Assembly: GCA_963831855.1 (NCBI GenBank)
Contig: CAWHSA010000002.1
Location: forward strand, 248,214-312,213
Direction of reading: 5' to 3'
From: an uncultured Bacteroidales bacterium
GTDB taxonomy: Bacteria > Bacteroidota > Bacteroidia > Bacteroidales > VadinHA17
DNA: 64,000 nucleotides
The notes beneath the pieces were generated by a model, which worked only from the letters and a program-made list of their open reading frames with translations, was not told the origin of the DNA and did not search any database. Both the position numbers and the translations under genes were made by a program. This document shows, one piece after another, positions 1 through 64,000 of this stretch. Each line of letters starts with the position of its first letter. The stretch's first letter is position 1.

Positions 1-470
1 CCAAATCTTTTTATAAATTCGAAATAAATGTATGCCCTTAAAAACCTTGCTTCAGCTATCAATCTTTCCTTATTATCAATTGTAATCCCAAGACTTTGCA
101 TTTTTTCAAGGAAGATATTAATCTTTCTGACGTATTGCCATCCGGTATTCCAGTAATAGATATTTCCGCCTCCATTCCATGCAGTATTCGCAACGCTGGT
201 AATGTTATCAGCATTAATAGAACCCTTGGGAAACTGACCAATATCAAAGGTGATAGTACAAATTGCTTCATCGGTTGCTTTTGATTGCATGTGTATTTTT
301 AGTCCGTGCTGAATAGAATTGTACAATTCATTTTCGTAAGCATTTATCAGTTTTTGATCTGTCCATACTGCATTTTCGGCAACACGATCCTTAGGTTCAA
401 TATTAAGAATATCATCACTGCAGGAAATAAGTGCCCACATTAATGCAGTTACAATAAGTATCTTTTTCAT
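1..470 (-). CDS. susD: SusD/RagB-family glycan-binding outer-membrane lipoprotein, 5' portion only (gene continues beyond window start)
   Basis: Absent from the ORF track because it has no stop in the window. My translation from the ATG at 470 reads MKKILIVTALMWALISCSDDILNIEPKDRVAENAVWTDQKLINAYENELY...NKERLIAEARFLRAYIYFEFIKRF. It has a signal peptide with a lipobox Cys (LISC/SDD) and the ARFLRAYxYFExxKRF helix typical of SusD N-termini. It starts 11 nt after the susC stop, the canonical susC-susD order. Confidence 0.85.
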   Translation of the reverse strand, partial: MKKILIVTALMWALISCSDDILNIEPKDRVAENAVWTDQKLINAYENELYNSIQHGLKIHMQSKATDEAICTITFDIGQFPKGSINADNITSVANTAWNGGGNIYYWNTGWQYVRKINIFLEKMQSLGITIDNKERLIAEARFLRAYIYFEFIKRF

Positions 471-481
471 CTTTTTCAATT

Positions 482-3400
482 TTAGAATTTCACATTAATA
501 CCTAAATTGATTATGCGTTGCTGCGGGTAATAAAGGTATCCACCGCTACTTTCGGGATCTGCCCATTTTATTTCTTTAGCCCAGGTAAAAAGGTTATATC
601 CGCTTGCATACACCCGGATATCCTCCAATCCTATTTTCGAAGGTATTCCTTTAGGTAGTGAGTATCCAAATTCCATGCTTTTAAGCCTTATGAATGTAGC
701 ATCAAACAGGAAAAATGTCGAATTTCCCGGTTGAAATGCATCTGCCCGTGGCTTGGTTCCATTTGGATTATCTTTCGTCCAGCGGTCTTTTGCACGTTCA
801 ACAACGGTATTACTAAAATCAGCACCACCCAGAGCTGCAAAATTCCCGTCATAAGTGAAAGCACGGGTTTGTCCCTGGAAAAATAGCGTCAGGTCAAAAT
901 TCTTATATTGAAGTCCCATATTCAATCCGAATACAATTTCAGGTGTATTTGTCAAATCAAACCTGAACTGGTCCTTTGCATTAATTACCCCATCGGTATT
1001 AAGATCGAGAACTTTAACATCGCCAACCTGGGTTCCGTTTTGATGCGGGTAAGCATCCAATTCTGCCTGTGTGTGAAAGATCCCATCGGTTTTATAATAT
1101 AACCCTGCCCCGACCGGATAACCAGTTCGACTTTGATAAGGTTCAGCCGGTGGAGTTTCATCCATAAATATGATTTTACTTCTGGCATAAGCAATATTAC
1201 CTTCAACAGTATAATTCAACTGGCTTATATTATTTCTGTGACGTAATATCAATTCAAAACCATGGTTATCTACTTTCCCAATATTTTCATCCGGCAAGCC
1301 GGAGAAACCTAAAATGGCTGGTATTGAAAGGTTTCTCGCTACAAGAATATTCGATCTTTTTTCCATAAAATAGGTAAATTCCATTCCCAGCAAGCCTTTC
1401 CACAATGATGTTTCCAATCCTATATCGGTTTTTTTGCTTACTTCCCAGGTAATATTTGGATTTGGCATTGTATTGGCATAAATACCAGGAACATCGCTAC
1501 CTCCAAATACATAATTGTTTCCAAATGAATAGGATTGTAAATATTGATATTGTCCTACACGATCGTTACCTATCTCGCCATAGGAAAATCTTAACTTCAA
1601 CTGGTCAACATCGGGAAGAGCGTCCTGAAAGAATTTCTCTTCAGACAAACGCCATCCCAACGAAACTCCGGGGAAGAAGCCATAACGTTTTCCTGCCGGG
1701 AAAATCTGGGAACCATCGTACCGGAACAAAAACTCAACCAGGTATTTTGATTTGAAGTCATAATTTAAACGTCCGAAATAGTTATTGTAAGCTCCCTCTG
1801 ATGCTGAACCTCCATTGTCCTTATCTTCCGGTTTAGTACTTCCCACGTTAATCTGGTCGATGGCAGGACTAACAAAATTTTTCCTGTAAGCACTGGCCCA
1901 GGTGTAAGTATTCTTTTGCTGTTCCTGACCCAACATGGCGGCAATATGGTGAGATCCAAACGTTCTGTCGTAGGCAATTCTGAAGTTATACAACATTGTT
2001 GTCCACTTGCTATATACATCAGTAAGCTCTACAGTTGAGGCGCCCGTTCCCTGTTTCTTGTCATAATTCCCGGTAATTACATTATATTCATAATAGTAAT
2101 AGGGAAGTTGAAATGTTTTTTGAAACTGATTTCTCATGTCATAATTGAATGATGCGTCAAGCTTCAGCCCTTCTACAAAAGGTATTTTATACGTTGCAGT
2201 AAATGTTGAATACAAGGGTGAATCATCGTATTTAAGAGAACCTCTCTGATCCAGTAAAAGCGGACTTTCCCCAAGTCTTCCAGGGGCAATTAGCCCGTTC
2301 GGATATACTGCAGGTAATGTGGGATTGGCTGCTAAAATATTTACGAAATTAACGCCGGTAGCAATATGTGGATATTGTCTTTTATTAATTATTGCATTTA
2401 AATTGGCCGCTATACTTAAATTCTTATTTAAAGCTACGTCAACTTTAACGCGCGCGTTATATTGATTGTAATTTGTAGGATAGTGCTTAAAAGCGCTACC
2501 TTGCTCCAATGATGCAAAAGAAAGCAGGTACTTTACAGCTTCTGTTCCGCCGTTAACAGAAAAACTCACGCGTTGTTCAGGTGAAAAAGGTTTCAAAACT
2601 TCGCTCATCCAATCAGTATTTGGATATAAAATGGGATCGGAACCGTCCCGAAATTTCTGAATAGCCGCGTCGGAATAAAAGGGGATATAATTGACCGGCC
2701 TGCCTTGTCTGTACCAATCTCCTTCATTATATACCTGAGCATAAGCAACTGCATCCAGCATATCAGGAATCTGGGTCGGATGCTGGAAAGCAAAATTGTA
2801 GGATAAACTAAATACAGGCTTACCAAGCTTTCCCGATTTCGTAGTCACAATGATCACTCCATTTGCTGCACGGGCACCGTAAATGGCTGCAGATGCATCT
2901 TTCAAAACAGAAACGCTCTCGATATCTTCAGGATTCAACCTTTCCATATTGTCGCGTTGAACACCATCAATGATAACAAGAGGAGTATTGTCATTTAGCG
3001 TACCTGACCCGCGAATTAATATATTCAGCCCTTCCCTTCCCGGTTCACCCGAACGTTCATTTACAAGTAAACCAGGTAACTTTCCGGTAAGAGAATTGAC
3101 CACATTGGGCTGAGGACTTTTTAATATCTCATTTCCACCAACAGTAGCAATCGATCCTGTTAATGTTTCTTTCTTTTGAACTCCATAACCAACTACAACA
3201 ACTTCTTCCAGTCCTGTAATTACAGGAATCAGGTCCACATCAATAGTTGTTCTGCCCGATACATTTACTTCCCTGGCTGTATATCCGATAAATGAGAATA
3301 CCAACATATCAGACCCGGCAGGAACACCAATTGAATATGTACCATCAACAGATGTTGTAACTCCGGTATTTGTTCCTTTAACCAAAACGGTTGCTCCAAT

Positions 3401-3589
3401 CAGAGGCTCTCCGGTATTAGAGTCCGTGACCTTACCTCTGACCTGTAGTTGCTGCAGGTCAGTTACTCCGGCAGCCATTAACTGCGAAAGGCTTAAAAAG
3501 GCGATAATAAGAGACAGGTTTATGGTTAACAGAAATCTTTTTATTCCCGTTTTTGGCAGCGGGAAATAACATTGAAGATTTTTTTTCAT
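482..3589 (-). CDS. susC: SusC/RagA-family TonB-dependent outer-membrane transporter
   Basis: 1035 aa ORF with ATG at 3587-3589. Carboxypeptidase-regulatory-like N-domain (VRGKVTDSNTGEPLIGATVLVKGTNTGVTTSVDGTYSI). Plug region (EEVVVVGYGVQKKETLTGSIATV; NILIRGSGTLNDNTPLVIIDGV). Long beta-barrel ending ...INLGINVKF with a terminal aromatic. Followed directly by the SusD-like gene. Confidence 0.95.
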   Translation of the reverse strand: MKKNLQCYFPLPKTGIKRFLLTINLSLIIAFLSLSQLMAAGVTDLQQLQVRGKVTDSNTGEPLIGATVLVKGTNTGVTTSVDGTYSIGVPAGSDMLVFSFIGYTAREVNVSGRTTIDVDLIPVITGLEEVVVVGYGVQKKETLTGSIATVGGNEILKSPQPNVVNSLTGKLPGLLVNERSGEPGREGLNILIRGSGTLNDNTPLVIIDGVQRDNMERLNPEDIESVSVLKDASAAIYGARAANGVIIVTTKSGKLGKPVFSLSYNFAFQHPTQIPDMLDAVAYAQVYNEGDWYRQGRPVNYIPFYSDAAIQKFRDGSDPILYPNTDWMSEVLKPFSPEQRVSFSVNGGTEAVKYLLSFASLEQGSAFKHYPTNYNQYNARVKVDVALNKNLSIAANLNAIINKRQYPHIATGVNFVNILAANPTLPAVYPNGLIAPGRLGESPLLLDQRGSLKYDDSPLYSTFTATYKIPFVEGLKLDASFNYDMRNQFQKTFQLPYYYYEYNVITGNYDKKQGTGASTVELTDVYSKWTTMLYNFRIAYDRTFGSHHIAAMLGQEQQKNTYTWASAYRKNFVSPAIDQINVGSTKPEDKDNGGSASEGAYNNYFGRLNYDFKSKYLVEFLFRYDGSQIFPAGKRYGFFPGVSLGWRLSEEKFFQDALPDVDQLKLRFSYGEIGNDRVGQYQYLQSYSFGNNYVFGGSDVPGIYANTMPNPNITWEVSKKTDIGLETSLWKGLLGMEFTYFMEKRSNILVARNLSIPAILGFSGLPDENIGKVDNHGFELILRHRNNISQLNYTVEGNIAYARSKIIFMDETPPAEPYQSRTGYPVGAGLYYKTDGIFHTQAELDAYPHQNGTQVGDVKVLDLNTDGVINAKDQFRFDLTNTPEIVFGLNMGLQYKNFDLTLFFQGQTRAFTYDGNFAALGGADFSNTVVERAKDRWTKDNPNGTKPRADAFQPGNSTFFLFDATFIRLKSMEFGYSLPKGIPSKIGLEDIRVYASGYNLFTWAKEIKWADPESSGGYLYYPQQRIINLGINVKF

Positions 3590-3660
3590 AATATTGCAAA
3601 GTTTTTAGAAGTTTAAAAAACTAATAGCCTGCTAAAGGAGGCTTCATTAGGAAAATTTGT

Positions 3661-3701
3661 AAAAACCCGGCGCAGGATGTTGTAGCATCCTGCGTTTTTT
3701 T
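3661..3701. terminator. Intrinsic-terminator-like hairpin flanked by an A-run and a T-run (could function in either orientation)
   Basis: Perfect 9-bp stem CGCAGGATG (3671-3679) / CATCCTGCG (3686-3694) with a 6-nt loop. AAAAA lies upstream (3661-3665) and T7 downstream (3695-3701). It sits about 70 nt downstream of the small minus-strand ORF 3771-3908 and about 75 nt upstream of the susC start. Confidence 0.5.
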
Positions 3702-3770
3702 ACGGTGGTTAATTTTTCATAGGCAAATAGATTTAGGTTATTACTAGGGTTAGTCAAGTATTATATATTT

Positions 3771-3908
3771 TTAGTATCCATCATTAGTTTTTTGTCTTAT
3801 TTGGCCGGCATTTAGCAGAATAATAGCGGCAATGCTCTTAACCTGATAAGGAATCAAGATCAGCATAAAGATGTAAATCCCAAACGAGCCAAGTCTTTTG
3901 TCTTTCAT
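3771..3908 (-). CDS. Possible small hydrophobic peptide (45 aa), hypothetical
   Basis: Below the ORF-track size cutoff. My translation from ATG 3908 reads MKDKRLGSFGIYIFMLILIPYQVKSIAAIILLNAGQIRQKTNDGY, with stop TAA at 3771-3773. It has one predicted TM-like hydrophobic stretch and is followed by the 3661-3701 hairpin. No homology evidence. Confidence 0.2.
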   Translation of the reverse strand: MKDKRLGSFGIYIFMLILIPYQVKSIAAIILLNAGQIRQKTNDGY

Positions 3909-4156
3909 GAATTTGTGTTCGTTTTGATTAACAGAGCAGGATGGTTTTTATATTTTCGGCTTAATTGGTACATATCAGCAGTCGTTTATTGCTATAATCT
4001 CAAAAGGATTTACAACTATTAGTCAGGCGACCTCCCCTGTTATCAGTCAGATAAGCTCATAGTCATTGCCTGTAATTCCCGTTACCAATTTAATTTATCA
4101 TTCCCTCCATTTAAATAGCCCTTGAATAAAGCTTAACCGTTTTCGATCGCGGTAAC

Positions 4157-4168
4157 TTACACGTGTAA
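4157..4168. promoter_or_regulatory. Perfect 12-bp palindrome TTACACGTGTAA with central CG; candidate operator in the regulator-susC intergenic region
   Basis: TTACAC|GTGTAA read directly at 4157-4168. It is embedded in a longer imperfect palindrome, GGTAAC-TTACACGTGTAA-AGTTAAACC (4151-4178). It lies between the LacI-family gene (ends 4488) and the susC start (3589). LacI-family operators are typically palindromes centred on CG. Confidence 0.3.
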
Positions 4169-4412
4169 AGTTAAACCCTAATTTTCTAATTTGCAATAAA
4201 TCAGAATAAAAAATTGCCGGGAAGGTGTGAAAAAACAGACGTTCCAATATTTACGTATGTCATATGTATTAAATAAGCATACTTATATTTCATCTAAATA
4301 TTTAAAACTGTCATCAGTAATCGCTAACGGGTAATAAAAATTCAGGGCCTTGTAGTAGAATTTTTACACAGCTCCCGGATTAAATAATACTGTTTTGGGA
4401 AATTAAATAAAT

Positions 4413-4431
4413 GGATACACGTTGTGTATTC
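4413..4431 (-). terminator. Short hairpin/palindrome ATACAC-GTT-GTGTAT downstream of the LacI-family gene (weak terminator or second operator-like site)
   Basis: GGATACAC GTT GTGTATTC at 4413-4431, about 60 nt after the regulator stop. On the minus strand the stem is followed by the T-rich ATTTATTTAATTT. The half-site (T/A)TACAC / GTGTA(A/T) resembles the 4157-4168 palindrome. Confidence 0.3.
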
Positions 4432-4487
4432 TTTTTCAGGGCTCTATAATATATTTGAATTTATACTTATTTCCAATGAAGAATTTT

Positions 4488-5507
4488 TTATCGTTTTAAG
4501 ATAGAAGTATTCCAGTGAAAATCTACATCAATCAGTATCTCGGTATGTGAATTCTGTGAAATGCCCTGAATTTCATCGATCAATAAATTAGCAGCTATCC
4601 TGCCCATCTTTCTTGGGTCCTGGTTGATAATTGATAAAGTGGGACTGAACAAGCGGGCTGTATCGTCTAAGCCATAGCCTAAAATACCAATATCGTCAGG
4701 GATTTTCAGCTCTGTCTTTCTTATTGCCTTGTACGCCCCTGAGGCAACACGGTCATTAACTGCAAGTATTATTTCAGGTAATTCCCTGGTTGTATTTAGC
4801 TTTTCAAATGCCCTTATACCATCATCAATCTCGTACCCTCCTTCAATAATCCATTCATCCCGGATTGGAATGCCATTGTTTATCAAAGCTTCTTTATAAC
4901 CATTGCATCGCTCACTTCCAATGCTGGTACCGGAATAGCCTGCAAAGTGGGCGATTTTAGTATAGCCGCCTGAAATTAATTGATTAAGCGCTTCTATAGT
5001 GGCGACTTTATCGTTAAATGCAACATAACTGAAATTCATTCCCTTAATAGCACGGTCGAAAAATACCAGAGGAATTTTCACTTTGCGGGTATAATCAAAT
5101 ACCTTATGATTGGTTGTTTCCTGCGAAACGCAAACCAGGAGACCGTCCACGCGCATACCGATCAGATTCATGATGTTATTCTTCTCAAAAACCTCTTTTT
5201 CCCGGGATACCGTTAGAAGGATATTGTAATTATGTTCTTTAGCTGCATCTATTATACTATCGACAAGGTAGGCAAAAAAACTATTCTCGAGATCCGGAAT
5301 AACAATGCCCAACAGATAGGTCTTCTGAAGTGATAATTGTTTGGCAATGAGGTTTGGGGAATATCCCATTTCTTCGACAGCCTTATTGATCTTTTCCTTC
5401 ATCCCGGCTGAAATGTCAGGATGATTTCTTAACGCTTTTGATACGGTAATGCGTGATACTTTTAACCTGTCAGCTATGTCTTGCTGAGTGATGTGATTTG
5501 TTTTCAT
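4488..5507 (-). CDS. LacI-family transcriptional regulator
   Basis: N-terminal HTH: MKTNHITQQDIADRLKVSRITVSKALRNHPDISAGMKEKINKAVEEMGYSPNLIAKQL. This is followed by a periplasmic-binding-protein-like sugar-binding core (LGIVIPDLENSFFAYLVD..., AHFAGYSGTSIGSERCNGY...). The track ORF begins at a TTG (5522); the ATG at 5505-5507 gives the typical LacI N-terminus. Confidence 0.9.
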   Translation of the reverse strand: MKTNHITQQDIADRLKVSRITVSKALRNHPDISAGMKEKINKAVEEMGYSPNLIAKQLSLQKTYLLGIVIPDLENSFFAYLVDSIIDAAKEHNYNILLTVSREKEVFEKNNIMNLIGMRVDGLLVCVSQETTNHKVFDYTRKVKIPLVFFDRAIKGMNFSYVAFNDKVATIEALNQLISGGYTKIAHFAGYSGTSIGSERCNGYKEALINNGIPIRDEWIIEGGYEIDDGIRAFEKLNTTRELPEIILAVNDRVASGAYKAIRKTELKIPDDIGILGYGLDDTARLFSPTLSIINQDPRKMGRIAANLLIDEIQGISQNSHTEILIDVDFHWNTSILKR

Positions 5508-5521
5508 TTTAAACTTTATCA

Positions 5522-5543
5522 AATACTTTGACGATAAAGTATT
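5522..5543. promoter_or_regulatory. Inverted repeat AATACTTT-GACGAT-AAAGTATT just upstream of the LacI-family gene start (candidate autoregulatory operator)
   Basis: 8-bp perfect arms (5522-5529 / 5536-5543) around a 6-nt core containing a central CG. It lies 15 nt upstream of the ATG at 5507. Confidence 0.3.
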
Positions 5544-5817
5544 GTAAAATTAAAATTTTCCCGGGCATAAATGTAATAAATTAATGCCTGTCTAGGATTC
5601 GGGAATTCAATATTCTTCATGGCTGCAGGTAGTTTTATGAGCAGGTAGCCAGGTTAATAAACTGTCATATATTTTATTAGAGGGACTGGCTATGCCTGAG
5701 GAGAAGAGATATCCTGAAACTATCAGTACCTTTGCCTATGAGTTTGGATTGATCCTTAAAAAATATTGCAAGATACTCTGAGAAGTATTAACTCAATTTT
5801 TAAATAGAAATTGAGTT

Positions 5818-7137
5818 TTAATTAAATCGTAACCAGTCTATTTCAACAGGATTGTCATCTTTCAAAACCAGCACAAGATTATGAATTCCTTTCTGGTATT
5901 TTAACATCTTTCCACTTACAGTGTTCCATATTGTTCCTTTTGGAATTTCGACCTCAGCAAGTAAAAGACCGTCCGGCTTGTCGAGTCTGACCTGAATGGT
6001 GCCTCCCGTTTGTGAAGCGGCTTTTACCAGGACCGATTTTAGTTTCTTGCTTCCGAAATCAACAGTATTATATTTAATCCAGGCACCTTTGTTATCAAGA
6101 ATTGTCTTCCAGCCATCAAATGTATTCAGAGTATCGATGAACGCAATTGATGCACCTTTATCACTAATCGCCGTATAACGGTCAATCTGGATTTGGCTTA
6201 ATGAGTTCGTTACACCAACACCTCGCAATGTCGGAATTACTTTCCGGATAGTTCCATCTGAGTTAAATGACAGACTATCAACCCTTACGGATCGATTTTT
6301 ATCGAAATTCGGAGAGTAGTCTCTGTCGTGATAGAAGAGATACCATTGTCCATTATAATTGACTAAAGAATGGTGATTAGTCCAGCAGCCGGAAGGTGAT
6401 TCGTCCATGATGACTCCAACTGGTTTGTACGGGCCCATAGGACTATCGCTCATGGCGTATTCGAGGCGTTCGATCTTATTTTCGACATGGGGATAAGTAA
6501 GATAGTATTTTCCATTGAGTTCGAAAGCAAAGGGGCCCTCGATGAGGCCTTTGGTTGGCAGGTTGTCAATTGCTTTGGGCTGGCCATCTGTTTCGATCAT
6601 GTTGTCATTAAGTCTGGCAACACTAATACGTCCCATGGAAGTGAAAATATAGGACTGCCCGTCTTTGTCGATAAGGACACATGGATCAATACCCCGAATA
6701 CCTTCAACCGGCTTATCCAGGACGGTGTAAGGGCCTTCCGGTTTGTCAGCTGTAGCAACACCTATTCTGCCGCCAACCGGGAAGTAGAAATAATATTTAC
6801 CGTTTTTGAAAACACAATCGGGCGCCCACATATCATAATTAATTCGTGTAAGCCAGGGGACCTTGGTCTGGGTCACTATGACACCATGGTCTGTCCAGTC
6901 GGTAAGATTTGCGGAAGAGAATACATGATAATCCTCCATACAGAACCAGTCTTTGCGGGTCACTTCTTTCGGTGCAGGAATATCGTGCGAAGGGAATAAA
7001 TAAACCCTGCCATTGAATACCCTTGCAGTAGGATCAGCGGAGAATTGGTCCCGGATAATCGGATTTTGAGCCAGTAAACCATTCTGCGAAAGAACTGTCA
7101 TTGAAATGACTAATAATAAATGTTTGATTTTCTTCAT
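5818..7137 (-). CDS. GH43 glycoside hydrolase (arabinofuranosidase/xylosidase type) with C-terminal CBM6-like domain
   Basis: Signal peptide MKKIKHLLLVISMTVLSQNGLLAQ (ATG at 7135-7137, internal to the track ORF). GH43 N-terminal motif NPIIRDQFSADPTARVFNGRVYLFPSHD. C-terminal beta-sandwich: IQIDRYTAISDKG...WIKYNTVDFG...GTIQVRLDKPDG...GIHNLVLVLKDDNPVEIDWLRFN. Confidence 0.85.
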   Translation of the reverse strand: MKKIKHLLLVISMTVLSQNGLLAQNPIIRDQFSADPTARVFNGRVYLFPSHDIPAPKEVTRKDWFCMEDYHVFSSANLTDWTDHGVIVTQTKVPWLTRINYDMWAPDCVFKNGKYYFYFPVGGRIGVATADKPEGPYTVLDKPVEGIRGIDPCVLIDKDGQSYIFTSMGRISVARLNDNMIETDGQPKAIDNLPTKGLIEGPFAFELNGKYYLTYPHVENKIERLEYAMSDSPMGPYKPVGVIMDESPSGCWTNHHSLVNYNGQWYLFYHDRDYSPNFDKNRSVRVDSLSFNSDGTIRKVIPTLRGVGVTNSLSQIQIDRYTAISDKGASIAFIDTLNTFDGWKTILDNKGAWIKYNTVDFGSKKLKSVLVKAASQTGGTIQVRLDKPDGLLLAEVEIPKGTIWNTVSGKMLKYQKGIHNLVLVLKDDNPVEIDWLRFN

Positions 7138-7147
7138 TTTATCTGTT

Positions 7148-7397
7148 TTATATATCATTAAACATCCCGGGGTTCTGATTGCTATAGACAAACACATTTA
7201 CTCCCGGGGTCTCAAAATATCCTAAATCGTTCAGTTGCAGTTTCTGGCCAAAAGAATTATATGAGAATAAGACAAGAGCAGCTCCTGTAATAAATGTACC
7301 TAATACACTTTTAAAATTAATGACCAGGATTTTTTCAGAAACCCAGTAAATCGGTCAGCACCACAGCTGCTATCAAAATAACGTTTCATTATAATTA
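7148..7397 (-). pseudogene. Relic of the 5' end of a secreted protein gene (frameshifted, truncated)
   Basis: My translation: ATG at 7395-7397 gives MKRYFDSSCGADRFTGFLKKSWSLILKVY*. After a frame change in the A-run (T6 at 7331-7336 on the plus strand) it reads KILVINFKSVLGTFITGAALVLFSYNSFGQKLQLNDLGYFETPGVNVFVYSNQNPGMFNDI* (stop 7148-7150). This is a signal-peptide-like segment plus about 30 mature residues, after which the reading frame ends. No family assigned. Confidence 0.3.
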
Positions 7398-7438
7398 CTG
7401 TTAGTTTTTAGTTTTCAAAAACCTGTCTCAATTTAATT

Positions 7439-9007
7439 CTATTTTGTAATCTGATCGCTGATATGGAACCAGTCGAAATCGACGAATCCGCCGGGTGTTT
7501 TGGCAGAATAGTTGAACAATCCGAAGCGATAACCCATAAAATGCGGCATGCTATATTCCATCTTAAGCTGTGATCCGATCTTTGTCCAGGATTTACCGTC
7601 GAGGCTGTAATAGAAATTTGCCACATCGGCAAGATCCCTGAAATTGCATTCGGCTTTCAGATAAACGGTCTTCTGGTTTAAAGGTACCCTTTCGACCTCG
7701 ACAGGTTTGCCGGTCTGTGCACTTACCATTACAATCGATTTAGAGCCGTTATTATATTTTACCCCGACCTGACCGAATTTTCTTTGAAGAAGAGCCAGTC
7801 CTGCAAAATCCCCTTCCTTCATGTTTGTTACATCTATTACCGTAGAACCGGAGCATTCAGGACCGAATGTACGCTGTGTTAAAGTATTTCGCGCCTGTAC
7901 AAAAAGAGTGTCAATACGTCCGGTAGTGAGACGCAGAAATCCTTTACGTGCGGTGACGGACCATAAGTCATTAACCGGGTTATGGTTCCATTGCCATACC
8001 AGAGGCAGTGCGGGATCTCCCTTCCGGCGGGTAAACTCATCCGGAGCGACGATCCCGGGTATTAACCCAGTGTTCGCAGGAAGGTCAAGAACATCAGGAA
8101 CTTTGCCGTTAACTCCGATTACAGGCCACCCATCCTCCCATTTAAGCGGAACAATATAGGGAATACGACCGACTGAACCATAATCACGGAACAGATAGGC
8201 AAACCATCTGCCATCAGGGGTATCGACCATACCGCCCTGCGCCACTCCTTTATCCTGAAATGCAACCCTGCCTTCCCACGGACCTGTTAACTTATCTGCC
8301 CGGTGAATTACTACAGTACGCATACCTCCCTTTGGCCAGGTTATGTTAAAAAGATAATATTTGCCATTGGCCCTGAACAATTGTGAACCTTCCCCAAGTC
8401 CGCTATCGATCCCTGAAGGTGCACTTGAATTTTCAAGTAAAACCTGATTTAAACCGCCGGTTTTGACCCCTGAAAGATCAGCATTAAGTTCGACAAGGGT
8501 CAGCTTTTTATTGCCATAGATGAGATAAACACGACCATCATCATCGAAAACTAATGTATGGTCATGAAAACTCGGGCTGAATGAAATCTCTTTCCAGGGG
8601 CCTTTTTCAATATCCTTTGTTGACCAAATATATGTTTTACCTGTTGTTGCTGAAAAGGATGATACATAAAAGGTTCCGTTGTGATAACGGATGCAACTGG
8701 CCCAGGTACCGCGCCCGTAAGCATTCTTTCCGTTATTGAGATTTAAAGCATCGTTCTCGCCAAGGGTACTATAGGCATAGTTAACGAGCTTCCAGTTCAC
8801 AAGATCTTTTGATTTCATTATCGGTACACCCGGGCTCATGTGCATAGTAGTACTGCTCATATAATAAGAATCACCAACACGGATCATAGATAAATCCGGA
8901 ACATCAGCAAAAATAACCGGATTATGTGCCTGTTTCTCCTGTGCGGAAACTGAGGTACAAATGAATAAAACGATTACCGTAATAAAACTAAAATAGATTT
9001 TTTTCAT
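7439..9007 (-). CDS. GH43 glycoside hydrolase (beta-xylosidase/alpha-L-arabinofuranosidase type) with C-terminal beta-sandwich
   Basis: 522 aa with a signal peptide. HNPVIFADVPDLSMIRVGDSYYMSSTTMHMSPGVPIMKSKDLVNWKLV is the classic GH43 five-bladed-propeller N-terminus. A C-terminal concanavalin-like domain follows (GDFAGLALLQRKFGQVGVKY...GYRFGLFNY). Confidence 0.85.
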   Translation of the reverse strand: MKKIYFSFITVIVLFICTSVSAQEKQAHNPVIFADVPDLSMIRVGDSYYMSSTTMHMSPGVPIMKSKDLVNWKLVNYAYSTLGENDALNLNNGKNAYGRGTWASCIRYHNGTFYVSSFSATTGKTYIWSTKDIEKGPWKEISFSPSFHDHTLVFDDDGRVYLIYGNKKLTLVELNADLSGVKTGGLNQVLLENSSAPSGIDSGLGEGSQLFRANGKYYLFNITWPKGGMRTVVIHRADKLTGPWEGRVAFQDKGVAQGGMVDTPDGRWFAYLFRDYGSVGRIPYIVPLKWEDGWPVIGVNGKVPDVLDLPANTGLIPGIVAPDEFTRRKGDPALPLVWQWNHNPVNDLWSVTARKGFLRLTTGRIDTLFVQARNTLTQRTFGPECSGSTVIDVTNMKEGDFAGLALLQRKFGQVGVKYNNGSKSIVMVSAQTGKPVEVERVPLNQKTVYLKAECNFRDLADVANFYYSLDGKSWTKIGSQLKMEYSMPHFMGYRFGLFNYSAKTPGGFVDFDWFHISDQITK

Positions 9008-9330
9008 TGAATTGCATTACTTAATCATAAATGTAAATATACATTATTGTACTTATTATATTTAATCAGATGTCAAAGCATTTTTATATTTCAAATCAGC
9101 TGTTAACGATGTGGAAATAATCGTAAGCATACTTCAAATGGTGTTTCGTTCTGTGCGGGTTGCTGTTGCATCCGCTGGTTATTACCTCTTCCAGTTGGTG
9201 GAACACCATTACAGACTATTATGCCGGCTTTGACATCCTTTAACATGATTTCAGCGGTACCTACTGCCTTGAAAATTTTACCATTCGATAAACAGGATGC
9301 AATATAAAGGCTTCCCCTAAGATATTCCGA

Positions 9331-11193
9331 TCACTGTTTAGATAATTTTGCCACAAAACCTCCGGCACCTCTTATTGAAAGCTTTATATGGTCTGATTTG
9401 CTGACTGTACTGACTTTTTTAATTATCGCATCACCCCTGTCCGGATCATCCTCGTAAGCATTCAGGGTATATTTCCCTCCTGTCAAAAAGCTAAGCGAAA
9501 TATCAATTGTTTTCTTTTCGCTGCCATTTAATAATCCAATGAACCAGGTATCTCCGCTGCGCCTTGCAAAAGCAGCACATTTTCCTATCTCACTATCACT
9601 AAGTACGATTGTCTCGTCCCATGTTGAAGGTATCGCTTTTATAATGTCCAAAGCAGGATTTTTCAGATAATTATCCGGGTGATCGGCATAGCAGAGAAAC
9701 GGGGATGTGAAAACAATAGCCTGTGCAATTTCCCTGGGCCATGTATATCCGAGGAGCTCTGCCGGATTAAGGACAGTAGGGGTATAATCACCAAAACCCT
9801 GCACAAAGCGGTTAAACGGAAGGATACAATCATGGTCAGGCAAAAGAACTCTCTTATACCTTATAATATGATACTCATGTCCTCTGATAGCTTCGCGGGT
9901 CAATTCATTAGGCCAGGTGCGTTCACGTCCTGTTGGTTTTACGGCCCCATGGAAATCTATCATAAGCTTATCTTTTGCAGCATCCCGTAAAGTTGCCTCG
10001 TACCAGTTTGACCATTCGCGTGTACATTTTGGAACAAAATCGATTTTGATGCCCGACACACCTGCTTTTATTGCATTTTCAAATATTCTAGCACGGTCAG
10101 CTTCTTTGGCAACCTCATTAGAATGAACCCATATCCAGATTTTGATTCCGGCCGACTTTGCATAATTAACCACCTCTGTAAGGCAATCCCATGCATTTTT
10201 GGTACCATCCTGCCATCTGGTCCATCCTGCGTCAATCAGGTAATATTCAAAGTCCATTTGCTTTGCATAGTCCACCCACTGATGCTGCTGGTTGTAAATC
10301 AGGGAAGGTGTCGACCACCAGTTCCATGCGGCACGACCTGGTTTAATCCAGTCTGCATTTACGAGCTCCGGTGATGGGGAAGGGCAGAGGTTACGCAATA
10401 AATCACTGTTAACCAAAGCATTAAGATCCCTGGCAATAAGTGTCACCCTCCATGGCTGGATAACTTCACCATCTGTCTTCCATCCTCCCTGTTCAGCATG
10501 AAAGAATGCTTTCAATGCCCGTCCTCCTGCCGATTTCACAGCCAGATCGGTATAATCAACCAGGCTGGCTTCCGTTATCATAACATAATTACCTGAAGGT
10601 AAAAGACCCGTCACCGGTAAAGCTATGATCTTATCGGAAGGAAGGGTATCGGCCATAACTTTTGTATATGTCCCTTCATATGAGCCAAGATCACTCTGGT
10701 ACCAGAAGCAAGTTTTCGACGGTACTTTCCACTCAGTTGCTTCTCCCTGAATCTGGCGATCTTTTCTTGCTGCCAGACGGGAACGTATACCAATGCCATC
10801 ATCAAATGCACGTACATCAAGGAACCATTTTTCTTCTGCAGTCTGAATTTCCACCGTCGTTTCATTACAGCGATTGATTGCTCTGCTGTGAGCGCCAAAG
10901 ACCGGATAGGTCTCATTTGTTACATTCGATTTAAAGGGACCGAAGCTGAACTCAGAACCCAGATCAATATTATCAGATATTATTCCAAGCCGTGAAGGCG
11001 CGACGATCTCTTTGCCATTTGTCTCAATTTTGTAATAGAGCTTCGAATCCGGGCCTTTGCTTATTTCTACCCAAATTCTACCATCAGGACTTTTGACAGC
11101 AATAACATCTGTGGTCTTAGTATTCTTAGCTTCAACCTGACCAAGCAGGCATAATATTGTCATAAAAAGTAAGCTTTTTCTTAATGTAATCAT
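9331..11193 (-). CDS. GH97 glycoside hydrolase (alpha-glucosidase/alpha-galactosidase family)
   Basis: Signal peptide MITLRKSLLFMTILCLLGQVEA (ATG at 11191-11193). GH97-type N-domain (VKSPDGRIWVEISKGPDSKLYYKIETNGKEIVAPSRLG). TIM-barrel motifs GIKIDFVPKCTREW and ELTREAIRGHEY. The C-terminus ...GGFVAKLSKQ parallels the second GH97 in the window. Confidence 0.8.
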   Translation of the reverse strand: MITLRKSLLFMTILCLLGQVEAKNTKTTDVIAVKSPDGRIWVEISKGPDSKLYYKIETNGKEIVAPSRLGIISDNIDLGSEFSFGPFKSNVTNETYPVFGAHSRAINRCNETTVEIQTAEEKWFLDVRAFDDGIGIRSRLAARKDRQIQGEATEWKVPSKTCFWYQSDLGSYEGTYTKVMADTLPSDKIIALPVTGLLPSGNYVMITEASLVDYTDLAVKSAGGRALKAFFHAEQGGWKTDGEVIQPWRVTLIARDLNALVNSDLLRNLCPSPSPELVNADWIKPGRAAWNWWSTPSLIYNQQHQWVDYAKQMDFEYYLIDAGWTRWQDGTKNAWDCLTEVVNYAKSAGIKIWIWVHSNEVAKEADRARIFENAIKAGVSGIKIDFVPKCTREWSNWYEATLRDAAKDKLMIDFHGAVKPTGRERTWPNELTREAIRGHEYHIIRYKRVLLPDHDCILPFNRFVQGFGDYTPTVLNPAELLGYTWPREIAQAIVFTSPFLCYADHPDNYLKNPALDIIKAIPSTWDETIVLSDSEIGKCAAFARRSGDTWFIGLLNGSEKKTIDISLSFLTGGKYTLNAYEDDPDRGDAIIKKVSTVSKSDHIKLSIRGAGGFVAKLSKQ

Positions 11194-11265
11194 ATCGTAT
11201 TCATTTAATATTATGAACCGTTTAAAACATTTTCGTAACCGGCAAGATTTATCGTCTGGCAAATC

Positions 11266-12414
<1,149 letters not shown>

Positions 12415-12483
12415 TTAAATGCGTATAGTATTGATGTACAGGCTTTTAATTCAGTATTTGTGCTTTAACCGGCAGTATTTCTA

Positions 12484-14868
12484 TTAAAGTTCCTTCGTAA
12501 TTTTTATTGAATTACCTGCTGTGATGTTATAAGTCCTGGTTTTTCCTGCAAGTCTTACAACGCAAGGATTCCCGAGAATTGATTTAATGTTGCAGGATGC
12601 CAGTTTACCGTTTTCCCAGTTCATACTGACTTCGAATCCGCCTCTTGCCCTGAGTCCGGTTACTGATCCGTTTTTCCAGCCGGGAGGTAAAGCCGGCAAT
12701 AAGGAGATTTCACCGGCATGGCTCTGCAGCAGGCATTCAGCAACAGCAGCGGTATATCCGAAATTAGAATCTGACTGGTAAGCACCTGAATTTTGAAGAT
12801 TATTTCCCAGTCCTCCCCTGGTTGAGGTGGTACGGAAAAAATCCCCTATAACCTTCTCTGCCATTTCACCATTTTCGAGCCTTGCCCAATCGCATATATC
12901 CCAGATGCCGTTCCACCATCCTGGATCTATCTTGCGCGGTTCGAGCCATTTCTTTATGGCTGCGGCTATTTCGGGATTCCCTCTGAGAGTTATTGAGTTG
13001 CCAGGATAAAATCCGAAGTTTGCAGACATATTATGATTCTCCGGGCCTTTTTTCCAATCCTCGATCCATACCTGGAGAGTACCATCTTTCCCAATCTGAT
13101 AAGGTGGTATCTTTGTCAAAGCTTCAGCGAGCTTTGCACCAAATTCCTGGTCCATATTCAAAATCTTCTCTGCTTCAATGACATGCGGGAACAGATCTCT
13201 GATCATCCCAAGATTCATTGTTGTTGTGGAAGATAAAAATGCCTCCGGCGCTTTATCATCTGTAAAAAATCCCTGTTCAGGTGACATAGAGAAAGGTATG
13301 ACCAGCCAATTGTGTTTTGGCTCAATTGTCATGATATCCATCAGGAATTGGGCCGAGCCCTTCATAATCGGGTAGTACTCTTTAAGGAATTCGACATCAC
13401 CGGTAAACTGGTAATGTTCCCATATATGCAGACATAGCCATGTTCCACCCACAGGCCACATACCATACCTTGCTGCATCAACAGGAGCAGTGCCCCTCCA
13501 CAGGTCTGTATTATGATGCGCCACCCATCCGCCGGCATTGTAATATGTTTTTGCCGTTTTTGCTCCGGTTTCAGAAAGATCCCTGATCATATCAAATAAT
13601 GGCTGATGACACTCCGACAGGTTTGTGACCTCAGCCGGCCAGTAGTTCATTTGGGTGTTTATGTTTATGGTATATTTGCTGCCCCAGTTAGGTAGTACGG
13701 ACTCATTCCATCGTCCCTGCAGGTTTGCAGGTTCACTGCCTTTCCTGCTGCTTGAAACCAGGATATAACGGCCGAACTGAAATATTTTGGCTAAAAGATC
13801 AGGGTCGGATTGTCCTTGCTTGAGATCAGCGATCCTTTCATTTGTCGGCTTCTGATTCATTATCGGGTCGCCTATTTTTAAAAGGACCCTCCCCATCAAC
13901 CCGGTGAAATCTTTTATATGGGTATCCTTTAATGTATTAAAGTCTTTCCCACTGACTCCGGCCATAATTTTTTGGCATGTGGCTGCCGGATTCCCTGAAA
14001 TATCATTATATTTTACATAGCTTGTTGCAGTTGTAAGCATGAATGTTACCGAATTGGCCTTTTTAATAACAAGGCTTGAATCAGTAGATTCCATAGTACC
14101 TTTTTCCGGTATTGCAACCAGGGAGGTCTGAAAATTAAGCCCGGTCCCTTCAACTTTGGCAATAAGCGAGGTAACTGTTTTGGAAAGATATTTCCATCTA
14201 CCGTTCATAATCAGCTTACCATCTTTTGCAGTTGTTTTCTCGAGAAAAGGACTTTTAAGTTTTGCCTCAAGAGATATCCGTCCGGGTTTGTTTGCCGACA
14301 CTTTCATCACCATCACCCGGTCGGGGTATGACATAAATACTTCGCGGGTCATCTTTACATTGCCATCGGTATAAGTAACTTTAACCACACCCGTTTCCAT
14401 ATCCAGTTCGCGGTGGTAATCCGTGATAGAATCTCCTGTTGCATTAAACTTCAGGAGCAGATCCCCTATTGGTTCATAAGCCTGTTGTGCTGCTGGTATT
14501 CCGTAGAAATGTTCGTTTACCATTTTCTCTGCCTCCTTGAATTTATCGGCAAAGACAAGATCCTTTATTTTTCCAAAATATTTGCCTGCATCCGGATCGT
14601 CATAATCATGTGGTCTTCCCGACCAGAAAGTGGATTCATTTAAAGCAATCCTTTCATTAATTATCTTCCCGAATACATTGCCTCCCATATAACCATTCCC
14701 GATGAATAACCCATCGAGCCACGCCCTGTCAGCAGGCTTATTGTACCAAATGACCATATCCCTTTTATCCTCCGATTTTCGGTCAGAGCCTGAACAGGAT
14801 GTTTGAGTGATAAAACCAGCTATCACTACTATGAATAATGCATTCATAACAGCGGGTGACTTTTTCAT
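12484..14868 (-). CDS. GH95 glycoside hydrolase (alpha-L-fucosidase/alpha-L-galactosidase family), probable lipoprotein
   Basis: 794 aa. Lipobox-like ...ITQTSC/SGSD. N-domain VIWYNKPADRAWLDGLFIGNGYMGGNVFG...ALNESTFWSG. Signature [20 protein letters not shown]-terminus LLPALPPGWKNGSVTGLRARGGFEV. Confidence 0.85.
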   Translation of the reverse strand: MKKSPAVMNALFIVVIAGFITQTSCSGSDRKSEDKRDMVIWYNKPADRAWLDGLFIGNGYMGGNVFGKIINERIALNESTFWSGRPHDYDDPDAGKYFGKIKDLVFADKFKEAEKMVNEHFYGIPAAQQAYEPIGDLLLKFNATGDSITDYHRELDMETGVVKVTYTDGNVKMTREVFMSYPDRVMVMKVSANKPGRISLEAKLKSPFLEKTTAKDGKLIMNGRWKYLSKTVTSLIAKVEGTGLNFQTSLVAIPEKGTMESTDSSLVIKKANSVTFMLTTATSYVKYNDISGNPAATCQKIMAGVSGKDFNTLKDTHIKDFTGLMGRVLLKIGDPIMNQKPTNERIADLKQGQSDPDLLAKIFQFGRYILVSSSRKGSEPANLQGRWNESVLPNWGSKYTININTQMNYWPAEVTNLSECHQPLFDMIRDLSETGAKTAKTYYNAGGWVAHHNTDLWRGTAPVDAARYGMWPVGGTWLCLHIWEHYQFTGDVEFLKEYYPIMKGSAQFLMDIMTIEPKHNWLVIPFSMSPEQGFFTDDKAPEAFLSSTTTMNLGMIRDLFPHVIEAEKILNMDQEFGAKLAEALTKIPPYQIGKDGTLQVWIEDWKKGPENHNMSANFGFYPGNSITLRGNPEIAAAIKKWLEPRKIDPGWWNGIWDICDWARLENGEMAEKVIGDFFRTTSTRGGLGNNLQNSGAYQSDSNFGYTAAVAECLLQSHAGEISLLPALPPGWKNGSVTGLRARGGFEVSMNWENGKLASCNIKSILGNPCVVRLAGKTRTYNITAGNSIKITKEL

Positions 14869-14967
14869 AGAGTAATTGTTTAAGACATTACAAAAAGTTT
14901 ATATAGAATAGTGAATGGCAATTCATGTATCTCACATTATTTTGAAGATAAACAGATATTCAGATTA

Positions 14968-17586
14968 TCATTTACCATTTCCTTTTACTTTGGTTTCTTT
15001 TCCAATATAAACCAGTTTCTTTTTTGCTTCGCCAGGGGTTATACCCGATCCTTCAGATTCATTTACGAAAATGACGTTAAAAATTCTCTTTGTCAGGTTA
15101 CCCGGATAGTATCCCTTTTTTTCCCCTATTGTTAAGGTCTGGCGTTTTTCATTCCATTTAAAAGGAATAACTGTATAATTCCCTTTCTCGTAATTGTAAT
15201 TGTCGCCTTCATCTTCATACAAATCGAAGCTGACATCTGCGCCTTTATATACGCGTATTTCAAGAGTGTCGGATGGTTTTTGCCCGGTATACTGGATAAT
15301 TTTGCCCATAGGAATTATGGAACCTGCTTTGACGAACAGGGGAATCTTATCCAGGGGAGCAGAGGTTTTTATTGTCTGGCCACCATTAAATCGTTTCCCG
15401 GTCCAGAAATCGTACCAGGTTGCCTTTTGAGGCAGGTAAACATTCCATTCCTTAACATTGGGTTCTGTAACCGGTGCAACAAGCAGGGCTTTGCCGAACA
15501 TATATTCAAAAGGTTGCTTCAATGCAAGTGAATCACCATAAAAGTCCATTATTAACGGACGCATCATGGTTGATTTGTTATGTGTAATTTGCCAGGCTTC
15601 TGAATAAATGTAAGGAATTAAACGGTAACGCAGGTTAAGCATTTTCCTCATGTTATCCTCAACCTGCAGTCCGAATTTCCAGGGTTCGGTCTCAGACTGA
15701 TAGCCGTGTATCCGGAAGATGGGATTAAAAGCTCCCCACTGGTACCACCGAGTCAGCAGCTCCTGATACTTTTCGTCGGTATATTGAGATTTTCCAGGGC
15801 GAAAGAATCCTCCAATATCAGTTGTCCAGTAAGGTAATCCGGTAATGGTAAAGTTTAAACCTGCCACAATCTGGCGTTTATAAGCGTCCCATGTTCCGCC
15901 TATATCGCCTGACCAGTTGATTATGCCGTATCTTTGCTGCCCAAGAAAGGCAGAGCGGGTTAAAATACAAACCCGTTTATCAGAAGTGGTTTTTCGCTGC
16001 CCCTCGTAAACAGCCTGGCTTACCATTAACGGATAAGTTAACCGGTAAAAATCGCCCAATCCAATATATGTATTTTTCCCCTTTAAAGCATCATTCTCCG
16101 GTTCGGTGGCATCCATCCACCAGGAATCAACACCATAAGTAAATAGATTATCTCTTAGGGTATTCCAGTAAGTTTCTCTGGTAAGCGGGTTATAATAATC
16201 CAACCATGGAGTCTCCGGTATGTAAAGATTTCTTTTCACATACTCCTGACCGATCTCTGAATTCTTGTCGGGGTTTGACCAGATAGAAATGTTGAAATGT
16301 GCATTTGAATCATGCAATTTTTTAATGAAGTCTGCCGGATTGGCATAATTAATTTTATCAAACTGTGGAACACCCCAGCCATTTTTGCCCCAGTATTGCC
16401 AGTCCTGTACAATGACATCCATGGGGAAGTTCCTTTTCCGGAATTCCTTCACAGTTTCCACCAGCTGATCACCCGAACTGTAGCGTTCACGACACTGCCA
16501 GAATCCATATGCCCATAACGGAAACATCGGAGCATCCCCCGAAAGACTACGGTATGCGGCAATTACATTATCGGCGGATGGGCCGTAAAACACAACATAA
16601 TCGAGCAGCTTGGCATTGGGTGATCTGAATGTAGTAAAATCATCCTTAATTTTCCACGACACTCTTGGTATATTGGTAGCTTTGCAAACCAGCTGTATCT
16701 GATGTTCGCCTGCAGTAAGATTTACCAGGGTGCCGACAGTCGGGGGAAGCCACATGTTACTCTGATCGATGCAGGTCTTTCCGTCTATTGTCAGAAAATG
16801 ACGGTTTTCCATGTCTCCATAATCAATAAAAACAGAATAAACTCCATTTGCAGGAACCTTAAAGGTGCCATTGTAAACTGACTGGTTTTGTGATCGCCGT
16901 TGGGTTCCGGAAGTTGTTGTAACATCTGCTGTCTGATTTTTTACTTCCGGGTTTTCTTGTTTTTCCAGTTTAATAAAATTGCCGGCAGGATTAAAATCAG
17001 TCAGACCGTACTGATGCCACAGTAACCCGTATCCTTTGCTTGAATATATAAATGGTAGCGAAATCTGGGAGTTGACCTGTGTTAACCGGCGGGTGACATT
17101 CTTTAAATTGAAAAATCCATCCTGAAACTGCCCGAGACCAAAAAGATATTCGTCAGCTGGTGACTCAAAACTCTGTTCTGCCACATAACAAGGTTGGCCA
17201 AGAACAGAATCAGGTATCAGCTTCCGGGTTTCTGCTTTTTCTCTCAGGAAAATTTTCCCGGAATTATCTGCAAATGACAGTTTGCCGGTTTGTTTATCCA
17301 GTTCTGCAATTATGGTTTTTACAGATATCTTTATTTTCGAAGGCGAATCGTAAACATTAAAGTGTGGAGTTGGAACACCTGAAGTAAAAATAAGCTCAGG
17401 TACCTGCACCCCGTTTCCTTTAAAGAACCTGATCCTCACACCATTTTCTGTTACTGGGTAAATACTAAGTGTCCCTTCAGAGAGTGTGACATCAATCCTG
17501 TCTGGAGATTGTTTAAAACTTTTTACAGCCTGACCATGACAAATCACAGGGAACAGGATGATAATTGAAAAGAAAAAGTGTCTCAT
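14968..17586 (-). CDS. GH31 glycoside hydrolase (alpha-xylosidase/alpha-glucosidase type) with PA14-like insertion
   Basis: Signal peptide MRHFFFSIIILFPVICHGQ (ATG 17584-17586). GH31 core: FPMDVIVQDWQYWG, WWMDATEPE, KRVCILTRSAFLGQQRYGIINWSGDIGGTW. Inserted PA14-like segment: YNGTFKVPANGVYSVFIDYGDMENRHFLTIDGKTCID...LTAGEHQIQLVCK. Confidence 0.85.
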   Translation of the reverse strand: MRHFFFSIIILFPVICHGQAVKSFKQSPDRIDVTLSEGTLSIYPVTENGVRIRFFKGNGVQVPELIFTSGVPTPHFNVYDSPSKIKISVKTIIAELDKQTGKLSFADNSGKIFLREKAETRKLIPDSVLGQPCYVAEQSFESPADEYLFGLGQFQDGFFNLKNVTRRLTQVNSQISLPFIYSSKGYGLLWHQYGLTDFNPAGNFIKLEKQENPEVKNQTADVTTTSGTQRRSQNQSVYNGTFKVPANGVYSVFIDYGDMENRHFLTIDGKTCIDQSNMWLPPTVGTLVNLTAGEHQIQLVCKATNIPRVSWKIKDDFTTFRSPNAKLLDYVVFYGPSADNVIAAYRSLSGDAPMFPLWAYGFWQCRERYSSGDQLVETVKEFRKRNFPMDVIVQDWQYWGKNGWGVPQFDKINYANPADFIKKLHDSNAHFNISIWSNPDKNSEIGQEYVKRNLYIPETPWLDYYNPLTRETYWNTLRDNLFTYGVDSWWMDATEPENDALKGKNTYIGLGDFYRLTYPLMVSQAVYEGQRKTTSDKRVCILTRSAFLGQQRYGIINWSGDIGGTWDAYKRQIVAGLNFTITGLPYWTTDIGGFFRPGKSQYTDEKYQELLTRWYQWGAFNPIFRIHGYQSETEPWKFGLQVEDNMRKMLNLRYRLIPYIYSEAWQITHNKSTMMRPLIMDFYGDSLALKQPFEYMFGKALLVAPVTEPNVKEWNVYLPQKATWYDFWTGKRFNGGQTIKTSAPLDKIPLFVKAGSIIPMGKIIQYTGQKPSDTLEIRVYKGADVSFDLYEDEGDNYNYEKGNYTVIPFKWNEKRQTLTIGEKKGYYPGNLTKRIFNVIFVNESEGSGITPGEAKKKLVYIGKETKVKGNGK

Positions 17587-17690
17587 AATTGTAATTTTTA
17601 TGTTCTGATTTTTTGAACCGCCCAAAGGGTAGAGCCAGATGTTACAATTTTGAACCCCTATGTAACAGAATTAAGTTTTTGTGACAGTCC

Positions 17691-20114
17691 CTAATAATCC
17701 TCCTTTTCAGTCTCGATATTCACAAAAGCATCAGCCAAACCGTCTGAACTTACCTTAAGATTTACAACGCCTGCATTTCTGGTACTTCTGATTACAACAA
17801 GTGCACGTCCATGCCAGGCTTTGCGTGCAGTTCCAAAATACGGATCGAGGTCTTTAATATCTGCATTATCAACTCCCGCAATTACACCAGGTCCGCTGAT
17901 GCTGAACTGTAGCTGATTTTGAGCATTTGGCTGTAGTTTCCCTTCCTTGTCGGTAACTTCAATTGAAATAAATGATAAATCCTGTCCGTCAGCAGATATC
18001 TTAGTCCGGTCTGGTATCAATTTTATTCCGGCGGCATTGCCCGATGTTTGCAGGATGGTTGTTTCCACTTCTTTATTATCTGCCACACCGGCTGCGGATA
18101 ATATCCCGGGAGCATAAGGTACTGTAAATACAGCTTTGAACTGTTGCTCCCCGGTTGTCGGCTGTTCACCAATGAGTTTCTTATTCAGGTAAAGCCGGAC
18201 CTTTGGATATCTGGAATAAACCTCAACCTGAATATCTTTTCCTTCATAACCTGGCCATGTCCAGCTTTCCCATGTCGGCCAGACTGACCAGATGGTCAGT
18301 AGTATTTTTCCTGAATCCGGATCAGGTTCCCGTACTGCCATATAGATTTTTTCGGTATTATTATACAACATGTTACGATAGTGGGAAATTGGTTTTCTCC
18401 ATCCTGTCAAATCAATATCACCACAATAAGCAGCATGCCATGGGAATAAATCACTTTCCCAGTGTTCACCGGGTTTTTCACCTGAATAGTACCAGCGGCC
18501 AATTCCTGATTCACCAAGGTAATCCAGAGCCGTCCAGACAAAATCCCCAATTATGTAATCATGGCTTTGTACCATTTTCCAGTTAGAGAAAGCATCCCTC
18601 GGGTATGATTCTGTCTGAACAATAACCCGCGAAGGAACCCTCACGTGGTCAGATGGAGCCCGCTGCAATTGATAATTATATCCGCCTATATCATGTGCAG
18701 CAAAGAGAGGATCGAATATTGTCCATTCATTGTCCCATGTGGTCATAGCTGAGGTAACAGGCCGTGTCGGATCAATTTTACGAATGCAATTAGCGAGCAT
18801 TTTCGCGGTTTCAACAGCTTCCGGCTTCTTTCTTTCGATTATTTCGTTACCTGTACTCCAGATAATAATTGAAGGATGGTTACGGTCGCGCAAAACCATT
18901 GCTTCTATGTCGCGCTGCCACCATTCATTAAAATAAACAGAATAATCGAAAGGTGTTTTACTCTCCTTCCATCCATCGAACGCTTCGTCCATTACCATCA
19001 TCCCCAATCTGTCGCATGCATCCAGAAATGCTTCCGATGGAGGGTTATGTGACGTGCGAACTGCATTAAATCCTGCTGATTTAAGAAGCTCTACCCTCCG
19101 TTCTTCGGCCCGGTCAAAAGCAGCAGCACCCAGACAACCATTATCATGATGTACGCATCCACCGTTTATCTTCACGGTTTTTCCGTTAAGCTGAAAACCA
19201 TTTTCGGTGGAAAATTCGATGGACCGTATTCCGAAGGTATTTTGGGTTTTATCGATTTCCCTGTTATCCTTTAATATCGTTACCTCAACCTGATAAAGAT
19301 TTGGCGTTTCAGGAGTCCATAACAATGGTTTTATTACAGAAATGGACTGCTCATATTCCTTTTCGCTATTTGCAGGTAGTTCTGCATTTATCTGATTTTC
19401 TCCTGCAGAGGAGACATTTTTGGCCAGCAGCCGGGTTTTGAGAATGACACTTTGTGATAAGGATGTCTCATTTTTTAAAAGCGTTTTTATTTTAACTGTT
19501 GCTTTTTCTGAAGAGACTTCAGGTGTTGTGATATTCATCCCCCAGGTGGCAACATGCACAGGATTTGTAACAATCATCCAGACATGGCGGTAAATTCCCG
19601 AACCACTGTACCAGCGGCAGTTCATCTGCTTTGAATTGTCGACCTTTACCGAAAGTACATTTTCCCTGCCTAAATCCAGGTACGGAGTAAGGTCGTAACT
19701 GAATGTTGTATAACCATAAGGATGGACGCCAAGTGATTTTCCATTAATAAATACCTCGGAATTCATGTAAACACCTTCGAAATAAAGTGAAATGCATTTA
19801 CCTTTCCATGCAGGAGGAACATCGAATTTTTTCCGGTACCATCCTATACCGGCGGGGAAATAACCACCTCCTCCGCCGGTTGGATTTTTTTGATCTATTT
19901 TTCCTTCAATGCTCCAATCATGAGGTAAATCAAGATCCCTCCAGCTTTCATCATCAAAATCCTTATTCACTGCTGTTGGTGAATCTCCCGGAAAGAACTT
20001 CCAATTATAATCGAAAAGCTGTTTTCTTTGAATGTTTTCCTGAGCTTTTACGTTCATAATAATGCCTGTAAACAATACAATTACAACACAAATATATTTT
20101 GAATATTTCATCAT
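17691..20114 (-). CDS. GH2 glycoside hydrolase (beta-galactosidase-like, with DUF4982/Ig-like C-terminal domains)
   Basis: 807 aa with a signal peptide. FDYNWKFFPGDSP...WRDLDLPHDWSIEG (sugar-binding domain). NHPSIIIWSTGNEI (acid/base region). Ig-like C-terminus (ISIEVTDKEGKLQPNAQNQLQFSISGPG). Confidence 0.85.
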   Translation of the reverse strand: MMKYSKYICVVIVLFTGIIMNVKAQENIQRKQLFDYNWKFFPGDSPTAVNKDFDDESWRDLDLPHDWSIEGKIDQKNPTGGGGGYFPAGIGWYRKKFDVPPAWKGKCISLYFEGVYMNSEVFINGKSLGVHPYGYTTFSYDLTPYLDLGRENVLSVKVDNSKQMNCRWYSGSGIYRHVWMIVTNPVHVATWGMNITTPEVSSEKATVKIKTLLKNETSLSQSVILKTRLLAKNVSSAGENQINAELPANSEKEYEQSISVIKPLLWTPETPNLYQVEVTILKDNREIDKTQNTFGIRSIEFSTENGFQLNGKTVKINGGCVHHDNGCLGAAAFDRAEERRVELLKSAGFNAVRTSHNPPSEAFLDACDRLGMMVMDEAFDGWKESKTPFDYSVYFNEWWQRDIEAMVLRDRNHPSIIIWSTGNEIIERKKPEAVETAKMLANCIRKIDPTRPVTSAMTTWDNEWTIFDPLFAAHDIGGYNYQLQRAPSDHVRVPSRVIVQTESYPRDAFSNWKMVQSHDYIIGDFVWTALDYLGESGIGRWYYSGEKPGEHWESDLFPWHAAYCGDIDLTGWRKPISHYRNMLYNNTEKIYMAVREPDPDSGKILLTIWSVWPTWESWTWPGYEGKDIQVEVYSRYPKVRLYLNKKLIGEQPTTGEQQFKAVFTVPYAPGILSAAGVADNKEVETTILQTSGNAAGIKLIPDRTKISADGQDLSFISIEVTDKEGKLQPNAQNQLQFSISGPGVIAGVDNADIKDLDPYFGTARKAWHGRALVVIRSTRNAGVVNLKVSSDGLADAFVNIETEKEDY

Positions 20115-20158
20115 ATATTTCGGTTAATTTAAGTCAATTATCAGATTCACAATCAACA

Positions 20159-22555
20159 CTATAGCTTAACAATAACATTCATTCCCTTATAAACTGCAAC
20201 CTGATTGTATTTAACTTCCGGGTCAGTACCTGTGCCATTACCTGTTGCGACTTTTACAATATTAAATTTTCGTTCGGATAACATTCCGGGGAATGTGCCT
20301 TTCCTGGCGCTAATAGCTAATACTTTTTTGACGTCATCCCACGTAAAGGTAATAGTGGAAAATACACCTTTTTCATAGTTATAATTGTCGTTCTCATCTT
20401 CATATAATGTGAACTCACCATTTGCACCTTCATAAACCCGAATTTCAAGATTGTCCCATTTCTTCTCAGTTGCAAATTGCACTTTAGGGCCAACAGGAAG
20501 TATTGAACCTGCTTTTACATACAATGGAATTATGTCTAAAGGGGTTTCTTTCTTTATTGTTTGTCCGCCTGAAAATTTATTGCCCGTCCAGAAATCGAAC
20601 CAGTCGGATCCTTTGGGTAAGTATATTTCTTTAGTTTTGACAGGACCAAAATCCTCATTCGTATCTTTCGAATACATCGGTTCGGTAACCGGGCAGACCA
20701 GAATCGATTTGCCAAACATGTACTGGTCGTTTATATCGAGAACCTGCTTGTCTTTTGGAAAATCCATCATAAGGGCGCGCATCATACTAGACTGATTGGA
20801 AGTAACATCCCAGGAAGCAGAATAGATATAAGGCAGCAAACTATACCTTACGTTTATGAATTTCTCAATTGCATCATACACCTTATCGCCTTTTTTCCCG
20901 AACTGATAAATTTCCCGGGGAGCATCAGCGCCATGTGATCGCATCATCGGGCAGAATGTCCCGAACTGTATCCACCGTGCGTAAAGTTCACGGTATCCGG
21001 CATCATCGAGTTTCTTTCTGAACCTGCTGAGAAAGAAACCGCCTATATCGCTGTTCCAGTATGGGATATTGCTGAGTGAAATGTTTAAACCGGCTGAGAT
21101 CTGGTTTCTTAATGCCTCCCATGATGCCGTAACATCGCCAGACCAGGTATTTGCACCATAGCGTTGCTGACCGGCAAATGCAGACCGTGTCAGGATAAAC
21201 ACACGTTTGTCAGAAGTCACGGCCCGCTGATGATCGTATATTCCGCCCACAGTCATTAAAGGGAACGCATTCCGTACTTTCCGGAATGACCCAAGGTATG
21301 TCTTATTGTCGAGATCGGAAGGTTTGAAATCCAAATGGTCAGGCTCTGATGAATCCATCCACCAGCCGTCCATTCCAAGCGCAAAGATGCCTTTATTCAG
21401 GTAGTTCCAGTAAATATCGCGGGCTTCAGGGTTAAACGGATCGTAGACTCGTACACCGGAAGGGTAATCTCTGTTGGGTGGCCATTTATCAGAACCGGAT
21501 TGAGGCCATGTCTGAAAATTCATGAGCGCACCTATTTTATCCAATTCCCTGTATTGTTTTGTCTGAGGTCCAAACGAATTCCAGATTGATATAATCATGT
21601 GGGCATTAAGGTTGTGTACATCGTCGATCATTTTCTGAGGATTGGGAAATTCGGCATTGAGGAATTCCATGGCATTCCACAGGTAATTGTTACCCCAGTA
21701 CTGCCAGTCCTGGATAATTCCATCCAATGGTACGCCCAGTTCACGGTATTTTTTCACAACACCTACCAATTCATCCTGACTCTTATAGCGCTCTTTACTT
21801 TGAAAGTAGCCAAATGTCCACAACGGAAACATTGGCACCTGACCTGTTAAGTCGCGCATCCGGGCAATTACACCGTCTGCTGTAGCTCCGTACATAAAAT
21901 AATAATCAATACAATCGCCGACATCTGATTTGAATGATGTTTCATCCGGCCCGTCAACAAAAAGAGCAGGTGAATAATTATCCCAAAAAAGACCATAGCC
22001 TTTAACCGAAATGAAAAATGGGATATAATCGTCAGTATTTCCCTGAACCATATTAAGCTTTATATTACGCTGAATCATCTTGCCTCTCTGCTGCTGGCCC
22101 AATCCATAAATTGCCTCATCTTTATCAAGAAGAAATGACTGAAACACACTGTAAGTTTTTGTACCTGCATCATTAAAATCTGTAAACGAAGCACCCTTTT
22201 CCTTCTCACCTAAAAGAGATTCCCCTTTAAGAGTAGCAAAAGAAATCTTACCTGATTTAAGATTTAATACTACCAGCAGGTTATCACTTTTCAGTGAAAG
22301 TTCATCACCTGATTTCTTAATTTTGAAAGCTGTTTTCTCCGGAGTTTTAATAACAGACAGGCTTTCTTTATTAAAGGTTTTGCCCTCAGGCCATTTCATT
22401 ATCCTCACTGTTGCCGGGCCATAAAACTGAATTTCCACTCCGACAGAATTGATTACCGATTTTATTCCCAGATCAGTTTTCTGATAGGATTGGGCATTGA
22501 CAGTCAGAAACAAGTTGCAAAAAATAAATGTGGATAAGAATAGCTGTTTTTTCAT
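20159..22555 (-). CDS. GH31 glycoside hydrolase (second, divergent paralog; no PA14 insertion)
   Basis: 798 aa with a signal peptide. VPLDGIIQDWQYWG, WWMDSSEPD, KRVFILTRSAFAGQQRYGANTWSGDVTASW. C-terminal beta-sandwiches end ...FTLYEDENDNYNYEKG, as in the other GH31. Confidence 0.85.
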   Translation of the reverse strand: MKKQLFLSTFIFCNLFLTVNAQSYQKTDLGIKSVINSVGVEIQFYGPATVRIMKWPEGKTFNKESLSVIKTPEKTAFKIKKSGDELSLKSDNLLVVLNLKSGKISFATLKGESLLGEKEKGASFTDFNDAGTKTYSVFQSFLLDKDEAIYGLGQQQRGKMIQRNIKLNMVQGNTDDYIPFFISVKGYGLFWDNYSPALFVDGPDETSFKSDVGDCIDYYFMYGATADGVIARMRDLTGQVPMFPLWTFGYFQSKERYKSQDELVGVVKKYRELGVPLDGIIQDWQYWGNNYLWNAMEFLNAEFPNPQKMIDDVHNLNAHMIISIWNSFGPQTKQYRELDKIGALMNFQTWPQSGSDKWPPNRDYPSGVRVYDPFNPEARDIYWNYLNKGIFALGMDGWWMDSSEPDHLDFKPSDLDNKTYLGSFRKVRNAFPLMTVGGIYDHQRAVTSDKRVFILTRSAFAGQQRYGANTWSGDVTASWEALRNQISAGLNISLSNIPYWNSDIGGFFLSRFRKKLDDAGYRELYARWIQFGTFCPMMRSHGADAPREIYQFGKKGDKVYDAIEKFINVRYSLLPYIYSASWDVTSNQSSMMRALMMDFPKDKQVLDINDQYMFGKSILVCPVTEPMYSKDTNEDFGPVKTKEIYLPKGSDWFDFWTGNKFSGGQTIKKETPLDIIPLYVKAGSILPVGPKVQFATEKKWDNLEIRVYEGANGEFTLYEDENDNYNYEKGVFSTITFTWDDVKKVLAISARKGTFPGMLSERKFNIVKVATGNGTGTDPEVKYNQVAVYKGMNVIVKL

Positions 22556-22621
22556 ATTGGATATTTTACAATTTTATTTATTTTCATGCTTCATTGAACT
22601 ATATCATGGCAGGGTATCTTG

Positions 22622-24475
22622 CTACAAAATCAGCTTAAGAGCCCAATCAGTCTCCGATCGGTCTTTCTTGTCAGGAAATGGTGGCAGAATGATCCTCCCC
22701 GACGAATCAGAAGTTATCGGATTGTCCGTGCTGATCCATGTACCTTTTTGCGGATCGAACCAGCTGGCATGGAACATTTTACCAGGATTGAGGCCAGTAA
22801 AAACAGAACGAGGACAATCCTTTTCAAAATAGAGCATTATAAGATCCTGTTCGGGAGTAGCAGAACCATAAGCCCATCCTGTGGTAACCTTTGGGCCGGC
22901 TGACTGATGTGGCAATATTCTTTCTGTACAAGGAATAAGCTCCATATATCTTTTCCCTTCAGAAAGCATGAAACTCTTCAGGTGTCGCATCTGGTCACCT
23001 GATATCCATTGAAACACTTTCCACATCGGGTATTTCGATTCCGGTTCCACCTCGCCGCTCCATACACCGCCGCTCCAGCCCCCGGCTCCGTAGATATGGC
23101 CGCCCAGTCCACCTGAAAGTACACTGCCATACATAGCTGAACGGCACCATAAAGCTGCTTCATCTGACCCTCCCTCAGCATTCTCCATGCCATCGTAATA
23201 TGGTTCGCCGTTGATTGCAGGAACTGCTGGTTCAGTCCTGAATATCTCGGTGAGAAGGGAAAAGCTGTCATGGGTGCGGAGGTTCCCTATCTGATGGAAG
23301 GTGAGCCACCTGGCCCTGTCTGTATGACCCCAGTTATGCAGAGAAGATCCTGTCGGATTAGTTCCTGCAAGTGTCCCGAATGGCGGATGTCCGAATTCCT
23401 CTATGACCCTGTTTGCTGCATTATTCCAGTCGTCAGCGGGGATGGTTTCCCTGTCATAGTCAAAATGAATGGGGCTGAACAGACAGATATTTGACTGGTA
23501 CCGGCTCCAGATGTACTGGATATATCGTACATAAGAATCAGGCCATGAATAGTATTTCTTCCATGCCTGTCCGATGTCTCTTCTTGCTACCTCAATAAAG
23601 GGAACAAATCCCTGCGCATTCAGGTAATCAATTTTTCTGTCAAGGGATTGAAAGTAGGCGGGATCTATTCTGTCCACGTCGGGAAAATAAGATTCAAATC
23701 CCGGAACTTTACCCGGAAACATAAAAGCCCGATGACCAGCCTCATCATTCATCGATTTCGCACTTTTTGTTCCAGCCTGCACCCAGCCTGAGCGGATAAT
23801 AATTCCATCCCCGGTAATGAGTCTGGGTGGTTGATCATCATTGTTCCAGTTTGGCAATGCCGCCAATATTGCAACACAGTTGTATTCCTGCTTATGCCGG
23901 TATGCAACATACTCTTTGAATCCAGCCTCCGGTCCCATCTGGCGAATAGTATCATCATCCCGCCAGCGGAATCTGAACGTTGGGGTCGCCCACCATGTAT
24001 CACCAATCAGAAAATAGGGAGTACCATCAGCATATTGAAATGCGTGGCCATTGGCCGAAGGCTGTATCATACCACGCCTGGATGGATTATCCGCTTTCTG
24101 TGTTTCTGTCCAGGCTATGGCGGTAAAGGATCCACTTTTCCCTTCAAGTCCCGGGTCTGAAGGTTGTGAACCGCTTTTCCATGTCCATGTTCCGGGTACT
24201 GTTGCTGTTATGCGCACACGGAAAGTGTTTCCGCCATCCCAGAAACCATAGCAACGTTTGTCGAAACCAGGACCTTTAAGATCCAGCCAAACCGTCATTT
24301 CTGTGTAAGGATTTTTATATGCATTCCTGGCGGTTAAGGTTATCTCCACCTTTTCCCAGACATGGTATATATTTCCATCAGATGGAGGAGAAGCGACAGA
24401 TACGGGTACGATATTCAGCGATATTATAGCTATTAATATTACAATTGTTTTGGAACAAAATCTGAATCTTTTCAT
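22622..24475 (-). CDS. DUF5060 + DUF4038 (GH140-like, clan GH-A) putative glycoside hydrolase
   Basis: 617 aa with a signal peptide. N-terminal Ig-like domain: YHVWEKVEITLTARNAYKNPYTEMTVWLDLKGPG...FRVRITATVPGTWTWKS. Then ANGHAFQYADGTPYFLIGDTWWA, the motif I associate with DUF4038/GH140 TIM barrels. The family assignment is from memory of motifs only. Confidence 0.55.
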   Translation of the reverse strand: MKRFRFCSKTIVILIAIISLNIVPVSVASPPSDGNIYHVWEKVEITLTARNAYKNPYTEMTVWLDLKGPGFDKRCYGFWDGGNTFRVRITATVPGTWTWKSGSQPSDPGLEGKSGSFTAIAWTETQKADNPSRRGMIQPSANGHAFQYADGTPYFLIGDTWWATPTFRFRWRDDDTIRQMGPEAGFKEYVAYRHKQEYNCVAILAALPNWNNDDQPPRLITGDGIIIRSGWVQAGTKSAKSMNDEAGHRAFMFPGKVPGFESYFPDVDRIDPAYFQSLDRKIDYLNAQGFVPFIEVARRDIGQAWKKYYSWPDSYVRYIQYIWSRYQSNICLFSPIHFDYDRETIPADDWNNAANRVIEEFGHPPFGTLAGTNPTGSSLHNWGHTDRARWLTFHQIGNLRTHDSFSLLTEIFRTEPAVPAINGEPYYDGMENAEGGSDEAALWCRSAMYGSVLSGGLGGHIYGAGGWSGGVWSGEVEPESKYPMWKVFQWISGDQMRHLKSFMLSEGKRYMELIPCTERILPHQSAGPKVTTGWAYGSATPEQDLIMLYFEKDCPRSVFTGLNPGKMFHASWFDPQKGTWISTDNPITSDSSGRIILPPFPDKKDRSETDWALKLIL

Positions 24476-24542
24476 AACTCCCTTATAATATAAATTATCC
24501 GATTGGTTTTACAAATTTGAAACGATATAATTTCATGTTTTA

Positions 24543-27137
24543 TTAAATAATGGAAACAATTGTCATTTTCAAATCTTTAGTGCCGGAGCTGTTCCCATAC
24601 CATATCTCATATTCGCCCGGGGTTACAGCCATTTTTCCACTTGTCTTGTCATAAAACTCAAATGCGGTATCTGGCAGATTAATATTAACATCGCTTGATT
24701 TCCCGGCGGCTATGTCAACCCGTTTAAAGCCTTTTAATGTTTTAAGCGGACCATCGGTATCGTTAACTTTATGAATATATACCTGGACTATTTCAGTTCC
24801 ATCCCTTTTTCCTGTGTTTGATACCGGAATAGTGAGGGCAACGTTTCCCCCCTTTCTGATCTTACTGGTTGAGATTTCTGCATTCCCGATTGAGAATGTT
24901 GTATAACTAAGTCCAAACCCAAATTGGAAGAGGGGATCAGACATGTAGCGATATGTCCGGCCTCTCATTGAATAATCTTCGAAATCAGGCAATTGCTTCA
25001 TATTCTTGTAGAAGGTGATTGGAAGCTTGCCTGAAGGATTATAGTCGCCAAAAAGAACATCGGCTATAGCCTGACCACCGGATTCACCTGAGTACCAGGC
25101 CTGGAGAATAGCATCGCAGCTTTCCGTTTCGGGTATCAGGCCTACAGCAGATCCTGAACAGTTTATGAATACAATTTTCTTCCCGGCCTGTTTCAACGCC
25201 TGTAAGCAATTACGCTGAGTGGCAGGAAGTTCTATATCGGTACGGTCGCCACCCTTGAAACCAGGTAGTTCCACAGGCATCTCTTCACCTTCAACCTGTG
25301 TTGAAAGCCCCCCTGCAAAGATTACAAGATCAATTCCCTGAAGTTTTTTTACCAGGTTACTGTAATCAACATCCTTTTCTTTCCCAAAATTGAAATCGAT
25401 GTTTGCCAGCCAATCGTTCTGCTGAGTAAGTCTGATCTCAATATTATACTTTTTACCCTTTTCAACCCTGAATGGAGTTTTAGCGATTACAGTTCTCCAG
25501 TTACTGTACTTTTTTATTGATTCGCCATTAATCGTAAGTTCAAATAATCCTGTGGCGCCATATCTCAGGACAATGGTCTCATCAATGGTTGGTTCAAAGA
25601 GTGTTTCATATTTAACAGAGAATTTATTCCGATTAACCCCGGCTGCAAAAGTATTCTGACCTGAAACTGATTGCAATATCGGATTTGGAATGAATTGTGT
25701 TAATACTGCATCTCCTTTAAAGTCAGGGTTATTCCAGTAAGTAGCCTTAAATCCTTTTGTGCCGTCAAACGAACAATCCGGAATATAGCTCTCAATTGCA
25801 TTATTATCAACCAGTTCACATCCTTTATCGTAGAGAATTTTGTCAGCCGGTATTTTGGAAGTGATTCCATCAAGGATTGTAATTGTCCTTACAGGAGTTC
25901 CGTTATAATTACCCCATAATACGGGTTCATTGTCGGCATTAGGTCCGATTACTGCAATTTTTCTGGCTGATTTCTTCAAGGGAAGAATGTTATTTTTATT
26001 CTGAAGAAGTGTCATCGATTCACGGGCCATTTCGAGAGCAAGTTTTCTATGATCCTCATTATTTATGACCGAGACAGGTATTTTAGTCCATGGAACCAAT
26101 GCATCCTCATCCATTTCACCAAGGTCGAAACGGCCAATTAATGAGCGCATCAGATGTCTGTTGATTTCTTCTTCGGAAATCAGTCCTTTTTCAATCGCCT
26201 CAGGCAGGTCTTTAAATGCATATGACTGCCAGGCGCATTCAACATCAGTACCCGCCAGAACGCTTTTTGCTGCCGCATGTGTCGGATCGGATGAAACATT
26301 ATGACCCGAATAAAAATCGGCTATTGCATCACAATCTGAAACAACCATATACTTATAGCCCCAGTCATCCCTAAGAATATTCTGAAGCAAACGGCTGTTC
26401 CCGCAACAAGGATCATCATCTAATCTCTGGTAGGCGCACATTACCTGTCTTACGTCTGCCTCCTGAACAAGCGATTTGAAAGCCGGCAGATAAGTTTCCC
26501 AAAGTTCGCGGGGGTTGATGTTGTTCAGGTTGAGGCTATGCCGGCTCCATTCCGGCCCCGAATGGACTGCAAAATGCTTGGCACAGGCAAGCAGTTTCAG
26601 GTACTTTGAATCCGCGGGTCCCTGCAATCCTTTAACAACGGAAACTCCCATTCTTGAAGTAAGGTATGGGTCTTCACCATAGGTCTCCTGTCCACGTCCC
26701 CAACGAGGATCGCGGAAGATGTTGATATTGGGAGTCCAGACAGAAAGGCTCAGGAAACGTTTGTTTTCCAGGCCTTTTTGTATAGCCTCATTATACTTGG
26801 CGCGGGTTTCATCAGAAACAGCGTTGAAAATATGATAAGCCAGAGAGTCATCAAACGAAGCTGCCATTCCAATTGGCTCAGGAAAAACCGTAACCTTTTC
26901 ATTATTGGCCAGGCCGTGAAGAGCCTCGCTCCACCAGTTGAATTTCTTAATACCAAGACGCGGTATAGCCTCTGACTGGTCGCACATCAATGCGGCTTTT
27001 TCTTCAATTGTCAGACGTGATATCAGATCTTTGGCCCGCTCTTCAGAACTTAAACCCGGATTCTGAAAAGGATATCGCTGTCCCCAAAGGCCTGATGTCA
27101 GAATCAGGCTCAGGATAATAAATATAGCTGTCTTCAT
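24543..27137 (-). CDS. GH3 glycoside hydrolase (beta-xylosidase/beta-glucosidase type) with PA14 insertion
   Basis: 864 aa with a signal peptide. RLTIEEKAALMCD...FNWWSEALHG, GEDPYLTSRMGVSVVKGLQG, YMVVSDCDAI (nucleophile Asp region). PA14-like insert: FKATYWNNPDFKGDAVLTQ...FELTINGESI...KGKKYNIEIRL. Fibronectin-like C-terminus. Confidence 0.85.
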   Translation of the reverse strand: MKTAIFIILSLILTSGLWGQRYPFQNPGLSSEERAKDLISRLTIEEKAALMCDQSEAIPRLGIKKFNWWSEALHGLANNEKVTVFPEPIGMAASFDDSLAYHIFNAVSDETRAKYNEAIQKGLENKRFLSLSVWTPNINIFRDPRWGRGQETYGEDPYLTSRMGVSVVKGLQGPADSKYLKLLACAKHFAVHSGPEWSRHSLNLNNINPRELWETYLPAFKSLVQEADVRQVMCAYQRLDDDPCCGNSRLLQNILRDDWGYKYMVVSDCDAIADFYSGHNVSSDPTHAAAKSVLAGTDVECAWQSYAFKDLPEAIEKGLISEEEINRHLMRSLIGRFDLGEMDEDALVPWTKIPVSVINNEDHRKLALEMARESMTLLQNKNNILPLKKSARKIAVIGPNADNEPVLWGNYNGTPVRTITILDGITSKIPADKILYDKGCELVDNNAIESYIPDCSFDGTKGFKATYWNNPDFKGDAVLTQFIPNPILQSVSGQNTFAAGVNRNKFSVKYETLFEPTIDETIVLRYGATGLFELTINGESIKKYSNWRTVIAKTPFRVEKGKKYNIEIRLTQQNDWLANIDFNFGKEKDVDYSNLVKKLQGIDLVIFAGGLSTQVEGEEMPVELPGFKGGDRTDIELPATQRNCLQALKQAGKKIVFINCSGSAVGLIPETESCDAILQAWYSGESGGQAIADVLFGDYNPSGKLPITFYKNMKQLPDFEDYSMRGRTYRYMSDPLFQFGFGLSYTTFSIGNAEISTSKIRKGGNVALTIPVSNTGKRDGTEIVQVYIHKVNDTDGPLKTLKGFKRVDIAAGKSSDVNINLPDTAFEFYDKTSGKMAVTPGEYEIWYGNSSGTKDLKMTIVSII

Positions 27138-27182
27138 ACTATTTGTATTAATTATAACTGCATGGAATATACAGAGATATTT

Positions 27183-29108
27183 TTATTGTAAAGGGCTTAA
27201 TTTTGCAACAAAACCGCCTCTGCGCAATAGTTTTACATTAACGGAACCTGCCTTATCCACAACAATATATTGTGTGGTAAATTCTTTATCATGCACACCA
27301 TCAGATATCAGAGTCATTTTATACCTGGCGCCTTCAGGTAAAAATCCGAAATTCAGGGTTTTGATTCTTTCAACTCTTTCTCCGCTCAACCCTCCAATGT
27401 ACCAGGAATCACCTTTTTTACGGGCAATAATTATGTTGCGCCCCGGATATCCCTCAAGCAGTTTTGTGTCATCCCAGGCATTCGGGACTTCCTTAAGGAA
27501 AGTTCGGGCAGCATCGGGTAATTCCAGATATCCTGAGGGGCGGTCAGCAAGGTGTTGAAGCCCCGATTCAAAGACAACGCTCAGAGCAAGTTCATGACCG
27601 AATGAAGTGATGTGCGGATTTTGAGAATTTGTAAATGTTACCGGTGTATAATCCATTGAACCGATAACATTTCTTGTAAACGGGAGTGTAGTGTTATGTT
27701 CAGGTGCCGTGGCAGTGAGGTCGGGACCATTATTATACCATTCGGCTCCACGTACCCCTTCCAGAGTCATCAGATTCGGATATGTACGCGCCCATCCCCG
27801 TGGAACCAGGCAACCATGAAAGTAGACCATCATTTGGTATGCTGCTGCATCGTCCAGAATATCAAGATAATATTTAATCATATCTTGTTTTTCGCTTTCG
27901 AAAAAGTCAATTTTAACTCCGGAAACTCCCAGCTTTTTCAGTTTTGTAAATTCCTCCACCCTGTTTTCATGAGTAAGCATCCTGTCGCGCGGTGTTGCGG
28001 TCACACCGGTATGCGGTCCTCCCGAATTATACCACATCAGGGGTTTTACACCCTTCGACTGAATATATTTCAATGCATCTTCAAGATTTCCTCCATTGCC
28101 CATTGCATCCCATTCCCAGTCGAGAAGAGTGTATGGCCAACCCATGCTGGCTGCAAGATCTGCAAAATCGCAAACAATTTTAAAATCTTTAGTACCATGG
28201 TTGCTTGACCAGTAGTTCCACGATACCAGGCCGGGTTTGATCCAATCGGTATTCTTTATTACAGAAGGTTGACTAACATCATCTGTAAGCGTTGATTCTA
28301 CAATATCAGAGAGGCTGCCCAAAATTATTATACGCCATGGCGATTTCCATGGCAGATTAATAGTAGGGGTCGATTCCCCCAGTCTGTTCCCATCTCCGGG
28401 GTCGGGGAATGTAATTTTGTAAAGGGATTTATCAGCTGCGTTACTAAGTTTTGAACCACAATAACTTCGGTTCACATTAGCTTCATGGATGAGGTACCAG
28501 ACTTCATTTTCAGGCAGATTAAAGAGAGCGGGATAGCACCAGCCCTGTTGTGTATTATCGTCTGTCATAGCAGTATAAAGCCCCTCATTTGCAGTGTTCC
28601 ATTTTTCAAGCCATCGCTTTGCAGAAGATGGAATATCATAGGCAGTAAATTCGTCCTTAACAATAAATGAGCCTTCTTTCTCAGGGAACTCATAACTGAA
28701 GGCAACACCGTCATTATAGGCTCTTATAATTAAATCTAATCTGGCCTTCCCCGGATTTTCAAAAGAAACAACAATTTCATTGGCCGAATTACTGCGGTTA
28801 GTACGTTTCCCGACCAAAGCAGAATACTGTTCATTTATTAACAGTGTTTTGCCGGCTTTCAGAAACTTAAGGTCAGTACAAAAGTCCTGATCACTGCGAG
28901 ACATCCCAAGTTTAATACGGGGTATTGCTACAGTGTTTTTATCAGCATTGAGATAGTTTACTGTCAGAAACCATTCTCCGGCATCAGTATTCCGGGTATT
29001 GAAAAGTGCAATACTAACCTTTTTGTTTGGCGAAACGACAGTTACTTTTTGTGGTAATGCGGTTAATGTAAATAAGATAAACAGGCCCGCTAATATTTTA
29101 CGTTTCAT
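27183..29108 (-). CDS. GH97 glycoside hydrolase (second, divergent paralog)
   Basis: 641 aa with a signal peptide. VVSPNKKVSIALFNT..., GVKIDFFESEKQDM, LMTLEGVRGAEWYN. C-terminus RRGGFVAKLSPLQ. Confidence 0.8.
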   Translation of the reverse strand: MKRKILAGLFILFTLTALPQKVTVVSPNKKVSIALFNTRNTDAGEWFLTVNYLNADKNTVAIPRIKLGMSRSDQDFCTDLKFLKAGKTLLINEQYSALVGKRTNRSNSANEIVVSFENPGKARLDLIIRAYNDGVAFSYEFPEKEGSFIVKDEFTAYDIPSSAKRWLEKWNTANEGLYTAMTDDNTQQGWCYPALFNLPENEVWYLIHEANVNRSYCGSKLSNAADKSLYKITFPDPGDGNRLGESTPTINLPWKSPWRIIILGSLSDIVESTLTDDVSQPSVIKNTDWIKPGLVSWNYWSSNHGTKDFKIVCDFADLAASMGWPYTLLDWEWDAMGNGGNLEDALKYIQSKGVKPLMWYNSGGPHTGVTATPRDRMLTHENRVEEFTKLKKLGVSGVKIDFFESEKQDMIKYYLDILDDAAAYQMMVYFHGCLVPRGWARTYPNLMTLEGVRGAEWYNNGPDLTATAPEHNTTLPFTRNVIGSMDYTPVTFTNSQNPHITSFGHELALSVVFESGLQHLADRPSGYLELPDAARTFLKEVPNAWDDTKLLEGYPGRNIIIARKKGDSWYIGGLSGERVERIKTLNFGFLPEGARYKMTLISDGVHDKEFTTQYIVVDKAGSVNVKLLRRGGFVAKLSPLQ

Positions 29109-29150
29109 TTGCTTTTATAAAGTTTGGATGGTTTATAGTATCAATTACTT

Positions 29151-30788
29151 TTATTTTTGGTAAACCTTAAATACGATAGCTATCTTGTTTGGGATAGTAG
29201 TGGGTTCCTCAATATTCAGACTTTCAGCATTCTGAGTCCATTTTATCTTTTCTTTGCTGCCCAGCAGTTCAATTTTCAATATTTTACCCGGCGTAATTGA
29301 AGTGCCCAGGTTTGTAATTAATATGGCTTCTTCGGGAACCCCCATAAGGGTAACATAAAGAATTTTCCCGTTCCGGTTAAACCGGATATCTTTTGAAGTG
29401 AATTTCACTCTGCCTTCATTAAATCCCTGTGCCCGGATAGGATTTGAAGCTTCAGCTGCCGGACCTTCACCAAACACTATCCATGGACGGGTATCAAAAA
29501 TACTCTCCTTGTTTATATCCATCCATGAGGCGATTTCTTCCACAACGGCAATTTCTTTTTCATCAATGGTGCCATCGCCTCTGACAGGAATATTCAGGAG
29601 CAGGTTCCCATTCTTGCTTACAACATCAACCAGCATGTGGATTACATCCTTAGCCGATTTATACCGGTTATTCTCATATACTGAAGTGCTATAATGCCAA
29701 TCGCCAATGCATGAGCAGGTTTGCCAGGCAAGATCCTGAATTTTATCGGGTGCACCCCGTTCAACATCCCAAACCAAAGACTTTTTCTGTTCATCCGTCA
29801 GAACTTTTCCGAACAGAACCGCTTCCAGCTTGCCGTTGTGCATTGCCATATTACTGTTGTAGAAGTGAGCAGCAATCTTCAAACCGGCATCACTAAAAGG
29901 GTATAAAGGTAGCGCAGTGTCATCAAAATACAGGAGGTCGGGATGAAATTTATTAATCATATCGATTGTACGATTATAAAATTTCTCAGTGTATTCCTGT
30001 GATGGCAATACCACACCATTGCCCCAGGTCCACTGGCTATGGATCTTGTTGATATCCTCGCTGCCTTCGCTTAAAGGATGATTCTGAGAATACAATTCCT
30101 GTGGATCAAGTCCTTCCCACCATTTCCCAACGCCATCTTTTCTGGTAAGCCTACCATCGTAAGGCACTCCTGCAAATTCACCATTTTTATCGGTCTGCTG
30201 AGAAGTTTCGAACCACGACCAGGCATGGGCCGCATGGACACTTAATCCGAATGGCAGGTTATTCTTTTTTGCAGCGGCAGCCCAGCCGGCAAGTATATCT
30301 TTTTTTGGTCCGACTCTGACCGTATTCCATTCCTGATACTTGCTATCCCACATATCAAGGTTATCATGATGGTTAGCCATGGCAAAAAAGTATTGAGCTC
30401 CTGCCCTTTTGTATAATGCAACAAGTTTCTCAGGATCCCATTTATCTGCTTTCCAGCTGTTGATAACTTCCATGAATCCAGCCTTTGAGGGGTGGTCATA
30501 ATTTTCGAGATGCCATTTATACTGGCTGGTACCTTCTTTATACATCAGACGTGCATACCAGTCGCCTTGTCCGGGCTGACATTGCGGGCCCCAGTGGGCC
30601 CAGATTCCAAATTTGGCATTTCTGAACCATTCCGGTACTTTATACTGCTGAAGCGATTCCCAGGTTGGTTCAAACTTCCCGGTAGCAACCTTTTCGTTTC
30701 CGGGCCTGACAGGGACCACATAGTTTTCCTGGGCTGAAAGTGAATAATTAACCAGAAACCAGAAGGTAAAAATCAACGCAATCTTCAT
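29151..30788 (-). CDS. GH29 alpha-L-fucosidase family protein
   Basis: 545 aa with a signal peptide. FEPTWESLQQYKVPEWFRNAKFGIWAHWGPQCQPGQGDWYARLMY, then YFFAMANHHDNLDMWDS. A C-terminal beta-sandwich follows. Confidence 0.8.
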   Translation of the reverse strand: MKIALIFTFWFLVNYSLSAQENYVVPVRPGNEKVATGKFEPTWESLQQYKVPEWFRNAKFGIWAHWGPQCQPGQGDWYARLMYKEGTSQYKWHLENYDHPSKAGFMEVINSWKADKWDPEKLVALYKRAGAQYFFAMANHHDNLDMWDSKYQEWNTVRVGPKKDILAGWAAAAKKNNLPFGLSVHAAHAWSWFETSQQTDKNGEFAGVPYDGRLTRKDGVGKWWEGLDPQELYSQNHPLSEGSEDINKIHSQWTWGNGVVLPSQEYTEKFYNRTIDMINKFHPDLLYFDDTALPLYPFSDAGLKIAAHFYNSNMAMHNGKLEAVLFGKVLTDEQKKSLVWDVERGAPDKIQDLAWQTCSCIGDWHYSTSVYENNRYKSAKDVIHMLVDVVSKNGNLLLNIPVRGDGTIDEKEIAVVEEIASWMDINKESIFDTRPWIVFGEGPAAEASNPIRAQGFNEGRVKFTSKDIRFNRNGKILYVTLMGVPEEAILITNLGTSITPGKILKIELLGSKEKIKWTQNAESLNIEEPTTIPNKIAIVFKVYQK

Positions 30789-30903
30789 AATTTCTATTTC
30801 TTTCTTTTAACTAAATTCGTTCAAACCCGGTCCAGGGACATTCACAACATTCCTCTTAATCAGCGAATGAGGACTGAATATTTGGCAATATGCCCGGAAA
30901 GAA

Positions 30904-31309
30904 TCATTTCACAAACTTTAATGATCTGATAAATATAGCGTCCTCTTTGCCTGTCGGGAATTTTATAAATACATCGTGTTGTCCTGATATATTTTTAACG
31001 GCTTTTGAGAAAGCTTTCAGGTTATTTTCACCTCCGGTCGAACTCCCAGGTATTGTCGCGATTAATATGCCATTGATAAGGTAAATTCCGGTTTTGGCAG
31101 CTGAATCGCTTGCATCCAGAACAACCCTGGTTATAGCAGTATAATAGTGGCCAGTTTCTTTCCGGACCAAATGGGCTCGCTCGTTGTCGGGAGTTAACCT
31201 GCTGATAATAAGACGCAACTGCGCCCTCCTGAGCCATTACGAAAGATGCCGTCAGTACAGCCATTGCTACTATCCATATAATGCTTAAAAAAGATCTTCT
31301 TATTTTCAT
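30904..31309 (-). pseudogene. Small secreted CBM6/35-like beta-sandwich protein, apparently frameshifted
   Basis: Frame A (ATG 31309) reads MKIRRSFLSIIWIVAMAVLTASFVMAQEGAV..., a signal peptide, and then degenerates into a Cys-rich nonsense-like tail. The overlapping frame B (track ORF 30904-31218, TTG start) reads ...SRLTPDNERAHLVRKETGHYYTAITRVVLDASDSAAKTGIYLINGILIATIPGSSTGGENNLKAFSKAVKNISGQHDVFIKFPTGKEDAIFIRSLKFVK. Its last third looks like the C-terminal strands of CBM6/35-type modules. Frame B opens right after a TAA just 5' of the signal-peptide cleavage region, so a 1-nt indel near 31215-31240 would join the two frames. Confidence 0.4.
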
Positions 31310-31387
31310 ATGAATTATTTGACAAAATACATAAATCCGGCCAATTAACAATACTGAAAGAAAGAGTATAGAAGAAACATTCCAGGA

Positions 31388-31600
31388 TCATAAGCTATTG
31401 CCTGAGCCTCCATTTCCCCACTCCTGATCGGTGAAGGTATTTAAAGAGAAATGGAGAAAAGCATAATATTCCATTTTCTGCCATCTCATTTGATTCTAAT
31501 TCGGAACCGGCCCGGATGGTTCAGGTGGTTGAGTCTGGGCATAAGATGTGCCGGTCATAAGAGAGAAAAACATTATTCCCCAGATAATCTTTCTGATCAT
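31388..31600 (-). pseudogene. Relic of the 5' end of a GH29-type alpha-L-fucosidase gene (in-frame TAG, then truncated)
   Basis: My translation from ATG 31598-31600 reads [69 protein letters not shown]. The TAG is at 31496-31498 and the TGA at 31388-31390. W-x-x-x-E-YAFxHFxxNTFTDxEWGxG is the N-terminal signature I recall from one subgroup of GH29 fucosidases. Only about 70 codons remain. Confidence 0.45.
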
Positions 31601-31671
31601 TATGTGCTGAGTGTTTGAAAATTCATATACTTCAACTTTGTTATAAATATATCTGATAAATTGATCAATAA

Positions 31672-34143
31672 TTAAACTGGCGACAATACATATTTTTTAC
31701 CTGGTTTGGTAAAGAATTCCAGCACATAAGAGCCTTCCTGTTCCCTTGATTTTTCATTCGATCGCTGCACTTTCAAGGCAAAAGCTGAACGGATTATGCA
31801 TTTTTTATTCACATGTGCTTTTACAACCACTTTTAGAGGTATGCTGTTTTCCCAACTGATGTCCACAACGAAACCTCCGCGGGCAACAAGGCCTTTTACT
31901 TCCCCGTCTTTCCATATTTTTGGAAGAGCAGGCAGTAATTCGATACATCCACTTTGACTTTGCATCAACATCTCAGCGATTCCGGCTGTTCCGCCAAAGT
32001 TCCCGTCAATCTGGAAAGGTGGGTGGGCACAGAACAGGTTCGGGTAGGATCCACCCCCGTCCGACATATTCAGAGATGTAGTTTCTGTTGGTCTGAGAAG
32101 GTTTTTAAGCAACTGGTAAGCACGGTCACCATCCTTCAGCCTTGCCCAGAAATTAACTTTCCATGCCAACGACCAACCTGTACCGATATCTGTTCTGACA
32201 TCAAGGCTTTTTCTTGCTGCCTTGGCCAGATCAGGTGTTGTTAACGGGTCGATCTGATTTCCCGGGTAAAGCATGTACAGGTGGGAAACATGCCTGTGTC
32301 TTATATCAGTCTCCTTAAATTCCTCGCTCCATTCCATAATTCTTCCATCCGAACCAATCTGCGGAGTGGCAAGATTATTCAAAGCAATTCCAATCTTTGG
32401 CAGTAATGAATTATTTTCTTTCAGGATTTTCGATGCTTCAAGCACATTTGTGAACAATTCATATAAGACTTCCTGATCATGAGAAGGTCCCATACATATT
32501 GAGCCTACAGAGCCATCTGATGCAACAAATTGATTTTCCGGCGAAGTCGACGGGCCCGATACCAGCTTACCGGTCACCGGATCATTTACAAGCCAGTCGA
32601 GATAAAACTGTGCTGCTCTCAACATCACCGGGTAAACCCTTTCAAGGTATTTATGGTCCATAGTGAACTGATAATGTTCCCAGAGATGCCGGCATAACCA
32701 TCCTCCACCGGCCACATACATACCCCAGGATGTTCCTTCTCCCGGGGCAGTATATCCCCAGACATTAGTAATAGCCTCAACGCACCATCCTGTTGCGTTA
32801 TACTGTACTGTTGCCGTTACCTCTCCAGGTTTTACAAGCGATTCGATCAGAGTAGAAAAGGGTCCGAAACATTCCGGAAGATTTGTTACCTCGGCAGGCC
32901 AATAGTTCATCTGAACGTTGATATTTGTATGATAATCGCCGTTCCATGGTGTTTGGATCTTATTTGACCACACACCCTGCAAATTGGCTGGCAGTGATCC
33001 TTCCCGTGAAGAGGAAATAAGCAGGTAGCGTCCAAACTGAAAATATACTTCCTGCAGATAAAAGTCATCGGGATTCTTCAACTGGTTTTTCAAGCGCATG
33101 TCGGTCGGAACAGTATCCGGCTTAAAACCTGACAAATTCAGGCTTACTTTATTGAAGAGAGAAGAATAATCATCGGTATGTCTTTTTAAGAGAGCCTGAT
33201 AGGGCCTCGAAGCTGCAATGTTGATCTGGTCGAGGGTCGTGATTTTGGGATCTTCGCCAAGGTATAGAGGGTATTCCTGTTTGTAATTAGTTGAGGCAGT
33301 CAGCAGCATCGTCACATCATCAGCCCCCTGAATTATAATAAGGCTGTCGGAATAGATTACTCTGCCACCTTGTGCAATAGCTTTTAACCGTTCTGCATAT
33401 TGCATACCGTCGCCTCCTTTACCGTTGCTCAATGTCCCCCGCATCATCAGGTTATTCTTTTCATTGCTTGTTATAAACCGTTCATGGCGGGTCAGCCTGG
33501 CCTTAAAACTTATTGCGCCCATTTTGCTCGAAGTAAAATGCATTACCAAAACCCGGTCAGGGTAACTGACAAAAATTTCGCGCTGATAGATGATCCCTTC
33601 CTGCTTATAAGAGATTTTTACAACTCCACGGTTAAGATCCAGTTCACGGGTATAATCGCTATACAATGAGTTCTTGTCAAAATCCAGCACGAGTTCACCC
33701 ATAGTCTGGTAGCTTCCATAAGGTGCCTTCGCACCGCTTCCCCTTCCAGTTCCAACACCTTTACAAACTTGTGTATTACTCGTCAGCTCATTAGCCTCTT
33801 TGTACCTTTTTTCAAAAAGCAATTGCCTGATTTTGACTAATGTCTCGGCAGCTACCGGATTATTATTATCGTCAGGACTGCCTGACCACAATGTCTTTTC
33901 ATTCAACTGGATAAGTTCCCGGTTTACATCGCCATATACCATAGCCCCCATAAACCCATTGCCAACCGGCAGTGCTTTTAGCCATTCAGTTTCATTGCCA
34001 CTGCCTTTTTTCCCATCTATTGTTTGGGAATCAGCGGGTTTATCATACCATAACCGGAGCTTCTTTGCGGCTGCATTTTGAGAAAAAAGACTGTTTCCGA
34101 TAAGTAATGAAAGGAATAATGTGACAAGTGTCTTCCTATCCAT
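31672..34143 (-). CDS. GH95 glycoside hydrolase (second, divergent paralog)
   Basis: 823 aa with a signal peptide. [10 protein letters not shown]...[15 protein letters not shown]...[14 protein letters not shown]. Signature [20 protein letters not shown]-terminus [25 protein letters not shown]. Confidence 0.85.
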
Positions 34144-34154
34144 ATTCTATTATT

Positions 34155-37331
<3,177 letters not shown>

Positions 37332-38847
37332 CTACTGCCACCCTACCTTTGACATAGGAATACTTTCATAGAAAGAATCAGGGTTTATACCCTGTCGCAC
37401 TATTTTTATATCTTCCCCTACACTGGTTGCAAAACTAATGAGATAACCGGTGAGGTCTTCAGTCTTTACCCCGTTCCTGTAAAGAGATATGGTTTTCCCG
37501 GGCCATGGGTTTCTTATCCTGCATGTCCCTCCAGGCTGTGAGTTTATCTCTAAAAAGCTTACTTCGCTGTTCTTTACGGAAGACGAAACCAAAAATCCGC
37601 CTTTTGCAAGAAGCTTGAAGTATGCAGGTTTATTTTTATCCCATGCAGGGAATACTCTTATAACAGGATCTCCTCCCGGCGTTGCAGATATACTCTGCAT
37701 AAGTCCATCCTGCAGCCCTGCACTTAAAATGCCATATCCTCCAAATTCTGCCCAGTCGGATGTGACAAAACCAAGACGGTTTGTACTACTTCCTACTTTA
37801 CTATTTATTTCACTATTAAGATTGTTTAATACAATATTGAACTCACTTCGTCCAAGTGCTGCAGCATCAAGCAGAAATCTACTAAGGTTGGAACCGTAAT
37901 CGCCCAATGACAAGTTCGTGTTATACGCGACGTTAGCTTCAAAAGAATTATTGGCAATCGCCCAATCTCCACCTTCCAGTCCCTGGTCTTTGGTCTCAAG
38001 GGTCAATATATCATAGTTTTCAAGCATCCGCAAACGAGGACTTTGAGGCTCTTTTTCAATAGCGTCATATCTCACTTGCGCTGCCGGGGTTCTGGCCTGT
38101 CCCCAGGTTGTATAGCCAAGGGGATGTGTAATTGAACCGATAGTATTCGGCTGTCCGCTCATCGGGTAAGATGCGAGGTTATCAACTATATCCTGCTGCC
38201 GAAGGCTGCTCAAATATCTGCTTCAACCTTATTTGTCTGCCGCTATTGCTTGTTTTAGTAGTAGCTGTATGAGTACCGATTACTTCATCCGGATCCTTCA
38301 GCATAACAAGGTCAATATTGATGGAAGACGGGTAAGATCTGTTATCATTGATTTCTAAGACAAATACATCCGAGTTCGTATCACCGATTAATTCAACATT
38401 CACTCCATTACCCTGAATTACCAATTTACCATCATACAGGGAAAGGTGCTGACTTGTTGAAGATGTTAATGGATTGCCTCCCAGGTTCACAATAAGAAAT
38501 CCACAGCCATAACCGTTATCATTATGTCCGTCCAATGAACCTGTAGCTGCACTGTTCCAGCCAAAAACATCAACACGATTAATCTGGAGGTTTAATGAAT
38601 GGTCATTATTGCTCCAGACAAGGCTGCCCATACTGCCGGTTCCCATCGGCATTCCATGACGAGAAGTTGTTATAATACCTGTATGAAGTACATCCCCGGA
38701 AGATACCAATTGCTGGTAATTCATACTTATAATTGGAGTCGACAAAACACCATTTACTATGGTACAACCGGTTGCCATAATAAATAGAGAAGATATAAGT
38801 ATAGACGTCAAAATAAATGTTCTGTCTTTTTTGGATTTCTTAAACAT
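37332..38847 (-). pseudogene. GH95-like protein split into two overlapping ORFs (38182-38847 and 37332-38213) and lacking the GH95 catalytic signature
   Basis: The N-ORF has a lipoprotein-like signal (LFIMATGC) and GMPMGTGSMGSLVWSNNDHSLNLQINRVDVFGWNS, which parallels [14 protein letters not shown]...[10 protein letters not shown] of the intact GH95s. The C-ORF has YGILSAGLQDGLMQSISATPGGDPVIRVFPAWDKNKPAYFKLLAKGGFLVSS, which parallels [22 protein letters not shown]...[10 protein letters not shown]. The two frames overlap by 32 nt, and the second frame opens immediately after a TGA, which is consistent with a 1-nt indel. The joined length is about 510 aa versus about 800. No NINxQMNYWP motif is present. 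Confidence 0.55.
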
Positions 38848-39098
38848 AGAAATATCTCCTGTTAAATTAAATTGTTAATTGACTAAACCTTGTAGTTTCA
38901 CTGATAAATATAAGTACTTCATAAACACTTTTTGCTATCCAAAACCCCTCATTTCAACATATACACTTAAATTTGATAAATAAATCGTCCAGTCTCATCA
39001 GACCATCTCATTTCTTTAATAATGCCAGTTCAATACCGCTGAAAACCAAATTAAAATGTAAATAAGAAAACAACAAATCCGATGTAAAAATTTATCCT

Positions 39099-40364
39099 AT
39101 GAAAAAAAAATTATTAGTTTTTATTGGAATCATTTTTCTGTTGACAGGTTCCTTAACAGCGAAAGAACCACTGAAAGATTACAGTTTCATCCGTGGAGTT
39201 TGCCACAACTTAAGTCCCAACCAGGAAATCCTGGAGAGGGATTTGGGATTTATGAAAAGGCTTCAGTTAAACAGCACTCGTATCTGGCTTAGTCAAAGGG
39301 CTTATGAGAGTAATCCTGAAGAGTATATTAAAAGAGTGGTTAATTATGTCCGGACATGTAATAAATATGGAGTAACTGTCATGCCCATTTTCTTTAACGG
39401 CACTTTTCCTGCACTTTTGGAAAAGAATGCAAAAGAAAGTGGTGAAAAATATGTAACAGCAATTGTCAATGCTTTAAAAAATGAAGAAGGCCTTTTAATG
39501 TGGGATATTATGAACGAACCCGAAATGAATGATTACTACAGGAAGGCACCACCGGAAGAACAGGAGAAACGCAATGATGAAATTGCAGGTTTTGTTCGTC
39601 ACTTTATTACATACGTAAAAAAAATTGACCCGGTAAATGCTGTAACAGTTGGTCACTGGCTATCAAAATTTTGTGCAAATACATCTGATTTGGTCGATGT
39701 GATTTCTTTTCACGATTATCTTGAAACCCGTTCCCGCGTTGAGAAAAGTTATGCTATTGCCGAGGAGTTTTCAAAAAAATACAACAAACCTTTAATCAAC
39801 AGTGAATTGTGCTGCATTGGCCGTTCCAATCCTTATGACATGGCTATTCAAATTGCCGATGAGCATAATGTAGGGTGGTATGTTTTTAACCTTATAATCA
39901 GCGGCTACTGGAGCGATATCCACGGACTGATTTATCCTGACGGAACTATCCGGGATCCTTCGTCAATTGCTGCAATCTACGGTTTTTACAGAAAACGCGA
40001 TTTAAATACTACAGTAAAAGCACTCCCTAACAGGGAAGAACATGCAGAGAAAGCCATCGCTCTTTTAGAAAAAGTACTTGATGGCGATCTTGATGTATTT
40101 CCAGATGTATTTGGAATTGAACCTTTTAGAGCTTCGGGAAACAGACCTTCGGGAAATTCGGTTGATGATATTCTGGAAGCTGCCGAATATTGCGCAAACC
40201 TGCTTGAAGGCGGTGAAATGGTTCCAATGAGGGAGTCGCCTACTGCTAAAATAGAAACCTGGAGGAAAATGTCTGCCGAAGATAAAGAAAAAGCAAGAGG
40301 GGAAATTCGTAAGTTTGCTTATGATCTTGGTCTGCAGCTAAAAGAGTGGTGCGAACTGTTCTAA
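39099..40364 (+). CDS. Clan GH-A (GH5-like) TIM-barrel glycoside hydrolase, family uncertain
   Basis: 421 aa with a signal peptide. FIRGVCHNLSPNQEILERDLGFMKRLQLNSTRIWL. LLMWDIMNEPE (the NEP acid/base motif of clan GH-A). ISFHDY. NSELCC (candidate nucleophile Glu). One of only two plus-strand genes called in the window, and the only one inside the cluster. Confidence 0.55.
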   Translation: MKKKLLVFIGIIFLLTGSLTAKEPLKDYSFIRGVCHNLSPNQEILERDLGFMKRLQLNSTRIWLSQRAYESNPEEYIKRVVNYVRTCNKYGVTVMPIFFNGTFPALLEKNAKESGEKYVTAIVNALKNEEGLLMWDIMNEPEMNDYYRKAPPEEQEKRNDEIAGFVRHFITYVKKIDPVNAVTVGHWLSKFCANTSDLVDVISFHDYLETRSRVEKSYAIAEEFSKKYNKPLINSELCCIGRSNPYDMAIQIADEHNVGWYVFNLIISGYWSDIHGLIYPDGTIRDPSSIAAIYGFYRKRDLNTTVKALPNREEHAEKAIALLEKVLDGDLDVFPDVFGIEPFRASGNRPSGNSVDDILEAAEYCANLLEGGEMVPMRESPTAKIETWRKMSAEDKEKARGEIRKFAYDLGLQLKEWCELF

Positions 40365-40475
40365 AGATAACTTACTGATTTATTAGAAGTATAAGGCTCT
40401 TTTTATTGAATTAATTAATGATCTTATTTCCGTAATTTTACGACATAAACAACTCTGCTTATGGATTATATGCTA

Positions 40476-41525
40476 CTATTTTTTAAGGTATCCGACTTCC
40501 CGGTAATACTTCTCAGCTCCGGGGTGCAACGGAACGCCAAAATTTTGCCAGACAGTCCTGGAATCGTAAGTGTAAACCCTGATGAACCATTTAAGTGCAC
40601 TGCGATTTTCATCGATAGCTTTGGCAAGATCATACGCTGCCTGTTCAGGAGTGTCGTCACGGGCAAAGACAGATTCGCCTGAGCGGCCCAGAGTTTTAAT
40701 CCTGCGATTAACTCCCCTGATCAGGCCATTATGTGCTGTAACGAGTTCTGCATCAACATTTAGCTGAGCAATTAGTTTTAGCAGATCCTCGGGCAATTCC
40801 ATAAAATACAGGTCAAATTTCTGGCTTAAGGTGGTCCATAAAGAAGATTCAGGGTTCAATGACGGGCTTGCAAGAAAACCGGCAAAAATATCAAAATCGC
40901 CTTTCAGGGCTTCTTCAGCTGTAACTCCCGTTTTTCCGCCCCAGGCTTTAATGTCATCCGTAGTTATACCGTAATATTTCAGAATTGCTGACATATTTCC
41001 ATCTGCACCCATAATCCTGACAGGAAGTTGTTGCTGTTTGATACGTGCAAAGTCTTTTATCCCCGACTCCTTTCTTACGGCAACCATATAATAGAACGGA
41101 TCTTCGATTTTTGCTATCAGACGAAGGTTTTGATAGGGACCTTTAAAGGCAGAACTTAACATGGAACTTGATGTAACGCCAAAATCAACACGCGCATCAA
41201 CTCGTACATTAACACCATCGTTAAGGTTAATTTCATCAAGTGGTGGCGGATAATCATGTTGGGAGACAAGACGTGCTCCGTACGACCTGTTACAATTACG
41301 GCAAATAATTACAGAATAGCCATGGGGTTTCATGGCCTCCTGGACATAGTCGGCCAGTTCTCCCCACGGACATCCGTTGTCGCAGGCACCAGCCATTACC
41401 GGCCTTTTAACATCCCAGCCGGTTTTTCCGACATCAAAATCTTCCTGTGCGATGATAATATCCGGCGACTGGAGTATTACTGAAAAGAGAATTACACACT
41501 GTAAAATCTTCCGTCTGACTCTCAT
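40476..41525 (-). CDS. TAXI-family (TRAP-associated) periplasmic solute-binding protein-like, orphan
   Basis: 349 aa with a signal peptide. The C-terminus ...TVWQNFGVPLHPGAEKYYREVGYLKK matches the vPlHPGAxxYYxExG ending I recall for TAXI solute receptors. It has a bilobal SBP-like length. Cys pairs are present (GACDNGCPWGE, ICRNCNRS). No TRAP membrane (DctQM-like) gene is in the window. Confidence 0.55.
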   Translation of the reverse strand: MRVRRKILQCVILFSVILQSPDIIIAQEDFDVGKTGWDVKRPVMAGACDNGCPWGELADYVQEAMKPHGYSVIICRNCNRSYGARLVSQHDYPPPLDEINLNDGVNVRVDARVDFGVTSSSMLSSAFKGPYQNLRLIAKIEDPFYYMVAVRKESGIKDFARIKQQQLPVRIMGADGNMSAILKYYGITTDDIKAWGGKTGVTAEEALKGDFDIFAGFLASPSLNPESSLWTTLSQKFDLYFMELPEDLLKLIAQLNVDAELVTAHNGLIRGVNRRIKTLGRSGESVFARDDTPEQAAYDLAKAIDENRSALKWFIRVYTYDSRTVWQNFGVPLHPGAEKYYREVGYLKK

Positions 41526-41557
41526 AATAGAAGGTGATTATTTTATGGTTATTTAAA

Positions 41558-43114
41558 TCATTTAGCCCATGCGTCTCCTTCCGGTGTCCGTCGCCATGCG
41601 AAATAAGCGTCAAGGCTTTTAAGTGATTCTGCACTCGGTACCGGACCTGTGTGAGGAGTCTTGTTAAAATACATTACAACCGGGTTTGAATCACTGAAAG
41701 CCGGCCACACGGGAACTCCGTTACCACCCGGATCTCCGTTTTTGGCAAAATTTGTCCAGTAAGTAGCCATAGCTTCTGAAATTTCCAGGTCAGTTTTTGT
41801 AATCTGCGGATTTGAAGCATTCAGGTGCTGGAATACATAGGCTACATCCTGACCATGGGGAGAACCACGTCCGGCCTGCGGGGAATCCTCAGGGTAGTCG
41901 GGGTGCTGATCAAAATAGTAATAGAAGGCTTTAGATTTTCCCATTTTGGATTGCAGCCTTGCCCAGATCCATGTATGCCAGCCGAAAGCTGCATCGCGTG
42001 CCAGATCGCGGGCTGTTTTCGGAACCGTAGTTGTACCGGCGGGATAAGCCCTGATAAGGCTTTCTGCAAAAGTTCCATAGCGCGACTTTACTCCTTCAAT
42101 GTATGCCTCAGGGGTACGGGGCGGGGAGAAACTTGCACCCTCATCGGAGTTATAACCAACCAGTATCGGAGTGTCATTAAACCGGCCTGCTGAATAGAGC
42201 TTGTATTGATCGTCAGGTATTACATATCCATCTATAATCGGCCATGACATTCCGCGTACAGCCGGCAGTTTATCGGCAGGCAATTTCCTTAGTTCGGCTA
42301 TTGAAGATATGCCGGCATTTTTAAGATATGCCTGTCCGTCACGTTCTGCATCGGCAAGACGTTTCTGGTTCTCACCCGGGAAGGTAGTTGGCCTTGGAGG
42401 TCCGAAGTTTCCTCCACTTTGAGAAATGGCACCATGGAATAATCCTTTTGCAAGAGGCGATGCGCACAACATGCTGACAGCTATTCCTCCGGCTGATTCT
42501 CCGAATATTGTAACCTTTTTAGGATCACCTCCAAATGCGGCTATATTCTTCTGTATCCATTTGAGACCAGCGATCATATCGAGAAGGCCATAATTACCCG
42601 AAACATGACGTGGACTCTCTGTGCTCAACTCCGGGTGCGCTAAAAAACCGAGCTGGCCGACACGGTAAGCGATGCTGACCAGCACCACGCCCTTCCTGGC
42701 CAGATTCTCTCCGCTGTAATTCCGTTCTGATGTGGCTCCAGCACCAAATCCGCCGCCGTAGATCCATACGAGCACCGGGATACGATCGCCTTTGGATTTC
42801 GCCGGTGTCCAGATGTTAAGATAAAGGCAATCCTCGCTTTTTCCCGAAGGAGGATTCCCACCCTGAATGGGGCCGGGAGCAAACTCCAGCGTTTGTTTGA
42901 CACCTTCCCATTTTGAAGGCTGTTGAGGAGCTCGCCAACGCAAATCTCCAACGGGTGGTGCTGCAAATGGAATTCCTTTGTACACTGTAAGACCATCTTC
43001 AGTTTTTCCCTGTACCAGCCCTCCATCAACTTTTATGGGAGAAGGTTGCTGAGCGATGCCAGATCCGGTAATTAATACCACAAACATCGCAATCAGAAAT
43101 GCTGTTTTCTTCAT
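41558..43114 (-). CDS. Type-B carboxylesterase/lipase family protein
   Basis: 518 aa with a signal peptide. EDCLYLNIWTP, VWIYGGGFGAG (oxyanion region), VTIFGESAGG (the GESAG nucleophile motif). Confidence 0.85.
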   Translation of the reverse strand: MKKTAFLIAMFVVLITGSGIAQQPSPIKVDGGLVQGKTEDGLTVYKGIPFAAPPVGDLRWRAPQQPSKWEGVKQTLEFAPGPIQGGNPPSGKSEDCLYLNIWTPAKSKGDRIPVLVWIYGGGFGAGATSERNYSGENLARKGVVLVSIAYRVGQLGFLAHPELSTESPRHVSGNYGLLDMIAGLKWIQKNIAAFGGDPKKVTIFGESAGGIAVSMLCASPLAKGLFHGAISQSGGNFGPPRPTTFPGENQKRLADAERDGQAYLKNAGISSIAELRKLPADKLPAVRGMSWPIIDGYVIPDDQYKLYSAGRFNDTPILVGYNSDEGASFSPPRTPEAYIEGVKSRYGTFAESLIRAYPAGTTTVPKTARDLARDAAFGWHTWIWARLQSKMGKSKAFYYYFDQHPDYPEDSPQAGRGSPHGQDVAYVFQHLNASNPQITKTDLEISEAMATYWTNFAKNGDPGGNGVPVWPAFSDSNPVVMYFNKTPHTGPVPSAESLKSLDAYFAWRRTPEGDAWAK

Positions 43115-43229
43115 AATACATACATTAAGTGAAATAAATTTCTTTGCTTCTTCTTTTACTAAATGTCTTCAATTTTCTTTGGATTTATTCTGATAAAAGT
43201 TCAAATAACAGGTGAATTCCCAATGTCGT

Positions 43230-45548
43230 TTACTGAACAATTATTGCATCAACCGCCACTGGTCCGGGTCCGCGATTTACAACATTTACAACATGTCTGC
43301 CCGGAGTCAGATCAGTTATTTTGCATACCACATTCTGACCCTGGCGCGATCCAATTAATGACAGATCGGACGTTGCCCTGGTTTTTCCGTCTATCTGAAT
43401 TTCAATTTTTCCGGCACCTTCCTCTTTCGGGGCGATTACTGAGATGCTGGTTCCGGTGAAGTAACAGCTCCATATCTCACCGGATGTATTACTGGTTGTA
43501 AGATCGTTATTGAAATCCCCTGTTCCAAGATTGCACTTTCGGAGCCATCCCTTCGCCACTGCACCCGGGTCATCATCATTGATCCAACCCTTATCATGGG
43601 TAACACGGAGAACCCGGCACTTCGAAGCCAGCTGCTGATCAGCCATCCCGGAAATTGGCTGTACTGATCCGTCGATCGTAACTGTAAGTCCCTGATCGTC
43701 CTGAACAAATGTAAGCGGAACATTTGAGCCTAGCATTTCGACTTTGGATACTTTACCCAACGTTGCACCGCCACTATGCAGAGCCTTGAGCGTGATTGGG
43801 CCACCCTGCCAATCAGGAAGTGCAGCATAAACATTGCCGTTGTTGCGTGTATAGAAAACTGCATTTTCACCATAGACTTCAAAAGGACGGGACCCATAGA
43901 CAGCTTCACCGTTGATTTTCAACCAAACGCCGATGTCTTTGCAAAGTTGTGTTACCTCCGGGTCGAGATTGCCGCGACCATGCTGGGTGATATTGAGTAG
44001 CATTGTTCCGTTCCGGCAAACATTTTGCATCAGCAACCTGATTGCGGTACCGGCATCCATGTATTTCTGCCCGGTTTGATAATGCCAGTCAGCGATGCTG
44101 GTTTCAGTTTGGAAAGGATAGGCCATAATCTCCGATTCTATAAAGGCTTCAGTGCTCTTAACCAGTGAACGGTCAACATAAGGCAGCAATTCGGGGTTGT
44201 TCTGGAAGCTGTTGTAACGCCCGCCCACTCCTTTGAGATTTATTACCACGTCCATTTTTCCATCGTTCCATTTCAAAGATTTATTATAATAGTTCGCAAT
44301 CAGCCGGGGAGCGAGAAAACCTAAGCCCATGTGCACACCTAAATCAACTTGTGAATCGCCGGCATGTTCATCGAAATATATTAAATCAGGATGATACTTA
44401 GTAATTGCATCATCTATCCGCCACATAAACTGGTTGGCGAAAGGAGAAAGCAGAGGATTATTCTTATCATGAACCGGTCCATAAAGGTCCACAGGGTCCA
44501 TTCCTTCCCACCACTTCCCCTTTCCATCCCGGATAGTTTGCAGGGCGTCATAAGGAACGTCCTTCATCGGTCCTGTCTTGTCGCTTGTGTACCGTACGGT
44601 CATAAACTGACCCCAGGTTCGAGGCGGAGAGTTGTGAAAGCCGATACCGAACCTAAGACCTCGCTGACGTGCGACCTTTTCCCATGTGCCGACAATGTCC
44701 TGCCCGGGACCAACATTAACAGAATTCCAGGGCTGGTAAGCAGAATTCCAGCAATCGAAGTTATCATGGTGAACACCCATAGCCATAAAGTAACGGGCTC
44801 CCATTTCGACAAACAAATCCATTAACCCGGCAGGATTCCATCGATCAATTACCCAATTATGACAGATATCCTTATAGCCATATTCTGATGGATGACCAAA
44901 GTTTTTCAGGTTGTATTCATATTGTCTATTGCCCTGAATATACATGCCGCGGGCATACCAGTCGCCCTGTTCTGGCATGGATTGCGGATCCCAATGTGCC
45001 CAGGCGCCAAACTTGGCTTCGCGCCACCAATCCGGCACGGTGTAAAGCCGGCTCAATCCCCTCCAGTCGGCAGGATACGGACCGTCGGTCACATGCAACG
45101 GCGGTAGGTTCCAGATATCCGGAGGTAGTCCAAGGTCACCGTTGCCGACAATTATCTGATCAATATTCAAGGTGGTATCATTTGTAACCAGACTTACAGT
45201 CAGGGTAGCTTTGGAAGGAATTGAAATGTCAATTATTGCATAAATGAATGAGTCTGAGAGGTTTCCTGAAGAATGGACATTCAGTTTTTGTACAGGTTGA
45301 TTGTTTACAGTAACACTGATCAAACCCGCTCCCAATGATGAATAGCGAATCGCCAGTTTACCTGAAGCCGGAAGACCGGCGAACCTGATCCCATCTTCGG
45401 GTTTGGTTAAACTGACTAAATAACCTCCTGAGGCCTCTCTATCAGAAAATTTAGAGGCTCCTCCGATGATTTTGGCAGATTCTGCCTCAAATTTTCGCGT
45501 TTTACTGGCAATATCCGAAGTGAAAGCGTTAAACAATACTAGGGACAA
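43230..45548 (-). CDS. GH29 alpha-L-fucosidase family protein with N-terminal CBM6/35-like and C-terminal beta-sandwich domains; 5' end probably frameshifted
   Basis: 772 aa from a TTG start. N-domain: KFEAESAKIIGGASKF...GGYLVSL. GH29 core: VPDWWREAKFGAWAHWDPQSMPEQGDWYARGMY, YFMAMGVHHDNFDCWNS. The same frame is open upstream and reads AFKSNYPVRILLALSLVLFNAFTS, the hydrophobic core of a signal peptide, but contains no ATG. An ATG at 45608-45610 (MILKYKFKH...) lies in a different frame. Confidence 0.8.
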   Translation of the reverse strand: MSLVLFNAFTSDIASKTRKFEAESAKIIGGASKFSDREASGGYLVSLTKPEDGIRFAGLPASGKLAIRYSSLGAGLISVTVNNQPVQKLNVHSSGNLSDSFIYAIIDISIPSKATLTVSLVTNDTTLNIDQIIVGNGDLGLPPDIWNLPPLHVTDGPYPADWRGLSRLYTVPDWWREAKFGAWAHWDPQSMPEQGDWYARGMYIQGNRQYEYNLKNFGHPSEYGYKDICHNWVIDRWNPAGLMDLFVEMGARYFMAMGVHHDNFDCWNSAYQPWNSVNVGPGQDIVGTWEKVARQRGLRFGIGFHNSPPRTWGQFMTVRYTSDKTGPMKDVPYDALQTIRDGKGKWWEGMDPVDLYGPVHDKNNPLLSPFANQFMWRIDDAITKYHPDLIYFDEHAGDSQVDLGVHMGLGFLAPRLIANYYNKSLKWNDGKMDVVINLKGVGGRYNSFQNNPELLPYVDRSLVKSTEAFIESEIMAYPFQTETSIADWHYQTGQKYMDAGTAIRLLMQNVCRNGTMLLNITQHGRGNLDPEVTQLCKDIGVWLKINGEAVYGSRPFEVYGENAVFYTRNNGNVYAALPDWQGGPITLKALHSGGATLGKVSKVEMLGSNVPLTFVQDDQGLTVTIDGSVQPISGMADQQLASKCRVLRVTHDKGWINDDDPGAVAKGWLRKCNLGTGDFNNDLTTSNTSGEIWSCYFTGTSISVIAPKEEGAGKIEIQIDGKTRATSDLSLIGSRQGQNVVCKITDLTPGRHVVNVVNRGPGPVAVDAIIVQ

Positions 45549-45731
45549 TGCAAGTAAAATCCTGACAGGGTAATTGGACTTAAATGCTTAAATTTATACT
45601 TCAGGATCATGGGATATTTATTAAAAGTCCACTTAGTAATTTGATCAATTTCCCGGTATATTTATCAATAAACCGGCCGGGTATAGCTACCAGGATTTAG
45701 CCGGCGGCGTACCCTTGTGAAGGACGTCTGG

Positions 45732-46598
<867 letters not shown>

Positions 46599-46605
46599 TT
46601 ATCTT

Positions 46606-48585
46606 CTATTTTTCAACTTGCCTCAATGAGTCGATATAGGAACGGTATTGATCTTTTGTCAAAGTCATCCAGTACATCATATACCTTGCATCATGGATTC
46701 GGAAAAACGGTTCGAACTCAACTTTTTCAGCATTTACCATATTAAGTGCCGGGGCCGTGAAGGTCAATGGACTTACTTTATCCGGTATTAGTCCGTTTGC
46801 AATTTTTGATCTGTCATCCTCAACTATTATGGGGGCCGTGTCGACAGGGAGTTTTTTCCCTGATGGAATCTGGCCCCATCGGCTGTCATCAGCAACCAGA
46901 CCTTTTAAATCTTCTGTTCCGGTCCTGGCACCGAGTAAAACAGGTCCATGCATGAAAGCGATGTATTCAGGCACATTTGGAAGTTGTTCAATGGTATTGT
47001 GCATTGGCAAAAATACCTGTACTTCATCTCCAGCTTTCCAATTCCGTTTTACGGCGATATAAGACGAGAGAGCGGTTCTATATTTTATGGGCTTACCATT
47101 GATAAGGATTTTCAGGTCCCCCTCCCTTACCCAGGCAGGATACCTTATCATTAAACTAAAGTTTGAAGATCCTTCTTTTATAATAAGTTTTGTCTGTTCT
47201 TCATCGGGGAACCTTGTTTCCTGTCTTATCAGGATCCCTTTATCTCTCCAGTTTAGTTCTGAAGGGATAAAGAGGTTAAGGAACAATGAGTCATAGCTAT
47301 GAGTATATATAAACTGATTGTATTTACTATGGTTCTCCATCCCGGTCCCCACACAACACCACATTGCTTCATTCGGGGCTGAATAAACCCTGTAATGACG
47401 CGGCCGGGCAGGAGTAAAATAGACATACCCGCCATGCACGGGATGCTGGGTTGCCAGTATATGGTTATAAAGTGTCCTTTCATAGTAGTCTGTATATTTC
47501 CCCGACGGGTCAGCTCTGAACAGATCCTCTGTCAGCTTAAGCATGTTATATGAATTGCACGATTCAGGTCCTTCTATATCATTTACAAAATCGATGCACG
47601 ATGATACATCAGGAAAAAATTCACGTCTGCTGTTGCCCCCGAATGCAAGTGATCGATTTCTGGTAACGGTTTCCCAGAAAAAGCTGCCTGCCTTTGCATA
47701 CTTCTGATCAGAAGTAAGTTCCGCTATCCGCTGAAAACCAATTGCTTTGGGAATCTGGGTATTGGCATGTTTGTTATCAAGGTTATCAATACCATCAGAC
47801 ATTGCATCAAGAAGCATTCTGTGTGAAAATCTTTTTGCTGCAGTCAGGTATTTTGTATCACCGGAAATCTGATATGCATCGGTATAACTTTCATTGATAC
47901 CCCCCTGTTCAGAGTCAAGCATTGTTTGCATCTGTTCATCAGTAAGGGCAGATGTAATAAAAATACCCCAGTCACAATATTTTAGAAACATGACTTTAGC
48001 CTCCTTGCTGCCGGTATAAACCCATGCATCCCGCAGACCTGCAAACATCTTATGCAAATTATACCAGGGGGCCCAGGATGACCTGTATACCTTGAAATCT
48101 CCTTTCATCAGCGTACTCCAGAGACCCTTGCTGTTTGGAATCCCGCCAAGATATCCCTTTCCCCAGCCGGAATTGTTCTTTTCGTTTGCATCCTGGCAAA
48201 TTTTCAATTCAGTGATCAGGTAGTCCATCCGCTTTTTACATTCGGCATTACCTGTGGCAGCATAATTCATTGCCAATGCTGACAAATAATGGCCGCCAAT
48301 GTGACCATCCAAACCCTGCCAGTTAGGAAAGAGGGGAGCTTTTTCCGGCAAACCGGCCTCCTTGCGGAAGGGAGCAATTAAGCGATCGACATCATACTTC
48401 AGTAATGTTTCAATATTCAGGTCCCGGGCATGCTTGAACGGACCGTCCAGCAGAATCACATCTTTTAAAGGAAATTCGTTTGAATAAATTGCATCCTGTC
48501 CATTAAGTTCGATCCATGACAGTAATAACCCGGCGATTATTCCAGATATGAAAAAGACTTTTAAAAATGGTTTACGGTTTTTCAT
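46606..48585 (-). CDS. GH127/DUF1680-family glycoside hydrolase (beta-L-arabinofuranosidase type)
   Basis: 659 aa with a signal peptide. FPLKDVILLDGPFKHARDLNIETLLKYDVDRLIAPFRKEAGL (typical DUF1680 N-terminus). ESCNSYNMLKL and EAMWCCVGTGMENHSKY (the Cys-rich metal/nucleophile region of GH127). Confidence 0.75.
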   Translation of the reverse strand: MKNRKPFLKVFFISGIIAGLLLSWIELNGQDAIYSNEFPLKDVILLDGPFKHARDLNIETLLKYDVDRLIAPFRKEAGLPEKAPLFPNWQGLDGHIGGHYLSALAMNYAATGNAECKKRMDYLITELKICQDANEKNNSGWGKGYLGGIPNSKGLWSTLMKGDFKVYRSSWAPWYNLHKMFAGLRDAWVYTGSKEAKVMFLKYCDWGIFITSALTDEQMQTMLDSEQGGINESYTDAYQISGDTKYLTAAKRFSHRMLLDAMSDGIDNLDNKHANTQIPKAIGFQRIAELTSDQKYAKAGSFFWETVTRNRSLAFGGNSRREFFPDVSSCIDFVNDIEGPESCNSYNMLKLTEDLFRADPSGKYTDYYERTLYNHILATQHPVHGGYVYFTPARPRHYRVYSAPNEAMWCCVGTGMENHSKYNQFIYTHSYDSLFLNLFIPSELNWRDKGILIRQETRFPDEEQTKLIIKEGSSNFSLMIRYPAWVREGDLKILINGKPIKYRTALSSYIAVKRNWKAGDEVQVFLPMHNTIEQLPNVPEYIAFMHGPVLLGARTGTEDLKGLVADDSRWGQIPSGKKLPVDTAPIIVEDDRSKIANGLIPDKVSPLTFTAPALNMVNAEKVEFEPFFRIHDARYMMYWMTLTKDQYRSYIDSLRQVEK

Positions 48586-48651
48586 TTGTTGAACTAAATA
48601 AATTTTTATTTTCCTGAGTGCTTGTGAATCAAACGATAATTCTGATCGAAG

Positions 48652-49845
<1,194 letters not shown>

Positions 49846-49915
49846 TTATACGATAGATTAGTTTCCGTACCAGGATTCAACTTGGTGGTTATTGAATAAT
49901 ACATTATCTGTTTAG

Positions 49916-51844
<1,929 letters not shown>

Positions 51845-52073
51845 TTATTTATTGATATGTGCTTTACGCTTTTGGCTATTACACCTTGTAGACTTTGTGT
51901 TTAAGAATGAATCATTGTCAGAATATAAAATGAAATCGATTCCCGGGAAGCAAAGGAAAAAGATGGTTCATATGCTCCAGCCGGTACCGGTATATCATCT
52001 TCCTGTCCCAAACAAACAAAGTTAGTTTGGAAGAATACGACAGCTTATCAGGAAGCATTACATTTCCAAAACC

Positions 52074-53354
52074 TTATTTATCCCGAAATAAAAGTTGAGC
52101 AAAGCCAAACAGGCTCTTGCGCCAGGTTTGAAATTCATGTGCAGTTCCGGGAGCTTCGTAATAAACATTATTTATACCAGCTTTATCAAGAGATTCGTGG
52201 ATGGTGCGACCAGTGTTTGCACCTTCTTTGGAACCCATACTAATATAGAAAACTTTTACCTGTTTATTAAACTCAGCCGGTTTAGCCAGCAGACCGTTAT
52301 AGCCGGTTTCAACACCCGGAAAACCAAAAGGAGCGCTGAAAATACCAATGTTGGCAAATTTATCAAGGTTGGCCTGGGTAATCTGGTAAGTCTGGGTACC
52401 ACCTAATGAAAGTCCAGCCATTGCGCGATGGTCGCGGTCAGTAAGAGTTCGGAAAGAGGCGTCGATTGTGGGTATAAGGTCTGAAATAATTACTTTGCCA
52501 AAACCGTCCCAGAAAGAGGGCATACCTCCGGGGCCTTGTCCCGGAGCTCTGTTCCCACCCTGTCCGGGGGCTCTGTTGGCACCTTGTCCTGGTGCCTGGG
52601 CAGGTTGTCCTTGATTTTGACCCGCACCACCCTGTGCGGGAGCACCCTGACCGGGAGCACTACGGCGGGCACCCCCCATTCCGGCAGCAATACCACCATC
52701 TTCCATCACAATTATCATGGGTAAGGCTTTTCCCTCCGCGATCAGGTTATCGAGAATAAAATTGGCGCGGCCCTGATTTGACCAGGCACGGCGGTCTTCA
52801 CCCATGCCATGCTGCAGATAGATCACCGGATAGCGTTTTTTGAGATCTTTATCGTATCCCGGAGGAGTGTAGATGTAAGCATGACGGTTTTCACCTGTTG
52901 AGGCAGCATAATACCAGAAAGAATGGACATCACCGTGGGGCACATTTTTAACGTCATAAAAATCAACCCCTTCTTCCGGAATTTCCATCCCGCTCATAAC
53001 TTTTCCAGCTCCGAAAAACGACTCACTGGCGGGATCTGCAACGTCAACGCCATCAATTTTCAGAGTATAATAATGGAACCCCGGATCCTGAGGCTGGGTA
53101 ATCCCATCCCAGAAACCGTCTTCACCTTTCGTAAGTGCAACTCTCCCAAGACTTACTGTAATGCTTTGTGCTTCAGGGGCCCGCATATGGAAAATAACCC
53201 TGCGCTGTGCATCAACACGTGGATATTCAGCTCCAACGATGTTTGTAGATGCCGGTTTTGAATCGGCCGGAGGTGGTACTGTCTGTAATGTCTGTGCCTT
53301 ACATAGAGTACCAGCAAAACAAAGCAGAAACAAATAGATTATTGATTTTCTCAT
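52074..53354 (-). CDS. CBM48-like + CE1-type esterase, array paralog 1, with P/A/G/Q-rich insertion
   Basis: 426 aa with a signal peptide. [37 protein letters not shown]. Insertion GGARRSAPGQGAPAQGGAGQNQGQPAQAPGQGANRAPGQGGNRAPGQGPGGMPS (about nt 52515-52694). AGLSLGG. GTAHEFQTWR. Confidence 0.8.
   Translation of the reverse strand: MRKSIIYLFLLCFAGTLCKAQTLQTVPPPADSKPASTNIVGAEYPRVDAQRRVIFHMRAPEAQSITVSLGRVALTKGEDGFWDGITQPQDPGFHYYTLKIDGVDVADPASESFFGAGKVMSGMEIPEEGVDFYDVKNVPHGDVHSFWYYAASTGENRHAYIYTPPGYDKDLKKRYPVIYLQHGMGEDRRAWSNQGRANFILDNLIAEGKALPMIIVMEDGGIAAGMGGARRSAPGQGAPAQGGAGQNQGQPAQAPGQGANRAPGQGGNRAPGQGPGGMPSFWDGFGKVIISDLIPTIDASFRTLTDRDHRAMAGLSLGGTQTYQITQANLDKFANIGIFSAPFGFPGVETGYNGLLAKPAEFNKQVKVFYISMGSKEGANTGRTIHESLDKAGINNVYYEAPGTAHEFQTWRKSLFGFAQLLFRDK
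52534..52605 (-). repeat. Three in-frame tandem copies of a 24-nt unit (8 codons, G-N/A-R-A-P-G-Q-G) inside paralog 1
   Basis: Plus-strand units are ccttgtcccggagctctgttccca (52534-52557), ccctgtccgggggctctgttggca (52558-52581) and ccttgtcctggtgcctgggcaggt (52582-52605). Confidence 0.7.
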
Positions 53355-53376
53355 TTAATCTGTATATATGTGAATG

Positions 53377-54564
<1,188 letters not shown>

Positions 54565-54570
54565 TTAATA

Positions 54571-54578
54571 ACCTCCTT
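54571..54578 (-). promoter_or_regulatory. Shine-Dalgarno-like AAGGAGGT 7 nt upstream of the paralog-2 ATG
   Basis: The plus strand reads acctcctt at 54571-54578, so the mRNA reads TTAAGGAGGTTATTAA-AUG (ATG at 54562-54564). Confidence 0.45.
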
Positions 54579-54638
54579 AAATGATTATATTAAAAATCTC
54601 TATAAACAAAAAGTAATCTGATTTATTCATCCAGAAGA

Positions 54639-55901
<1,263 letters not shown>

Positions 55902-55936
55902 TTAAAGTTTTTTAATTATTTAATTGATACCATTTT

Positions 55937-57259
<1,323 letters not shown>

Positions 57260-57271
57260 TCAGAGTGATAT

Positions 57272-58522
57272 TCAGTTTTTAAAGAGCAGTAAAGCAAATT
57301 CCTTCAGACTGCGTCTCCATGACTGAAATTCGTGTGCAGTAAGCGGAGAAACATAAGAGACGCTCTTTATACCGGCCTGATTCAGCGCATCTGCGGCTGC
57401 TTTGAGACCATCGGCGCCACGTTCGCGGCTGCCATAGCTCATAAATACCAGTCTGACCTTGGTTTTGTCAGTAATGCTTTCAGGAGCAATGGTACCGCCG
57501 CTGAATAATCCGATATGGGAGAATTTGTCGAGATTGGCCAGAGTAACAGTCCTGGTTTGCATTGCACCCATTGAAAGGCCGGCCATTGCACGGTTCTTCT
57601 GATCGGATAGTGTACGGAATGTTTTATCCACCCATGGTATCAGATCAGTAGTCATAAGCTGGCCATAGATTCCACCTCCGGGGCCACCCATACCGAACAT
57701 ACCACCCGGGCGCGCTGCACCGGCAGGAGCACCGGCAGGGGGAGCACCGGCAGGGGGAGCGCCGGCACCAGGAGCGCCGGCAGCGGGAGCAGCCGGACGG
57801 GGAGCCGGTGGTCCAGGAACAATTGAACGGGAAGCGCCAACTGCACTGGTTTCCATAACAACAATAAATGGTGTTATTTTTCCTTCTGCGATCAGGTTGT
57901 CAAGTATTAAATTGGTACGTCCCATTTCAATCCAAACCCTTTCATCTTCACCGCCGCCATGCTGAAGATAGAGCACCGGGTAACGTTTTTTAGTACTTAT
58001 ATCATAATCCGGAGGGGTGTAAATGAAAATATGACGCCATGATTTTGCCACCGTTGAATAGTAGTTCCTTATCAGTACATTTCCATGCGGCACATCTTTT
58101 AACTCATAAAATCCGCCATCGGGATCAGGTATCTCAAATCCATTGCACATATGACTATAGCCAATAAATGCGTTGGTAGCCGGATCAACTACGATAGCTC
58201 CATCAACAATCATCCAGTAATTGTGATAACCTAAATCCTGCGGTTCACTGGTGTAAGTCCAGACCCCATTCTCTTCTTTGGTCATATCAAAGGGAACGTT
58301 GACTATTGAGACCTGAACTTTCTGTGCATTCGGTGCATAGATTTTAAATGTCACCCTTCTGTCGGCTTCAATCCTCGGGAATTGATTACCGTACAGGTTG
58401 TAGGGCGAAGGACGCACTGAATCAACAACATTGAAGTTGTTGGAAGCCTGTCCTGACTGGGCTAAACAGACTCCACTAACTGACATGACAATCAGTAAAA
58501 TAGAAAATAATGTTTTTTTCAT
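57272..58522 (-). CDS. CBM48-like + CE1-type esterase, array paralog 5, with P/A/G-rich insertion
   Basis: 416 aa with a signal peptide. [38 protein letters not shown]. Insertion SRSIVPGPPAPRPAAPAAGAPGAGAPPAGAPPAGAPAGAARPGGMFGMGGPGGG (about nt 57671-57847). AGLSMGA. LTAHEFQSWRR. Confidence 0.8.
   Translation of the reverse strand: MKKTLFSILLIVMSVSGVCLAQSGQASNNFNVVDSVRPSPYNLYGNQFPRIEADRRVTFKIYAPNAQKVQVSIVNVPFDMTKEENGVWTYTSEPQDLGYHNYWMIVDGAIVVDPATNAFIGYSHMCNGFEIPDPDGGFYELKDVPHGNVLIRNYYSTVAKSWRHIFIYTPPDYDISTKKRYPVLYLQHGGGEDERVWIEMGRTNLILDNLIAEGKITPFIVVMETSAVGASRSIVPGPPAPRPAAPAAGAPGAGAPPAGAPPAGAPAGAARPGGMFGMGGPGGGIYGQLMTTDLIPWVDKTFRTLSDQKNRAMAGLSMGAMQTRTVTLANLDKFSHIGLFSGGTIAPESITDKTKVRLVFMSYGSRERGADGLKAAADALNQAGIKSVSYVSPLTAHEFQSWRRSLKEFALLLFKN
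57726..57800 (-). repeat. Five in-frame tandem copies (two identical, three degenerate) of a 15-nt unit (5 codons, PPAGA-like) inside paralog 5
   Basis: The plus strand reads ggagcaccggcaggg at 57726-57740 and again, identical, at 57741-57755. Then follow ggagcgccggcacca, ggagcgccggcagcg and ggagcagccggacgg. Confidence 0.8.
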
Positions 58523-58528
58523 TTCAAG

Positions 58529-58536
58529 ACCTCCTA
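58529..58536 (-). promoter_or_regulatory. Shine-Dalgarno-like TAGGAGGT 7 nt upstream of the paralog-5 ATG
   Basis: The plus strand reads acctccta at 58529-58536, so the mRNA reads AACTTAGGAGGTCTTGAA-AUG (ATG at 58520-58522). The spacing is the same as at paralog 2. Confidence 0.45.
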
Positions 58537-58875
58537 AGTTAATTAATGATAGAGTTTTTAATTTAAATTCTATGGTAATTATTATTCAATCCTTAAAAAG
58601 AAGCAGTAAGAACTCCTTAGTGCAACTAAATATACCGACCTAATTACAGATTGCTATTTATAAATTTATCTTAAAATTTTCAATAAGTGTGGAACTAAAA
58701 TTAATAAAAGTGAGGGAAGACTAAATATTTAAAATTGGTGATTGAAAATTAAAATAAAAGATTGAAGACTTGGTTTACGGTCCATTAATTTAAATTAAGT
58801 TTGACGATGAAAGTGAAAAGATCGAAAGCGAATAATAGTGCCCGATACCGCTAATGAGGTTACACGTTAAGTAAC

Positions 58876-59961
58876 CTACCGGTAAACGGTAAACTTCCCG
58901 TTCTTATAACAGGTCACTCCATTATCGGTCCCGATCCATATAACATCTTTTTTGTCGACAGAAATCGAAAGAATGTTATTGCTGGCAAGCCCGTTGACTG
59001 CTTTATAAGTCGTCAAGATTGTCCCGTCAAATATCGATAATCCGTTCCTCGTTCCGAGGTATATATTCCCTTTTGAATCTGAACTGATAGCCTGAACATT
59101 ATCATCTGCCAGTCCCTGCGCTGTGGTAAATACAGTCCAGCCTTCAAGTGTTTTATAACCTGAATGCCTGGCCACTCCCCTTTTAGTGCCGATCCACTGC
59201 GTTCCGTCAGCGGTGAGATGAACACTGTAAACAGTATCGGAAGGCATAAGGATGGGCCCCCAGGCCGCATATTCCGAAGCTCCGGAAACAGCATCAACAT
59301 CATTCCTGAATACCCTGAGGACACCTCCGCCAAGTGTTCCGATATAAAGAGAATCGCCATCTAAACTGGTTGCCATCGACGTGATAGGATAATCCTGGAA
59401 AATACCCTCCGGGTAAGTTCTTGTATAGCTGTTGGTTAGCCAATTCCTGCTTTTAAATGCGGAGATCCCCTTATCGGTTCCAAACCATCTCAGCTCCTTT
59501 TTCCCAACTGCGACTGCCAGCACATTTTCGCTAACGATTTTGGAGTTATCAGGATAATATGTGGTGGCACCCGATCTTGCATCGACCGGAAGAGATACAA
59601 CAGTTGCACCTTGCGAAGTACCTATCCAAAGTTCCGGTCCATAAGAAGAAGAGTCAAATACCACACTCTTCAGGCCGGTGGCAGCTACCTTACGGTTCTT
59701 GTTATGCACCGTCCATTTTGCTCCGTCGAAACTGACAATTCCCGATTCAGTAAGGAACCATACCGTATTATCCTTATCAATGGTTGATGAATAGAACTTT
59801 TTAGCGCTGATCCCCTCTCCAAATGACTGCTCTGATCCGGCAGTCTGAGCGTTAAGAACAAGGGTGAACAGACCTGTCATTAAAGAGGTAATCAGTAATG
59901 CATTTATCCTGGCAGTTATCCTGACTTTAAGGACCTTAATCATCGGATTACCTGAGTACAT
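58876..59961 (-). CDS. Secreted stand-alone beta-propeller of the two-component-regulator-propeller (Reg_prop) type
   Basis: 361 aa; the start is the ATG at 59961 or 59943. Signal peptide ...LITSLMTGLFTLVLNAQ. Repeated blades of about 45 aa carry the Reg_prop pattern: NTVWFLTESGIVSFDGAKWTV, ELWIGTSQGATVV, LRWFGTDKGISAFKSRNW, SLYIGTLGGGVLRV, TQWIGTKRGVARH, DNVQAISSDSKGNIYLGTRNGLSIFDG, NNILSISVDKKDVIWIGTDNGVTCYKNGKF. No Y_Y_Y, kinase, receiver or HTH part is present. Confidence 0.7.
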   Translation of the reverse strand: MYSGNPMIKVLKVRITARINALLITSLMTGLFTLVLNAQTAGSEQSFGEGISAKKFYSSTIDKDNTVWFLTESGIVSFDGAKWTVHNKNRKVAATGLKSVVFDSSSYGPELWIGTSQGATVVSLPVDARSGATTYYPDNSKIVSENVLAVAVGKKELRWFGTDKGISAFKSRNWLTNSYTRTYPEGIFQDYPITSMATSLDGDSLYIGTLGGGVLRVFRNDVDAVSGASEYAAWGPILMPSDTVYSVHLTADGTQWIGTKRGVARHSGYKTLEGWTVFTTAQGLADDNVQAISSDSKGNIYLGTRNGLSIFDGTILTTYKAVNGLASNNILSISVDKKDVIWIGTDNGVTCYKNGKFTVYR

Positions 59962-60041
59962 TTTTTGTATAGTTTGGTTTAATTGATCTTATAAAAATGA
60001 AAGATATGACACTCCTCCTCCTCATTACTATGAACCAGGTT

Positions 60042-61796
60042 TTAATTCCTCTTTTTCACACTCTTAACAAGAGCTTCCGGTACAGATACAAGTTCTATAC
60101 CATTCCCGGTTCCAAGATTCCGTGAATACTGCTTATCTACCGGGTCGTTCCAATGTTCGTGAACACCAAGGACAGGTATCGGCTTACCGCTGTTATCCGG
60201 GTCATAAACAATTCCCTGCGGCCAGTTGGCGGCGTCGGCAGCCTGATGCATGTAATCATCAACGCCAAACATATTGGGTATAGCTTCCCATCCATTATTT
60301 ACAGCATCATGTTTATGAACTCCGTCAAACTCTGACCTCAGGAAGTCGAAACCAACCGATTCTATCGCTACAGGATCAAGTGACATGAATATGGAGTTAC
60401 TCCAGCTGTTATTAAACGGAGGCATCAGATATTTTACAGGACCCTTTATTTCACTTGAACCTCCTCCGAACATTCCTTCAACACACCATAAAACTGAGTT
60501 TTGCCCGAGGTATTTGCTTCCCATAAGATCTACGAAAACCCTGTATTTATGGTAGCCTGTGTTAGTAGCAGTACCTTCTCTCCTGTTGGCAACATGTGAA
60601 TAATGAAGATGGCCTGCACCGTTTCTTCCTATATTCCCGAAATTAAGCTTTGCTGTCAATGAAACTCCCGCAGCTCCATGAGGCTTAAGAACTGCCATAT
60701 AGATCAAATAATCAGCATTTTCAAGAATATCATAAAGTTTGTCAGTAATGGTTTTATCGGAGTAGAACACAAGCGGCTTTTCTGTCATTTTGATAAGAGT
60801 ACGCCCAAATGTTGTTGAACCTCTGTCTATATATTTAACATTTGGGAATTCTTTTACCCACACATTATAATTATGAGCATAGATCGGATTCATAGGGTCC
60901 CCTACAGCTATGTCTGCCTGATCAATCCCGCATTCATTAACAAGTTCCTTCAGCAATTCAAGCACAACGTAGGGACCATTTTCAGTAGGTTCCATGCTTG
61001 CCCTCCTGCTGTCTTTTTCAGGGAGTGATTTAGGAAGTGCATAACCATTCTCTTTATCAGCTTTGCTCAGGGTCCAGCCTGCCTGTCCCTGGTTTATCTT
61101 AATGAAAATCTTTTCTCCTTTTGTATATCCTGTGGTTTTACCATGTTTCTTTTCATTGAAAAACCTGAACATTGCATCCCAGGCTTTAGCAGTCGTATTT
61201 TTACCGGTAAGTTTAAGAACTCCGTCGCGGAACATCTTGCCCTGGACCGTTCCATTATTGTTTTCCGGATTTGCAAACCAGTCGCCTTTATCAGGATCAT
61301 TATGTTCAAACTTTTCATTCGTTGCATCCGGATTCCATACCCACACTACCCGTCCGGGGAATATACCCTTTGCCTCACCGAAAGGCTGGTTTGGTCCATC
61401 TTCAGGTCCTGTCCTTGTCTCTGTTGTCTGAAATAATGACTCAGTATTATTGACCGGGATTACTGCCATAGCTACTATAACTCCCGCCAGAAGCATCATC
61501 GTAGCTCCTAATCTCACATTTATTATTTTACGCTTCGACCTCCTTGATATCGCAGTCAGTCCGGCAACTGCCAGAAGATAAGTAACAAATCCCGACATAA
61601 ATGGTGCTGCCACTCTCATACATGGATAGGTGGCCCTCGATGGTTTTGGAATTACCCTTATCAGAAACCATATCGTTGAAGCAATACCCATTAAAAAAAA
61701 TATCAGCTTATATGGCAGACGATGTCTTAAAAGCCAGTCTCTCATTTGTCCTAACTTACCTTTTAACCTGGAAATATCAAATTTCATTTGCTGCAT
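60042..61796 (-). CDS. Membrane-anchored DUF362-like protein of unknown function
   Basis: 584 aa. N-terminal TM segments (LIFFLMGIASTIWFLI; FVTYLLAVAGLTAI; LGATMMLLAGVIVAMAV) flank a conserved-looking KPSRATYPCMRVAAPF motif. The body has the DUF362 pattern as I recall it: IFIKINQG..., PYVVLELLKELVNECGIDQADIAVGD, YLIYMAVLKPHGAAGVSLTAKLNFG, MSLDPVAIESVGFDFL. The family call is from memory of motifs. Confidence 0.5.
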   Translation of the reverse strand: MQQMKFDISRLKGKLGQMRDWLLRHRLPYKLIFFLMGIASTIWFLIRVIPKPSRATYPCMRVAAPFMSGFVTYLLAVAGLTAISRRSKRKIINVRLGATMMLLAGVIVAMAVIPVNNTESLFQTTETRTGPEDGPNQPFGEAKGIFPGRVVWVWNPDATNEKFEHNDPDKGDWFANPENNNGTVQGKMFRDGVLKLTGKNTTAKAWDAMFRFFNEKKHGKTTGYTKGEKIFIKINQGQAGWTLSKADKENGYALPKSLPEKDSRRASMEPTENGPYVVLELLKELVNECGIDQADIAVGDPMNPIYAHNYNVWVKEFPNVKYIDRGSTTFGRTLIKMTEKPLVFYSDKTITDKLYDILENADYLIYMAVLKPHGAAGVSLTAKLNFGNIGRNGAGHLHYSHVANRREGTATNTGYHKYRVFVDLMGSKYLGQNSVLWCVEGMFGGGSSEIKGPVKYLMPPFNNSWSNSIFMSLDPVAIESVGFDFLRSEFDGVHKHDAVNNGWEAIPNMFGVDDYMHQAADAANWPQGIVYDPDNSGKPIPVLGVHEHWNDPVDKQYSRNLGTGNGIELVSVPEALVKSVKKRN

Positions 61797-61956
61797 GATA
61801 TGCTATCCTTTAAGGTTTAATATTGCAAGATTAAAAATGTTCTGATAAACCTGATTGCTAAAAAAAAAATTTAAGATTCATTAACTTCTTTATTGTTCAG
61901 GTAACCGAAAATCTAAAGTAAATGCAAGAAAAATAAAAGTAAGAATCCTTATTGTG

Positions 61957-62754
61957 TCAATTGTCAGTGAATTCCAGCAATCCAAAACGTGAAGGCTGAT
62001 GAACATCTTTCCTTATATCATATATCGGAAAGAGAGTAGACGTTGAACGGAATCTGTCATCCACAAAATTCCTGTCCTGCCTGACTGCCTGGAATGCCCA
62101 TCTTACCCCGGCTTTTGGACGGTAAATATTTTGAAAATCACTAAATACCGCAAATGGAATTGCAAATTCCATTCGCCACATCTTATCCTTGTCTTTGTCA
62201 TTATTTATTGTTCCCTCATAGGTTACCTCAACTTTATAAACCGGGTTATAGCCCCTGATAAAGATAGTTCTGTTATTATAATACCTCCAAAGTACAATAT
62301 AGTCATATGCAGCTTTTGTTATATTAATTTCAAATCCAAAGTGCATATACAGGCTGTCTGGAACAGGAACACAAAAGAATTCCGCACAATCGTCCAGATA
62401 AGGCCGGGCGTCAAAATTCTTTTCGCGTGCGGTAAGCGAAGTGTCTTCACATTCGTAAAATAAATAGAGATTAACATCATCCCACATCATTCTGAATTTG
62501 GAATTCTGTTTCTCAACAGGCTTATCACCCCTGTAGAAATAATTGAATGACTGTACTTCTGCATTCTTCCAGGATGGTTCATCCATTTTACCATCTACTA
62601 TAACAGGCTCCCTGGCTCTTGAAACTTTATAAACCGGTTGTTGTCCTATTACGAGTTGTTTTTCAGCCTGGGAGAAGAGGGGCATTTCCGCAGAAAGAAA
62701 TATTATAACAGCAAAGGTTGTTAGTCTCAGCTGGTTAATAAATGAATGTTTCAT
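61957..62754 (-). CDS. Secreted CBM9-like / DOMON-like carbohydrate-binding-family-9 domain protein
   Basis: 265 aa with a signal peptide. REPVIVDGKMDEPSWKNAEVQSFNYFYRG...FRMMWDDVNLYLFYECEDTSL...DDCAEFFCVP...WRMEFAIPFAVF...VRWAFQAVRQDR is the pattern of CBM9_1-type (DOMON-clan) domains. Confidence 0.6.
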   Translation of the reverse strand: MKHSFINQLRLTTFAVIIFLSAEMPLFSQAEKQLVIGQQPVYKVSRAREPVIVDGKMDEPSWKNAEVQSFNYFYRGDKPVEKQNSKFRMMWDDVNLYLFYECEDTSLTAREKNFDARPYLDDCAEFFCVPVPDSLYMHFGFEINITKAAYDYIVLWRYYNNRTIFIRGYNPVYKVEVTYEGTINNDKDKDKMWRMEFAIPFAVFSDFQNIYRPKAGVRWAFQAVRQDRNFVDDRFRSTSTLFPIYDIRKDVHQPSRFGLLEFTDN

Positions 62755-62868
62755 TGCCAGAGATTAGTTTAAATAATGACCAAATTTATAAAATTCCGGA
62801 CATAAAGATTATTTAAAGTAAATATCTGTTAATTTTAAAAATTCAAAAGATTAATAAAGCCCTGATCA

Positions 62869-64000
62869 ATGAAAACCAGTTTAAAAAATTCTTTCTTTGC
62901 GGCAATTCTACTATGCTTAACCTTAATTTCCTGCACAGAAAAACCGGCACCCGAATCACTTCCCAGAAGCGTTCCGGAAGCTGAGGGAGTTTCATCAAAA
63001 GCTATAATAACTTTCCTCGACTCTGCTGCAACAAGCAACCAGGAGTTCCATAGTTTTATGTTTCTCAGGCATGGCAAGGTTGTTGCCGAGGGCTGGTGGA
63101 ATCCTTTCCGTCCTGATTTGAAGCACACTCTGTACTCAGCCAGTAAAAGCTTTACATCCACGGCAATAGGCCTGGCGATTAAAGAAAAAAGGCTAAGTAT
63201 CGATGATAAGGTAATTTCATTCTTTCCTGAATCCTTACCTGATACGGTAAGTCCCTTTTTAGCAGAGCTTAAAATAAAGGATCTGCTGTCCATGTCAACA
63301 GGACAAAGGCGTGAATCTTCAACAATGACAGCCGGTTGGGTTAAAGCATATCTGGAGACGCCGGTTACTATTGAACCAGGAACAATATACCGGTACAGTT
63401 CAATGGCCTCTTTTATGTTATCAGCTATAGTCCAGAAAGTAACCGGTGAAAAAGTAATAGACTACCTTACTCCAAGGTTATTTAATCCCCTGGGAATAGA
63501 AGGAGCTGACTGGGAAACAAATCCGGACGGAATAAATACAGGTGGTTGGGGATTGAGACTGAAGACAGAAGATCTGGCAAAGTTCGGACAGTTCTATCTT
63601 CAGAAGGGCAATTGGAACGGGAAACAAATTCTTCCGGAAAAATGGGTTGAAGAAGCTACCTCTCTTAAAATATATCAGAATCCCGATATTTCACTGTCTA
63701 AAAGAGATTCCTCAAATGATTCTATGCAGGGATACTGCTACCAGTTCTGGCGTGCCCGGCATAATTCATATATGGCCAACGGAGCCTTTGGCCAGTTTAT
63801 ACTGATAATGCCCGATAAAGATGCGGTAGTAATATTTACTGCAGAATCTTCAGATATGTGGGGTGAACTGGACATGGTATGGAAGTATCTCTATCCGGGT
63901 ATCAGGGATGAAAAATTGCCGGAAGATGAAAAGTCCGTTGCAGAAATGAAGCAAAAATTAGCATCTCTTGCTCTGGCATTTCCAGCAAAGAGCAATAATG
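62869..64000 (+). CDS. Beta-lactamase-family serine hydrolase (class C/PBP4*-like), lipoprotein, 3' end outside window
   Basis: Absent from the ORF track because it has no stop in the window. My translation from ATG 62869 reads MKTSLKNSFFAAILLCLTLISCTEKPAPE...FMFLRHGKVVAEGWWNPFRPDLKHTLYSASKSFTSTAIGLAIKE...IYRYSSMASFMLSAIVQKVTGEKVIDYL.... The SxxK motif is SASK. The overlapping minus ORF 62835-63293 is a shadow ORF. Confidence 0.8.
   Translation, partial: MKTSLKNSFFAAILLCLTLISCTEKPAPESLPRSVPEAEGVSSKAIITFLDSAATSNQEFHSFMFLRHGKVVAEGWWNPFRPDLKHTLYSASKSFTSTAIGLAIKEKRLSIDDKVISFFPESLPDTVSPFLAELKIKDLLSMSTGQRRESSTMTAGWVKAYLETPVTIEPGTIYRYSSMASFMLSAIVQKVTGEKVIDYLTPRLFNPLGIEGADWETNPDGINTGGWGLRLKTEDLAKFGQFYLQKGNWNGKQILPEKWVEEATSLKIYQNPDISLSKRDSSNDSMQGYCYQFWRARHNSYMANGAFGQFILIMPDKDAVVIFTAESSDMWGELDMVWKYLYPGIRDEKLPEDEKSVAEMKQKLASLALAFPAKSNN

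Follow-up and report, generated by a model that had tools for sequence, protein, structure and literature searches.

The LarA superfamily consists of nickel-pincer nucleotide enzymes (Pfam DUF2088/Lar_N) and includes lactate, malate and 2-hydroxy-acid racemases as well as gluconate 2-epimerases. The roles of the LarA residues have been described, and the LarA N-terminal domain and DUF362 belong to a common Pfam clan, CL0471 (PMC11770544). A search of the literature found no biochemical data on any DUF362 protein and no paper on the subfamily studied here. Proteins combining DUF362, CBM9 and dockerin domains have been noted in lignocellulose metagenomes and enrichments (PMC5742341).

The window analysed here is a stretch of 64,000 nucleotides from an uncultured Bacteroidales bacterium, in which a DUF362-like gene is accompanied by genes for a secreted Reg_prop propeller and a CBM9-like protein (Table 1). 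The DUF362-like protein and the propeller are a widely conserved and often fused pair in plant-fibre and sugar-acid loci of Bacteroidota, and this pair probably represents a carbohydrate-processing enzyme of an undescribed kind. We give an about even chance to the more specific reading that the core of the locus is a two-part extracytoplasmic carbohydrate-processing unit made of a DUF362-like enzyme and its propeller.

Organization of the locus and pairing of its genes

Table 1. Positions in the window of the trio, its surroundings and the parts of the DUF362-like protein.
Feature	Coordinates	Strand	Basis or remark
Reg_prop seven-blade beta-propeller gene, secreted (361 aa)	58876..59961	-	Pfam Reg_prop, blade motifs
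DUF362-like protein gene (584 aa)	60042..61796	-	probable catalytic component; Pfam DUF362
CBM9-like gene, secreted stand-alone (265 aa)	61957..62754	-	CBM9_1 and CBM9_2 above cut-offs
Beta-lactamase-family (serine hydrolase) lipoprotein gene	62869..64000	+	divergent from trio; truncated by window end
Divergent intergenic region, 114 bp	62755..62868		upstream of CBM9-like gene
AT-rich spacer, 353 bp, 27.5% G+C	58523..58875		propeller gene stop to esterase array
Esterase array, seven PF00756 genes (feruloyl/xylan-esterase-like)	48652..58522	-	context, outside conserved pair
N-terminal membrane hairpin of DUF362-like protein, aa 27-84	61545..61718	-	hydropathy, invariant loop
Third hydrophobic helix of DUF362-like protein, aa 90-118, signal-peptide-like	61443..61529	-	
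Predicted extracytoplasmic DUF362/LarA-fold body, aa 130-584	60045..61409	-	model, Foldseek, conserved residues
K371-P-H373 ... K383 ... H396-L-H398-Y-S-H401 motif	60594..60686	-	candidate counterpart of LarA His174/Lys184(/His200) segment

All three open reading frames of the trio lie on the minus strand, their types and boundaries being exactly those given in the earlier note, and none of the three proteins matched a known catalytic CAZyme family in Pfam or NCBIfam, in agreement with its remark that no obvious catalytic CAZyme motif is present. The trio heads the esterase array by position, as had been described, but not beyond that, the AT-rich spacer lying before the first PF00756 gene. 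Neither a terminator-like hairpin nor a TAnnTTTG motif was found on the minus strand of this spacer. Within the trio's intergenic regions the minus strand has one TAnnTTTG only, a Bacteroidetes-type -7 motif, TAAATTTG, at 62781-62788 on the 5' side of the CBM9-like gene, and it is weak evidence for a promoter because the motif is no commoner than chance in the window. The esterase array gave a partial NCBIfam match to a bifunctional xylanase/feruloyl esterase model, and in relatives opposite-strand genes often lie between the esterase array and the DUF362-like/propeller pair. Translation of the plus strand from 62869 yields an open frame whose N-terminus is of the lipoprotein type. The closest relatives retain this beta-lactamase-family lipoprotein gene as a neighbour (tblastn, 70-82% identity in related loci), and a PF00144 gene occupies the same divergent position in two loci (L001 and L002) and on the P0330 contig. 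The neighbours of the trio in the window are these esterases and the beta-lactamase-family hydrolase, and no sugar-acid genes adjoin it.

The propeller protein matches Reg_prop in Pfam with an E-value of 2.4e-15 and contains seven [WY][IFL][GL]TxxG repeats at a spacing of 41-50 residues, and was therefore assigned seven blades. It also matches the propellers of hybrid two-component sensors (3v9f, E 1.6e-26; 4a2l, E 2e-24). Its gene was located directly 3' of the DUF362-like gene in all of the first three contexts looked up. Across 80 loci, which hold 87 family genes with downstream room, the two are adjacent in 21 cases and fused in 18 (39/87), and the fused proteins P0121 and P0134 each match both the DUF362 and the Reg_prop Pfam models. 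The propeller is nevertheless a facultative partner, since 48 of the 87 genes have no adjoining propeller. When sampled from the propeller side, a DUF362-like gene was immediately 5' in two of three contexts, and one propeller homologue adjoins an MBL-fold hydrolase gene instead.

The CBM9-like protein matches both CBM9_1 (E 3e-9; 37.5 bits against a cut-off of 23.4) and CBM9_2 (26.7 bits against 25). Comparison with CkCBM9.3 (7nwn, E 1.7e-4) places its Tyr119 on the clamp residue Tyr89, the tyrosine making half of the sugar clamp of that module, while the second clamp residue was not placed. Nothing points to haem, which the earlier note had mentioned for the DOMON clan, and the sugar-clamp tyrosine is retained. 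The best 120 of its 476 homologues are all stand-alone proteins of 256-275 aa. The CBM9-like gene is found near the DUF362-like/propeller pair in 8 of the 80 loci, its position and strand vary among loci and it travels with xylan/esterase genes; from the CBM9 side, none of three contexts contained a DUF362-like gene within 8 kb. It encodes a xylan-type binding protein that is more loosely attached than the core pair, and a conserved three-gene module, as had been proposed, was not borne out by the neighbourhood survey.

The variable place and strand of the CBM9-like gene, usually in the company of no DUF362-like gene, would suit an assembly of three unrelated genes that are accidental neighbours of each other and of the esterases, and the spacers of 160 and 353 bp leave room for independent transcription. 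For the pair such a coincidence is contradicted by its adjacency or fusion in many MAGs, and both Reg_prop and CBM9_1 are found fused to the DUF362-like body elsewhere. We therefore regard it as exceedingly improbable. The suggestion that this is no classical glycosidase set holds; the genes belong to uncharacterised families and are linked in function.

Body, topology and relatives of the DUF362-like protein

More than 4,500 homologues of the DUF362-like protein were found, and 2,236 representatives of 50%-identity clusters match it at E <= 1e-3. The Pfam DUF362 match in the window protein (E 3.9e-8; 34 bits against a cut-off of 24) covers residues 322-483 only, and Lar_N gave no Pfam match in it. 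A confident AlphaFold model of the body (pLDDT 89.6) was compared with the PDB by Foldseek, and the best matches all belong to the LarA superfamily (LarA, Mar2 and LarA homologues), with 7s91 at the top (E 5e-3, probability 0.99); the E-values of these matches range from 5e-3 to 0.1 and are statistically weak. Alignment of the body with LarA by hhalign, in which residues 353-383 fall on positions 155-185 of a 425-residue LarA query numbered one above published LarA, places H373 on His174 and K383 on Lys184, again with a weak score (E 0.14). From its spacing, H398 would match LarA His200. The phosphate-binding SDxTRP motif of LarA (Arg75) and its His108 have no counterparts in the body, where K233-x-N235 and G-D300 are present instead. 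Conserved residues of the body are K233, N235, D300, K371, H373, K383, H398, D474, D484, E547, H548 and W549.

We infer that the DUF362-like protein is the catalytic part of the unit. A non-catalytic complex that only captures and retains pieces of plant fibre at the envelope for use by nearby esterases and glycosidases, much as surface glycan-binding proteins do, would also account for two of the three proteins being recognisable binding modules, for the lack of a known catalytic motif and for the fusion of the family to many binding and Ig-like domains. However, the invariant K, N, D, H and E set, kept among members of 34-48% identity, is typical of an active site, the body has the fold of an enzyme superfamily and CBMs are usually attached to catalytic modules. 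Moreover, in some SusC/SusD loci no recognised GH or PL is encoded by the genes directly flanking the pair, and the body is the sole candidate enzyme among them. A purely binding role thus appears quite improbable.

Hydropathy analysis gives three hydrophobic helices near the N-terminus of the DUF362-like protein (residues ~30-50, 62-84 and 90-118). The N-terminal tail carries 8 K/R and the loop between helices 2 and 3 carries 6 K/R, while an acidic stretch follows helix 3, and this charge distribution fits a predicted N-in, body-out topology. A single hydrophobic segment at the N-terminus of the propeller, and likewise of the CBM9-like protein, would fit a signal peptide, and all parts of the trio are predicted to be extracytoplasmic. 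Residues W43, R47, K51-P52, R54, Y57-P58-C59 and P65 of the hairpin loop are invariant across 61 diverse members and KPxRxxYPC occurs in 133 of 150 representatives; searches of Pfam, NCBIfam and the PDB returned nothing that matches the hairpin. The third helix has a basic n-region and a hydrophobic core, and in most relatives it ends in a site of the signal peptidase I type. The alignment column past this helix is Ala in 44 of the 61 members, with mostly A/S/V at position -3, and Gln at -1 makes the site non-canonical in the subfamily of the window. Paralogues, of which a genome may hold up to seven, that have a plain Sec signal alone align at the third helix, and a few others have a Tat signal; Tat-type signals are present in P0199 and P0223, and P0211 shows a weak match to a DoxX-like N-terminus.

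Among 53 long representatives, all of which score above the threshold of the DUF362 Pfam model, Por_Secre_tail (type IX secretion sorting) is present in 32, CBM9_1, the commonest carbohydrate-binding module fused to the body, in 11 and Reg_prop in 6. Ig/PKD/fn3, dockerin, CBM6/35, malectin and Laminin_G_3 domains also occur. Judged by domain content, this is the architecture of secreted carbohydrate-active enzymes. We propose that the window protein is inserted into the inner membrane through its hairpin and signal-peptide-like third helix and that the body would therefore face the periplasm, whereas in many relatives the helix-3 peptidase site and the C-terminal type IX sorting domain would let the body be freed and displayed on the surface.

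The propeller is homologous to the sensor domains of hybrid two-component systems (HTCS), close relatives have an HTCS gene at a distance of a few kb and the DUF362-like protein of the window is membrane-anchored, all of which could suggest that the two proteins detect a breakdown product and control the locus. Such a sensing role, raised in the earlier note, is unlikely because the DUF362-like protein has a cytoplasmic tail of 30 residues only, with no output domain, and its relatives undergo type IX secretion. Dockerins and CBMs in relatives and the number of paralogues per genome also argue against it, and the propeller is ~36% identical to the neighbouring HTCS over a short stretch only. 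We hold it to be very improbable.

Genome neighbourhoods and the proposed reaction

Recurrent neighbours in the 80 loci are MR_MLE (35), SusC (24), RraA-like aldolase (18), SBF transporter (17) and UxuA (15) genes, CE15-GH88 fusions (10/80), and PfkB, SGL and 6PGL-like lactonase genes. A representative MR_MLE protein passes the galactonate dehydratase model with 335 bits against 311. The family-wide partners are thus SusC/SusD and sugar-acid catabolic genes, and esterase arrays accompany the family in only 13 of 80 loci, those of the closest relatives. The earlier interpretation is therefore supported in part: linked families of a non-glycosidase kind stand, but the fixed trio and the link to the esterases do not in the form given. 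GH127 is encoded ~5 kb downstream of the pair in one locus (L003), and in a high-G+C organism of non-SusC/D type an ABC sugar-uptake system precedes the DUF362-like gene, with AXE1- and GH10-type genes close by. Genes of the GFO/IDH/MocA, Zn-ADH and SDR types also lie near family members, and a related MAG encodes a LarA homologue. In L029, L032 and L053, which represent one and the same orthologous locus of three MAGs, the propeller gene is separated from a second DUF362-like gene by a gene for a Tat-exported [FeFe]-hydrogenase that has all three H-cluster motifs.

The substrates of LarA homologues are 2-hydroxy acids, sugar acids such as gluconate and mannonate among them, which fits this sugar-acid neighbourhood. 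In the proposed two-part unit, a pocket with homology to that in which LarA takes up 2-hydroxy acids would bind a sugar unit with a carboxyl group, namely a uronic or an aldonic acid in free or esterified form, placed terminally or on a side chain of an oligosaccharide from the plant cell wall. His373, Lys383 and His398 may carry out acid-base chemistry beside the carboxylate, such as elimination, epimerisation or ester/lactone hydrolysis. The propeller would serve as the glycan-binding partner, of the kind with which hybrid two-component sensors bind oligosaccharides, and the CBM9-like protein, which belongs mainly to the xylan/esterase set, would bind the ends of xylan or glucan chains in an accessory role. 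The freed sugar acid could be taken up through the SBF transporter and broken down by the galactonate-type dehydratase, UxuA, KDG-kinase and RraA-type aldolase.

Against this proposal stand the facultative nature of the propeller, the weak scores and the missing Arg75 and His108 counterparts in the comparison with LarA, the absence of adjoining sugar-acid genes in the window and the non-canonical site after helix 3 in its subfamily. The sugar-acid genes could also mirror the glycan targeted by the locus and not the product of the protein, and the Tat signals and the periplasmic [FeFe]-hydrogenase better fit a cofactor-bearing redox enzyme than acid-base catalysis alone. In such a redox reading, which the earlier note had raised in general form, an exported enzyme of hydride or electron transfer, equipped with a pincer cofactor like that of LarA or with some other metal centre, would oxidise, reduce or epimerise sugar ends, for example by converting the reducing end to an aldonolactone, and would exchange electrons with the membrane via the Cys-containing hairpin or with the hydrogenase. 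The LarA clan and fold with the His and Lys counterparts, the description of DUF362 from iron-sulphur proteins, the LarA homologue of the related MAG and, weakly, the DoxX-like N-terminus are in line with such an enzyme. A product oxidised at C1 would require lactonases and an aldonate dehydratase, and many loci have them, and the frequently fused CBM9 has characterised members that prefer reducing ends. Recent work has identified nickel-pincer enzymes with sugar substrates that do not have the LarA fold (PMC13524815). We nevertheless consider a redox function rather unlikely: 133 of 150 representatives have the hairpin and a Sec-like helix and not a Tat signal, and Sec export of an unfolded chain is ill-suited to a cofactor whose synthesis and insertion are cytoplasmic. 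The equivalents of LarA Arg75 and His108 are absent, type IX surface display leaves an anaerobe with no obvious electron acceptor, the hydrogenase evidence comes from the one orthologous locus, and the nearby GFO/IDH/MocA, Zn-ADH and SDR genes could provide any oxidation step.

Comparison with known systems

The DUF362-like protein resembles LarA in its clan, in having the LarA superfamily as its only structural matches and in the K-x-H ... K segment that falls on His174/Lys184. Unlike the cytoplasmic LarA, it is predicted to be exported, and the family has a membrane hairpin, CBMs, propellers and type IX secretion domains. Canonical DUF362 proteins (PF04015) are often fused to 4Fe-4S ferredoxin domains, whereas the window protein, although above the threshold of the same Pfam model, has no Fe-S domain. 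It further differs from them in the partial nature of the match, large insertions, a C-terminal extension, its predicted extracytoplasmic location and its carbohydrate-binding partners.

Cellobiose dehydrogenase and membrane-bound glucose dehydrogenase join a catalytic domain to a DOMON/CBM9-fold or propeller partner and convert reducing sugars to lactones or aldonic acids outside the cytoplasm, the PQQ enzyme being membrane-anchored. They are an analogy only, with no sequence or fold relationship to the trio, in which no flavin, haem or PQQ signatures were found, and the analogy would apply only if the DUF362-like protein were a redox enzyme.

The propeller has Reg_prop and seven blades in common with the periplasmic sensor propellers of Bacteroides HTCS (3v9f, 4a2l and 3ott; E 1e-26 to 1e-12) but is a single propeller, devoid of Y_Y_Y, transmembrane, kinase, receiver and AraC domains. 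Its score for PorZ is 45 bits, far under the cut-off of 260 bits. The CBM9-like protein shares the Pfam families CBM9_1 and CBM9_2 and the clamp tyrosine (Tyr119 for Tyr89) with the CBM9 modules of xylanases (TmCBM9-2 and CkCBM9.3); unlike them it is a secreted stand-alone protein and not an enzyme module, with a binding role that is predicted.

The DUF362-CBM9-dockerin proteins of beaver and moose lignocellulose enrichments and Sorangium S4XJL8, described in a paper containing no functional test (PMC5742341), are alike in domain make-up, with the same two families in a plant-fibre setting. There, the families are joined in a single polypeptide on a cellulosome-type scaffold, whereas in the window they are encoded by separate Bacteroidales genes and accompanied by a propeller.

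The three genes and their surroundings in the window

An earlier note had suggested, speculatively, that three same-strand genes heading an esterase array could form a novel envelope module which senses, binds or redox-processes material released by the esterases. The three ORFs are present exactly where it had placed them (see table). In the CBM9-like protein CBM9_1 scores 37.5 bits (cut-off 23.4) and CBM9_2 26.7 bits (cut-off 25), while the DUF362 (PF04015) match of the 584-aa protein reaches 34 bits against a 24-bit cut-off and spans model positions 58-199. Search of the trio against NCBIfam returned nothing beyond a sub-threshold PorZ-like signal in the propeller (NF052228, 45 bits against a cut-off of 260), and its identification as PorZ was rejected.

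Genes of the trio, hydrogenase genes at related loci (L numbers, other MAGs) and fused homologous database proteins (P numbers)
Gene or protein	Location	Strand	Matches and domain order
CBM9-like protein, 265 aa	61957-62754	minus	Pfam CBM9_1 and CBM9_2 above cut-offs
DUF362-like protein, 584 aa	60042-61796	minus	Pfam DUF362 over residues 322-483
Reg_prop propeller protein, 361 aa	58876-59961	minus	Pfam Reg_prop, seven blade motifs
[FeFe]-hydrogenase with Tat signal	L029:12934-14394, L032:13076-14536, L053:2823-4283		H-cluster motifs and ferredoxin-like domain
P0121, P0134			N-terminus and body, then Reg_prop (Pfam)
P0131			N-terminus and body, then CBM9_1 and type IX secretion sorting domain (Pfam)
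P0219			N-terminus and body, then three CBM9_1 copies (Pfam)
P0133			N-terminus and body, then CBM6/35 (Pfam)
P0172			N-terminus and body, then malectin, PKD, CBM6, Calx-beta, CBM4_9 (Pfam)
P0175			N-terminus and body, then PA14 and dockerin (Pfam)
P0232			N-terminus and body, then NHL/SGL-type propeller (Pfam)

The genes are followed by gaps of 160, 80 and 353 bp, the last of which (27.5% G+C) divides the propeller gene from seven PF00756 esterase genes, and a divergent plus-strand gene for a beta-lactamase-family lipoprotein lies upstream of the trio. The remaining window is a large plant-glycan degradation cluster with GH95, GH29, GH97, GH3, GH31, GH2, GH127, GH140-like, GH43, GH5 and SASA genes, a carboxylesterase, a LacI-type regulator and a sole SusC-like gene (482-3589), 55 kb from the trio. 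The only minus-strand Bacteroidetes -7 motif (TAnnTTTG-type) within the intergenic regions of the trio is located at 62781-62788 and precedes the start codon of the CBM9-like gene by 27-34 nt. Scans of the window for sigma-70 promoters and terminators gave chance-level results, and TAnnTTTG is not enriched in it.

In each of five esterase genes (52074-58522, ~400 aa each) the PF00756 domain is interrupted by a low-complexity insert of 40-70 aa rich in Pro, Ala, Gly and Gln, and G+C rises locally to 0.47-0.49 at these inserts. The run is closed by a 638-aa protein with two tandem PF00756 domains (49916-51832), after which one more PF00756 gene is present (48652-49830). Elsewhere in the window, the ORFs 37332-38213 and 38182-38847 overlap and may be a single frameshifted or degraded gene; their matches are a weak GH95_C-like one below threshold and part of DUF5703_N.

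The propeller is homologous to those of hybrid two-component sensors (HTCS; 3v9f, E 1.6e-26). The other HTCS domains (Y_Y_Y, transmembrane helix, HisKA/HATPase, receiver and AraC) are absent from its 361 residues, and in relatives the full HTCS is a separate gene. Recent duplication from the neighbouring HTCS was rejected, identity being only about 36%. A database protein identical to the propeller (P0272, 355 aa, 100%) begins at Met7 of the window ORF and the true start codon may be at 59943 instead of 59961.

For the CBM9-like protein, a role as a haem-binding DOMON domain found no supporting match, all matches being to sugar-binding CBM9 families. Its Tyr119 aligns with Tyr89 of the aromatic clamp of CkCBM9.3 (Tyr89/Trp191; Trp71/Trp175 in TmCBM9-2), the alignment stopping short of the second clamp residue. 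Characterised CBM9 modules prefer reducing ends and are usually appended to a carbohydrate-active enzyme, whereas the protein described here and all 120 of the 120 homologues listed are stand-alone. At another locus (L086:8001-12205), a pair of CBM9-like genes in tandem adjoins a triad of B12-binding, S-methyltransferase and Met_synt_B12 genes, which may be a corrinoid O-demethylase tied to fibre degradation; esterase, GH51, GH95 and GH140-like genes are found at the same locus.

Pairing and gene neighbourhoods across Bacteroidota

Homologues of the DUF362-like protein number more than 4,500, and many are 70-95% identical over their full length, N-terminal helices included. On three long contigs a Reg_prop gene of ~350 aa lies directly 3' of the DUF362-like gene, with CBM9-like and beta-lactamase-family genes within a few kb in variable order and strand. 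A survey with one genome per species gave 79 loci, all from MAGs of Bacteroidales or other Bacteroidota, and a single MAG can contain as many as seven paralogues. Among 87 family genes with downstream room, the propeller is the next same-strand gene in 21 and is fused in one ORF in 18. A propeller was found in 41 of 80 loci, a PF00756 esterase in 13, and a CBM9-like gene and a beta-lactamase-family gene in 8 each. Contexts sampled from the propeller side have the DUF362-like gene directly upstream in two of three, its place being taken in the third by an MBL-fold hydrolase and a cupin. From the CBM9 side, no DUF362-like gene occurs within 8 kb in any of three contexts, two of which sit amid PF00756 esterases, GH10, GH51 and CE15.

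These adjacency, fusion and context counts indicate that the conserved unit is the DUF362-like gene with the propeller gene. Hence the proposed three-gene module stands for this pair (39 of 87 adjacent or fused) and falls for the CBM9-like gene, present in 8 of 80 loci. The CBM9-like protein has its home mainly among xylan/esterase genes. It is likely that the pair is a functional carbohydrate-active unit; pure binding, sensing or a chance adjacency of the genes is less likely. At one locus (L084:5930-8401), the gene for a propeller homologue with 63% identity is preceded by a cupin and an MBL-fold hydrolase in place of a DUF362-like gene. The remaining genes there (PfkB, Zn-ADH, heparinase II/III-like lyase, GH88, UxuA and HTCS) parallel those of the other loci, which suggests that the propeller can work with different catalytic partners.

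All ORFs of the 80 loci were clustered and the cluster representatives annotated. Recurrent neighbours were an MR_MLE dehydratase (35 of 80 loci; one representative passes the galactonate dehydratase model, 335 against 311 bits), SusC (24) and SusD-type genes (about 19), the latter two often directly adjoining, followed by an RraA-like aldolase (18), an SBF-family transporter (17) and UxuA (15). PfkB kinases, SGL and 6-phosphogluconolactonase-like lactonases, Zn-ADH, GFO/IDH/MocA and ECF-sigma/FecR genes also recur. Several one-strand arrangements are repeated, such as SusC-SusD-RraA-DUF362-propeller-MR_MLE and CE15/GH88 (opposite strand)-cupin-DUF362::propeller-SusC-SusD-RraA-MR_MLE. In such arrangements the genes immediately flanking the pair include no recognised GH or PL; a GH127 gene lies ~5 kb downstream at L003. 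In a high-G+C organism without SusC/D the DUF362-like gene comes after an ABC sugar-uptake system, with AXE1-like, GFO/IDH/MocA, xylose-isomerase-like TIM-barrel and GH10 genes nearby. These neighbourhoods point to a family-wide association with glycan uptake and sugar-acid catabolism. The link to esterases assumed in the earlier note is thus limited to the closest relatives. In relatives, opposite-strand genes often part the esterase array from the pair.

CE15-GH88 fusion proteins, present in 10 of 80 loci (L044:6784-9111 and nine more), combine in one 775-aa protein a CE15 glucuronoyl esterase with a weak, sub-threshold GH88-type match and recur beside DUF362-propeller fusions. At L018, L022, L023 (568-2244, for example), L027, L030 and L031, DUF362-like genes adjoin arrays in which a ~550-aa protein is encoded by as many as five paralogous genes; its only match is a weak one (44 bits) to the BT3328 hyaluronan endo-lyase family.

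An operon at L029, L032 and L053 consists of a DUF362-like gene, a propeller, a Tat-exported [FeFe]-hydrogenase with all three H-cluster motifs (TSCCPxW, PCxxKxxE and CxxGCxxG) and, last, another DUF362-like gene, this one of the Sec type. It is unusual for a glycan-type operon of Bacteroidales to include a periplasmic hydrogenase. Together with the lactonase and aldonate-dehydratase neighbours, this operon favours a redox function for the DUF362-like protein (the redox variant), which is a serious rival, though an unlikely one, to the acid-base chemistry proposed below.

Predicted fold, fusions and N-terminus of the DUF362-like protein

A structure model computed from 34 close homologues was poor (pLDDT 61.8) and was discarded; the one from 61 diverse members reached a pLDDT of 89.6 (AlphaFold). 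Foldseek comparison of the modelled body (residues 130-584) with the PDB placed the LarA superfamily in all top positions, with malate racemase 7s91 (E 5e-3, probability 0.99), LarA 5huq, 6c1w and 8ezf, the LarA homologues 9q3j and 9q3k, and 4nar; no PDB structure closer to the body was found. Pfam groups DUF362 in the same clan, CL0471, as the N-terminal domain of LarA (PMC11770544). Neither Lar_N (DUF2088) nor LarA_C matches the protein in Pfam or NCBIfam, and LarA is not among its PDB matches by phmmer or by family profile, these searches returning only noise and, through extensions present in relatives, matches to T9SS C-terminal domains.

A LarA query (100% identical to 5huq) was aligned with two relatives before profile comparison. 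A single stretch aligned in hhalign, weakly (E 0.14), placing His373 on the catalytic histidine His174 of LarA and Lys383 on Lys184, the lysine tethering the nickel-pincer cofactor. Both residues are invariant or nearly so in the 61-member alignment of the family. By spacing alone, His398, 15 residues past Lys383, may be the counterpart of the nickel ligand His200. By strand order, counterparts of the phosphate-binding Arg75 (SDxTRP) and the second catalytic His108 are absent from the body, the corresponding strand ends carrying K233-x-N235 and G299-D300-P301; the missing Arg75 equivalent speaks against the redox variant. Other invariant body residues are K371, D474, D484, E547, H548 and W549. 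The protein does not qualify as a LarA family member; judged by the model, its body would be remotely related to the LarA fold, and its conserved residues form a set resembling an active site. LarA-type genes do occur in this lineage: a related Bacteroidales MAG encodes a LarA homologue (Lar_N, LarA_C), split into two ORFs (L085:3461-4728), at a distance of a few kb from one of its CBM9-like genes.

With a limit of E <= 1e-3, an exhaustive search of 50%-identity cluster representatives yielded 2,236 relatives, of which 660 reached E <= 1e-30. Among the best 150 the majority are longer than the window protein. All 53 long representatives match the DUF362 model (Pfam), 32 carry Por_Secre_tail, 11 CBM9_1 and 6 Reg_prop; Pfam finds no Por_Secre_tail in the window protein. 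Both partner families of the window thus exist elsewhere as domains of one polypeptide with a DUF362-like body, and the overall architecture, as predicted from sequence, is that of a secreted carbohydrate-active enzyme. The CBM9 fusions also count in favour of the redox variant. DUF362-CBM9-dockerin proteins were recorded in lignocellulose enrichments by a 2017 metagenome study, without function assigned (PMC5742341).

By hydropathy, the DUF362-like protein has three N-terminal hydrophobic helices, and the CBM9-like protein and the propeller one signal-like segment each. Lys and Arg residues number 8 in the N-terminal tail and 6 between helices 2 and 3, and an acidic stretch follows helix 3; this charge distribution predicts the body to be outside the cytoplasm. 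The loop of the hairpin formed by helices 1 and 2 contains W43, R47, K51-P52, R54, Y57-P58-C59 and P65, invariant in 61 aligned members that are 34-48% identical to the window protein. KPxRxxYPC is found in 133 of 150 representatives, and the loop has no match in Pfam, NCBIfam or the PDB. Conservation of the hairpin (61545-61718, residues 27-84) exceeds that of the enzyme-like body. A lipoprotein signal at Cys59 was rejected as helix 1 is not followed by a lipobox, and a Tat signal for lack of a twin-arginine consensus.

Helix 3 (residues 90-118) is signal-peptide-like, with a basic n-region and a hydrophobic core. Just past it, one alignment column holds Ala in 44 of the 61 members, and position -3 is mostly A, S or V; cleavage is uncertain in the window protein because its own subfamily has Gln at that column. 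The hairpin coexists with Por_Secre_tail in the 32 long relatives carrying the latter, and together they imply membrane release of those proteins. An invariant hairpin preceding a cleavable signal-like helix, which type IX cargo has as well, might represent a novel way of maturing or sorting proteins. Some paralogues (L029:14450-15895 and one at L053) have only a plain Sec signal and a few (P0199, P0223) a Tat-type one; such rare Tat signals favour the redox variant, while the Sec-like export of most members goes against it.

Proposed function and its relation to known enzymes

On the reading with the most support, the DUF362-like protein would be the catalytic component of an extracytoplasmic carbohydrate-processing unit, with the propeller as its glycan-binding partner and the CBM9-like protein as an accessory chain-end binder. 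As LarA accommodates 2-hydroxy acids in its pocket and the products of neighbouring genes act in sugar-acid metabolism, we infer that the substrate contains a carboxyl-bearing sugar unit, beside whose carboxylate His373, Lys383 and His398 would perform acid-base chemistry. This substrate and chemistry class are put forward tentatively, with confidence somewhat below even. The redox variant draws further on the hydride-transfer chemistry of the LarA clan and the Fe-S associations of canonical DUF362.

Glycan-utilisation loci still hold many genes without assigned function, and this family is large, multi-copy and of CAZyme-like architecture, with a body predicted to have the nickel-pincer racemase fold. 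To our knowledge, this fold is known only from nickel-pincer racemases. What is new, going by the model, is that a putative enzyme of glycan loci, accompanied by binding partners and bearing a conserved predicted membrane hairpin, would have a fold for which no connection with glycan processing had been made before. Our full-text literature search found no functional study of DUF362, PF04015 or this subfamily, LarA with PUL included. Recent nickel-pincer work concerns LarA homologues and aldo-keto reductases, the 2026 discovery paper dealing with aldo-keto reductases and not with DUF362. If catalytic, the protein would provide the first function for DUF362 and a new enzyme class for the turnover of plant fibre or acidic sugars in wetland, soil and gut Bacteroidota. 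A LarA-type cofactor or other redox centre outside the cytoplasm would bear on which non-LarA enzymes use nickel-pincer chemistry, and would mean that the anaerobic breakdown of fibre includes a redox step outside the cell.

It is conceivable, though decidedly improbable, that the exported DUF362-like proteins are a previously unrecognised extracytoplasmic LarA-clan class of hydride-transfer or redox enzymes acting on plant-glycan sugars. They would oxidise or epimerise reducing ends or uronic acids, for example. Their maturation or electrical connection would run through the invariant Cys-containing hairpin, and certain species would couple them to the periplasmic [FeFe]-hydrogenase. Such a class would amount to an anaerobic equivalent of cellobiose dehydrogenase that uses the fold of lactate racemase.
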